A DNA stretch of 64,000 nt. It comes from Anthoceros angustus. Taxonomy: Eukaryota > Plantae > Anthocerotophyta. The DNA lies in contig MU008205.1 in NCBI GenBank assembly GCA_010909165.1, forward strand, positions 124,001-188,000, in the 5' to 3' direction. Positions 1 through 64,000 of this stretch are shown here, one piece after another (the stretch's first letter is position 1; every line of letters begins with the position of its first letter). The translations under genes were made by a program, and so were the position numbers. Below the pieces are notes generated by a model, which made no database searches, was not told where the DNA came from, and saw nothing but the letters and a program-made list of their open reading frames with translations.

Positions 1-670
1 GACTTTTGCGAGGTGTCGATAAAATGCTTTCTTTTGCGAGCTACATTTTGTCGTTGAAGACCCGTTTGTAGATTTGGTAATCATCGTACATGCTTGTGTC
101 TATTGAAAAGTGAATCTGGATTGGGCATGGTGTATTGTGTGCATGTCTTGGAGCTTAATCTCATAGACCGGTGTTTATGTGCGGTATTGAAGTGTGCACG
201 CGTTTGGAGGGTTTGCCTCCCAACATCTTTGGATGTTTTCCGATTCTAATCTAGAAATATGTGTTGTTGTGTGGCATGGATGAGTCTGTTGTCCAATGAG
301 CGATTGATTGTTTTACTTGTGTGGTCCGATGTATATGTTGTACATCTATGGTTGTTTGTACGTCTAACTCTTGTTGTACTTGAAAAAGGGTTTTCACTTT
401 ATTTTTCCCATATGTGGTGTATTTTGACAGTTCTATGTGTCATCCTTAATGAAAGTGGAAGGAATAACAACTCTAACAATGTCTAGCCCTGTTGTGTTTT
501 GGGGCACGATATCCTCTCTTGTCTAGGCAGCCGATAATCAACTTTTAGACCTTCCAGCAGGTTCTCATCTGGACGGTTCAAGGCGCATGTGAGTTCTTTC
601 TTTTCGTTTGTTATCTGTTATGTTGTTTGTACATCTCAACGTTGTTCTGATGACTTCTCCGGTGTTGCAG

Positions 671-3600
671 ATGGCTCTTAAAAGAAAACCTACTGGGCCT
701 GCTGGACCGGGCAAGAAGCAGGCACCTTTGTCTGAAGTCATGTCCAAGCCGTACACTCGACAACGTGTTAAAACAGCCATCGTTCACACTGCAACCCACC
801 CTCTGCAGGATGATGGTAAAGTTGACGGTGTCCTTGTGCATAGTGAGGGGACATATTTGGTGCCGAAAAAGTCCATCCCCAAACCGCAAAGGCACTTTTC
901 ATCCAAGGAGGATGCCCGTCTTCGAATTTGCTCGGAGAGAAGAAGGGTTGACACCGACCTGCCCTTGGTGGAGGGTCCCTTGTCGAGATTACTAACTATT
1001 GTCCTGCTTCGAGAGAGGGGTTAAGTTTGTTGGTGAGAATGTCCATCGATTACTCACGATTCCATGGTCCTTGGCGAAAGCATGCCTGATCTCGAAATGG
1101 CGTGGCTGCTCCTGCGGCAAGATAAGTCTCTCAATTCCTTTCACCTGGTGAGTTTTCCATTCCGTGTCGCTCCCGAACAAGTTATCCACGGAGTGTATTG
1201 ATATGTTTTGAGAGAATGAGGTCTGCTGATCCCGAGGATGATTTTGCTATGGGCATGGAAGAAATTGAAGATGAGGCCCATTTTAGGGACCAAGGGTTTG
1301 ACCCCTCGATTCCTGAGGGAGCCGTGAATGATGCAATGAGTGGTGGTGAGGACAAGTCCAAACGCCAAAATAATTGGTGCGAGTCGTCTTAAGTCTTTCA
1401 TGAAAGTGAGTGGTGTGAGGGGTTGGGATAGTGCAATAGAGGACATTCCTCACAAGGACTTGAACCTTATATTGATACCGTTTTCCACCAAGTTCGAACT
1501 TAAAAGACAACTCAAGATTCTCTCTAACGTAAGTCTTCATCCCTTTCTGTTCCGTTGTGTTTCTTTTCATTTTATGTCGATTTCATTATATTGGTGCAGT
1601 TGATGTCCTTCTTCGAGGGTTCAATCGCATTTTGATAAGGAAGTGTGTTCGAGCAAAGCCGTCTTGGGTCCGATGTGCTGTGATCAATATGTTTCACGGC
1701 GTGTTCAATGGTTGTCGGTGCACTTGTTGCTTCCATGAAAATCGAAAGACCTTGGTATAGTATCTGCGAAGGTGGTGAAACCGATATCCGATGATGATGA
1801 GAGGCTTGCCCACGGTGACCATCAATGTTCTTTTGGGCGGCGCCCGAAAAGGTTTGTGTTCGATTCCTAGCTTCTTGTGTGCATTTTGCACTATTTGTTG
1901 TTGCTTCTAACGATTCGATGTTTTCGAATAGGTGTGCATATTTTGCATGAATCGTTTGAGCACGCGGGAGGAATTGCACAACAATCGTGGACTTCTCATT
2001 CTCTTGGATTCGAGGCGTTTTTACGACGTTTGTCCATGTTTTGATTGATGCTTTGTTGTGTGGTAATACTCTATGATACCTTGTTTGTGTTGTAATACCC
2101 TCCTTGTGTTGCCTCGCAGATCGAGGAGCGACATTCAAGAATTACAAAGTTGATATGCGCAACTACCGGAGTGAGCACTTAGGCCAAAAGTGAAAAACTA
2201 TGAGGTGGATGTTATTCAAACATTTAAAGCCGTCATTGACCATTGTCCAAAGTGGACGCAAATGACAAGAATATATCTATCCAAGGGTTTCTTTTCAATT
2301 CTCCCATCGATAATCCAAGATCGAATGTAAGTATCTTTTGATAAGGGTTCTAGGTTTGTGTTCCATTGGACGTGCTAACTTTAATTTTCTCTGTGAGTAG
2401 GCTTGGTATGCAAAACTCCGGGTATCCAAAGGAATGCTCTCAAAATATATGAAGACAATGGCGAGCGGTGGTCTTGATGGGTATTACGAACAAGAGCCGT
2501 GTAACGATGATTACGTGACCATGGCTCGGTGCCCTCGATCTTTGGCGGGCGTCACCGCCACAAACCGATGCTGGATTTTCAAGGTAGGATCTATTTGTTG
2601 ATGCCGTCGTAACTTGTTTATGCCTTCTATTGACATGATGTGTTCTCACTGTGGACTTTGCGGTATGGGTTGGGCAAGCAAACAGCAGCTGGTTCTAGTT
2701 CACGTGAAAGAAGATCATACAATGAGTTGCTCAATGAAGAACTCGATCGGATGCGGGATGACTTGCGGGGTGTGCTTGTCGGTTGTTGTCAATGGGACTC
2801 GGATATAGTTTTTCCAACTGAAGATGTAAGTATTTTCTACCATGAAGGGAGTGATTTTCACAGAAGATTATGATTCTACTGTAAAGGATGCTGATGTTAA
2901 GAATTTGTTGTGCATAGGCTTGTGCTCAATGTTGCCTACAAGTTCAGCGTAAGCATTCCATGAGTCGTTTTGGTTCAAGGTTTGTTTCTTTTAATCTTTT
3001 GATTGATGCTTTGTTGTGTGGTAATACTCTGTATGATACCTTGTTTGTGTTGTAATACCCTCCTTGTGTTGCCTCGCAGAACGAGGAACGACATTCAAGA
3101 ATTACAAAGTTGATATGCGCAACTACGAGTGAGCACCAAAAGTGAAAAACTATGAGGTGGATGTTATTCAAACATTTAAAGCCGTCATTGACCATTGTCC
3201 AAAGTGGACGCAAATGACAAGAATATATCTATCCAAGGGTTTCTTTTCAATTCTCCCATCGATAATCCAAGATCGAATGTAAGTATCTTTTGATAAGGGT
3301 TCTAGGTTTGTGTTCCATTGGACGTGCTAACTTTAATTTTCTCTGTGAGTAGGCTTGGTATGCAAAACTCCGGGTATCCAAAGGAATGCTCTCAAAATAT
3401 ATGAAGACAATGGCGAGCGGTGGTCTTGATGGGTATTACGAACAAGAGCCGTGTAACGATGATTACGCTCCGACCATGGCTCGGTGCCCTCGATCTTTGG
3501 CGAGCGCCACCGCCACAAAAAAGCGTCTGGATTTTCAAGGTAGGATCTATTTGTTGATGCTTAACTTGTTTATGCCTTCTATTGACATGATGTGTTCTCA

Positions 3601-3760
3601 CTGTGGACTTTGCGGTATGACCGTCGGGGCAAGCAAAAGCAGTCAGGTTCTAGTTCACGTGAAAGAAGATCATACAATGAGTTGCTCAATGAAGAACTCG
3701 ATCGGATGCGGGATGACTTGCGGGGTGTGCTTGTGATTGTTGTCAATGTGACTCGGATAT
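671..3760 (+). mobile_element. Crypton-like tyrosine recombinase gene (DUF3504/ZMYM-type YR fold), multi-exon, frameshifted as assembled
   Basis: ATG at 671 follows a 3' splice site. Across frameshifts and introns the YR motifs appear in order: ALVASMK.SKDLGI..KVVKPISDDD (~1725-1800); CMN..REELHN (~1945-1985); TFKNYKVDMRNY...DVIQTFKAVIDHCPKW (~2130-2260); WYAKLRVSKGMLSKYMKTMA..GLDG.ITNKS.RVTMITR (~2400-2520 and ~3355-3470); VT[G]HK...GFS-R|YDR, with a GTAGGA donor at ~3540 and the Tyr codon TAT at 3616-3618. Confidence 0.75.
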
Positions 3761-3958
3761 AGTTTTTCCAACACCAAGATGTAAGTATTTTCTACCATGA
3801 AGGGAGTGATTTTTACGAGAAGATTATGATTCTACTGTAAAGGATGCTGATGTTAAGAATTTGTTGTGCATAGGCTTGCTCAATGTTGCCTACAAGTTCA
3901 GCGTAAGCATTCCATGAGTCGTTTTGGTTCAAGGTTTGTTTCTTTTAATCTTTTCGAT
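2041..3958 (+). repeat. Direct tandem duplication, 2 x ~958 bp, of the recombinase C-terminal exons
   Basis: gattgatgctttgttgtgtggtaatactct starts at ~2043 and at 3001. Both units end in gttcagcgtaagcattccatgagtcgttttggttcaagg. Confidence 0.95.
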
Positions 3959-6010
3959 TGGTATTTGATTCTTTTTGTTGCTTTTTGTTGCCAAGTGTTG
4001 CCAATGCACCCCTGCTATCCACCATGAAAGCAGGGCCCCTTTTGTCAGCACTGGACCGGTTAGTATCCTGCTGTTGTATTTTCGTCCTCCTTGCTTGTTT
4101 GCACCCAATATTTCATGCAATGTTTGTTGTTGTTTGTAGTTCCAGCATTGTGAAGCTTTGGAAGCTGTCCAAGTGCCAGAAAGTAGTGTTAAAGATCTTC
4201 AGATTGACAAGCAGACCAACTCGGGTGTATTCAACATCGACATGTTGAAAAGGTTAAGTGTAAAGGTGGTTTAAGTTTTATCCTTCATTCTCTTATTGTG
4301 TTTGTCTGATTCTATGTTTCTTTGGCGAGTATTAGCCCCACCACTAAAGATCTTTGTCGCCCACTAGTTTGTGAGCATTTGGTCCTCAGTTCAACATTGA
4401 TGGTGCCCTAAGTGTGGTGGAGGTGATGCCTCTCCTTGGAGGCTGTAAGCATTTTATGAGTCGTTTTGGTTTCGAAGGTTTGTTTCTTTTCTTCTTTTGC
4501 TGATTGGTATTTGACTCTTTTTGTTGCTTTTTGTTGCAGTGTTGCCATTACCACCCTTGCTATCCACCATGAAAGCGGGGCCCCTTTTTAGACTGGACCG
4601 GTTAGTATCTTCTGTTGTATTTTGGTTCTCCTTGCTGGTTTGCACCCAATATTTCATACAATGTTTGTTGTTGTTTGCGTTCCGCATTGTGAAGCTTTGG
4701 AAGAAGTCCAAGTGCGAAGTAGTGTTAAAGATCTTGATTGACAACGCAGACCAACTCGGGTGTATTCAACATCGACATGTTGAAAAGGTTAAGTGTAAAG
4801 GTGGTTTAAGTTTTATCCTTCATTCTCTTATTGTGTTTGTCGATTCTATGTTTGTCGGCAGAGTATTAGCCCCACCACTAAAGATGCTGTCACCCACTAG
4901 TTTGCATTTGGTCCTCCTCAACATTGATGGTGCCCGAGTGGTGGAGGTGATGCCTCCTCGCTTGGAGGCTGTGTAAGCATTTTATGAGTCGTTTTGGTGT
5001 CGAAGGTTTGTTTCTTTTCTTCTTTTGCTGATTGGTATTTGACTCTTTTTGTTGCTTTTTGTTGCAGTGTTGCCATTACCACCCTTGCTATCCACCATGA
5101 AAGCGGGGCCCCTTTTTAGACTGGACCGGTTAGTATCTTCTGTTGTATTTTGGTTCTCCTTGCTGGTTTGCACCCAATATTTCATACAATGTTTGTTGTT
5201 GTTTGCGTTCCGATTGTGAAGCTTTGGAAGAAGTCCAAGTGCGAAGTAGTGTTAAAGATCTTGATTGACAACGGCAGACCAACTCGGGTGTATTCAACAT
5301 CGACATGTTGAAAAGGTTAAGTGTAAAGGTGGTTTAAGTTTTATCCTTCATTCTCTTATTGTGTTTATGATTCTATGTTTGGCGAGTATTAGCCCCACCA
5401 CTAAAGATCTTTGTCGCCACTAGTTTGTGCATTTGGTCCTCATTCAACATTGATGGTGCCCTAAGTGTGGTGGAGGTGATGCCTCCTCGATTGGAGGCCT
5501 GTAAGCATTTTATGAGTCGTTTGGTGTCGAAGGTTTGTTTCTTTTCTTCTTTTGCTGATTGGTATTTGACTCTTTTTGTTGCTTTTTGTTGCGTGTTGCT
5601 ACCACCCTTGCTATCCACCATGAAAGCGGGGCCCCTTTTGTCGACCTGGACGGTTAGTATCTTCTGTTGTATTTTGGTTCTCCTTGCTGGTTTGCACCCA
5701 ATATTTCATACAATGTTTGTTGTTGTTTGCGTTCCAGCATTGTGAAGCTTTGGAAGTCAAGTGCGAAAGTAGTGTTAAAGATCTTGATTGACAAGCAGAC
5801 CAACTCTCGGTGTATTCAACATCGACATGTTGAAAAGGTTAAGTGTAAAGGTGGTTTAAGTTTCATCCTTCATTCTCTTATTGTGTTTGTCTATGTTTCT
5901 TTGGCGAGTATTAGCCCCACCACTAGTTTTGACGAGCATTTCGGTTCCTCATTTCAACATTGATGGTGCCCGAGTGTGGTGGAGGTGATGCCTCCTCGAT
6001 TGGAGGCCTG
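3907..6010 (+). repeat. Tandem array, 4 x ~530 bp, each unit made of intron/exon-like modules
   Basis: Units start with gtaagcatt..atgagtcg at ~3907, 4445, 4975 and 5501. Each has pyrimidine-rich tracts ending in (c)ag and a segment translating IVKLWKKSKCEVVLKILIDKQTNSGVFNIDMLK. Confidence 0.93.
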
Positions 6011-6995
6011 TGCCAAGTCATTGTGGTGAGACTTGAGGCGGAAGTGCAACAGGAAGGATTGTGGAGACACCTATAGCTTTGGATATGGTAGAGCGGCATG
6101 GGGTTGAGAAGGGTGGTTCAAGCGAGGTTTGAGCGTCTTGAGATTACCCGAGAAAGGAGAATGGTGAGGAGAATCGAAAAGGGAATTTCAACGGCAAGCA
6201 GTTTAGAATCATTGATTGAGCAGAGGCGCAATGTACAACCGAGTTTCCAAGAAAGCTTTGGAGATCCAAAGGAGAAAAATGTCGAAAGGAGGCAAGAGTA
6301 TTTCAAAGGGAAAAACTCAAAGCAAGCGGAAGGAGCAACGAAATGCGAAGATTGCGGTGGGAAAGGCGTGAAGCAAACTATTGACAATGTTACAGTCCTC
6401 AGCGCCTCCACTTCCATCCATGGAAAACCATATAAAGTCGTAAGTTGATTTAATTGTTCCCTTGATTTTGATCGCTAATTTTACTTTAGTAGACTAAGAC
6501 GGTAATGTTTGATTAGGTTCTCAACTTTCGGAAGATGAAGAATTTCTCCAAAGCCCCAGTTCATCAACCGGCAAACTATGATAATGTTGGACAAGTTGCC
6601 CGGTTAAACCAAGTGGTCTTGGAAACTATGTCTTCAATCTCTACAATTGTACATCAATTTTCCAAAATAAGGTGGGAATCTTTTCTAATGAACTTTTTTT
6701 GCTTTTTCATCATCTAATTGGTTACAAGCCTAATTTACTTTGTATATGTAGATTTGTAATTTGAATAAGGAGGATCAACTATTCTGGTATTTTCTCTATT
6801 TTCTGTTATTTTGAATTCATGCAATTACGGATATACGAAACTTTGCAAAGATGATATTTCTTTGTTGGTTTTTGTATATCCCGGATCGCATGAATGGTAT
6901 AACAGATGTTTCTTGCCAGATTAGCGATTGTGTTGGAATTACTAGGCCTCCACATAGATTACAATCTACCATGGTATTTCAGCTGCACTTGCTTC

Positions 6996-7155
6996 ACTTG
7001 GTGATCATTCTTTACCCTCTTGTTCTAGTTTTGATTTGGATGGTAAAATGTTTCCATTCATCGACGTTTTTACTCTATATTCACTTGGTTGATCCATTCT
7101 TTACCCTCCTGTTCTAGTTTTGACTTGGATGGTAAAATGTTTCCATCCATCGTCT
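6996..7155. repeat. Short tandem duplication, 2 x ~86 bp
   Basis: cacttgg(t)tgatc(c)attctttaccctc..gttctagttttga.ttggatggtaaaatgtttccat occurs at ~6996 and ~7082. Confidence 0.85.
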
Positions 7156-7292
7156 ATGCTTTCTACTCTATTGTTACAATTTCCACCTTATTCAGTAAAA
7201 ATTTTACCAATTGAAAAATTCTCTCTCTTCGTTTTACCCTTTTGGCCCGAAAAAAACCAAGGCGTCGAGGCCCCAGAAGGCCGCGACTTCTG
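7120..7292 (-). repeat. Dispersed repeat (possible copia LTR start or other TE end), homologous to 33556-33715 (+)
   Basis: The reverse complement aagtcgcggccttctggggcctcgacgc..ttttttcggg..gagagagaatt..acaatagagtagaaagcat matches 33556 aagtcgcggcctcgtctggggcctcgacgc..ttttttcggg..gagagagaatt..acaataaagtagaaaacat. Confidence 0.6.
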
Positions 7293-7315
7293 AAGCGATT
7301 AACCGTTCCGTAACA

Positions 7316-8296
7316 CTCCCTCTTAAGCTGAGCGTAACCTGGCCACTGATGGAGACTATCTTCCATGGAATGTGACACTCCTCTGTGGCACGCTCCCTCT
7401 GAAAGCTAAGTCATCTCTTCTGCCTCAGGCTACAGCGAGTTGGGGTGAGAAGTCGATCAAGCCTAGCTTGAGCATGTGCTGGTAGTGGCGTAGCTTAGGT
7501 AGACCCTTGGTCAATATGTCCGCGGCGTTGTCCTCCGTTGAGACGTAGGTAGCCTTCACTACGCCCCGCTCAACTACATCCCGTATATAGTGATGTTGAA
7601 TCTCGAGGTGCTTTGTCATGGCGTGGAACTTGGGATTTGCAACCAAAGCCAGGGCTGACATGTTATCACAATGTAGGGGTGTAGGATTGTCCTGCTTCTG
7701 GTTGATGTCGACCAGGAAGGCTCTCTCCCACTCTGCCTCCTTTGCAGCATCGGTGCGCTTTATACCGCCTGGAGGAGAGGCGATGGAGGTTTGTTTCTTG
7801 CAACTCCAACTCATTCACCTGCGGAGGACAAGAGGAAACAGTGTGCGCTAAGGCTCTTCCGTGAGTCGGGGTCGGAGGCCCAATCTGCATCGGTGTATCC
7901 CACAAGCGACAGCTTCCCTGTGCCTTCGCTTTTGTATGCCAGGCCGTATGTGAGGGTTCCCTTAAGGTGGCGGAAGACCCTCTTGACTGCTGCCCATGGG
8001 GTGTGCCTTTCCAGGCGATTCTAAGAATTGTGATACTGTGGAAACGGAGTACTGGATGTCGGGTCTGGTCCATCCGCTGACAAAGATAAGGTTGCCCACG
8101 GCGTGGCGGTAGGGAACTGATTCCATCTCCTTAGCTTCCTCCATGCAGGGGCGATCCATTGTAAGCCGTGCCAACGATAGGGGTCTTGCACGGGCCTATC
8201 TTGGTCCAACTTGAATCTTGATAATATTTCCTTGATGTACTTGTGCTGGTGGATGACCAGACTGCCTTGAGCTCTGTCCCTGAGAATTTGGATTCC
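7316..8296 (-). mobile_element. Ty1/copia retrotransposon 3' fragment (RT C-terminus, RNase H, PPT), frameshifted and 5'-truncated
   Basis: RT motifs: LGIQILRDR..LVIHQHKYIKEIL and VPYRHAVGNL..TRPDIQYSVSTVSQF. RNase H: SWSCKKQ..KEAEW..CDNMSALALVANPKFHAMTKHLEIQHHYIRD..ADILTK (ORF 7425-7814). Polypurine tract AAGAGGGAG is followed by TGTTAC at 7315 on the minus strand. Confidence 0.93.
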
Positions 8297-8338
8297 AAGG
8301 CAGAACTGAAGTTCGCGTATGTGTGGAGTATGAACTTG

Positions 8339-8700
8339 TGTCTAGGGACACCATGAGGTCCACATTTACCCTCAATGTCGTTGTAGGCCTAGGATTCTCT
8401 CCCAAGGGAATGGTTTGTGCCAAGGGACGCTAACTTCTATCACTACTGACCTTTTCCTAAGTTGGGACTTACCTGCTATCACCTCTCCTATCTATCTACT
8501 CAACTACTACTGTCACTCGACTCGCCTAACTACCGCAGATCGCCTTCCACGACCACCGCTCCCGAGCTACTACCCCGGTGGCTCTCACCACTACTGGGTA
8601 GTGATTACAACTACCGTGGTGGGTCCCACACTAAAAACCCTAGCACCTTCCCTCTGGCGCACGGTGCCGCGGATTCCTGTCACGGGCGGCTTCCTCCTCT
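8339..8700. repeat. End of an unclassified element, inverted homologue of 24180-24393
   Basis: The reverse complement of ~8350-8420 (cacaaaccattcccttgggagagaatcctaggcctacaacgacattgagggtaaatgtgg) matches 24312-24372 (cacaaaaccattcccttgggatcgaatcctaggactataacgacatagagggtaaatgtgg). Weaker similarity continues inward. Confidence 0.7.
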
Positions 8701-9069
8701 CCCCGATCCGTTTTATTCTACACTTCATACCCTATGCGCACCGCGATTCCTAGGGATGGGAGTTCCTAGGATACCTCACCCCCGCTCTACACACACACCC
8801 ACACACACACACAAAAAAGGGCGCCACACCCACGCGTTTTCCACCAATCTTGTTTCATGCGGTTCCATGACCTTGCCGTTTGAGTTTCACAATCACTTTT
8901 ACACACCTCCATGGTTAACTTCCCCATTCGTTCTCCCCCTTACTCCACTTTCGATCTTACCTCGCCAGCGTCTGGCTCGACCCCTCTTCACCCGGCCTCC
9001 GTCTCTCTCTTTCTCTCTCAATGCGCTCACAAGCTTCCAACCATCCACTCAACACTCTCTTGATCGCCG

Positions 9070-9211
9070 CCTACTCTCCTCCGTCCTCAAGCGAAGCTGG
9101 AGACGCTCGATCTCCTGCTCGAAGTCTTTGATTCTCCCGTTGAGAATCCCGTGTTGCTCTGACGCGTCTTGGAGTTGCAGCTCCAGGGTGTCCTTGCTGC
9201 CTTCCAGCTCT
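9070..9211 (-). pseudogene. Coiled-coil coding fragment cut off by the CACTA terminus
   Basis: The minus frame reads ELEGSKDTLELQLQDASEQHGILNGRIKDFEQEIERLQLRLRTEESRRR and abuts CACTACTAG at 9212. Product unidentified. Confidence 0.4.
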
Positions 9212-9259
9212 CACTACTAGGGAGAGGGGTGTTTTACAAAACCCCTTTTGCAAATCCCC

Positions 9260-10095
9260 CAATCTTTACAACGTCTAAACACCTCCGTTGTAAATTGATT
9301 TGAGTTTCGCTGATGTGGCAAGTTTTAAGACTCGGTTTACAACGGGGGTTTCTAGTTGGATGATGTGGCACTCTTTTGGGTGCTCATTTACAACAACGGA
9401 TTGATGACGTGGCTCCACGTTGTAGATTACGTTGTAAAAGCTTTTTCAAAATTTGATCTTTATTTTTCTAAAATCTTTATTAACATCACTAATCACAAAA
9501 ATATGATTGGAAGCCATTTACAACGTGCGACGTGGCTCCCTTGTTGTAGATTACGTTGTAAAAGCCTTTTCTCAAAATTTGTTCTTTATTTCTTCAAAAC
9601 TCTTTGTTATTATTATTAATCACAAAAATATGATTGGAAGCCATTTACAACGCATGCGATGACGTGGCTCCTTGTTGTAGAGATTACGTTGTAAAAGCCT
9701 TTTCTCAAAATTTGTTCTTTATTTCTTCAAAACTCTTTATTATTATTATTAATCACAAAAATATGATTGGAGGCCATTTACAAGCGATTGATGACATGGC
9801 TCCCTTGTTGTAGATTACGTTGTAAAACATTTTTCTCAAAATGTGTTCTTTATTTGTTTAACTCTTTATTATTATTATTAATCACAAAAATATGATAGGA
9901 GGCCATTTACAACGATTGATGACATGGCTCCTTGTTGTAGATTACGTTGTAAAGTAATTTTCTCAAAATGTGTTCTTTATTTTTTAAACTCTTTATTATT
10001 GTTATTAATCACAAAAATATGATAGGAGGCCATTTACGATTGATGACGTGATTCCCTTGTTGTAGATTACGTTGTAAAGCATTTTTCTTCAAAAT
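9260..10095. repeat. CACTA subterminal tandem array, ~6 x ~125 bp
   Basis: Repeated unit aatcacaaaaatatgat.gg.gccatttacaacg..gacgtggctcc.ttgttgtagattacgttgtaaa..ttttctcaaaat. Each unit holds inverted TTTACAACG/CGTTGTAAA motifs. Confidence 0.9.
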
Positions 10096-10379
10096 GTGAG
10101 GCGGGAGGCTATTTTAAATTTGATTGGGGTTATTTTGTGGGGGCATGATGAGCGTCCATTCAAAATGCAGGCGTGCCACTCGGCTCGCACTCCATTAATC
10201 CCGCCCTTACACACCGGCATGGAGAGGGAAAAAGTTGAGAGGGGGCTAGTGCTCTAATACTAGTACGTCACGCTCTTTAGCATTTTCTTTAGTGTTCTTA
10301 TTGTGAGCGGTACCACCTCTATGCCCACAAGCAAGTGCGCCTTGCCCGATGGTACATGTTCGTACATGCTTACCTTCAG

Positions 10380-11310
10380 CCATTGTATGGCCAGCCATTG
10401 TCGCGTTAGGCGCCATTAGGCGTTAATTGGGTGCCATTGTTGGGCGTTGGGCACCATTGTCGCGTTAGGGGCGCCATTGGCGTTAATTGGGCGCCATTAT
10501 TGGGCATTACTTGGCGCCATTGTTAGGCGTTAGTAGGACGCCATTGTTGGGCATTAATAGGCGCCATTGTTGGGCGTTAATTGGGCGCCATTGTTAATTG
10601 GTACCATTGTTGGGTGTTGGGCGCCATTGTTAGGCGTTAATTGGGCGCCATAGTTGGACGTTAAGCGCCATTGTTGGGCGTTAATTAGGCGCCATTGTTG
10701 GGTGTTAGGCGCCATTGTTGGGCGTGCGCCATTGTTGCATTAATTGGGCGCCATTGTTGTTGGGCGTTGGGCATTATTATTAGGCGTTATTTGGGCACCA
10801 TTGTATGGCCAGCCATTGTCGGGCATTGGGCGCCATTGTTGTTGGGCATTAGGCGCCATTATTATTGGGTGTTATTTGGGCACCATTCTATGGCCAGCCA
10901 TCGGGCGTTGGCGCCATTGTTGGGCGTTAATTGGGCGCCATAATTGGGCATTAGGCGCCATTGTTAGGCGTTATTTGGGCGCCATTATTGTTGGGCGTTA
11001 GGCACCATCAAATGGCAAGCCATTGTCGGCGTTAGGCGCCATTGTATGGCAAGCCATTGTGCCATTGTTAGGCGTTATGCGCCATTATTGTTGGGCGTTG
11101 CACCATTGCGCCATTAGGCGCCATTGTATGGCAAGCCATTGTTGCCATAGTTAGGCATTAATTGTTGGGCGTTGGCGCCATTATTGTTGGGCGCCATTGT
11201 TGAATAGTTAGGCATTAATTGCCATTATTGTTGGGCGTTACCATTGAATGACAAGCCATTGTTGGGTGTTAGGCGCCATTGGCCTGGCACCATTGTATAG
11301 CCGATCATAT
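10380..11310. repeat. GGCGCC-rich degenerate satellite (ttgggcgccattg(tt)/gggcgtta), array 1
   Basis: Dozens of imperfect copies of ggcgccattgttgggcgtta(att)g. Confidence 0.95.
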
Positions 11311-11984
11311 TTGTCGGCGCAAGCACGATTAACATTTCATCTTGGAAGGTTGATTATCTTTGTTTATCCAGAGAAAGGCTAGACAAGCTATAGCTTGGCA
11401 TGGTTACTGCTACCATTGGCAAAAGTACCCATGGAAATTGGATCAATGACAAAGGCATTGTAAGGTGTACAAATCAATTGGGAGTATGTTGAAAAGGGAC
11501 TCATAGTACGAGTCCGCCTCATCGTCATGTTCGAGTTCCCACACGTTCGTCTTGGAAATTTGAATCGGTGTATATTAGTAAATAGATTGGGGTTTAGATT
11601 TTGATGGGGAGGTGGCGGTTCGCCTTTTGGGCCATATGAAGTTCTAATGCTTCCATATAGTCTTTTAATCATCTAGTTAGCCTTGGCTAGATTACGGATC
11701 TTCTGTAGTACTCTCACCGGCCGAATTTACTTTGTGATTAAACTTCTCTAGAAAATTCATGCCCTCATTACATTTCTTACTAGCAAAGAGTATAGCATGT
11801 TGAAAGCTCTAGTTCCTCGGAAAATCTGAAGATTACTTCAAGGATAAGTATGTCTTTGCATTGTTGCTTTCTCCGACTACATACTCTTTCCTTTAGGGAA
11901 GTGGCGGGGATAACGAGGAAGAGTTTTGATGGGGGTGGAAGGCAGAGGCAGGTGGGGTATTTTAAATTTGGCATATTGTATTGG

Positions 11985-12560
11985 CGCAATTTTGGGCGTT
12001 AATTGAGCGCCATAGTTGAGTCCCATTATTGTTGGGCGTTGGCGCCATTATTGGGCGTTAATTGTGCGTCATAGTTGAGCATTGGGCGCCATTATTGGGC
12101 GCCATAGTTGAGCATTGGGCGCCATTATTGCGTTAATTGGCGCCATAGTTGAGCATTGGGCACCATTGTTGGCGCTATTGTTGCGTTATTTGGGCACCAT
12201 TGTATGGCCAGCCATTGTCGGGCATTGGGCACCATTGTTGGGCGTTGGGCGTTGGGCGCCGTTGGGCGTTGGACGCCATTGTTAGGCGTTATTTGGGCGC
12301 CACAGTTGGGCGTTAATTGGGCACCATTATTGTTGTGCGTTGGGCGCCATTGTTGGGTGTTAATTGGGCGCCATAGTTGGGCGTTAATTGGGCGCCATTA
12401 TTGTTGGGCGTTGTGCACCGGCATTGTATGGCAAGCCATTCTCGGGCATTGGGCGCCATTGTATGGCAAGCCATTGTCGGCGTTGCGCCATTGTATAGCA
12501 AGACATTGTCAGGTGCTGGGCGCCATTGTATGGCCGGTCATATTTGTCGGGCGCAAGCAC
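11985..12560. repeat. GGCGCC-rich satellite, array 2 (a third, shorter array lies at ~13745-13950)
   Basis: Same motif as array 1, ending in the same attgtatggccggtcatatttgtcgg spacer start. Confidence 0.93.
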
Positions 12561-15152
12561 GGCAGCCAGCATTCACTTGAGCTCGTTTCTTCTAGGAGAT
12601 GCTACCTTTTCCTTGCATAGAGAGCCAACAAGGGATGTTTGATGCGAGGAGGCTACTTGCAATTAGTATTGAATAGATTGGGGCACAAGGGTGATTTTGG
12701 GAGCGGTTTTCACTAAAACAGTTGGGGTTAACGTTTCATCTTGGAAGGTTGATTATCTTTGTTTGTCGAAAGGCTAGACAAGCTATAGCTTGGCATAGTT
12801 ACATCTTGCTACCATTGGCAAAAGTACTCAAGGAAATTAGATCAAGTTGACAAAGGCATTTTAAGGTGCACAAATCAATTGGGAGTATGTTCAAAAGGGC
12901 TCATAGTTCGAGTCCGCCTCATCGTATGCTCGTTCGAGTTCCCATATGTTCGGGCTTCACAGGTATTTGAATGAGCGTATATTAGTGAATAGATTGGGGA
13001 TTTAGATTTTGATGGGGAGGTGGTGGTTCCGCCTTTTGTGGGCCATATGAAATTCTAATGCCTTCATATAGTTTGCTAATCGTCTAGTTAGCCTTGGTCG
13101 ATTCTGGATCTGCAGTAGTCACTCGTCTCACCGGTCGAATTTACTGATTAAACTTCTCTAGGGAATTCATGCTCTCATTACATTTCTTACTAACAAGGGA
13201 GCATGTGCCGAAAGCTCAAGGCCGGTCCTTGAATATCTACGGAGATTACTTCAAGGATAAGTATGTCTTTGCATTGTTTCCTTGTCCCGTCTATGTACCC
13301 TTTCCTTTCATAAGGCCATTTCGAGCTCGGGAAAGGATGTTTGCTATGAGGAAGGCTAATATTTGCTTGGGTTTGGTTTGGTTTGGTTTGACTATCTTTG
13401 TCTATCCAAAGAAAATTTGGACAAGTAGGAATAGTCGAGGATGTACATGCTACTATCGTTGGCAAAAGTACGGAGGAAACTAGATCAACACTTTAATGAC
13501 AAAGGCATTACGAATGATGAACTAGAAGTATATATGTTCGATTATAAGGGGCTCATGGTTCGAGTCCGCACCATCGTAAAAATAATTCACACATTATAAG
13601 CAAGCCTTGTATATGTTATAATTAAGACCAAACTCAAACCCCAAGCATTGTATCACATTTTGAAATTTCAAAACCTTCTAACACCGCATACATGACGTAT
13701 CGCTCATTCTCAATTCCTCATCGATGTCGTAAGATGATATCTATCGTAGCTCATTATTGTTGTGCGTTAGGCGCCATTGTTGGGTGTTAATTGGGCGCCA
13801 TTATTGTTGCGCCATTATTGTTGGGCGTTGTGCGGCTGGCAAGCCATTCTCGGGCATTAGGCGCCATTGTAGCCATTGTCGGCGTTAGGCGCCATTGTAT
13901 AGCAAGACATTGTCGGTCTTTGGCGCCATTGTATGGCCGGTCATATTTGTCGGGAAACGCAACGCAGATTCTCTTGCACAATATTGGAGCTCGTTTCTTC
14001 TAGGAGATGCTACCTTTTCCTTGCATAGAGAGCCAACAAGGGATGTTTGATGCGAGGAGGCTACTTGCAATTAGTATTGAATAGATTGGGGCACAAGGGT
14101 GATTTTGGGAGCGGTTTTCACTAAAACAGTTGGGGTTAACGTTTCATCTTGGAAGGTTGATTATCTTTGTTTGTCGAGAGAAAGGCTAGAGCTTGGCATA
14201 GTTATCTTGCTACCATTGGCAAAAGTACTCAAGGAAATTAGATGTTGATGACAAAGGCATTTTAAGGTGCACAAATCAATTGGGAGTATGTTCAAAAGGG
14301 GCTCATAGTTCGAGTCCGCCTCATCGATATCGTTCGAGTTCCCATATGTTCGGGCTTCACAGGTATTTGAATGAGCGTATATTAGTGAATAGATTGGGGA
14401 TTTAGATTTTGATGGGGAGGTGGTGGTTCCGCCTTTTGTGGGCCATATGAAATTCTAATGCCTTCATATAGTTTGCTAATCGTCTAGTTAGCCTTGGTCG
14501 GTCGATCTGCGAGTCACTCGTCTCACCGGTCGAATTTGCCGTGATTAAACTTCTCTAGAATTCATGCTCTCATTACATTTCTTACTAACAAGGGAGCATG
14601 TGCCGAAAGCTCAAGGCCATCCTTGAATATCTACGGATTACTTCAAGGATAAGTATGTCTTTGCATTGTTTCCTTGTCCCACGTCTATGTACCCTTTCCT
14701 TTCATAAGGCCATTTCGAAGCTCGGGAAAGGATGTTTGCTATGAGGAAGGCTAATATTTGCTTGGGTTTGGTTTGGTTTGGTTTGACTATCTTTGTTTCC
14801 AAAGAAAATTTGGACAAGTGGGAATAGTCGAGGATGTACATGCTACTATCGTTGGCAAAAGTACTCAAGGAAATTAGATCAACACTTTAATGACAAAGGC
14901 ATTAGAATGAAATGAACTAGAAGTATATATGTTCGATTATAAGGGGCTCATGGTTCGAGTCCGCACCATCGTAAAAATAATTCACACATTATAAGCAAGC
15001 CTTGTATATGTTATAATTAAGACCAAACTCAAACCCCAAGCATTGTATCACATTTTGAAATTTCAAAACCTTCTAACACCGCATACATGACGTATCGCTC
15101 ATTCTCAATTCCTCATCGATGTATCGTAAGATGATATCTATCGTAGCTCATT
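12527..15152. repeat. Tandem duplication, 2 x ~1.4 kb (plus a deleted third copy at ~11290-11985)
   Basis: attgtatggccggtcatatttgtcgg occurs at ~12527 and ~13928. Both copies end in gatatctatcgtagctcatt (~13757, ~15152). Confidence 0.93.
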
Positions 15153-15924
15153 CATTTATTGTCCTCATCTTTTTATTGTCATCCTCGTCTTCGCTTTCGT
15201 CCTCATCTTTGCTTTCATCCTCATCTTCCTTGTCATCCTCGTCTTTGCTTTCATCCTCATCTTCCTTGTCATCCTCATCTTTTCTTTCATCCTCATCTTT
15301 GCTTTCATCCTCATCTTCCTTATCATCCTCATCTTTACTTTCCTCTTCATCTTCCCTTTCGTCCACATCTTCCTCTTCTTCCTTGTTGTCCTCATCTTCC
15401 TCTTCTTCCTTGTTGGCGTCCTCGTCTTGATTCCATGTCCTTCTCATTTTCGCTACCCTCCTCATCTTCCGTAGTCTCTTCATCGATATCCTCTCTACGC
15501 ATCCTCGTCTTCCTCATCATCCGCATCTTCCTTGTCATCCTCATCATCACTATCACCATCATCTTCCCACATCGTCTTCATCTTCCATGTCATCTTCATC
15601 TTCGACTACATGTCTTTCATCAATATCCTCATCTTCTATATCGTCTTCGATTACATGTCTTCCATCAATATCTTCATCTTCCATGTCATCTTCAACAACG
15701 TATATTCCATCGATATCCTCATCTTCCATTTCATCGTTATCTTCCACTACATATCTAGTTCCATCGATATGCTCATGATCATCTTCCACTTCGTGTCTTC
15801 TATCGATATCCTCGTCTTCCATGTCATCCTTGTATTCCAGCACTTCATGGACATGTCTTCCATCAAAATCGTCACATTCTACTACACGTCTTCCACGGCG
15901 GTTGTACCAACTACAAGTTTCCAA
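15148..15924 (-). repeat. Acidic D/E-rich coding minisatellite, probably the C-terminal tail of the CACTA transposase
   Basis: ORFs 15559-15924 (DDMEDEDIDGRHV.E, ~15-aa units) and 15148-15483 (DEDDKEDEDESK, 36-nt units). One added A at ~15905 joins the DUF4216-like WKLVVGT to NRRGRRVVECDD. Confidence 0.7.
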
Positions 15925-18730
15925 GATTTTTGGGTATTTTGCATAAAAGCTCGCTCCAATTTCGGAGATACCATAACGAATGGTTCGTCTTTCAGCTTTT
16001 CTTGAGATAACGTTTTGTTTGGATTCAACATGACCATACCGGTGGAGTCATCTCTTTTCTCTCTGTCCTATCCTCATTCCGGTGTGGAACCACTTTACCT
16101 TGAGCACATTTATATTTGTAGTAACTCCAAAATCAACTTCATAAATCCTCTCCTTTGTTCCAACATACACTGCAATGGGTTCAGGTCACCTGTTTTCAAT
16201 ACATAGAAATGTATATAGTTGTGTTATGATGCTATCACAAGTTTGTTTCCAGCATCAAGATCCGGTCAATATGATGTCCATATGCCCACATCATGCTATA
16301 AGAACGCAGATTCAAATGGCCCTCTTACAAGTGCAACCACCTCCTTTCCATATATTTCTAATGCGTTCCCCTTTTAGATCACTTCCACCTCATCGATTAA
16401 CCACTCCACAAAGGCGATCTTGATTTCATTGTCATCATATACTTCTTTCCATTGCTTAGTCCACTCAGTTCTCTAATATCACTTTCCTCACTTGACTCCT
16501 TTCCACATCTGACAGATGCTTTGTCTTTCCATATCCTTGTAACAACTCCCCACTTTGAGTAACATCTTCTTTCATTGTCCAAATCCGTGGAGCTGCATTA
16601 TGGATATTTCCAAAGAATTCTGAAGAGTAAAACATTGTCTCTTGTGCTAGATATCCTAAAGCCATGCTTCCTTCCGGTCGAGCTTTTTGTCGTACAAGGT
16701 TCTTTAGCACTTTCATATGTCGTTCAAGAAAATACATCCAACGATAGCGTGTGGGCCCACATAATTCAACCTCCTGCACCAGATGAATAACAGCATGGAC
16801 CTGGCTTGTCAGAAATGTTGTAGGAAACTCTCTCTCAAAATGCACATCACCTCCAATTTTGACCTTCATAGCGAATCTCATCCTTCACAATTTCTTTTGC
16901 GGTAAGCCAACGCATTAGTTCTGCGAGATCACATATAGCCTTATGCACATGTGGATGTATCAACCCTCTCAAGGCAATTGGCCATATGTCACATAACAAA
17001 TGATGATGATCATGGGACTTGAGCTGAAATTGTCTCGTGTCCCTTTCTTAAAACAACGTTTCAAGTTGGACCCATACCAGTGGGCATACGGATGTTGCAA
17101 ACCCTTCTCTTCAATTTCTCCAATGCTTTAGGATAAGAATAGTTAGTGCCATGTCCAAGAACCCAAGGTGCTGGAGTCGATATGCACACGTTCCCGCGTT
17201 TCCTTCATCAAGCATCATCTTGTCTCTCTTCCTTTTCCTTGATTGCCTAGGCCTAGGCCCATACTTGGCTTGGGCTTGGCCATGCCATGGCCCTAGCCCT
17301 AGCCCTACCCTTGGGCTTGGGTTTAGGTTGGGGCATCCTTGGGCCACCATTCGCTTGGTATTTGATAGTTCGAGATCTCTCACTGCAAGGGTTTCAAACT
17401 CCCCACAAATGTGCCTCATAATTTGTTCACTAACGTTCTTTCCAATGTGCATGATATCAAAAATTGAAGGTTCATTGCATTGACACCCCAATGGGCTACA
17501 AAGTTCTAAAAGCCTTATAATATATTTGAAGGATAAAAACTCTCTCTTCGATAAGCATGTCTGCTTAGGTTCTCTTCGCTCGGAAGAACACTTGCAACGA
17601 CGTCCATCAAATGTGTCCTTCTCTTCCACTCTAAACTTGTTCCTCGCAAGTGCATTCTAGAATTTTTATCATCGTCATTTTTTAGTGTGTGGTGATCTGC
17701 GTGCTTCAAGTTTATCCCAACATTTTGGACATGCCCGCTTCCCTTTGGTTTGAAGCTTTGAAGTGAGTATATCACGGGTAGTGCATAGTCCACATCAATA
17801 AGGCTTTTAATCTAAATTGTTTTTGAGCATTCCCATCTCCGAGAAATATCGTCCACTATTATGCCTTCTTCCCACAATATCTTCAACTCTTCAATAAGCG
17901 GTCGAAATAAATGTCGCATTTTTCACTTGCTTCGGACCAGAATAATCATTGATAATAATATATGTCCATTGTATGGACATCCATGGAAACAAGTTATAAT
18001 TGACAAGTAGCCAAATGGAATATTGAGAACTCGTGTCCAAAGCGGGTTAATCCCATCGGTAGCCAAATCGAATATTGCGGCGTCTCCATAGCAAACTGAA
18101 ATGTTTGGTCCACATATTCCCACGCTTGGGCATCGATGGTATTCGCATGATCCCATCACTAGACTTAAATGTTGCATGCCAAGACATCATACTAGCTAGC
18201 TTCTTGCACCTAAACATTTGCTTCAACCTAGGAATTAATGGAAATAACGCAACACCTTCACGGTATTTTTTGCCCTTTGTATCCGTTCTATCTATTTGCC
18301 CCACACTTGCAGACATTAGCGGGGCTGTAGCTCGCCATGAAATAATAGGAGTCATTTGGACAAGCATGTATAGATTTATAAGACAGCCAAATCCTTCAAT
18401 AGTTTTCTTATCTCGGCTCTATTCTTGGGCAACTTGTTGTCGTAAGTCCTAAGCTCCTATTAATTCCAACATAGTATTCAGATGCATCCGACAACAATGC
18501 CTCCTCACGGCGTTAAGCAATAATAAGGTAAATGAGCAAATTTGTTTTGGCTCCGGTCCATAAAGATGTGGTTGCATGCATTCTCTTCAATTCCTTAGGC
18601 AAAGAATTTACCTCTTCCTCGGTCAAATCGGCAATACCTACTCCACCAAGTGCCTCCACCATCTCTATAGCCACTTGTTCATGAGGGTGAATGTATTCGT
18701 TTTCTTCCTCATGCATGGATTCACCATGAA
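15880..18730 (-). mobile_element. CACTA TnpD-type transposase, copy 1 (Transposase_21 / DUF4218 / DUF4216-like), frameshifted
   Basis: Motifs in order: HGE; LPKNRAE.RKLLKDL..YKSIHACPND; FPLIPRLKQMF..MSWH..DGIMR; LATDGINP; LSMII.GPKQ; DIMHI.KNV; QLKSHDHH; EREFPTTFLTSQVHAVIHLVQEVELCGPTRYRWMYFLERHMKVLKNLVRQKARPEGSMALGY; VLKVKWF..EPFV. Confidence 0.93.
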
Positions 18731-21700
18731 TTTTTTCCCCTTCAACCTAGAATTTTTGAGCAAACATACATAACATGTTATGAAAATAAAATAAAATAAA
18801 ATAAAATAAAATATACAATACTTTATTATAGGCTAGCTTGACCATGATCTCTAAAGGATATCAATCACCTAGATAAACTATGTTCAAACTTCAAACACAG
18901 TAAGGAAAAACTAATATTCACATCATTAGACATGTCATGCAAATACTACTCTAAATCTACATCCTCTTTCATCAACTTTGCCTTCATCTTTTCCCATTCC
19001 CTTTTGCATATTCTGCGGTATCTACATACTCCTCGCATCCGCACTTGTCTTCATGCATTAACTTTGCCTTCATCTTCTTCCACTCTCTTGCACATACTCT
19101 TTAGTATGTGCATACTCTAACCCTCCCACCTATTGGTTTGAATGTTTTTTGTTTTCTTATGTTTTGTGTGATGGAGTGCTTAGGAAATGTCAAGGCAAGG
19201 CCTTTTATACTAAAAATGGTCCTTGGCCCATGACAATATTACTTTTACAAATAATTAGTCCTTGGGCCTCGAACACCTTGAATATCGAGCCAGCTAGAAG
19301 GTCCTTGGACCTTGGGATTTTAGGAATAAAAATTGTCTATATAAGGTGGGGATCCTTCATTCGGCAGGGCCCGGAACAAGTGGAGGCAGCGGCACCTAGA
19401 AGTTCGGGAAGCTAGCGGAGAGGTATAAGCGGAGAGAGGTGAGGCTAGGGCCGGGGTCAAGGAGGCAAAGCGAAGAAGGGTGAGCAACGGCCACGATGCT
19501 GAAACACCGTTGGGAAGCCACCACGGTGGTGGCACCACGTCGCAGCACCACGGTGGTGGAGCCGGCCATCGTCGCGGAAGAAGGACCCAAGGTGGGGAAG
19601 CCACCGTCGAGGCCAGGGGAGGATGCAACTCCCTCGAGTTCGAGCGGCCCGGGATTGTCCACGAGGCCGGGCATACCCTTCACAGGTTGTGCTCGAAATG
19701 AGCAAGGAGGCTAGAGCATGGGCGAAGGAGCGCAGTTTGCTGTCAGCGATGAGGAGCGAGAAGCGTGCGGGGCGAGCAGACGGGCGCCTCTAGGAGGAGT
19801 GAAGGGACCTCGGATAGCGTGAGGTGGAGATATTAAGGGAGGATCTTTGGATCGGGCGTGGTAGGAGGCGGGGAACACCCATGGGCCGCGGGGCTAGGCG
19901 GCCAGTGAGGCGCTGATTTTAGAGGAGGCATCATAGGTCGAGGCTTTCACTTGGATTAGAGGATAAGGTGCTAGGAAGCTTGTGAATTTGTAGATACCAA
20001 TTGGTAGGCGCGGGGGTTAGCCATCTTTAAACCTGCACATGTGGATGTATCAACCCTCTCAAGGCAATTGGCCATATGTCACATAACAAATGATGATGAT
20101 CATGGGACTTGAGGTGATTGTCTCTGTCCCTTTCTTAAAACAACGTTTCAAGTTGGACCCATACCCAGTGGGCATACGGATGTTGCAAACCCTTCTCTTC
20201 AATTTCTCCAATGCTTTAGGATAAGAATAGTTAGTGCCATGTCCAAGAACCCAAGGTCTTTGGAGTCCGTATATGCGTTCGTTTCCTTCATCAATGCATC
20301 ATCTTGTCCTCTCTTCCTTTTCCTTGATTGCCTAGGCCCATACTTGGCTTGGGCTTGGCATATATTATGGCCTAGCCTAGCCCTACCCTTGGGCTTGGGT
20401 TTAGGTTGGGGCCGTCCTTGGGCCACCATTCTGCTTGGTATTTGATAGTTCGAGATCTCTCGACTACAAGGGTTTCAAACTCCCCACAAATGTGCCTCAT
20501 AATTTGTTCACTAACGTTCTTTCCAATGTGCATGATATCAAACAAGTGTCTAATTAGCAACACAGCCATCATATGCATATTGATGATAATTGTAAGCATT
20601 CAAACTACAAAGTTCTAAAAGCATAATCATTTTATAATATATTAAAGTGAAGGATAAAAACGGGATCGACACCTACCTCCCAATATGGAAGCTCCCAAAA
20701 TTGAAGGTTCATTGCTTGTGACACCCCAAGGCCTAACGATGCCTTAGTTGCGGTTTTCCGTAAAAACTCTCTCTTACGATATCATGGGTTCATCGCTCGG
20801 AAGAACACTTTGCGTCCATCAAATGTGTCCTTCTCTTCCACTCTAAACTGTGTTCCTCGGCAAGTGCATTCTAGAATTTTTATCATCGTCATTTTTTAGT
20901 GTGTGGTGATCTGCGTCAAGTTTATCCCAACATTTTGGACATGCCCGCTTCCCTTTGGTTTGAAGCTTTGAAGTGACCGTATATCACGGTAGTAGTGGTA
21001 GTCCACATCAATAAGGCTTTTAATCTAAATTGTTTTGAGCATTCCCATCTCCAGAAATATCGTCCACTATTATGCCTTCTTCCCACAATATCTTCAACTC
21101 TTCAATAAGCGGTCGGAAATAAATGTGCATTTTTCACTTGCTTGGACCAGAATAATCATTGATAATAATATATGTCCATTGCGTATGGACATCCATGGAA
21201 GTTATAATTGACAAGTAGCCAAATGGAATATTGAGAACTCGTGTCCAAACGGGTTAATCCCATCGTGCAAGCCCAAATCGAATATTGCGTCTCCATAGCA
21301 AACTCGAAATGTTTGGTCCACATATTCCCACGCTGATGGTATTCGCATGATCCCATCACTAGACTTAAATGTTGCATGCCAAGACATCATACTAGCTAGC
21401 TTCTTGCACCTAAACATTTGCTTCAACCTAGGAATTAATGGGAAATAACGCAACACCTTCACGGTATTTTTTGCCCTTTGTATCCGTTCGTATCTATTTG
21501 CCCCACACTTGCAGCACATTAGCTAGCCATGAAAATAATAGGATCATTTGGACAAGCATGTATAGATTTATAAGAGAGCCAAATCCTTCAATAGTTTTCT
21601 TATCTCGGCTCTATTCTTGGGCAACTTGTTGTCATGAGAGTCCTAAGCTCCTATTAATTCCAACATAGTATTCACGGATGCATCCGACCAACAATGCCTC

Positions 21701-23241
21701 CTCGGGCGTTAAGCAATAATAAGGTAAATGACAGCAAATTTGTTTTGGCTCCGGTCCATAAAGATGTGGTTGCGTATGCATTCTCTTCAATTCCTTAGGC
21801 AAAGAATTTACCTCTTCCTCATCAAGTCGGCAATACACTCCACCAAGTGCCTCCACCATCTCTATAGCCACTTGTTCATGAGGGTGAATGTATTCGTTTT
21901 CTTCCTCATGCATGGATTCACCATGAATTTTTCCCCTTCAACCTAGAATTTTTGAGCAAACATACATAACATGTTATGAAAATAAAATAAAATAAAATAA
22001 AATAAAATAAAATAAAATAAAATAAAATAAAATAATACTTTATTATAGGCTAGCTTGACCATGATCTCTAAAGGATATCAATCACCTAGATAAACTATGT
22101 TCAAACTTCAAACACGGAAGGAAAAACTAATATTCACATCATTCACATGTCATGCAAATACTACTCTAAATCTACATCCTCTTTCATCAACTTTGCCTTC
22201 ATCTTTTCCCATTCCTTTTGCATATTCGGTATCTACATACTCCTCGCATCCGCACTTGTCTTCATGCATTAACTTTGCCTTCATCTTCTTCCACTCTCTT
22301 TGCACATACTCTTTAGTATGTGCCACATGTACACTAACCCTCCCACGACTATTGGTTTGAATGTTTTTTGTTTTCTTATGTTTTGTGTGATGGAGTGCTT
22401 AGGAAATGTCCGAGGCAAGGCCTTTTATACTAAAAATGGTCCTTGGCCCATGACAATATTACTTTTACAAATAATTAGTCCTTGGGCCTCGAACACCTTG
22501 AATATCCCGCTAGAAGGTCCTTGGACCTTGGGATTTTAGGAATAAAAATTGTCTATATAAGGTGGGGATCCTTCATTCCAGGGGCCCAAGAGTGGAGAGC
22601 TGCACCTCTGGAGAAGTTCAGAAGCTAGCGGAGAGGTATAAGCGGAGAGAGGTGAGGCTAGGGCCGGTCAAGGGAGGCGAGGCAAACAAGAAGGTGAAAC
22701 AGCCACATCGACCACCGTTGGGGAACACCACGGTGGTGGAGCGCCACCGTCATGAGCCCACCACGGTGGTGGAGCCGCCATCGTCGCGGAAGAAGGACCC
22801 AAGGTGGGGAAGCCACCGTCCCTGTGGGAGGATGCAACTCCCTCGATTCGAGCGGCCACGGATTGTCCGGGAGCCGGGCATACCCTTCCCTTGTGCTCGA
22901 GGAAATGAGCAAGGAGGCTAGAGCATGGGAGGAAGGCGCATTTTGGCTGTCCATGATGAGGAGCGAGGAAAGCGTGCAGGCGATGGGCAGAGCCTCCTAG
23001 GAGGAGTGAAGGGACCTCGGATAGCGGGAGTGAGGTGGAGATATTAAGGAGGATCTTGGATCGGGCGTGGTAGGAGGCGAGGGAACACCCATGGGCAGGG
23101 CTAGGCGGCCCAGGCGCATTTTAGAGGAGGCGGCATCATGGTCGAGGCTTTCACTTGGATTAGAGGATAAGGTGCTAGGAAGCTTGTGAATAGATACCGA
23201 ATTGGTAGGCGCGCTTGTGGTAAGTTAGCCATCTTTAAACC
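16944..23241. repeat. Tandem duplication, ~3.09 kb + ~3.21 kb, inside the CACTA element
   Basis: tgcacatgtggatgtatcaaccctctcaagg starts at 16944 and 20034. ttagccatctttaaacc ends at 20033 and ~23241. Both copies contain (AAAAT)n (~18781, ~21978). Confidence 0.95.
20034..21945 (-). mobile_element. CACTA transposase, copy 2 (N-terminal two-thirds only), with a GT-AG intron at ~20553-20674
   Basis: KVLRYFPLIPRLKQMFRCKKLASMMSWH and DGINPFG motifs. The intron gtaggtgtcg...ttgctaattag precedes HLFDIMHI.KNV. Confidence 0.88.
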
Positions 23242-24393
23242 TTTGGAGGTAGGTTAGCCATCTTTAGACCTTGGGAAAGTGAGCTATGGCGCTGACGGAT
23301 GTATAAGAGACCCTTGAGTGTCTCTCTTAGACAATTTCGGTGTGAGCTCCGTGTGTCGAATTTGTGCGCGTGGTTGGTTGGAGACATCCGATCGATGATG
23401 GGCGATTGATTGTCTTGTCCTCTCGTCACAAGAGGGCGGGAGATCCTGGATGGTCGAGAGTGACCAAGCTCGCGTCTGGGGTGACTAGTGGTGAAGGGTG
23501 CTCAATGCATGCAGGAGGAAATTCCCGAGGGGGAGGTGAGATCGCGGGTGTCGAATCGCTGTGGAGCCGACCATTTGTTTTCCTTTCCCAACCCATCTAA
23601 CAGTTGTGTCTAATCCCAAGTGCAGCCCAAGGAGGGTGTGTGGCCCAAGAGTGCATGTGGCGAGGAGGTCTGTGTGGCCCAAGGAGGGGTCATGTGGCCC
23701 AAGAGAGTGTGTGTGGCTGGAGGGTGTGTGGCCCAAGAGAGGTCTGTGGCGAGGAGAGTCTGTGTGGCCCAAGGAGGGTCTGTGTGGCCCAAGAGTCATG
23801 TGGCTGGAGGGTCGGCCCAGAGAGTGCATGAGAGGAGGATCTGTGGGAACATCTTGTGCTGTGCGGTGGTGTGAGGTCGGAAGAAAGGGGTGAGTGAGTC
23901 GTTGTGTGAAGAGGAGTCTAGGAAGTGGTGGCGTGAGTCTGGAAAATGCGGAGCAGGGAAGGTTGGGAATAAATTGTGGGGTCGAGGAAATTAGCGGCGG
24001 TGAGGTGCATGACGTGCGTGGCCATGGTGTGCATCCACGGTGAGCTACGGGTGTGAATCCACATGAGTGTGACTTGGTGTACATGTGAATCATGTGCATA
24101 GGACCATAGCCCTTAGCAGGCGTAGCGAGGAACCGGCGCCAAATAGTCGATCGCGGCAGCGTGCGCCCGGTCAGTGGGTCCCACCGCGGTGGTGAATCCA
24201 CCACAGCGGTGGCCGAACTTACCACGGTCGTGGGTTCGGACCACGTAGTTGATTGATTTGGGTAGGGCGGTTGTAGGAGGACTAAAATCCATAGTTTTTT
24301 TGAACATCTTGACACAAAACCATTCCCTTGGGATCGAATCCTAGGACTATAACGACATAGAGGGTAAATGTGGCCTCTTTGCGTCTTGGATGC
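22400..24393. mobile_element. Unclassified nested element (LTR-like signals) lying in the putative intron between the SET exon and the transposase
   Basis: Has TATATAA at ~22555, a PPT-like GAGGGGGAGG followed by TG at 23537, internal gtgtggcccaag repeats (23630-23825) and a ...GATGCA end at 24393. A partial copy lies at 19185-20033 and an inverted homologue of its end at ~8340-8420. No pol motif was recognised. Confidence 0.45.
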
Positions 24394-24419
24394 AAAACCA
24401 TTCCTATGTGAATACTCAC

Positions 24420-25142
24420 GCTCTGCAGCCTTTTATTCTTGCTATATCATAATTTGGGTCAAACCAATTGTACTCAACAAACAACTCACCTCACTTCAAT
24501 GGTCCGCCGCCCAAGTGCACACCCACATCATGTGGCTATGATGCAATAGCTCATGCCCATCGTCTCTTTCCTCCCATAGGCAGTTACCTTGTTTCGCTAT
24601 TAATGTAACTGCCACATTCCCATATGCCACATGCCCATCCAAGTACACTATAGGTGACGTAAGCTTCGCCTACATCTGTTGAAAGTTAAGGCATATTTTG
24701 AAACTCGCAATCTCACATCTCCAATCTTGTTAAACTCTTGTATACATGGGACCACCAAACACAAATAATGGAACGCCTTTCTTTTGGCTACTAACACTTA
24801 TTTTTCCAAGGCAAACAAACCCAACCCCATTATTGGATTTGTTGCCTCCTTCACTATCCACCAACGACCCCAATATGGAAATGGTTTGTTAATAGGAATG
24901 GCCCCTCCACATTCCCACTCCTTGGGATATACACCTTTGAGAAGACGCTTGTATAACACAACAGCATCATGAGAGTTTGCATCCTCTCCTCTCGTGGTGG
25001 TAAGGGTGTTCAAGGAAAGGTCCACGTGACTCTCCTTTCCACCCAAATTTTTCCTACTTGAGACATGTGTCCACAGTGCGTTCATCATCGGCATCATCGG
25101 GATCAAGAGTGCTAACATGGTCCTCTATAGGAAGTTCGCCAA
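24420..25142 (-). CDS. SET-domain (lysine methyltransferase-like) exon inside the CACTA element, frameshifted as assembled
   Basis: Acceptor tttgtatag at ~25143 and donor gtgagt at 24419. SET motifs in order: IVKEATNPIMGLGLFALEK (GxGLFA); SKYAL; VYLDGHVAYGNVA[G]YINS..NC (needs one frameshift); RTIEV.GELFVEYNW (ELxxDY-like, needs frameshifts). Confidence 0.65.
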
Positions 25143-25713
25143 CTATACAAAAATAATCATCATAAGTACAAACTACATACCATACCGGTTTAACTTACGA
25201 AACCATCATGCATCAATGACACATCATGCACATTTAAAAGGAACATGCATATACTAAATAAATATAAATATATATATTAATATTAAATATGATATACCTT
25301 GAATGTATCACGAAATAGTGGTTAGAAACTCAATATACATCTCAAATACTTAACCAAAGGGGTTAGAAACTCACGTCATATACGCTTGCCGGGTGAGTCT
25401 TCACTTGTGCTGGGTTTCTTCCGAACTTGCGCCTCCCTCCGCCTCGATATATTCCGTATATGCGCTCATGAATACGGACTTGATTCCCCGCATAGTCCTT
25501 TGCCCTTACAGTTTACAATTACATTTCTCAAAAGCATCGAACCATTGGTCGAGCACGCTTGCCACCTCCGGCATGATGAGTCACAAGAGTGTGTCCTTCC
25601 AATGCTGGATTTTGTGGCAAACAACGAAGAGACCAGATTGTGTAATCCTTGCCGCCCACACTAGAAAACCTAGCACACCACATACATATTAGACTAATTA
25701 TATCCACAGACAC

Positions 25714-26075
25714 ACACATAGCACAAATTCCGGAAGAATTGGGAAGAGTTGAGCACTACTTCCATCGAGACTTGACTCCACATAGCACAAATTCCAGAAA
25801 GAATTGGGGAGAATTGTTCTTTGCCATCGAGACTTGGTTGCACATAGCACAAATTCTAGAAAGAATTGGGGAGAATTGTCGCCATCGCATCGAGACTTGG
25901 TTGCACATAGCACAAATTCCGAAAAAATTGGGAAGAATTGAGTACTTCCATCGAGACTTGGCTCCACATAGCACAAATTCCAAAGAATTGGGGAGGATTA
26001 TGCTGCTATTGCCATCGAGACTTGGTTGCACATAGCAATTGGGAAGAATTGGGCTGCTACTCCCATCAAGACTTG
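25714..26075. repeat. Tandem repeat, ~6 x ~63 bp
   Basis: cacatagcacaaattcc..aagaattggg..gaatt....ccatcgagacttgg recurs at ~25715, 25778, 25842, 25904, 25966 and 26028. Confidence 0.9.
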
Positions 26076-26209
26076 GGCAACAGTCGACCTAAGAGGATAA
26101 TGGCCACTCACTCATTCGAGTCCTTTCTCCTTCATGGTGCTTGATTTGGCGAGATAGCGGCAATCCCGATCACCTACTTAGCAATCCGAGCCCGATCCAC
26201 GTGAGGCGA

Positions 26210-26490
26210 TCCCTTGCTTGGCGAGCCCCTCAAATCTGGCCCAATCCACCGAGGCGGTCACAGCAGCCCATGGTGAGCCCCGCTCGAACCCCGCCCAATC
26301 CAGTACAACGAGCTTGATCCCCACACTTGGCGAGCCTCACAGAGCCCAATTCCGCTTGGCGAGCCTCACGGTGAGCCCAATTTCTTTGCTTGGCGAGCCT
26401 CGTGAGCCCTTTCTTGGCGAGCCTCACGGCGAGCCCTTTCTTTGCTTGGCGAGCCTGCGGCGAGCCCAATTTCTTTGCTTGGTGAGCCAC
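26210..26490. repeat. Short degenerate repeat (cttggcgagcc.c / gagcccaatt)
   Basis: At least 7 copies of cttggcgagcc. Confidence 0.8.
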
Positions 26491-26579
26491 ACGCAGTGCA
26501 TATGTGCCTATTACCATGCGGATATGGTATACCATATATGGATACGGTATACCAATACGGTATATTTTTGAGCACATAT

Positions 26580-26661
26580 TACAACGTCAAAATGTGCTTT
26601 ACAACCTCATGCGTTGTAAAGCACGCGTTATGGACGTTGTAAATGACTTATTCTACTAGTG
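26580..26661 (-). mobile_element. CACTA terminus with subterminal motifs
   Basis: attacaacg..tttacaacc..cgttgtaaa..cgttgtaaatgacttattctactagtg. Confidence 0.8.
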
Positions 26662-27277
26662 AGCCATGTGTGCCACTATTGCGTATTCAAGCGTGTGTGT
26701 TCAAGCATCGTATCCAAGCATGTGTATACAAGCAAGCATACAGGATTGTAAATTGCATTTATAGGCGGGTTACATCCACGTGTCAAGTGGCATGGTATGA
26801 ATCCAACATGTGGACTTTCTAATATGGATTTAGGCTACCCACCGCGCTCGAGCACTCACACGCGGCCCTGTAGCTAGCAGCATGGCAATCCATCGCTACC
26901 TCTCGCCAAGCTTGAACTTGCTTCACCGTCATCCAAGCGATAGCACGCCTCGTAATGAAGACCGGGAGGCGCAAGTATGGTTGTGCAATGGCCACGAGCA
27001 CACCAAGAGAACCAAGCGAAGCAAGGAAAGCGAAACCAAAGCGTGCCTCCAAGCCATGCGGAGGAAGGAGAAAGTTGGGATGAGCGCCACACCATCGAGC
27101 ATACGTGCTTGCGGATCTGAGTCCGTCAGCCGTCGGCCTCGGGAGTAAGCCATCGGCCGATCACTGCGGAGGAGAAAGCGGCAATGCTGCGGACGTCGGA
27201 GATGAAGCGCGTCTCTTGGGTCCACTCAAGGAGGCCGAGACTACTTCAAAGGGTGAAGGCGGAAGGAAGATTCATAA

Positions 27278-28232
27278 CAATGTCACTAACAAGCCATTAG
27301 GTTATTGTGATGCTTGTTTTGCGATCGAGTAGAAGAAATGGCGACACACATGTGATGCAGTTGATTATCTCATTCAACATAACGTGACACTTTGAAATCG
27401 AAAACCCATGAACCGTGTCGTGAATCATCTCGTGGATTAGGAACACGCTTATTACACAATGCAACAATAAGCGACACCCATATCCCAAAGGCTCCTTGCC
27501 AGACTGCCCATGACGGTCCCACGCTACACACAATTCCTTCACAACATCTCCAAGCTTTTGCCATGCCACAGAGACTCCAAGGCGATTCTTGAGACTTCCC
27601 TCTCCTTTGCTTCCCTCTCCAATGCTTCCTTGAGCTCCCTAAAATGTTCACGTTCCTCCACCAAACTCCATCCAAAACCTCAAATATATTCATGGCGGTG
27701 GCCTCGCGAAAATGACTCGTAGGACATCCCCCTCGGCGAGGGAGATTGACAAATTCACAATGTCCTTAACAAGCCATTAGGTTATTGTGATGCTTGTTTT
27801 GCGTCGAGTAGAAGAAATGGCGACACATGTGATGCAGTTGATTATCTCATTCAACATAACGTGACACTTTGAAATCGAAAACCCATGAACCGTGTCGTGA
27901 ATCATCTCGTGGATTAGGAACACGCTTATTACACAATGCAACAATAAGCGACACCCATATCCCAAAGGCTCCTTGCCAGACTCGCCCCACGGTCCCACAC
28001 AATTCCTTCACAACATCTCCAAGCTTTTGCCATGCCACAGCCGAGACTCCAAGGCGATTCTTGAGACTTCCCTCTCCTTTGCTTCCCTCTCCAATGCTTC
28101 CTTGAGCTCCCTAAAATGTTCACGTTCCTCCAAACTCCATCCAAAACTCAAATATATTCAGCGGTGGCCTCGAAAATGACTCGTAGGACATCCCCTCATC
28201 GACGAGGGAGATTGACAAATTCATCAATGTCC
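27278..28232. repeat. Tandem duplication, 2 x ~480 bp, within a decayed minus-strand coiled-coil ORF
   Basis: caatgtc..taacaagccattaggttattgtgatgcttgttttgcg starts at ~27278 and ~27758. The minus frame includes EHFRELKEALEREAKEREVSRIALESL. Confidence 0.9.
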
Positions 28233-30389
28233 ACCTCGTCGTATGAGGCAAGGGAAGGTGGAGAAGCGCACTATTAAAGTCCGTATCTCGGTCTCAAAGC
28301 GCCTTCGATCTGCGAGTAATCCGTCAAGCACACTATGACTCTCATGCTCGGTTGGAACTTCGTAGGCGACCTCTTGCGAGCAAGTCCTCCTAGTAACCTC
28401 CATCGCCGGGTCCTCTAATGATGCAAACCAGCCCTCTAAGAAGTCACGACGTCTCATGCTCATCTTCGCCATCCACTTGATCGGCAACCTCCATCGCTAG
28501 GTCCTTTTCTGCAAACCAGCCGTTGCAAAGAAGTCATGGACATCTTGTGCTCATCTTCATCGTCCACTTGATCGGCAGACACGGAGATTGCGGCAGGCTC
28601 GGGGATGGCCTGCAACCCTTGGCGCTTGCGGGCGAGTTGGAGCGGGCTTGTCTCATCACGCTGCGTCTCGAGGCCGCGGCTCATCTCATCACACTTAACC
28701 TCGAGGGCGCTCTCCAACACACGCAGTGTGCCTCCCACGTGTGCCTCCCACAATAGCACACGTCGATTAGTTTCAAAATGTTTGCCTTGCCGTCTTGTGC
28801 TTCCCAAGGTGACGGACGTCTCAAGACACGAGCTTTACAACGCAAAAAAATCTGCTTTACAACATATTACGCTGTAAACTTCTGTTATAAACCTCAATAA
28901 CAAAACCTTACCCATTATGTTCAAGACTTGACACGAGCTGCCACATGCTCTTGTTATGCGAGGATTGGGCCGAAGGCAGACATGAAACATCTAGAAAAGT
29001 GTTTGATTGGCTGGACAAATACCGACGAATCCATCCTGAAACAAAATCTTTGGCAGGCACACAAAAGGCGCTACATTTGTAGTTTGCATTTCAAATCAGG
29101 CAGTTTCATGCCTCAATTCACATGTCTTGATGGCCGAAACAAACACATGCTTTGAGGTGGATTATGAACCTACAAAATGGTGCATTTCCGATAAACCAAA
29201 ATGAGGGCATGATAACCCAAGTCTCGTGACAACATGAGGACACGCATTAGTCAGGACTCGCTTGACTCAACGGATCCAGAGTCAATCTGTCTCTCCAGCC
29301 TCTCCCTACTTGGGTGGGTAACACATGTGACAGGTCCACATCATCATGTCCATATCGTGTCGAAACATACTCCACATTGTTACAAAATGGGAAGCTGTGT
29401 TTCTCAATCTCGGCCTTTGTTTTGTGTCGATTGTAAAGCTCCATGGCACCTAAGGAAACACATAGATCGGAAAAGTGAGATCTTCCTAAAAGGAGTCAAA
29501 GTAAATAAGATACACGGCACTTACGATAGAAAGAGATGATCACACCCGCGACGGTAGGTCTCCCAATCCATTCGATTCATCCAGATCGGTTTCTTCAGTA
29601 AGCCCTTGGAGATCCCGGGTCCTCAAGGCTCCGATGGTGATTATAGCCTGCGGTTGGAGATCCCTTGGGCAAAAATGGCCAAAGAGGCAAGGATTACTTC
29701 CATCTTGCGGTGGAGGGATGTCTCTCCTCCTTTCGAGCACAAAAGGACGCATAGTCACGAATCCTTATTACAGCTCTCAAAGGCACAACAATTCCTGGAC
29801 TCATAAACCCGGCCTCAAGTCCTTGCACCACTTGAGCTTGAGCCTCGGTGAAATGTTTTCCTTGTTCCTCCGGTGCTTCTTTTCCTCCAGTGCTGCACCA
29901 AGTACATGCATTTTAGGTGTGCATTGCTGGGCATTTCGCCACCGCAAAGCCCATCTCCGCATGTGCTTATTCTCCATACTCTCCGTCCCCTTCCGCTTGC
30001 ATTGTGAGAGTTGCTCGTTCAAGAGGACATGGGGCTCTTGAAATTCTCCTCCGGCATTTGGGTGCACTGCAGTGCTCACTCGTGTCGCCTCGTGAGACGG
30101 AATCGGGCACTCGCCATGCTCACTGGTGCAAGTCGCCACAACAACCGAAATAGCTTGTGCAAGTGATTGGCACGGCGTGCAATCGCCTTAGGAACAAGAA
30201 TCGGCAAAGCAGTGCACAAGTTGGTGCAAGTCGATAGCACATGTCGCACAAGTGGCGAGCTCGTGCAACGTTAACTCGACTGTTCGTGAGAATTGAGAGG
30301 GTTGTGCTTTCCGCCCAAACTTTAAAATGGCGAAAGAATGCCCATGGTAGCGCGATGAGATGATGGGATGGGTGTGAGGATGGGATCGT

Positions 30390-31640
30390 GAATCCATAAT
30401 GAAGCCCGCGTTCCGCTCAATTTTGTTATAATGATAACAAAAGACGTCATTAAGCCCATGTGCCAAGCTAGTATACGGACCCAGTTCGAATCTATATGGT
30501 AGCCAAGGCCGCGAACAATAAAATATTGGCACCGCTATGAAGCGCTACCAAGCCGAAACCGGGCATGTTGGCAAGACGGATCACCAACTTGGTGTAGCCT
30601 CTTGTGGGCATGATGTACATTTGGACTTGCGATGAGCTTCGACACTATGTTGTAACTTCACTTACTCTCAACTTACAACATCCAAAGTAGCAACCAAGGC
30701 ACTTTGAAAGCTACATGATATTTTAAATTCATCTATGGAAGTCGGTCCCCATCCGGTCGATCCGCCCTCCGGCGCAAGTAATGGGGTGTAAGCTACATTA
30801 TATTTTAATTTCATGGAGGAAGTCGGTCCCCATCCAGTCTTGATCCGCCCTCGACTTAAGCGCAAGTAATGGGGTGTGAAATCTACATGATATGTTATAT
30901 TCATCAAGGGAGGTAGGTCCCTCATCCGTCGATCCACCCTCCCGCTTAACTGCAAGTAATGGGGTGTGAAAGCTACATGATACTTTAAATTCATCAAGGG
31001 AAGTCAGTCCCTCATCCAAGTACTGATCCATCCTCCTGGCTTAATTGCAAGTAATGGGGTGTGAAAGCTACATGATATTCTAAATTCATCAAGGGAAGTC
31101 GGTCCCCATCCAGTCGATCCACCATCCCGGCTTAACCGCAACGGATTTGGAAGAGCGACGGGCATTGATGAGGCTTATTAGGTGAATGAGGATGCAAAAG
31201 CGCAAGAAGTATACTCCCGTAGTGCCCCATCCATAGTAGTACCGAGGCAAAAGATTGAGGGGTCCACACATAAATATATGTCATTATGAAGTTCATCATG
31301 ATGCTCGAGGCCCAAGGCTTCCTTTTCTTGGTAATGAAGGTAGCGTCTAATGGGGTTGATATTAGAACATGAGCATACTCGTGATCCGCGAGCCATTGTG
31401 AGCATCGTTTGCATCATTTTGGCGCAAAACGCTCTGAGCCTATGCAACCGGATAATCCTGGTTAGCATTCTTCTCGGGTGGAGCGCCATTCTTTGTAGAG
31501 ATAATTCACCTTATTCACCGCTTGTCTGCGAGTGCTCCTTACATTAATGCACCCTTGGCCTTGAGCTCATTAATGTACGCTTTCTCGTGAGCTCACGCCC
31601 GGCCCATACCCACAATATTGAGGCTGCCTATAGTCCCGGT
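30390..31640 (-). repeat. Unclassified repeat family X, copy 1 (inverted), including 5 x ~90 bp tandem units (30700-31140)
   Basis: Unit gcaagtaatggggtgtgaaagctacatgatat.ttaaattcatcaaggga.gtcggtccccatcc.gtcgatcc.ccctc. The reverse complement aligns to 38500-39470. Confidence 0.85.
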
Positions 31641-32292
31641 CGAGATCATCCGAGGCTCGAGGCTACACCGTACCATCATCATGCGTGCGGCTTGGCTTTC
31701 CGACCTCACCGGCGCAATGGGCTCATTCGATTGGAATTGCAAACCTAGTTGTATTGGGCAATAGAGACTATGTCGTATTTGATTGAAATTGCATACGCGA
31801 AAGATCTGATTGAAAGAGCAAGAACCGGCTCGTCTTGCAAGTGTGCCTAAAGAAAACACATTCTGGACAAAAGAAGCCGATGTCCAGACCAATCTATGGT
31901 CTTACTAGGACACATGATTCAAAAGAACTCGTGAAACATGTCGAAAAGTGTAAGGCATACACAAGGCACCTTTCATGCAATAAACCGGATCCACCAAGGC
32001 GTATCTCTTGTTCGCTCCAAGGCGAGTCGCTCCACGGTTCATGCAGGGATCAAAAGCGCATTACGGTGCGCGCGCACCTGACGGATGCATTCCATGTCGT
32101 CCCAATACATCTCACTAACTTGAGAAGAGTCTTGACCTGGTCACAAATCCGTCTTTGAGTTTCACGCGCATGAACGCCTCTGCCTTGCCAAGCGAGCTCG
32201 GAGGTGTAAAAGGCATTCCCATAGCCACAAAAGTCGAGGGCAGCACAATCTTGGACAACGATCACGTGAGGGTTGTGAAGCTCCTTGCTGGC

Positions 32293-33414
32293 TGAGAAGT
32301 TCATAAGGCTCTATGCCGGTCCTTCACACTCTCATAGTGGTGTGGGTTGGCTATGTGTCGGCTTAATGGTAACAGCCTAGCAAAATGAATTGAATGTGGA
32401 TGGTATCAATGCTCATTTTTATTGTTCTTTGATCATTTTCCTTGGTTGTGTGTAGAAGGATTTGGTAGGTCCCTACGGTGGTAGGTGTGTCACATCACGG
32501 AGAAGGTGAGACCTCAAGCTTCCTTGGGTTATAGCTAGTGAGGTCGGGCAAGCCGTTCAGTGACCACCATTCATTCTTGGATGGTGCGGTGTAGCCCTCA
32601 GCCTCGGTGATCTCGACCGGGACTAAGGCGGCCTCGATTGTGGGTATGGGCCCGAGGTGGATGTATGAGCTCACAAGCAAGAGTACATTAATGAGCTCAA
32701 GGTCAAGGGTGCATTAATGTAGGCAACTTTGTTGCTGCATGAAGTTTGAACTTGCAAACACGGCGACGGTGAATATCTCTACAAAGAATGGTATCGCTCC
32801 AGGAGAATGCTAACCATGCGTCATAGCACCGCAGCTCATGACCTTTTGCATTTTCGCCAAATTGATGTAAACCGGATGCTCACAATTGCTTGCGGCTCAC
32901 GGTGTGCGCCGGGCATCACGCGACAGGCTACACCAAGTTGGTGACCGGTCTTGCCGCATGCCCGAGTTGTGTGGCTTAGCGCTTGGTGGCGGTGCCTATA
33001 TTTTATTGTTCTCCGGTCCTAGGCCACATAGATTCGATACTTGGGTCATCAATTGGCTTGGCACATGGCTTTGGCGTTTTGCTATCATTATTATAGAATT
33101 GAGCGAAAGCGGGCTTCATCATGGATTCATGTCATGCGCTATGGAGCGTGGAGCGAGTCCCGTATCGCTATCCGGATGGGGGATCGACTTTTGGTGAGGA
33201 AGGAGAAGTCTTCCGGTGAGGTATCATGGAGATTTCCCCCATTGCTTGTAGTTAAGCCGGAATGGGGGCTTGCATTTTCCTTTCCAAAGCATTTTTCATT
33301 TGTAATTTTCATTTCATGTTGTAAGTTAAGTTACAACGTTGTATTGGGTTCTGAGGCTCCTGCAATTGGGGAGTGAGAAGTTCATAGCGCTCTATGCCGG
33401 TCCTTCGCACTCTC
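32293..33414 (+). repeat. Family X copy 2, bracketed by ~41-bp direct repeats
   Basis: tgagaagttcata..gctctatgccggtccttc.cactctc occurs at 32293-32333 and 33374-33414. The interior (32640-33230) matches 38510-38700 and 39280-39470. Confidence 0.75.
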
Positions 33415-36400
33415 GAATAATGGACATGGTTCACTTTAATCCTATTCCAAGCAAAATATTACACAAGAGGAGGCTGAGAGCTGAAGCTTGGTTGGGGCAA
33501 GGCCATTGAGGTTGGACAAGCCGCAAGCTGCAGTACGGCGACAATTCATTCGTAAAGTCGCGGCCTCGTCTGGGGCCTCGACGCGCTATCTCGATTTTTT
33601 TTCGGGGGGGAGGGGGTACATTTCTAGAGAGAGAATTGACCATTTGGTCATTATTTTTACTCAATGTAGTAAAATCTATTACAATAAAGTAGAAAACATG
33701 GCATGGCGGTGAAATGCATCCACCATAAATGTTGAAACCGAGGCGGCGGTGAGAAGAAATAGACACCAAGTGAATACGGTACATCTAGATAGAAGCTCAT
33801 TCTAGAAATCCCACCTGCCTTGGACTCAAAAACCTTCGCATGAATTTAATGTAACCCGGCACATTATGTAGTATAAAAGAACCATGAGAATCCAGGAGAA
33901 TGTGACCAAGTTCACAACACAACGAAGAGCTTAACCACATACCTTAGACAAGAACCGAAGGTAGCCCAAACCTTTGCATAGGCGGTGTTGAGCGATGATG
34001 TTAGTTAGCGTAAAACAAAAGACTATCATAAAACAAGCCGGACAAGAATCGACAATAAACTACAATTGTTCACTTTTCTTGATTTGCACAAACATTTGAA
34101 GACCCCATCCGTGTTGCTGGATAACTTCTAGCGACAATTACTACTGCTCGCAAAAACAGAACAATTAGAGCAGACGGTCAAAACATGAAACAATGACGTA
34201 ATGCTAACGACCACATACATGAGAGCATCTCGGAGAATACAACGCATGAAAGGCAGTATACTTGACAAAATCAAGTGAAATTGCAAGGAAAAGCAGGCTG
34301 AGCAACCTTTGCGCAGGAGGCATACTTGGGCAACAAGCGACCAGCAAAAAAACTTAAATTGTGAAAAAAACAGAGAACACAGTTGAAATACTTATCGATC
34401 CTGGGTTACAGCCTGATGTATTTCCCCTATTACGTCCCAACCTAAACCAACAACTTGTCTGCATCAAAACACAAGCATATAGTCAGGAGCAGAAGAGAAG
34501 CCCTTGCAGTAAACGCAAGCAACGACCCGCACGATATACAATAAAAGATGAAACCAGCACGCTGTCAAAGATTGGAACATACATTGACATAAGGTACCTT
34601 AAAAAAATACATACAATCATTCAAACGAGTTGGAGTAAAACCTAACTGCATGAAAGAATACAACACACAGCACAGAGCAGCAGTGTAAGCGACCACGAAA
34701 CCAAAAAACTCAAGAAGGACACACATACAGAAAACTTACAACAAGCAACGCAAAAACAGCAACCAAATTGCTGGTTGGAAGGGGGGTAAGAGAATCCAGA
34801 ATACACAACATGCAGATAGTGTTCAACTAAATGCTACAATCGCAAGGTCTTAAGCAACTCATCGAAAGGATCGACTGCGCTGCATGAAGTGTCGGTCTTG
34901 AAAAAGCAAGCAGATGGCCGCCTTGATATGGAAGAAAGCTTGAGATCGGAAGGCCGCGAGAAAGGCAGGATCGACAAACTACATGAAGAAACAAGCAAGA
35001 ACTTCACAGCATACAAAGTGATAGGCCAGGAAACAACTAGCAAGGCCTAAACAAGCGGATACAACAAGAATACCTTTGTCTAGCCCCGAAAGTTTACAAT
35101 ACAGGCCGCGATGCACACAAAGACCGATAAGCGGGCACCGAAAGCACTACTGCCATAGCAAACAGACAGTGCACCAAACAAAGACAAACAACAGCGAAAC
35201 TTTGAGCGTATAACTGACCAAAACTAAACACAACCAAAGGCGACATGAAACCAACACTGCAGGTTTCAAGCAAAAGCAGCCTTAACCTTTAAGGCTAACA
35301 AAGACCTTGGCCTTCGGTGCCGAAAAACAAACTGGCCTCCGGACAAAGAACCACCCTTGACCTTCAAAGAAGGAAAACGAGTTGCCCCCCTTACCTAAAG
35401 ACCCCTTGGCCTTCGGAAGACCCTTCGGAACAGAAACAAAACGACCTTGCCCTTCGAAATAGACTTAAGGAAGACCTTGGCCTTCGAACAAAGGCTGCAA
35501 GGCCTTGGCCTTCAGAACAGAGCCTAAAACCTTGACAAACAAAAAGACTGAACAAAGGCCTTGAGACTCGGAGCAAAGCCTGGAAGCAACTACAACTCCG
35601 AGAAACAGCTTGCAAAAAGACCGTGGGCTTTGGAGAAGCCGTTTATATAGGCCACCAAACCCTAGACAATCTCCCTCTGTCGGCGCCGCCATTATCTCTC
35701 TATCGAAGCTCATTTGAATTCACCGAACCTAGTTTTCCGAGCCGGATTCCAACCCTATAGAGATTCGCCATTCGCTGCCGCCGCCGCCTGCTCACCCAAA
35801 CCTAATTTCCTTGTTCCAAACCTAGCTTACCGGCACCAAACCTTGTCTCCGAACCCCGAAGCAGCGGGGCGTGAGACGAAGCTGCCGTCCAAACACAGCC
35901 TGCCACACACACACCTTAGTCGAACCATCTGGAAACCTAATTTTCCAGTACTTAAACAAGTTGCATCCTAGTTTATGCGCATTACTGCCCATCACGCCGC
36001 CAGGCTCCCCCTCCACCTTCTTGTTGCTATCTTCGCGGAGCTTTAGCGCTCGATCGAGGTCCTTGCTCGGCGTTCTGGACCTCGCCGAAGCATCTGCCGC
36101 TCAACGGACGTCCTGGCGCTCGACGTTCTCCTGCTTAGCGGAAGCTCGGGCGCAACGCGGAGGTTTTGGAGCTTTTGGGCAGAGGTTCTGGCTCCGTGGA
36201 GGTGCTGGGTGTGGCGGAGGTTTTCCCGCTCAACGTAGGTTCTTGCGAAGGTGCGTCCCTTGGAGTTTCTGCCAGAAGACTCATCCACACAGACTGGCTG
36301 GAGTCCTTGGAGAGTGCCCAACCCTCCACATCTGCGATCAGCCAGGTACTGCCCACCACGCTAGCACTTGCTGCGGATGGGTTTTCCTTCATCTAGATTT

Positions 36401-37959
36401 TTAGACATCAGCCAACCTCGACATCGCCGACATCTTTTTTGCTTTTCGGTGGGCCCACCTCTTGCGCTCGGCGCTCCTTACGCGACCAGCGCCAGCCAGT
36501 CGCACCTAGCATCAGGTTCTCTCTTCATGCAAGCTTAGCGAGGAGGCAGTACTACCCACGAGATCAACCCCTTCTCTCTCGCGGAGTGCGAAGGTAAAGA
36601 GTTGTGGTTTTTGCGGTGAGTCTTTTGCTCTGAGTGTGTTCTTTTCTAAGTGAGAAACGCGTTGCACATCACTTGCTCAGTCTCCCGGTCTACACAAAAT
36701 AAGAGTGTTAGGAGGAGTGTTTGTCAAATTCGTGAGAGTTCGAGGTCAGCTCGTCACAACTTTGAGCTATGAGGCCCAAATTGTCTCCATTGAGGGCCCT
36801 TGCCCTCCATTGGCTTGCATCCAAAGAGCGCCCTTGGGATTGTGGGCAATCATCGTATTATTGTAAGCTCCTCAACGCGGAGCTGCTTTTGTTGCTTGCT
36901 AACATTCCCTTTCCTTCCCCTCCACTCACATTGTTGCACTTTGCAGACATCGCGGTTATGATTTCATGAGGCTTCAAAGCGTCGGGCGATTATCGGTTGC
37001 AATGTCTTGCAAGGACACCCATTTATTTGGCACGTGTTGACAATGGCACCTATGGCGCAATGCAATCTGGATTTAATCCAATTTCCGGGCTATTTTCACT
37101 TACCACATGGTGTCGAGTCGGAGCCAAGGACATCACTTGTTGGCATTGCATTCTCTCCCGCTTAGTGGTACACTGCTGACTGCTCCTCCTCTGCCTGCTG
37201 CTGCACATACCTTTCGTCTGGCTCTGCTGCCGTCTCCTCGATCGATTGTTCTGCGTTGCACGGTGCATCTCTGCTCTTGCTCTTCTGATGTGCTACTGTT
37301 GAGGAGGCTGCGGGCACAGGCCTTTTGCAATTGCTGCCCAGGCTGCCGGTGTCTTCCGGACATCTGGTCGCCCTCTGCTCAATTTCTTGCTTTTGCTTGT
37401 GTCTTTGGATTACGGGTTGCTTGTGTTTCTTCCACTGTTGCAATTCTTCACCTCTTGTCTGATTCTACAGTTCGAGCCAGGTCGTGTTTTTTACATGGTG
37501 TTTAGTAGTTATAATTTGTCTCTTCTGTCTTGCTCGCGGTCCTCTGCTGGGTAGGGAGGGCATCTTTGATCGAGGGGAAGGAGGAGATTCGTGGGAGGTT
37601 GGGTTTTGCATTGCGCTTCCTGCAGGTTTTATCGGGCTCATGGATTTGTCCTCCTCCTCCTCAAATCATACTTAAGCCCTTGCTCGGGAATCGTGACATC
37701 TTGGCACAGACTCGGCGTCTGCAATGCAGGCTGCTGCCAACCCCATCGAGATAGGCGATGGGCGGACTGGGCGTGGCGTGGGACACAGGATTGACTGGTG
37801 CGTGCATTTCTCAGCTGTTGATTTGGCTTTGTTGGTAGGTGGTGGCGGGGGCGGCTCGGTTAGGAGGTTAGAGCCGGGCGGAAGAGGTCTCACGAAGGTG
37901 GAATTGATCACACGAGAAAGAAATTAAGACTTGCGATTTGAGTGTGGCGCCTTTGTTGC

Positions 37960-38130
37960 AGACTAGTTGAAGTGTATACCCCATCCACCCCGGTAGAATA
38001 TGCTTAGGATCTTCAACATAGCGGGGAACTGTGAAAATACTCTAGACTAGTTGAAGTGTATACCCCATCCACCCCGGTAGAATATGCTCAGGATCTTCAA
38101 CATAGCCGGGAACTGTGAAAATACTCTAGA
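37960..38130. repeat. Near-perfect tandem duplication, 2 x ~84 bp
   Basis: gactagttgaagtgtataccccatccaccccggtagaatatgct.aggatcttcaacatagc.gggaactgtgaaaatactcta starts at 37961 and 38045. Confidence 0.95.
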
Positions 38131-38163
38131 AAATTGACTGTCAATGACAGTCAATTTTCCAGA
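38125..38163. other. Palindrome/hairpin with 15-bp perfect arms and a 1-nt loop
   Basis: gaaaattgactgtca-a-tgacagtcaattttc (38129-38159), extendable to 19 bp with one mismatch. Confidence 0.9.
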
Positions 38164-38499
38164 TGTGTGGACTATTATGTCAAATGACTATTATTTGCGA
38201 AAGTGAAAAACCTGGTAGTTTAAGTTTTAACGATGATGAGAGAAAGCACTTATATTGTGCCCAAGCGGCTCTAAAAGCTGATTCACGACCTCATTATCGC
38301 CTCGATGCGATCCAAGCGGAGCGCGTCGGCCCCAGACTCGGCGCTCCCTGCCGCCGAGAGGCAGGGCGCGTGGCGCGCGGCCTAGAAACGGTCTCGGCCT
38401 AGCGGCCTCGACCGTTCTCGGCGTAACGCCCCTCGTCAGTTCTAATACTTGGATCGTGCGATGCGCCTCGAACCTCGGTCATGGTTGCCCAAGACCATA

Positions 38500-40440
38500 G
38501 GCAGCACGGTGTGTGGGTGTGGGCCGGGCGGATGTATGAGCTCAAGAGCAAGGGACATACATTAATGAGCTCAAGGCCAAGGTGCATTAATATAAAGCAG
38601 ACTTGCGGACACGAGGCGTGAATAAGGTGAATATCTCTCGAAAGAATGGTATCGCTCCACACAGGAGAATGCTAACCACCGGCGTCATAGCGAGGATGGC
38701 AAGGCACAGGCTCGCATAGCCTTTTGCGTTTTCACGCCAAAATGATGCAAACCACGATGCTCACAATCCCTCGCGGATCATGGGTGTGCTCATGGTCTAA
38801 TATCAACCCCCATTACAAGCTACCCTTACTACCAAGAAAAGAAAGCCTTGGGCCTCGAGCCCCACAAAGACATATATTTATGTGTAGACACCTCAATCTT
38901 TTGCCTCGGGACTGCTATGGGCTGGGCACTATGGGCAAGATACTCCTCGCGTGCCACTTTTGCATCCCTGCTCAGTTGATAAGCCTCATCAATGTCCATC
39001 GGTCGTGATTGAAGTCGCGATGGCCAGAAAGGGTGGATCGACCGGATGGGGACCAACTTCCCTTGATGAATTTAAAATATAATGTAGCTTTCACACCCTA
39101 TTACTTGTAGTTAAGCGGTGTGGATCAATACCGGATGGGGGCTTCCCTTGATGAAATTAAAATATCATGTAGCTTTCAAAGTGCCTTGGTTGCTACTTTG
39201 CATGTTGGAAGTTGAGTGTAAGTGAAGTTACAACATGGTGCGATATGAAGCTCACTTGCAAGTCCAAATGTACATCACGCCTGACACAGGGCTACACCCG
39301 GTCTTGCCGCAGGCCCAGGCCCAGTGGCTTGGTAGGCGCTTGGCGGTGGTGCCTATATTTTATTGTTCTCCCAGCCCTAGCTGCCACATAGATTCGATAT
39401 TTGGGTGCATCGGTGGCTTGGCACACGGCAGGGCGGCGCGTTTTGCTATAATTATTATAGAATTGAGCGAGAACCTTGGGCCTCGAGCCTCACAAAGACA
39501 TGTATTTATGTGTGGACCTCTCAATCTTTTGCCTTAGAATTTGTCATGGGTGGGCACTCCGGGCAAGATACTCCTCGCGCGCTTTTGCATCCACCTCGGT
39601 GATAAGCCTCATCAATGTCCATTGGTCGTCTGGATCCGAAGTTGCAATTAAGCCGGGAGGGTGGATAAGTACCTGGATGGGGGACTTACCTCCCTCGATG
39701 AATTTAACATATCATGCAGATTTCACACCCCATTACTTGTAGTTAAGCCGAGAGGGTGGATCAGTACCCAGATGGGGGACCTACCTCCCTCGATGAATTT
39801 AACATATTTGCAATGTAGCTCTCACACCCCATAACTTGCAGTTAAGCCGGGAGTGTGGATAAGTATCCCGATTTATGAACGGACATTCCTTTATGAACGG
39901 ACATTCCCTTATGAACGGACATTCCCTTATGAACGGACATTCCCTTATGAACGGACATTCCCTTATGAGCGGACATTCCCTTATGAACGGACATTCCCTT
40001 ATGAGCGGACATTCCTTTATGAGCGGACATTCCTTTATGCTTCTATATCCAAACTGCCTTGTTCACTTGGTTGCTACTTTGCATGTTGTAAGTTGAGTGT
40101 AAGACAAGTTACAACGTAGTGCCCAAAGTGCCTTGTTACCTTTAAATTTGTTACTACTTTCCTCGTCGTAAGTTGAGTGTAAGTGAAGTTACAACATGGT
40201 GCGTTGTGAAGCTCACTGCAAGTCCAAATGTAGCTCATGCCTGACACAAGCTACACGAAGCTGGTGACCCGGTCCTGCCGCATGCCCAGGTTGCATGGCT
40301 TGGCAGGCGCTTGACAACGGTTCCTTTATTTTATTGTTCTTGGCGCCCGCATTGATTGATGAGAGTCTATGCACTAGCGGCACCGTAGCACTTGGATTGG
40401 CCGTTTATTCATTATTATAGAATTGAGCGGGAATGCGGGC
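38500..40440 (+). repeat. Family X copy 3, with internal re-duplications and 90-bp units
   Basis: Homologous to copies 1 and 2. The gcaagtccaaatgta..gctacac..cttgccgca module recurs at ~39255 and ~40215. Confidence 0.85.
39874..40038. repeat. Minisatellite, ~9 x 18 bp (atgaacggacattccctt)
   Basis: Directly visible. It generates the spurious YERTFP and MSVHKG repeat ORFs. Confidence 0.97.
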
Positions 40441-40718
40441 TTCATCACGGCTTCACGGTCGCGGGCTTCATTTCTAGTCATTCGCCTCCTTTGCTTTGCA
40501 CGGCTTGCTTAGCGAGGAGGAAGTGGCTTTTTGTTTCGGTGTTGTTTCTTGTGTGTTTACTTACTCGAAACAACGTGGGCAACGATTCGAATCATCGGCC
40601 GTGCTTGTAGGTTTCAAGGTAAGTGGATCATGCATAAGAGTTTGTCTACTTTCAAGTTTGTGTACTTTCAAATTTGTCTTCCATACGTTTCTTACCCCAA
40701 CCACCTGCGCCATGTAGA

Positions 40719-43468
40719 TGGTGCGCGAGACTCGTCGAGGCCAAACTCCAATTTCAAGCTCAAGCGGATGACACCACTCGGCTCGCGGCAGTAGCGCTTG
40801 TGTTGGGAGAAGAAGCAGTCGAGCAAGCATTGCGAAGCGGCCTCCTGCTGAGGCACGGTGGTTGGGGTCAATAGAAATGTCCTTGCGGCGAAGAAGGTCC
40901 TCGGAGATCTTCCGGAGGATGCGAGAATAAAATGGGCCAAGGTGAAGGTGGGAAGCGCACAAGGGCTGGGAGTGGAGGAGGTCGGAAGCGAGCTCCTGCA
41001 GCGGTGAAGGATGTGCCCTCGCGGACAATGAGGAGCTTGAGCTCGAGGAGGTGCTTGTCACTCCTCCTCCATGGGACGATGTGCTTATCGCTCCTCGGCT
41101 TGTGGAGGATGCGGTTGTCACTACTCTCGGTATGTTGGAGTTGAGGAGTTGTGGATCTTGATCTGGCGGCAGTGTGGAAAAGCCGTGCTTGCGGTGATCT
41201 GCATCTGGATCCTCTTGTGGCACATGTGATGGTGGATCCCAAGCTTGTGCATGGAGCGGCCGGGAGCGAGCTTGGGTCTAATCTATCCGTGGCAAAGGGG
41301 ACTGGGCACGGTGGGGCGAAGAATCGCCATGTCCACACTTGGATCTGCTCAAGCGGATCTGGCTACCGAGGTGAAAGGTAAAGGATCGAGGCCCCAATTT
41401 TCATCTCAAACGCCCCTTCCCAGCCCCTCTCCCAACCCAGACCCTTTGCCTCCTCCAACCGCAAATGTTGTTCCTTCACCCACCCAGCTCCTTCTCCCAA
41501 TCCTACCCCCTCTCCCACCCCCGCACCTCTCCCTAGTTCTCCCACCCATGCCTCTACATCTCAACATACCATAGCTTCACCTCCAGCTCCAAAAGCACCT
41601 GTGCTACGTAGGTTGCCAAGAAAACATGTCTCTTCGAACCTTGAAGAGGAGGAGCTGACGGGCATGACTACGGAGGCATATGAAAAACTACATCGAGCAA
41701 AGGGAAGGAAAGGTTCACATCATCCACAGATCGGACATCTACCGAGGAACAGTCGGTGCATGAAGGATCCTCTATGTGCTTGATATACTTGATGTGTGAT
41801 CGAATTTTGGACTGCCACTCTGTAGATGGGCTGCTCTTACTGTACAATGTAAATTGGTTGTGCAATTGTTGGTTCTCTTGCAATTTATTTGTGTTGTGGT
41901 GTACTGGATCTAGAGATTGAGTCAACTGTTTGTTCTCTTGCAATGAGTTTGTGTTGTGTTGTACAGGCTCTAGAGATCAAGCCTTTACATGCTCTAGAGA
42001 TCGAGCCTGCACAAGCTCGATCTTTAGAGCCTGTACAGGCTTGATCACAAGAGGTGGCCACTAGATCTAGGGAAAGCATGGATGTGTCGAGCTGTCTTGG
42101 CTCATTGTATGGCTCATTCAACGACCCGTGTCGGGCTGTCTGAGCTTGTTGTACGGGCTCATTCAACAACCCGTGTCAGTGGACTGTCTGCAAGCTCGTT
42201 ATGCAGGCTCATTCAACAAGCTTGATACGGGCCTGTACCACGCTCATTTCTGACCCACAAGCTCGTGTACATTCGATCTGTTGGGCTTCTGTTCTTTATT
42301 CTGTTCTCACACTCATTGTGCTTGCATGTTCATTAGTTCTCACCACTAATTGCTTCCATGGTTTTGTTCTCGTAGGTTGGATCAAGGAGGATACTCGAGC
42401 TATCAAGTAATGCAATTCCGGTGTCGATGGGCAATCGACATTTTTGTCGTAATAGGTAACTTTTGGAGGAGAAGCTTGAGGTTGATATGACCGAGGGCAA
42501 TCCCTGAGATGATGTTGGTGGCTCTTTGGACAATGGCTCATGTGTGTGATCAGCTCTTCTCCAATATGATCAAGAATTGGAAGTACAATCTTGCAAGATG
42601 TGCCGCTTGTTCCTTTCGTGAGTATTCTACGAAGTACAAGCCCCGTGAACTTTCAACAGTTCATTTATGAGGTCAACACTTGGAAGGGCTTGGAGGATGA
42701 GCCGAGCTCGCAGATAGAGACATAGAAGAGGATTGTTGCAATTCGCCCCATCGGAGAAAAAAATCGATGTCAGTTCATGCTCGAGATGCAGGATATGCGA
42801 GGTTTTGTGAGGAAGAGGTTACTCTTTGCTTGTGATGGATGTCCACGTGGATTCGAGAAGGGCCCAAAGGATGGAAGGTTTGATATTTGGCAAGTTGGTA
42901 ATGTTTTGCATTCCTTCCATGACTTGACCGAATGCAGTATTCAGATGATCATAATGCATGGTGTGGAAGATTCACATATTGTGCGAGCCTATCGGAAGTG
43001 GTGCGGAGGGTGGTCTTGTTTCATTTGTGTGGGACAAGACAAATGTCAACAACGACAAGGGTGGGTTTGATACGGTGGAGTATGTCCTTTGTCGGGTGGG
43101 GGTGAAGAAAAGCTACGAGTTGCGTGGTCATGTTACCTAATGTTTTGCAGGGCACTTTCAATAATGGTCGGTCGGTGATTGCCCACCATACAATTGTGAA
43201 AAAGCTGGTATACCATTCACTTGACAAACTTGTTGTTTGTCCCTACCAGCGGCCTTTAGGTTTGATGATGAAGCTTATCAAGACATTCTCCAAGGAAGGG
43301 GAATGGATATTGGATGCATGTGCAGGTAGCGGGTCATCTTTAATGGCTGCCTTGTTGTCTGGCCGCAATTGTATTTCTATCGAGGCAGACAAGAGGTGTG
43401 CAGAAGTCATTCCACAGCGTGTACATGGATATGAAGTACTGCCTGATGCGGAGGAGGAGGCCACATGA
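40719..43468 (+). CDS. Putative spliced gene ending in a beta-class N4-C/N6-A DNA methyltransferase domain (N6_N4_Mtase-like, ~42815-43420), frameshifted as assembled
   Basis: Motifs in beta order: YSLLVMDV[P]RGF (degenerate motif IV, ~42820-42850, needs +1); SFVWDKTN (43021-43047); TVEYVL; CPYQRPLGLMMKLIKTFSKEGEWILDACAGSGSSLMAALLSGRNCISIEADKRCAEVIPQR (motif X-I-II, ORF 43124-43468). Linkage to the upstream exons (ATG 40719 after a gtaagt..tag intron, Pro-rich linker, acceptor at ~42375) is inferred. Confidence 0.8.
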
Positions 43469-44711
43469 GCCGCATCGTCGTGGTCCATCTCAATTCTGGG
43501 CCAAGGAGGTTTGGCCACGAGAAGGATATTGGGAAGGCTCAAATTGTGCCTCTAGGGTGAGCGAATGAAAGAAAGGGAGACCACAGCCGATGAGGGGCAC
43601 AGACACTAGAGGTCAGATGGCACACTCGGGTTGACGGAAGGAAGACGACGACGCCAGCGATGATGGTATTGACTCTTTCGGAGACATATGAAGAACGTCG
43701 AGAAGCGTCACGTAGTTCACGATAGTGAAGCCGGTTTGTGCGGTTGAATCTTGGACCGTGAACTTCCTTAGGTGGCTAGAACATTTTCCTGCTCCGTGTA
43801 ATCAGATGTCGATGGGCCGTTGTCTTTGGAGTGGATGACACGCCGGATCTTCTAGTAGCAAGTTGTTCTGTGTCTGGCCATGAGGCCGTTTTTGAATACA
43901 TCTGGGCGGACGCACTCTACTTATAACTGAGCATTGCCGCTTGTCCGCAAGCATCCCTGCACCTTGGCACCTTCATTGCAGACCCCTTTGCACACGAAAT
44001 TCAAATGTCAATCACAATGATTACTTGGCACGGGCGCATGTGCTTTCGAAGAGACGAGTTTGGAGTGAATTAGTAACTGTATGAAAAGTACCAAGCGGCG
44101 GCAATTTTTCCATAACCGGCGTACATTATTCCGCCGGTATGAATATTATCATGATCCAGCTAAGCCATATCAACGAGCAAGATTTGGCTGGGTTGTATGG
44201 GCAAGTCTGGATATGGGGTGTCCGCACGCCTTGGTGGCACGTAGCATAAAAAAACTGGTTGTGTCATTTGGTCACATGGACCAGCCTCTGTGTCACCGAA
44301 ATTCAAAATTACACACGGGAAGGAACCTCCGCGAGAACATAAAAAAAGGGCGCTCCCGCGTGTTTTCCTACTCTCGTGAAGATCGGGAACCGATCGTGCC
44401 TAACCAAATGCGGACTTCCTTCGCCCATTGTCTGCCGTCCCCGTTGATGTCAATGTGGACACGGTGGGTGGTGCTTTGGGATGCATTCATGGCATATGTT
44501 GCTGAATTGATGTGAAAAGCTTGGCTGTTCCTGCAGGGTGGAGACGTACATCTGCACGATACCGGTGCAAATGCCTGGAGAGGAGGGCAGGGCAGAAGTC
44601 TGGCGCGCGATGCGTTGTGTGGCAAGGTTTCCGGCATGGATTGTGCAGGAATCGCCGATTGTGCAGGAATAGCCGATTTGTGACGGTGGAAGTTTCTCAA
44701 GCCTGATTGGG

Positions 44712-45530
44712 GTGGTTCTGCCCATGATGGCCCGCTCTCCTTGTAGTCAACGACGGTATTGGGCTGAGAGGAAGCGTCTGCAGCGGGAGAGGCAAGCTTT
44801 GGCACAAGCTGCGAGAACGGCGCAAAATAGGAATGAACCGGTGGACATAGTAGGCACTGGTACAGCAGCAACATCAGCCTCCACCTCCACAAGCCGAGTG
44901 CGTGTCTGGCGCGCGATGCAACGCGTTATTTCAAGGTCGTTGGGGGTTGATACCTGCACAATCTCGCGCCGACAGCAACTAGCAAGGGAGCTTGGAGAGC
45001 AATTCTTGCGGATGACAAGTGAGTTCTCAGTGCAATGTCGCCGTGAGATCTATAGTACTTTTGAAGAGCTTCCTCTGCTGAAGGACTTTCGGACTCCCCG
45101 GGCACTGACTGGGAAAGATGAAGAGTTGTTTACTGTTCTCATGAGGAATATGAGCACAGCATGTAAGAATTTGAAGGATGTTCAGGTCGGCGATCACCTG
45201 CGAGCCAGAAATACGCTCTGGAATATCATTTTGTCGCCGGGTCTGGATGACCATCTGATTCCCACACTGGCCAAGCACATTGGTGTGAGTCGGAAGCAGA
45301 TCCGATCTGCAGTGAAATTGCGGGGTGGGAAGGATTGTCGGGGCCAAGGTATGTGGTGTGGGTCCGGAAGGAAGCTTAGGTCTGATGATGTGAAAAACAG
45401 CATTTTGCAATTTTTGGAGCTCGCCTCTCCACCTTCCTCCAACACAAAGGACACCAAGCGCCTACGTACCGGACGAAACACTTTTGACTAGCACATCATC
45501 CACTTCTTGGATACTTCACGGGTGAGATGA
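44712..45530 (+). pseudogene. N-terminal fragment of an unclassified DNA-transposon transposase-like protein
   Basis: The 259-aa ORF has an HTH-like LAKHIGVSRKQIRSAV and RKLRSD..SILQFL..SPPSSNTKDTKRLR, and continues past a TAG as HIIHFLDTS before breaking off. Family not assigned. Confidence 0.45.
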
Positions 45531-45602
45531 ATATGCTGTACCTGGATTCCATGCTTGTGTTGTGAGTGCGAACCTTCATCTGTGCTACTCCCCTTACCTT
45601 CC

Positions 45603-46951
45603 ATGCTTGTTTGTAGCTGCTGTTCACGTCGCCCTTGCTGGTGCAGCCAGCAAGAGCTAGGGATCTGGAAGGGACATCCAAGGGCAAGGGGGCCGGATCC
45701 GATTTCCAGGACGATTACTACGCCACAACGTGCCCCGGGGCAGAGATCATCATCAGACGGGCTGTTGCAGCCGGCGTAGCCCAGAATCCTGGAGCTGCGC
45801 CTGGGCTCATCCGAACCCAGTTCCACGACTGTTTCGGCAACCTTGTAAGCGATGCAGATTGCAGAGACATGTTTCCTTCACCACTTCAAACGTCTCCATA
45901 CACTTGCAAATGCTCACCTACAATACCTTCAATTGCAAATTGTTGTGGTGGATGGAATGGGCAGAAATGCGACGCCACCGTGCTCCTGGACCCTTCGTCC
46001 GACAATCCGGATCCCGAGAAGAACTCCATATTCAATTTGTCCTTGCGAGGAGTTGACGTAATCGACAGCGCCAAGGCCGCTGTGGAAGCCGAGTGCGAGG
46101 GATTGTGTCGTGTGCCGACATCATCGCCTTTGCGGCCCGGGATGCCGTTGTTGTGGTTGGTCCTTTGAGTCCTCCGATCCCTGCTCTTCTTCTGCTGGTG
46201 CCATTGCTCCTGCGACAGAGCTAGGGACAGCGCACTGACATTTGCTGCCCTGGACGAATTTGTGATGTGCAGACCGGGGGATCCTGGTACCCGGTGTCCG
46301 GGGGCCGGAAGGACGGCAGAGTCTCACAGAAGTCGGAAGCTGACGCCAACTTGCCAGCCCCGTCCTCCAACGTCGACACTCTCATTCAGAAGTTCCAGAA
46401 GGGCGGCATCGGCCTGGCTGACATTGTCACGCTCTCTGGGTAAGCAGTCGTGGTACCGGAATTCAATCTCTGGCAGGTTACATGCATCTGCAGGCTGGAA
46501 CCTAACCATCGTGGGCGTGGCATGCATCCTGATCTCAGGATCCCACACGGTGGGAATCGGACACTGCCCGAGCTTCCAGGAACGCCTCTTCAACACCACC
46601 ACGGGCGTCGTCCATCTGGACCCGACGATGGACCCCAAGTACGCCAAGCAGCTGCTGGCGCTGTGCCCTCCGAATGGCCCCTTCTTCAACGGCAACATCT
46701 TCACGAACGAGGAGCCGGTCACTCCCAACTGGTTCGATACGCAGTACTACAGCAACCTGGTGCGCCACAAGGGCCTCTTCACCTCCGACCAGCAGCTGTT
46801 CCAGGATTCCAGAACCCGAAAGCAGGTTCTGCGCTACGCCTCCGACAGGGCAGCCGTCTTCCGAGATTATCCGGGCGCTGTCACCCGCATGGGTGCCATC
46901 GGCGTCTCCACCACCGGCGAGGTCCGCCTCAACTGTCGCAGCATCAACTGA
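45603..46951 (+). CDS. Class III secretory heme peroxidase (4 exons; three 1-bp indels as assembled)
   Basis: Motifs: YYATTCPGAE; LIRTQFHDCF (distal Arg/His); CDATVLLD; SLRGVDVIDSAK; [IVS]CADIIAFAARD; GRKDG; LS-G|SHTVG (proximal His); TPNWFDTQYY; GLFTSDQQL; GEVRLNC. Introns: 45845-45964, 46156-46272, 46440-46538. Start codon uncertain. Confidence 0.93.
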
Positions 46952-47045
46952 AAGGAAAGGGATGATAAGGGATGATAAGGGGTGGAAAGGGGAGGGAAGG
47001 AAGGAAAGGGGAGGGAAGGGAAGGAAAGGGGAGGGAAGGGAAGGC
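46952..47045. repeat. Polypurine simple repeat (GGAAA/GGGA)
   Basis: gaaaggaaagggatgataaggg..ggaaggaaaggggagggaagggaagg directly after the peroxidase stop codon. Confidence 0.9.
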
Positions 47046-47587
47046 TGTGGTTGGCGGGCAAGCTTACAAGTTTGCCCGCCAGCCACGGCCTGCATCAATG
47101 TACTATCCAATGTACTAACCGATCCATAGCTACCTTCCGCACTCCCTCCCATTGCCAACACCAGTAGGCCAAACGATCAAAGACCTTTTCTGTCAATAGG
47201 CTCTGCTGTAAACAGCGGCTGCAATCAACATTCATATCCATTTCTCGGATGGACGATTGAAGATTCCGGTAGTAAAACTCTGAAATAGGAATGGCTATGA
47301 CCAAGTGTAGCAACCTTGCTTCACTGTGGTCGGTAAAGCCCTAAACCCTACAAGCAAGTGGTAATTCTGTGCGGGCCCGCAGGCTCCGCTGTAGAATCTC
47401 GCAGCGTCTTCCCACGGACTTTGGCTGAGGGCTGCCAGGTGCATCTACATTCACTGTCTCTGGCTGCTCAGCAGATTAGGAAATGCTGCGATTGCCAATG
47501 CTTCATCTTCATGTAGGGTTCCGCGTTGAATTCTGACTCGAATGCTGGTGGTTCCAGGTCTCGGTAGTGGTGATTGGTGTTGGAACC

Positions 47588-50500
47588 ATGTCGGGTGGAT
47601 TCAAGGTGGATGAGTCAGTCAAGCGGGTTGCTGCTGCGGTCGGGGCGGTTGCTGCAACTGGCTATGGGAAGCTGGTGGCCGTCGTGAGTCGGAGGTACAA
47701 GCGGAACCGGATCCGCCGGTCCGGGAGGAGAGGCTTGTCTCTGTTGTTGCCACCCCCATGGCATCCGTCAACGCTGTACGTAGTCGACCTACTTTGGAAG
47801 TATGTGGATGCAGGAACTGTTCGTGGCAGTAAACTTGGAGCCTGAGACTCGTGACCTCTGTGTATTTGTTTGCAAACTGAAGGACGCCGCTCCTTGCAAA
47901 CAAGGGGGAATGTGCAGAGAGGGAATGGAGGTGCTGGATGCAGTTTTGCGCGAGTTGGCTAACATGTCATCGGAGTTGATCATATGCGTGCACCTCGTCA
48001 CCAAGCATCTGAAATTTTGGCAAGCCCGTGCTCAGGTACTCCTTTGCCGCTTTGCTACCCGGGTAGCTTCCTGGCAATTGCTAAGGTTGCCTACTTTTGC
48101 ACTGTCGTCTGTTGACAAAATCATCTCCCTTTGCATTTCGTGCAGGGTAATCGAAGTGCTAAGCTGCGATTCATGGTGCTGGAGCGGGGCCCCTGGGCTC
48201 TTGCGCAAGCCATCGCCCACTTTCTGCTTGCTCTTGCTCGGAAGAAATCGGGAACTGATGAATTAGTCACTGCAGCGTCAACCCGGATAACTGAACGAAT
48301 TACTATGCTTTCCCTGCTGCAGTCTCGCATTGCAGCTGTTCTAGCGGAGGTATTTTGTGACAGGAGTTCAATTTGCAATATATATGAACCTGTTTGCTTA
48401 CTCCTTCTAAGGGCTGACAGTGTTTCTGTTGTAGATCCACGTAGAAGTCGACAAACTAGGAGATGAAGTTCAAAAAGGCCAGGGTCGACAAGCGGTGGCT
48501 GCAAGCTTGCTTGCCATACATAAGGCCATGTACACTCTGAACGGCGGCTATCAACTCCCACAGGCAGGTGACATTCCTGAGTCCCCCAGCAACGGGTACA
48601 TAGTGTTTCTTATTGTTTAGCCAGTGATGGGTTTTCGTTCCCATTGCTGGCAGGACGACTACCATGAAATCAGTGACAACAGTGCAGCCGCAACAATCAA
48701 GATAGAATTGGAAAACATGCCTGAACATTTACTGACAAAAGCTGAGTGGGCCGATGCTGAGATAGCAGATATTTTGAAGTTACTGCCGCGGAACCTGGAA
48801 CAGGTTGAGGAGGGTCTGACAATCCTTGTAAGTTTCTACTTACATCCATGGCAACCTTTTGAGCTAGATCCTGTCCTTTTTGTTGTTAGGCTTTTTATGG
48901 GCTATCATGCTGGTGACTTTGTTGTAGATGATGGGATATCGAAGGCCACGAAAAGTTATCCGACACTGGGTCCACTTCACTGGGGGGTTGTTGATCGTTG
49001 GTGCCATTGCGGGATGGCTGATGCAGCATAGTCGCTGGGGAGGCAGTGATGACCTTGATAGATGGATGCAGGAGGGTACTGAGGCAATCCGGTTTTTCCT
49101 AAAGGAGCATGTTGAACAACCGGTAACTTACTTACCCGCATCGGAATTGTAAGACTCCTGTGACCTGATTGCTTGTGCCATGTGACGCTCTGTCTCCTTG
49201 TAGGTCTCTGATGACAAACGTTTTGTTTCTAGGCCCTGGCTATTAGGGATGAGCTGTTTGAGACCTTCCGAAAGCGCCATCCAGGTGCCGTGGAACTTGA
49301 TGATGTACAGATCACTGCAGAATCTCTGCGAAGGTATTTACTGGATCCAAATTCGTGCTGTACTATCTTCAGTGAAGACGGGCATGTCCTGATGCTCTGC
49401 ACGTTGTTAGGTCTCCAAGGCTCCATCTAACCTTCAGATTTCTTGATTGAGTTTGATGTTGTGGGTGAACATGTTCCCTTTGTTGGTTCCCACAGGATGC
49501 TAAGAGACTTCGCTGAGCACGTTCTGGGTGAAATTGTCGATGAGAAGCTTTCCGAACAGCAGCTTATGGAGCTAATGATTGTCAGGTTGATTCTGCACTT
49601 TTCACAACACTTCTTTTCTGTCTTTCTGGAACAACTGACCCAGATAACAACCAGAAGACTAATGCTTCCCAGCAAAGGCCACATAACAGTGTTAGCCAAG
49701 GGTGGAATGGGATGAAGCTGCTGGTTTGAGACTAATATGAATATCTTTACCAATAAACCTTGAGTAGCACTAGTTTTGCCTTCTAACATTCTTTTCTTTT
49801 GCTGGCAGATATGAGAAGGAGCTCCCACATCCTCTGCGCAACTTCTTCACTGGTGACCTCGTTCGAGCCTTGCTGATCCAGGTAAGTAGGAAATAGTTCC
49901 GCCTTTACAAAGTATGCAGTCTTGCTTTGAGTGGTTGCTGATGTGGCCTTGCATTTTGCAGGTGCAAAAGCTGAAGCTGGATATAGAAACGTAGGCGCCA
50001 CCGATCCACAAGCACCCTACTTTTCTGTGCCACCCTCCGAGCACTTAATCCATACTGTGATAGGTGGACTAAGTTAAGTGCTCAAGTCTGTCCACGACCC
50101 TGCACTGAAAGCTCTCACTAAAATTTTGCAGGGCCATGCTAGAGCTGAACCAGATTCTCCGTGCAAATGAGATCAACTTCGCTATTCTTGCTGGATTGCC
50201 GGCTCTGCTGTCTGTATTCCTCATGGTGTATACAGTAAGGTGGTCATTAAGCCAGGTGTGTATCTCACGTATACCAGACTTTATAATGATTTAGATATTG
50301 CCTACCCAGTCAGCTGAGTGTTCTCCATCTTGCAGTGGACTGGAAGTGACAAGGCACATGTCATCTTGTGTTGCTCATGCACATGTCACCTTGTGTTGCT
50401 CATGCACATTTTGAATATGTGTGGGGCTGTAATGTGAAGCTAACACAAACCCCTTTCACAGAGTAAGAGTGCTGAGGGTCGTGGGAGAGCGGCGCAGTTG

Positions 50501-50960
50501 TATAGACGCATGATGGCAGCAGATGCCGAGAAGAGGATAATTATGATCCAGGTGTTGATTGACAATGGGGAGGTATCCGCTTCAACTCACGAGACTTACC
50601 GTTTCTCATGAAACTAGTGCAGTTGCTTATGCAGCCCTTCTCCACGTCCTGGCAGAACGAAGAAAGTCATTGGCAATTTGGGATGTTGATCTACGTGCTG
50701 GACAGGCTGAGCATAGTGGTTCGCAAGTCGGCACTCTCGACGGGAGAGTGGAAAAGGTAAGCAGCCCTTTCGGTTACTGTATCACTTCAACTGCTAGTCT
50801 TGCATGACCAGTTTCGCCTATAACAACGAAGCGTCTTGGCAGCATCCGCAGCGACATACTTTTGCTTGCTAACCCCAGACTCTCTACTCAGTACAAGCTT
50901 GTCCTCACTGCACGGATGGAACGCATATATGAGTGCCTTATCCCAGTCCCGAAAATTTGA
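47588..50960 (+). CDS. DGS1: DGS1 (DGD1 suppressor 1, mitochondrial NCA2-domain protein), multi-exon
   Basis: Motifs: HLKFWQARAQ|GNRSAKLRFMVLERGP; LRANEINFAILAGLPA; C-terminus IRSDILLLANP.LSTQYKLVLTARMERIYECLIPVPKI*. Many short GT-AG introns. Start codon tentative. Confidence 0.9.
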
Positions 50961-51159
50961 GCATCAGGGAATTGGCTGAGCCGGATTTAATCTGGGTGAA
51001 TAATTTCTCACAAATTAGAAGACGACGATCCGTTAGCTCCTCCTGATAAACGTCCCCCGCATTTCAATCTCTAAAAGCTCCATAGTGGCTGGGTGTCCGT
51101 CGTGAAGTTCATGGACAGTAATGAGATACATCTTCACGAGTGGCCAAACCAGAGTTGTA

Positions 51160-54100
51160 TCATAAGTCAGCTGGCGGTGGGGGAGGTGGGTCCGGGGGTG
51201 GTTCAGACGGTAGCGGAGGGTACCCACGGGGAGAACCTGGTCCCTCTACTTCCATATCAGAAGCATGAAAGTTACCTGACGAAGATATTGAGGCACGGAC
51301 AGCATTATGGGCATGGGCCCCCGACAGACGTGCTTCCTCCATGGCTGAAGTCCTTGCACTGCCAGACGGCGGAGACTTCCTGGCCCGAAAGACTCCCCAC
51401 AAAAAAGGGAAGTCACAACCTGCGCCCGCCAGTGGTGCTCTATTAAAAACATTTGCCTCAGACATTAAGAGGAAAAGGCGAACGGACGTAACGAATGTGG
51501 ACTTACTTTGTTGTTGCTGAACTGGCAGCCAACGGGAGGGAAGGACAAAAAGGTCCGCGCCCTCTACCACAGCTCCCCTAAGCACCAGATCTCTTGACTC
51601 CATGTGTTGAACGAGCTGCTTGTATCCAATTTGAGAGCTGCACATACCAGAATTTTCCATTCACTCTTCAGCAAAAATGCAAAAGCGTTGTACATAAGAG
51701 TTCAAGAGGATGACGAACAATACCTTCCCACATTTAATGGGAAGAAGTAGAAGGCAATCGAGTCATCGGATGGTAGCTGTCTCTGAAACTGTCTGGGCCA
51801 AGAATCAATGTCGACACCCCGTCGCACTTCTTCCAATTGAAGAACATTCGGTAAGCGCATGGCAACCTCGCGAACTCTAGGAACAGCTTTGCTTGAAATA
51901 TAAGCATCTATGGTTCCATATGACCGAGTAGCTTCCCCCATTACTAAAACTGTGAATCTACCTCTGAGAGAAACAGCACAAGCACATCTGTGAAGTGAGA
52001 CATACTGGTACTTGCCCATCAACCTGTTCAACGGAAGAGGTACATGATATACTGCTTACCTCCAAACAATGTTACTTGGGCTGGCAGGTGTCTGACGACC
52101 GTGAGCTCCAGCATCCGATGGAGGTTGTGGACGCTGCCGTCCAGGCCTTGGCAAATTCAACCTTCCACTCGAACCGTCTTCAGCTCCAGCATCCAATCGC
52201 TGCTGCCCAGGCATTTGCGTATTCAACCTTCCACTACAGCTGTCTCCAGCTCCAGAATCCAATGGCTGTGCGTGCTGTCCAGGCCTTTGCAAACTGACAG
52301 TCTCACTAGAACTGTCTTCAACCCCAGCTTCCAATTGCTGACTGTGCTGCTGCAACCGTTGAAAGCCCAACCTCTGGAAGCTCAAACGGTCTTCGTTGGC
52401 ACCCCCCGCAGGCACGGGCCATGCAATTACATTTGATGTCACCACTTTGGGCAAACTTGTTTCCCCCTCGGAAGTCACTTTCGGCAAGGCATGCTGCGGG
52501 CTAACATCTTGCAATAAAGGAGTGGCTTTCTCAGACTCCATCACCATTGTCTGCTGAAGTTCTCGTTGCCATGGACTTCCAGTCAGCTCCCCGGGACTGC
52601 TTCTTTGAGCTTCTTTTGCAGCAGTACTAAAAGCTTTCCATCGACTTAAGAGCTGATCAGGCGGTGCCTCATCCAAAGAAGCCTTTTTCTCCTCGGCAGT
52701 ATCCTGCCCTAAAGGCAAGCTCGATGATGTTGTAGATGGTAACTCTCTGGCTATTCCAGCCAGATTAGTCACTTCCAAGTGTCTCAGCAGATCCTCTGTC
52801 AGACCACCCTTTGAGCTGGTAACTGGTGCTGTACGCTGTGTGGATGCCAACTGTACATCAGCACCTGCAACATCCTCATAATCAAAGTCTGTGCTCTCTG
52901 CCTTTACATTTAAGTCAAGCCAATCTCGCTGTCTCCCTCTCTGGGCTCCTGTCACATTGCCTGAGTTTGTTTCAGGTGTGCTGTCAACTTGCAATTTCTG
53001 GCCTTTGTCTTCTTCCAGCTTGACGCTACTATTGTCTGTCAGACTTGGCTTGGCTTGGCTAGGCAGATCCAGTGGTTTGGCTTGGCTTCCATAATTTGCT
53101 AGTCCTTCAACAAGAGAGCAACTGGATGACAACACTTGTGCACCCCGCCCCTTGCAACCCTGATCATCAGCCGGAAGGGCAAGTTCTGCTTCAGCTTGAT
53201 CAGGCATGCTGGCAATGCTCTCATCAGGTAAGTTCAAATCAATTGAACCATTCAAATTCATCGTATTTTTGCAAAGTGGAACAGTCCCTACAGAATATCA
53301 AAACTTATAAGATGAGCGCTCCTGAGAACAGAGAATCAAGCACGGTAAATCACAGACTACAGTAGATAACAGATCATTCCCATCTGTCGCAGAAGAATAT
53401 CCATTCTGGTAACAGCAACTCTCATGAAAAGTCTATCTAGCATTAGAGCTGCACATCAACAACATGTATGGTTGCAAGGCGTCCCAAGCACGCGGATACG
53501 AGATGGTATCTACATAACCAGACCATACAAGATCCAGACAGTACAGACATAACACAGGGTGCACATATAGGAGCATCGACCAGAAGAATAAACCACCAAA
53601 GTTGTGAGAATCTACCTGGAGGCTGGAGAGTGTGAGTGTGGGAACTGGTTGACGCATCCATTTCTTGCCTTGGTCTGTGGTCGTCAGGAACATGCCCACT
53701 TGCTGCATTTCCTGCTTCGCCATTAGGAATCCTGTCCTGATGCTTCTTCATGAAAGTGGCAGTTCCTTGTTCATGCTTCTCCATGGTTGGGGTGGTGGAA
53801 GGGTTAGTGCTTGATCCAAGCTTTTGGTCAGCAGTGTCCTTCCGGGTAGAGAGTTCAGAAAACGACCTCGCCATCTTCTTGGTTACCTTTTCAGCAGGCT
53901 GGTTGGCTCCATTCAACGGGACCAGCAGCTGAGAATTGTCTGCCCTTGCTTTCTGCTCTACACCAGGGTGGATAATAGACCTATTTGCGACCCCCTTCAC
54001 AAGTTTAGCAGACGCAATGGCAGAAGACACATCAGTTGCTCCCCGTACATGCCCTCCGGATGCAAGGCGCGACGATGGTTGAGACTGTGCAGCTCCCTTA

Positions 54101-55830
54101 CTCCCTTCCTTGCTTCTGTTTAGGGTTACATCACCCTTCCACTGCATATCAGCTTTGGTAGGCAAGAGAAACGACGGGATACCTTCACCTGCTGACTTCA
54201 TGCTTCCAACTGCCTTGGTTCCAGAGGAAGCTTGTTGACTAGGAGAGGATAAGGTGGAAGTGGAGCGGATGGCTCCAGTCATGCCCTCTGGTTTGGCTGA
54301 TCTACTGTTTTCACCGTCATTTGAAGCACTAGGCCCAGATAAATCTCCCACTCTAAGAGAGGACTGTCTAAGAGTCGATCTGGGAGAAGGCAGAACAGGG
54401 GCATCATGTCCACCGGACTTCACACCACTTCGAGCCCCAGAAGTGATTCCACCAGCCGAGACAAGAGGGGTTATAAACTTAACCTTTGACTCCATAGACT
54501 TTGAAGAGTTTTCCCGCTGAAGGGTTCGAACATGAAAACCACCAGGGACTGGAGAAGAACTAATCCCTACAGCCGCTCTTTTGGCAGCAGGGCCTGCCGA
54601 TGTTTCATCCATTGGTCTCTTCAACTGGCCATCCTGACTTGCAGGATGTGGACTAACAGGACAGCGAAAGTCATCCACCGACCTCTTGGCAGACCCTGGA
54701 GTGCTCTCACCCCCAGGTCTCTTAACTGACCCCTGCAATTCATCAACACCCTTCAAAATGGCGCTAGCGGAAGTTCCTTCAACAGCAGATCGCTTGTAAG
54801 GAGGGCCAGTGATTGCTTCTTCCATTGGCCGCTTTGTCGGTAATGTTTGAGTTCCTGGAACTCCTTTCACTGCTCTTCTCCCAAATGTTTTTTTCTCCAG
54901 CCTTGCTCCGATGCGTGAGCGCACATTTCCAATGCCACTTCCTTTCCTGCCAGTGACCACTGATGCTGGTCGCATACCAATATGCAGAGCAGACACTGCA
55001 GCTGGCTGTTCAGTCTGCTGCGGAGGGTTCTCCCTTTGACCTGTCTTGCACGCTTCACAAACCCAGGCTTCAGGTACTTCTTCCAGGCGTTTCTGCATGC
55101 AATACCTGTTGCAAAGGGGAGATAAATGATGTTAACCACTATGCTGAATCCTCCAGAATACAGCTTCTTTTTGCAGTTGGAAACATTCGTACATTTAATC
55201 CCAGGATGTATGTTCTCCACCAAAATCAGAACTGCTAGACTGCTCAGCCAGTAGCTTATATACCGTGACTTCTACTATACTTATCAAATTCAACCTTGTG
55301 TGGAGAAATGATATAGAAGACAGTCACACATGCTTAGCACTTGAAAACATCTGGAAATAACCTATCTGAACAACGACTAACAGGTGACTTTAATCGGTCC
55401 CAAAACATCTACACAAACTTGACAATCACCACACTGAGCCACAGGGCAACTCCTACCAAGTCACAGAGGAACTCTTGAAAAGAGAAACAAGATGTATAAG
55501 ACACTCACACATGCTCAGCACCCTCTCCACATAGCGTGCAAACTGCCAAGAGCTTCTCATAGCCAGCATCACCACAGATGTCACAGACTTGTCCCTGCAG
55601 CAGGATTTGCGATAGTTACGCAAGGCTAATTGTGCTTCAAAAAGAGTTGCATCTCCACAGAAAATGTACAATCGACCCAAAGGGCAAATGTGTACAGAAG
55701 ATGCACATCATAACAACAGATGAACTCCTACAGAAGCGAATACTCACATCAATGACTTCTGGTTCAGTGGCCGGATCCATTCTTGTGGCGTCCTCTGTAC
55801 GTAAGCCCTGATTGTTTCAATCGACGGAGC
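51160..55830 (-). CDS. PHD finger + AIPP2-type SPOC-like domain chromatin protein (AIPP2/PAIPP2-like); 5' end uncertain
   Basis: The PHD is split over two exons: VCDICGDAGYEKLLAVCTLCGEGAEHV (55594-55509) | YCMQKRLEEVPEAWVCEAC (from 55105). Long low-complexity exons are ORFs 53443-55098 and 52056-53261. The C-terminal domain reads AYISSKAVPRVREVAMRLP..LEEVRR..SWPRQF..SDDSIAFYFFP..DLVLRG..LFVLPS..FLWGVFR. Confidence 0.88.
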
Positions 55831-58020
55831 TTGGATTCGACTCCTTCAAGGTGAAGGATGATGGGAAGTTCATGATTAAGAGAGCAACACCAACCCTGCT
55901 ACAGTTGTCATTTACTTGCGCCCAACGTTACCTGCCCAAGGGGAAATAGCGCACTGGAGCCAAGGTAGGGTGGAAGAATGGGGGGTCCGTGCCAGAACCA
56001 CTTTCTCACATGAACCTGCTACTTCACGAGCTACCACCCCAAGAGTTGACAGCATCCTGGATCGGCCGTCCTGTGTTTGGTAGAACCCCGAGTGTGACCC
56101 AGGTGTTGCTGTGCCAGTAAGGCACTGCTGCCGCCGTCGAGATACTTTGTCCTTCTAGCCTCGGTTAGGCCAGTGACGGGCTCATAAGCATACCATCGCT
56201 CGATCTGGAAAGCATATCCGGTACGTTAATTACACATTTCTTGGTCCAGCCATCTCCAAATACCATGTACCCGCACCTCAGAGTTCATCGAAGCTTCCAA
56301 TTAACAATAACCTGGCAGCCCCGGAGCAACGCAACCACCGGGGTGACGCTTCGTGCATTTGCTCGCTCACAGTCTAAGCCAGGCAGGCTGAGCCTGTCAT
56401 GCCCTGCACTCCAAATTCCTCTTGGCAGTTCCGTGCCACACCATGAACCCGTACGGGGGAACATCAAATGCCAAAGCAAGGCAGCTCAATTTCCGACCTG
56501 CCGCCCGCACATTACAAGCACATGAGCGGGCCGCCAAGCCCAGAGCATCTTGAAACAAATTGCCAGTTCCGGACTCCAGTAAGCTGCAACTCTCACGCAG
56601 TCAGCTTCATGAGGTCAGTCGCCTTCCAGAAAGGGCCGGTGGCCATTTTCCGACGCCCAGCCGCCATGATAGAAGTCGACGCCGGTTTCGATCGCAGCAT
56701 GGTGCGTGCTGTCCGAGGTCATGGCGCAGCATCAAGGACCAGACAGAGTGATCGGCAACGCTCTTCGTCAAGACGCGATCACTCGAAAGGAATGCGTTCC
56801 CGGGTTCCGCAACATGTGTATACTAAAGTCACCTCCAATCGACACCATATAAATAGTGCACTGAATCTTTCCTTACCTTCAGTACAAAGTTCGGCAGCCA
56901 CACTTTAACCCCCTTCCATCGGATCCATAAGTGTGCCATAGGACCCACACCTCCACATAGCACAACATAGCACATGCTCATGCGTCAGTCTCCATATAGC
57001 ACTAGCTCATTATTTTGTCTCTCTTCTACCTATCATTTTAAATCGTAAATAGTTCATAACATCTGTACCATGAGGTTTTTTTTCAGTTGGAGTGGAAGTG
57101 TGACTGTTTTTGAAGTGTCCAAAACCCGGTTATCATTATTTTGTCTCTCTTTAACTAGGTATGCAGTCTCTAATATGCCGTGCGGTGTGGTTTGTTTTCA
57201 TTTGGAGTGGAAGTGTGACTTTGAAGTGTATGAAAATCCTTTAAACTTCCACAAACGAGTTTTAGTACCTAACCTAACACGTTGCATACAAATCTGGTAG
57301 AAAGTTGTAGGCAGTCAACAAATTTTGTCCCAATAGCAGTAGATACAGAGTTACAGACACGTAGGGGACAAAAAAGCAAATGAAAGCAACAAAAACCCCT
57401 TGCTCTCTTTGCCCCAGCGTTATTGGCTACAACCACATCCTCGTTCACACGCCTCTTCCTTCTCCTCCTGCCTAGTATGTACAGTGCATCACATACTAGC
57501 CCCGGGATGAAGAAGGATGCCTTACTAATTATGCACCTAGTTGATGAGGTATAAGTGAGGAGCACCATGTTGTGTGCTTTACGGATTAACGCATTCTCCC
57601 TAATCCAAAAGCCAAAGCTCCGTTGCTCTAATTTTGCGTGGGTGTTTTGAACAGCGGAGAACACAAATCTCACATACCGGGAGAAAGATTGTCCAGTAAT
57701 CGCATGAGGCTGTGCCTATCTCCCTCATTCTAGTAATCTATTTCTGTATGAGCCCTGCCACTGCATCTTCGTTCTCTTATTTGGCCATGATACTATCGTT
57801 TCCACCAAAGCGTGACGAGAACCTGGCTGCCCCTTATAGGTTAGCGCGTTCCATGTTTCTCACACAAAAGTGGAGTCGTGCAGGAGATCAGAGTTCAGTT
57901 TCTGTGGGGAGGATTGGCGTCCATCAAGGTGCTGCAGCTCGCGGCTCCCCTGGGTGCGAAGGCTTGGTTCTCAAAGCTCAAAATAACTTCGTGGGTTGAT
58001 CGGATCCGGTGCTCATTCTG

Positions 58021-59767
58021 ATGCCCGTTGGTCTTCAGCCCAGCCCTCAATCGGCGGGGGTGGGAGGTGGGTTCCTCCGCCCAGCCGACTCCCTGGGATG
58101 GCCGCTCCAGAGGCTGCGCAACTGTCGTGCGTACGCCAGCTCGGGGTTGAGAAGGCAAGAGACGGTTGCTGGCAATGTGGCCTACAGGGAGGCTCACGAG
58201 ATTGGTGGTTTGAAGGCTGCTGCAGGTGGGTGTGTCGTGCTGAGTGTGCTCCCTTGGTTCATGCTATTCAGCTGCTTGCCTATGGGCAGTCGCTGTGGCT
58301 CTGTGACAAGAAGGAGCCCTTCAGCCTGTTCGTGCAGTTGGTGGACGGACATTGGGGGAGGTCTTGTTGGAGGGAAGCCAGTTTGCTTGGGAACGGGAGA
58401 AATCTAAGGGGATGGTGATTCAGTTCCTGAAAGACAGAGGGGTCAGTACCGTAACAGCTAGACAGACGGTGAACAGGTCTCCGGTGTTCCTGGGACACCT
58501 TCTCAGTCTGCTGTTCTGCAATTTCCAAAGCCAAATTCGAGCTGGTAATGCCTGCTACCTGTGGCCAGTGGAACCTCCTGCTGCTTATTATGTGCACTCT
58601 CATGCTTGTGGTGCTCATCAATGCTCAGTGGTCGTTGCAGGCAGAGAGTTGACAGCGCATGAAATCACCAGTACCCTGCACCCCTATCTGGAAAGTCTGG
58701 CCTTGAAGTACAGAGAGGGCTTGGTCGATGTGTTCCTGAGCTTCCCAGACCCACCCAGATCAAGGAAGGCATCGAATGGGACCTCAGTCTCCGGAGAAGA
58801 TGCAAGTGACTTACGAGATCTGTACATGAACTACCCGCACCTGCTGAGCAATATAGTGGATGGCGAACTTCGTCCACCCCTCCTGTACCTTCTCAGTCTG
58901 GGCCTGAGTGAAAGCCAGGTGGAAACTATTGTGAGAAGATTCCCTGCAATCGTAAGCTACAGTGTGAAGGGGAAGCTCAAGCCCATGGTTGACCTCATTC
59001 TGGCTATGGGAGTCGCTCCATCAGACATTCCCAAGGTGGTCATAAAGAGGCCACAACTTCTAGGTTGCAGTGTGGCGGACAACATGAAACCGACCATGGC
59101 GTACCTGGAAAGCCTTGGGGTGGAGGAGGAACAGTGGCCCAGGATGCTGGTGAAGTTCCCTCACGTCATCACCTTCAGCCAGAGTAAGCTGCAAGGTTTG
59201 GTAACCTTTCTTTCAGAGCTGGGCATTGCCCCACCGTTGCTTGGTAGGCTGTTGAGTAGATTTCCATCTCTGACGGGGTACAGTGTGGAGGCGAAACTGA
59301 GACCCATCACAGCCTACTTCCGTGAGCTGGGTATCACGGATGTAGGCGGCCTTGTTCTCCGTTCTCCCCAAGTTTTTGGGCTAAGTCTGCAGGAGAACAT
59401 CAAACCTACGGTAGAGTTCCTTCTGAGTTTGGGTCTCACGGGACAGGACGTTGCAACAATCCTTCCCAGGTTCCCGCAGCTGCTAGGTTTGAATGTTCCC
59501 AACAACTTGCGGCTGAAAGCAGAGTTCTTGGCCGAGGTGGGTAGGGACTCGTCGGAGGTGGTCGATTTCCCGCAGTACTTCGGGTACAGCTTGACCAAAA
59601 GAATCAAACCTCGATTGGAAGCCGTTGCAGCAATCGGGATACCGTGGACGTTGAATCGGACGCTGACAACGGCCGACGGTGTCTTCAGGGCTACCATGGA
59701 GAAGGAAAAACGAACTCTCTCCATCAGGTCTGGGTCTGCGCAGCTGTTGCAAAATGGGCCAGAGTGA
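58021..59767 (+). CDS. mTERF5: Mitochondrial transcription termination factor family protein, mTERF5/MDA1-like (organelle-targeted)
   Basis: N-terminal EKSK..QFLKDRG..G|RELT.HEI...PYLE..SFPDPP, then mTERF repeats (YSVKGKLKPMVD, KRPQLLG, FPQYFGYSLTKRIKPR). Introns inferred at 58226-58337 and 58545-58640. Confidence 0.88.
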
Positions 59768-59985
59768 GTTACCATTCTGTTCTCTCCCGCATTATGATCA
59801 ATCATCATTCAAATTTCAGTGACACATTTCAGAGCCTTCGCCCATCTGTCACCCGGAAAAAATGGACCCTGTCCTGTCCACTGTTCAGTGACAAACTCTC
59901 TTGCTAGTCTACGGATTTTATTGCGGCGTGCCCATCACAGCCAGCACAGTCGGCCAGGCCACTGCCGCAGACGGCATTCTGGACG

Positions 59986-61552
59986 ATGGCAGAGTTCGGA
60001 ATGGCTCGAAGTATCCGGATCATGGTCCTGTTCGGAATGGTTTCCTTGGCGCTGTCAGATTCAGCGGTATGTATGATCCATGCAGCTCGCTCGCCGCCCA
60101 TGTTTGTCTTCGGCGCGTCCCTGGTGGACATGGGGCAGAATGCGGCAGCATTGCCCTTTCATTCGTACTCGGAGTTCCCGCCGTATGGAATGGACTTTTT
60201 CGGCAACCCAGCCAAGCGCTTCAGCAACGGAAGGCTGTTCGTGGATTTCATCTGTGAGTTCCCTAACTCTGTGCTGGTTATGGCAAGGCTACAGCCAAAA
60301 TAGTATGCATCCACTTGCTAAGAGGAGCGATGGCACACAGCTGAGGCTCTGGGTCAGGAGTATCTGCATCCGTATCTGTCCCTTCAAACAGGGGGGTATG
60401 AGCAAGGAGTGAATTTTGCTTCTTCTGGATCAACTGCCACTAACAGTACCCTCTCGGGCGCAAGGATCTTCAATGGCTTGTTCGAGTACACAAGCAACGG
60501 CATATTCTCCTTGCTTGTTCAAGTGGATCAGTTCCGGATCTTCAAAAGCACAGTGGAGGAGGCCAACGCAGAAGGTTGGCTGGCCCGGGTTGTAAGATGT
60601 GCATCTTATGTTTCTTCCATAGTTATCATCAGTCTTTGAAGGCTACAGACTTTGTCTTGTAGGACGCAAATCTCACCTATCGAATGATGACTTCTCCAAA
60701 GCCGTGTATATCTTGGAGACGGCAAACAACGACTATCTAACCTACGGTTACCAGTCAAAAGACTTTAATGCTGACAACCTAGTCACTTCAGTTCTGCACA
60801 GTATGGAGCAGTCTCTCAAGGTACTCCGTTTTCCTCGGACATGCACAAAGTGGATATTCTCTGACCTGATCTGTCTCACATTGGCTCATTCTATCACCCT
60901 CCCCAATGTTGTCACAGGTTTTGTATGAGGAAGGAGCTCGGAGAGTCGTAGTTCTTAATCTTGTTCCCCTGGGTTGTATGCCAATAGTCTTAGGAAAGAC
61001 TATAGGCACAGGGGATGCTCTGGATCATCATGGTTGTGTGAGCAAGTATAATGAGCTTGCTACTCTTCACAATAAGAATTTGCAGCCACTGATTACCAGG
61101 CTGAACAGCGAGCTTGCAGAGCCAGGTTTCTTCGTCTTTGACATCTACAGGATCTTCATGGATGCAATCACAAATCCTTCTGCTCAAGGTACAGTCACCT
61201 GTGCCCAGTCTGTAACCTCGGATGCTCGTGCTTGTTTTGCCAGCTCATGGCTGGTTCGCTGCTATCAGGTTTGCAACATGTGCTCATCAGTTGCTGCGGT
61301 TATGGAGGGGAACCGTACAACTACAGTGACGAGGTGCATTGTGGTGGCTTCGGCTACGTCGACGGTGTGCTGAGAAGCGCTTCCACTTGTGAGGATCCCT
61401 CGGCCTATTTGTTCTGGGACTCCTTTCATCCGACCGAGACCTTCAACAAGCGAATTGCTGATGCTTTTTTGAACGGAGACTACATGCACCCGAGATTTGT
61501 CATCAGGGAAAGTTGTTCCACCGCCGAGAGCCCCTACTCATCCGACAACTGA
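59986..61552 (+). CDS. GDSL/SGNH esterase-lipase, 5 exons
   Basis: Signal-like N-terminus; FVFGASLVDMGQN; PYGMDFFG..RFSNGRL; GVNFASSGS; ANNDY; GARRVVV.NL.PLGC.P; SCCG; YLFWDSFHPTE. Introns start at 60254, ~60581, ~60821 and ~61190. Confidence 0.93.
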
Positions 61553-62007
61553 CGCCACAGAAAAGTCCCGTCTGAATGGGATCGCATTCAGCAGTTGAAA
61601 TGTTTTTAACTGTGACAGATCGTGTGTCAGCACCATGAAACAATCCTTCTGCTTTGCCAAGTGGTTCCCTCTGTAAATAAGTTCCGCTGCCTAGCATTAC
61701 TCATAAAGACGAATGCTAAACTTAACGTGCAATCTGAATGACCATTTGTACAGGAGACTCTGATGAAAAGGGTGCCATAGCCCTATCTCTGATCAGGTGA
61801 CACGGCGGTCTGAAAATCAAATCAAGAGCATTCCAGAACCGACAGAAATAAGTGCACAATCAGGGAACTAGTCTACAAAACTTATACCAGAGTCTAACTT
61901 GCTCGGCGTTAGAACTTCAGAATGAGGGAGGTACAGAAGTTGGAAATAGAAGAGGCTGCAACGATGGAGAGGTCCGGGATAAAAGACCCTGCTGATGCAT
62001 CCGATAT

Positions 62008-62120
62008 GGCCAGGTACCGAACCTTCAACCCCGCTTCGAATCTGACAAGGCCAGGTCCCAATCCTTCAATCCTGCTTCGAATCTGACATGGCCAGGTCCC
62101 AATCCTTCAATCCTGCTTCA
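62008..62120. repeat. Tandem repeat, ~3 x 41 bp, just downstream of the YIP4 stop codon
   Basis: ggccaggt.cc.a.ccttcaa.cc.gcttcgaatctgaca starts at 62008, 62049 and 62090. Confidence 0.9.
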
Positions 62121-62168
62121 ATACCAGAACCACAACCAGAGCATGCAATTCCCATTGCAACCTGGACC

Positions 62169-62963
62169 CTAATTATTGGCAAGGACAAGGAAACCTATAG
62201 AGATGTATAAGAGAAGAACAGGAAAGACTGCCAGGGCTCTCCGGGCAGGAGGCACAGCTCCACTCACAAAGGGATAAGCTGCCCAGGAGCTCCACATCAG
62301 AGTGACCAAAACCGCGATGCCGCGAAATAGCTTTGGCCAGTTAAACATGCAGAACACAGCTCCAACATCCAAAGGGAAAAGACAGTACCCCAGCACACTG
62401 AGGCTCTGGAAAAATATGATGGTCCCCCCGAGCAGCTGGACATTCAATGTGAGTAAAATGGCGCCAGCAGAGAGCGTCGCAAATACCACAGCAAAGGTCT
62501 CCGACCTATTCTGGCTGGCAGAAGTGGACAACACAAGAGCCAGCAGGATGATGAAGAAGAAAGGCCCCCACAGATCCCAGTCCCTCAAAGCCTTGCCCGG
62601 ATCCTCGCGATACGGGTTAGGAAACACGACATTGAGCAAATTATTCCACACCCGGAACAGATCTCTCTTGATGGTCTCCCACACGGGCTCCGTGAGCGTG
62701 TCGTACTCGTGGCCGCCACCAAACCCCTGCGCTGCGATCGTCGGCTCGGAGGTGGAGCTCCCAGATCCCGGTATCTGAGACGACAGCGAGGAGTAGAGCA
62801 GCGGAGCCGTGGACACCGGCACCGTAACCCGCGGCGGGCTGGACGGCCTCGCCGGCTGCTCTGCCGACGCTTCCTTCCTGGGAGGCGGCACCGTCAGGCT
62901 GAAGAGGCTCTCGATCTCGTCTATGTCCGACTGCGAGGTAGGCACCTTGGCGTAGGGATCCAT
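62169..62963 (-). CDS. YIP4: Yip1-domain protein YIP4 (YIPF6-like), intronless
   Basis: [80 protein letters not shown]. The ORF is intact, 264 aa from ATG 62963. Confidence 0.95.
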
Positions 62964-64000
62964 CTCCGCTGCCACTGCAGACTGCGCGAGAGAAGCACAC
63001 ACTCCCACGCCACCGCTGAACCCTGCCTGTTCTATTCCGCACCAGCTGCAGCAAAGCAAAGCAACGGCAAGGCAAGCAGATCAACACTCCTCCCTCCCCC
63101 GCCTATCCCGCAGCAGACGCAGTCCGCACTGCACCATCTCGGATGCAACAAACGCCCGGACGTGACCACGCTACGGAGCCCTATCCCAGAGCTCCATCAC
63201 TCCCCGCTCAGCATGTTTCACGCCTCACTTTCTCGCATGCCCCGGGTTTGCCAAGAGCCGACACGGCATTCCCAGCTGTGCATCTCCTTTCAGTGTAACG
63301 CGCGAGCCTAGCCTTGTGGGTCTTACCTCGTACACATTTTACCCTTTACCTTTACACCACAATTTACTGTATAATTACCGATACCCGTCGGTAACCGCAG
63401 GCGCTAATGGTCACAGTGCTCTTAATGCGAGCACGGATACCAAAGCGCCAACTCACCATGGTGAGCATGTCACATCGCAGCGGTCATGCCATAGCTCTCA
63501 TCCACTCTCCCGTTTGGCGCGACGGCATTTCGCGTGCCCGTCGCCGCTTCACTAACCCTAATGTAACGTATAATATAGCTATACCATATGTATTCTATAT
63601 TATACCCATATATCTACGTATTCCTAAACCTGTCTTTAGTTTGAAGAAGTGCAAACTCTGAAGGTGCCCTATCCCGCGCGCTAGTGAGGCCAGGCTCCAG
63701 TGCTCGCCGTGACCGAACTTGCAGAATGAAGCTCGACTTGAACACAGTGGTCGCTTAGTTGGAGGAGGATGAGCCTACCCAGCTCAGCTTTCTGCCTCTG
63801 CGCATCAGTGTACAGGATTACGATAGAGGCTCACATGTCTATAGAGGTTGCGTGAAATGTTTCACTGGTATCTCGCCGGGAGGGTGGTGTAAAAATGTAA
63901 GGTCATGAATGAGGCACTGCCTCTCGACTCCTCCTTCTGATTCGATTGTGAGGGCGCACGATTCATTGCTGGTAGAGATTTTATTAGGCTCACGCCTGAA

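Follow-up and report, generated by a model that had tools for sequence, protein, structure and literature searches.

A decayed SET-domain exon, probably an accessory part of an En/Spm-type CACTA transposon lineage, in Anthoceros angustus

In the maize element En/Spm, the proteins TnpA and TnpD are both obtained from one transcript via alternative splicing, and the capture of gene fragments is well known from plant CACTA elements. Only rarely do transposons bring along chromatin enzymes of their own, and those that do testify directly to an arms race with silencing by the host. To say that SET-bearing transposons are unknown apart from SETMAR would be too strong, as SET genes are also carried by HarbingerS elements, by MuDR families of Phytophthora and by Helitrons (Kojima and Jurka 2014, Repbase Reports, cited in PMC12730594 and in bioRxiv 10.1101/2025.02.11.637652) and by red-algal Plavaka elements. 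The latter belong to the EnSpm/CACTA superfamily and contain, in the red alga Bostrychia, an accessory gene (PAG2) that encodes a DNA methylase (PF01555) together with a SET domain (PF00856) (bioRxiv 10.1101/2025.02.11.637652). In the literature that could be searched, we came across no account of a land-plant CACTA lineage of the TnpD type in which the transposase gene harbours a nested SET exon.

The locus lies in a stretch of 64,000 nucleotides of A. angustus (the window), in which the segment of interest probably represents the decayed accessory exon of a CACTA (En/Spm-type) DNA transposon of ~17.4 kb that is encoded on the minus strand and whose products would derive from a shared transcript.

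The element and the remnant of the SET exon

The CACTA element has ends near positions 26661 and 9213 and encodes a DUF4218 transposase. A CACTA terminus at 26661, as claimed before, was confirmed: the sequence CACTAGTAGAATAAG is found on the minus strand at 26661-26647 and forms the 5' end of the element when that strand is read. The probable other terminus, CACTACTAGGGAG at 9213 on the plus strand, opens a region (9213-10095) with 5.5 subterminal repeats of 127 nt. The inverted CACTA ends thus read CACTAGTAGAA at 26661 (minus strand) and CACTACTAGGG at 9213 (plus strand), with an inverted-repeat match that is imperfect past 9/15 bases. The subterminal region at the 5' side (25715-26635) contains TTTACAACG motifs, an array of 31-nt repeats (26326-26493) and an array of 62-nt repeats (25715-26037), and the same TTTACAACG motif recurs in the 127-nt repeats, so that it clusters at both ends of the element (at 9267-10070 and at 26580-26635). 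A 3-bp target site duplication is absent beside the two termini (TCT on the left versus AGC on the right), which implies either that the copy is old or that it was originally paired with a different left end. In a DNA run that contains the stretch, contig depth was ~90-220 for the SET part and ~100-270 for the transposase part.

The remnant of the SET exon occupies 24416-25142 on the minus strand. We observed the SET hallmark motifs on the element strand and in the canonical order, as had been noted before: GLGLFA at 24827-24810, YLDG..GNVA at 24645-24610, YINS at 24607-24587 followed by NC at 24585, and GELFVEYNW at 24490-24464. A chance match of motifs was ruled out by tblastn searches with relatives (E = 5e-14 to 5e-10) and by a frameshift-aware alignment with the translation of the related locus L002, which scored 290 versus 36 +/- 4.4 for shuffled sequences (z = 57) and had identical residues at 104/231 positions. 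The eight conserved SET blocks are read in frames 0, 2, 0, 2, 0, 1, 0 and 1, and as the stretch thus uses three frames, with no fewer than seven shifts of frame and one or more internal stops, it has to be considered a pseudogene. The open SET exon of the preliminary description, bounded by an acceptor at 25143 and a gtgagt donor at 24419, is therefore not there; the gtgagt coincides in part with the TGA (24418-24416) that ends the reading frame itself. The SET/transposon copy in the window is dead and contributes no function of its own, and its value is that it illustrates the decay of such copies and the arrangement as a constant feature of the family.

Upstream of the SET exon we found the remnant of a first exon encoding a zinc finger (CNC..NCKG....RIHERIYGIY, 25375-25529, minus strand), which had been overlooked before. 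It is spread across three frames and is a weak match that in this copy stays below significance (z ~2); it is clear in the relatives, where its resemblance to PF13963 is weak and below threshold (E = 0.035-0.059). A GTGAGT donor of phase 0 follows position 25375, and the zinc-finger exon is separated from the SET exon by an AT-rich intron (25143-25374, minus strand) with homologous introns in the loci L004 and L006. In these two loci the zinc-finger exon is joined in frame to the SET exon, and the intron that is present in L004 is precisely missing from L002.

The SET stop is followed, ahead of the transposase exon, by a block of unrelated repeats of about 2 kb (22340-24400), which includes a very high-copy repeat end at 24247-24437 that recurs in opposite orientation at 8347-8424. 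Its depth was 3680, versus about 100-250, and loose ends were seen at 24387 and 24399; an origin from a tRNA or SINE was rejected as ARAGORN found no tRNA in it. Next on the element strand comes a stretch with EWKKMKAKLM and EWEKMKAKLM (22150-22326, minus strand), duplicated at 18932-19120. The EWEKMKAKLM double repeat described before is indeed present as a pair (22296-22185), and its reading as an exon was rejected: the two units are in different frames and have no Pfam match and no tblastx match to the related loci. The second exon of the transposase is present twice on the minus strand, as copy B (21756-21942, ..KIHGESMHEEENEY..LPKELKRMH; z 10.7 versus L004) and as copy A (18558-18746, starting VEGEKIHGES; z 20.4 versus L004), and copy A is in phase 0 behind a ttctag acceptor. 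The ttctag acceptor leading into HGE that had been proposed for copy B exists as well, ending at 21943, but copy B is blocked by a TGA in the HGE frame right behind it, because a run of A residues is 1 nt shorter, whereas the duplicate at 18746 is in frame.

The duplication comprises a 3.1-kb segment (tandem duplicate B, 20034-23242) with 89-93% identity to 16944-20034 (tandem duplicate A). Duplicate B contains part of the repeat block, the EWEKMK stretch and the 5' exons of the transposase, and duplicate A is continuous with the remainder of the transposase. Both this duplication and the ~2-kb repeat block had escaped notice earlier. The exon encoding the DUF4218 domain of a TnpD-type CACTA transposase follows at 16468-16881 (minus strand, E = 8e-24), and acidic Asp/Glu-rich repeats lie downstream of the transposase core (15148-15924, minus strand). 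Transposase_21 was not detected by Pfam in the fragments in the window, and no reading frame resembling TnpA was noticed at 10000-15100. Three kinds of damage mark this copy: a broken SET frame, an insertion of unrelated repeats directly behind it and a tandem duplication of the transposase's 5' part.

Family membership and conservation of the SET exon

Searches with pieces of the window itself remained empty, as these are too short and too broken: four pieces gave no match to PF00856 in Pfam even at E <= 10, phmmer against the PDB gave no matches, and neither did a word-index protein search with a piece of 106 aa. An exhaustive protein search with the same 106-aa piece led to three proteins (P0001-P0003), with a phmmer E-value of 6.7e-5 for P0003. 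This protein matches PF00856 with 29.9 bits (cut-off 22.4) over profile positions 1-104 of 105, and it matches the window with a tblastn E-value of 4.6e-10 and a frameshift-aware alignment of z = 18. A match to PF00856, put forward in the preliminary description as a check, was hence obtained for the closest intact relatives and not for the window's own pieces. Within the family, 6/14 members individually match SET at E <= 0.01, and 22 of the 30 Atlas feature matches were SET clusters; the family profile gave no SET match against PDB sequences. Two AlphaFold models were made from shallow alignments (14 and 19 rows), and with pLDDT values of 47 and 48 they lend weak support. For one of these low-confidence models the top PDB matches in Foldseek were all SET enzymes (SET8, MLL1), with E ~1e-3 and a target-normalised TM (TMt) of ~0.5, and for the other they were also SET enzymes, at non-significant E-values of 0.2-0.7. 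Judged by these matches, the stretch is homologous to SET proteins, and more specifically to a small family with intact members over the Pfam threshold.

Of the core motifs of SET (GxG, (Y/I)DG/A, NHS, and GEEL..Y with the catalytic Tyr), the family conserves GLGLFA, IDG, GEE(L/V)..Y and the Asn of NHS. The exception is the His of NHS, which is replaced by Ser, Gly, Thr or Val in all members; the family reads INS(S/T/G) where SET enzymes have NHS, and the window has YINS. As this His matters for catalysis in SUV39-type enzymes, the Ser found in its place makes the predicted lysine methyltransferase activity uncertain, and the protein may be non-catalytic.

Two unrelated contigs from public data show the same order of zinc-finger exon, SET exon and TnpD-type transposase, with all three on a single strand. 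In L004, a zinc-finger exon, a GT..AG intron of 156 nt and a SET exon are followed by exons homologous to the second and third transposase exons of the window (z = 10-21). In L009, which derives from another organism and has a GC content of 38%, a zinc-finger motif and a SET reading frame of 415 aa are followed by Transposase_21, DUF4218 and DUF4216 on the same strand. Between the SET exons of L002, L004 and L006 we found a dN/dS of 0.11-0.18, with pN at 0.16-0.28 versus pS at 0.64-0.70 and dS near saturation. The SET exon in this lineage, as judged from these diverged copies, is under purifying selection. The constancy that the preliminary description had put up for verification is thus evident both from the arrangement, which is kept in L004 and L009, and from the low dN/dS, and SET should be regarded as a constant and selected part of the lineage and not as a one-off capture.

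Proposed organization of the gene and possible mechanism

We propose that the transposase gene of this lineage opens with a short zinc-finger exon resembling the Transposase-associated domain, that this would be followed by a SET exon of ~230-320 codons with its own stop codon, and that the ordinary TnpD exons (the acidic part, Transposase_21, DUF4218 and DUF4216) would come thereafter. Placed between the zinc-finger exon and the TnpD exons, the SET exon would lie within the first intron of the transposase gene, and one primary transcript would be spliced either to SET or past SET to the transposase, in analogy with En/Spm. The exon phases fit a zinc-finger exon that could be joined to either of the two: the phase-0 donor of L009 suits the SET acceptor and the exon-2 acceptor alike, and phase 0 also holds in the window, both for the donor behind 25375 and for copy A of transposase exon 2, while the phase of the exon-2 acceptor of L004 is ambiguous. 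We consider it likely that this explanation as a whole is right, i.e. that the zinc-finger exon is spliced to SET or to the transposase and that a separate, small zinc-finger + SET protein is made.

The common zinc finger would then guide the SET protein to the DNA of the element itself, where it might methylate a histone or the transposase on a lysine, or work without catalysis. If the zinc-finger exon is shared, one DNA-targeting module would be given to two effectors, a DNA cutter and a possible chromatin marker. More tentatively, SET could be an alternative terminal exon, such that the zinc-finger head is joined either to the transposase body or to SET and the latter product becomes a methyltransferase, or a silent mimic, aimed at the element ends; we see this as a possibility and not as the expected outcome. 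If true, the alternative SET product would write or block chromatin marks on the element's own copies or methylate the transposase, and would fill the regulatory place that TnpA has in En/Spm. A role in modulating the silencing of its own insertions, as suggested in the preliminary description, is something that we can only infer.

A rather unlikely alternative is that the zinc finger and SET form a self-contained gene of two exons, with its own promoter and terminator, and that the transposase has a separate start at an ATG within exon 2, in which case there would be no shared exon and no alternative splicing. Several observations can be accommodated in this way, namely the stop of the SET frame itself, the internal Met codons in exon 2 of the window and of L009, which offer a possible start, the PF13963 matches of the zinc-finger exon that stay below threshold, and the ambiguous phase in L004. 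Nevertheless, TnpD-type transposases normally open with a Transposase-associated domain, of which a further copy was not seen before exon 2, while exon 2 of the window begins with ..KIHGE, which is the end of that very domain, and the phase-0 donor suits the phase-0 acceptors of exon 2 in L009 and in copy A.

The main idea put forward earlier, in which in-frame splicing joins SET and transposase into an element-borne, SETMAR-like fusion, appears very improbable. SET and transposase do share a strand, the GTGAGT in the window does overlap the SET stop and a ttctag acceptor does precede exon 2, but the SET frame stops 5-30 codons past the last SET motif at all six loci that were compared (the window, L001, L002, L004, L006 and L008). 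The position of the stop varies and no GT donor is conserved before it; in L004 and L002 the stop lacks a GT, and the C-terminal tails, which are basic, vary. The GTGAGT at 24419 was rejected as a conserved donor since it is absent in all relatives. It is therefore supported that SET is element-borne, ends in its own stop and is separate from the transposase frame, and the second option of the preliminary description, in which the element carries SET as a gene in its own right, was borne out by the recurrence in L004 and L009, by a pN far below pS and by the intact relatives over the Pfam threshold. A one-off capture of a host SET fragment by the window copy in the style of Pack-CACTA, followed by neutral decay, would agree with the heavily broken state of this copy and with the known capture of gene fragments by plant CACTA elements, but is contradicted by the same arrangement in L004 and L009 in other organisms, by pN << pS and by the equal depth of the SET and transposase parts, and is hardly credible.

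Comparison with known systems

As in SETMAR, the primate fusion of SET and mariner, a SET domain and a transposase adjoin on one strand; SETMAR, however, is one gene of the host in which the two frames are fused and the mariner is immobilised, whereas here the SET frame stops and the element is multi-copy and has termini. There is a functional analogy only with the anti-silencing VANC proteins of the VANDAL (MuDR) elements of Arabidopsis, in that the element supplies an accessory protein presumed to act on chromatin at the element's copies; VANC lacks a SET domain, and what it does was demonstrated experimentally, while the SET element described here is known from sequence alone. HarbingerS, the MuDR families and Helitrons, which we compared on the basis of their summarised description only, resemble the present lineage in having SET as the accessory gene of a DNA transposon, here inside the termini and kept across the lineage, and differ from the present CACTA in belonging to other superfamilies with other hosts (oomycetes and others). 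Plavaka is likewise an element of the EnSpm superfamily with a SET-containing accessory gene, and is of a similar giant size (17-19 kb). Its transposase is of a different lineage, whereas plant TnpD domains are found here, and in PAG2 SET is joined to a DNA methylase, whereas here it follows a zinc-finger exon inside the transposase gene. With En/Spm of maize the lineage has in common the CACTA termini, the arrays of subterminal repeats and a TnpD-type transposase (with DUF4218, and in L009 also Transposase_21). As in En/Spm, the two products probably share their first exon, with one frame lying inside the intron of the other product, which for the lineage described here is deduced from the sequence, but unlike in En/Spm the second product would be a zinc-finger + SET protein instead of TnpA.

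Structure of the element and decay of the SET stretch

The SET stretch lies inside a broken CACTA transposon that reads on the minus strand. The terminus CACTAGTAGAATAAG (26661-26647, minus) is followed, in the minus-strand reading, by TTTACAACG motifs of the subterminal region together with two short tandem arrays (26493-25715), by a short exon-like stretch, by an AT-rich intron (25374-25143) and, directly after this intron, by the SET stretch itself (25142-24416). The other end is probably the sequence CACTACTAGGGAG at 9213, next to which 5.5 repeats of 127 nt were found with the same TTTACAACG motif inside; with this end the element would be about 17.4 kb long. The 3-bp flanks of the two termini (TCT and AGC) do not match. 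The DUF4218 domain, a hallmark of TnpD-type CACTA transposases, is encoded at 16881-16468 (E = 8e-24). Two Asp/Glu-rich repeat reading frames with units of 18, 45 and 54 nt come after the transposase core (15148-15924, minus) and correspond to the 'acidic tail' of the preliminary description. Downstream of the transposase, and still inside the element, there are long arrays of 20-24-nt units (GGCGCCATTGTTGGGC..) and a 1.4-kb tandem repeat (10419-12534 and 12325-15152); this repeat region (10419-15152) showed no reading frame of at least 90 aa that resembles TnpA.

All SET motifs that had been named before were recovered by three-frame translation and motif coordinates, and in the canonical order. 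They do not share one frame: the eight conserved blocks on the minus strand (LEHPY, IPINK..GLGLFA, PLFVFGGPMY, SKYALTFN, YLDG..GNVA, YINS, NCLWEE..WVCT and GELFVEYNW) are spread over frames 0, 2, 0, 2, 0, 1, 0 and 1, respectively. The longest open stretch has 106 codons (25118-24801), and a stop is found directly after GLGLFALEK.

Since the window's own SET pieces gave no match in Pfam, among PDB sequences or in a word-index protein search, we used the 106-aa piece as query in an exhaustive HMMER search, which returned three short relatives. A profile built from these three led to 13 family members, and individual SET matches were seen in six of the 14 members scanned, one of which also matches the PRDM2 PR domain. 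One of the three, P0003 (234 aa), matches the SET profile PF00856 with 29.9 bits (cut-off 22.4 bits) over profile positions 1-104 of 105, and for another family protein, P0008, 22 of the 30 matches in a language-model look-up were SET clusters. Two AlphaFold models are poor (pLDDT 47 and 48); the best PDB matches of both are only SET enzymes (e.g. SETD8 and MLL1), with E about 1e-3 for the first model and not significant for the second.

The N-terminal half of the window SET gave tblastn matches with E = 5e-14 to 5e-10. A purpose-written protein-to-DNA alignment that tolerates frame changes, with shuffles as control, scored 290 for the window against the translation of the related locus L002 (shuffles 36 +/- 4.4; z = 57), with 104 of 231 positions identical. 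The same alignment gave z = 47 against the relative P0009 and z = 18 against P0003, by way of which the window stretch is connected to PF00856. To align with relatives, the stretch has to be read through at least one stop and 5-11 frame changes. It is therefore genuinely homologous to a SET-family protein, and in this copy a dead pseudogene.

Recurrence of the arrangement in relatives

The family members are known from short public contigs, two of which (L004 and L009) are long enough to show the context. In L004 (5668 nt), a zinc-finger exon (..CANCKG..TRHGEAYGHHAPHLPVE) with a phase-0 GT donor at its end is separated by an intron of 156 nt, closed by AG, from a SET exon that terminates in TGA; about 450 nt past SET there are exons homologous to the window transposase exons 2 and 3 (z = 10-21). 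In L009 (8458 nt, 38% GC), which is clearly from another organism, a CxCxxC..H motif precedes a phase-0 GTGAGA donor; next come a phase-0 acceptor before a 415-codon SET reading frame ending in TAA, and a further phase-0 acceptor before an acidic transposase exon, beyond which Transposase_21, DUF4218 and DUF4216 are found, the whole on the same strand.

We also found the zinc-finger exon upstream of SET in L001, L002, L003 and L006. The sole Pfam match of this exon in L006 and L001 is the Transposase-associated domain PF13963 (positions 33-64 of 74), below threshold (E = 0.035-0.059). Its counterpart in the window (25529-25375) is visible by eye with identical spacing, at a non-significant z of about 2. 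In L002 precisely the 156 nt of the L004 intron are missing and the frame is intact there, as would be expected of a spliced copy or of a variant with no intron. The single frame of L002 runs over about 1250 nt and holds three in-frame stops (296-298, about 695-713 and 1007-1009), one opposite a Trp codon and one opposite a Glu codon (GAG to TAG) of relatives; L002 may represent a pseudogene, either transcribed or retro-copied.

A one-off capture of SET by this copy was rejected, because no fewer than three diverged lineages show the arrangement (those of the window, L004 and L009), because pN (0.16-0.28) is lower than pS (0.64-0.70) among the SET exons of L002, L004 and L006 (dN/dS 0.11-0.18 by Nei-Gojobori, with dS near saturation), and because the contig depth of the SET part in DNA run X1, a weak measure, is similar to that of the transposase part. 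These three exons share 69-77% DNA identity and their introns do not align. SET is thus a constant part of the lineage under purifying selection. A distant SET-like relative, P0014 (L005, 4525-5364; E = 4e-8 to the family profile, weak Pfam SET match), adjoins a copia-type retroelement gene (rve, RVT_2) on a 14-kb AT-rich metagenome contig, in which no CACTA transposase was found beside it.

Relation of the SET exon to the transposase exons

A 3.1-kb tandem duplication inside the element (16944-20034 and 20034-23242, 89-93% identity) holds the transposase 5' exons including exon 2, the EWEKMKAKLM stretch and part of an inserted repeat block, so the repeat insertion preceded the duplication. 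The transposase start formerly placed at 21945 does coincide with an exon 2, but because of the duplication this is only the truncated copy B (21942-21756), and it is copy A (18746-18558) that runs on into the remainder of the transposase. The reading frame behind the ttctag acceptor of copy A starts with VEGEKIHGES.. in phase 0; copy B, whose A-run has one base less, has a TGA in this frame. Both duplicates carry an (AAAAT)n microsatellite in the intron, shortly before exon 2 (21979-22035 and near 18780-18830).

Some 2 kb of unrelated repeats (24400-22340) separate the SET stop from the EWEKMK stretch. In the contigs of run X1, which contains the SET stretch, the depth at 24247-24437 is 3680 versus about 100-250 elsewhere, and contigs diverge at 24387 and 24399. 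The gtgagt at 24419, taken before for a splice donor, thus has a foreign insertion only a few bases away and shares bases with the TGA that ends the SET frame itself. The end of the high-copy repeat recurs at 8347-8424 in opposite orientation, just outside the left terminus of the element; the repeat has a GGATTCGATCCC box-B-like motif, and ARAGORN found no tRNA in it.

The SET frame of the window, like that of five relatives, stops 5-30 codons past the last motif, at differing positions; before the stops a DY.WQ..AQL..EP stretch is kept in one subfamily, followed by a variable basic tail. The phases permit in-frame joining of the zinc-finger exon to the SET exon in L004, L006 and L009, and of the zinc-finger exon to transposase exon 2 in L009 and in the window (donor after 25375, with copy A), where exon 2 starts with ..KIHGE, the end of the Transposase-associated domain. 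In the most economical model, the zinc-finger exon would be the Cys/His beginning of this domain and exon 2 its end, and the SET exon would lie within intron 1 of the transposase gene, serving as an alternative terminal exon. Such alternative use of SET and transposase exons would be comparable to TnpA and TnpD of En/Spm. A SETMAR-like protein, with SET spliced in frame to the transposase, is not supported, given the SET frame's own stops and the lack of a GT at the SET stop in L004 and L002.

Catalytic motifs and comparison with known transposons

The GxG, IDG and GEE(L/V)..Y motifs are conserved across the family; at the NHS position, all members and the window alike have INS(S/G/T/V). The His of NHS is needed for catalysis in SUV39-type enzymes, so that the protein may be an enzyme of divergent type or a binder with no catalytic role; judged from these motifs, we rate catalytic activity as possible, a little short of an even chance.

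The window copy is an ordinary dead member of a SET-carrying CACTA lineage. No description of CACTA/EnSpm elements with SET in land plants or bryophytes was found in the literature searched; in other lineages transposon-borne SET is already known. Such genes have been recorded in HarbingerS, in Phytophthora MuDR families (PMC12730594) and in Helitrons. In the red-algal Plavaka elements, of the EnSpm superfamily, the accessory gene PAG2 joins a DNA methylase (PF01555) to SET (bioRxiv 10.1101/2025.02.11.637652).
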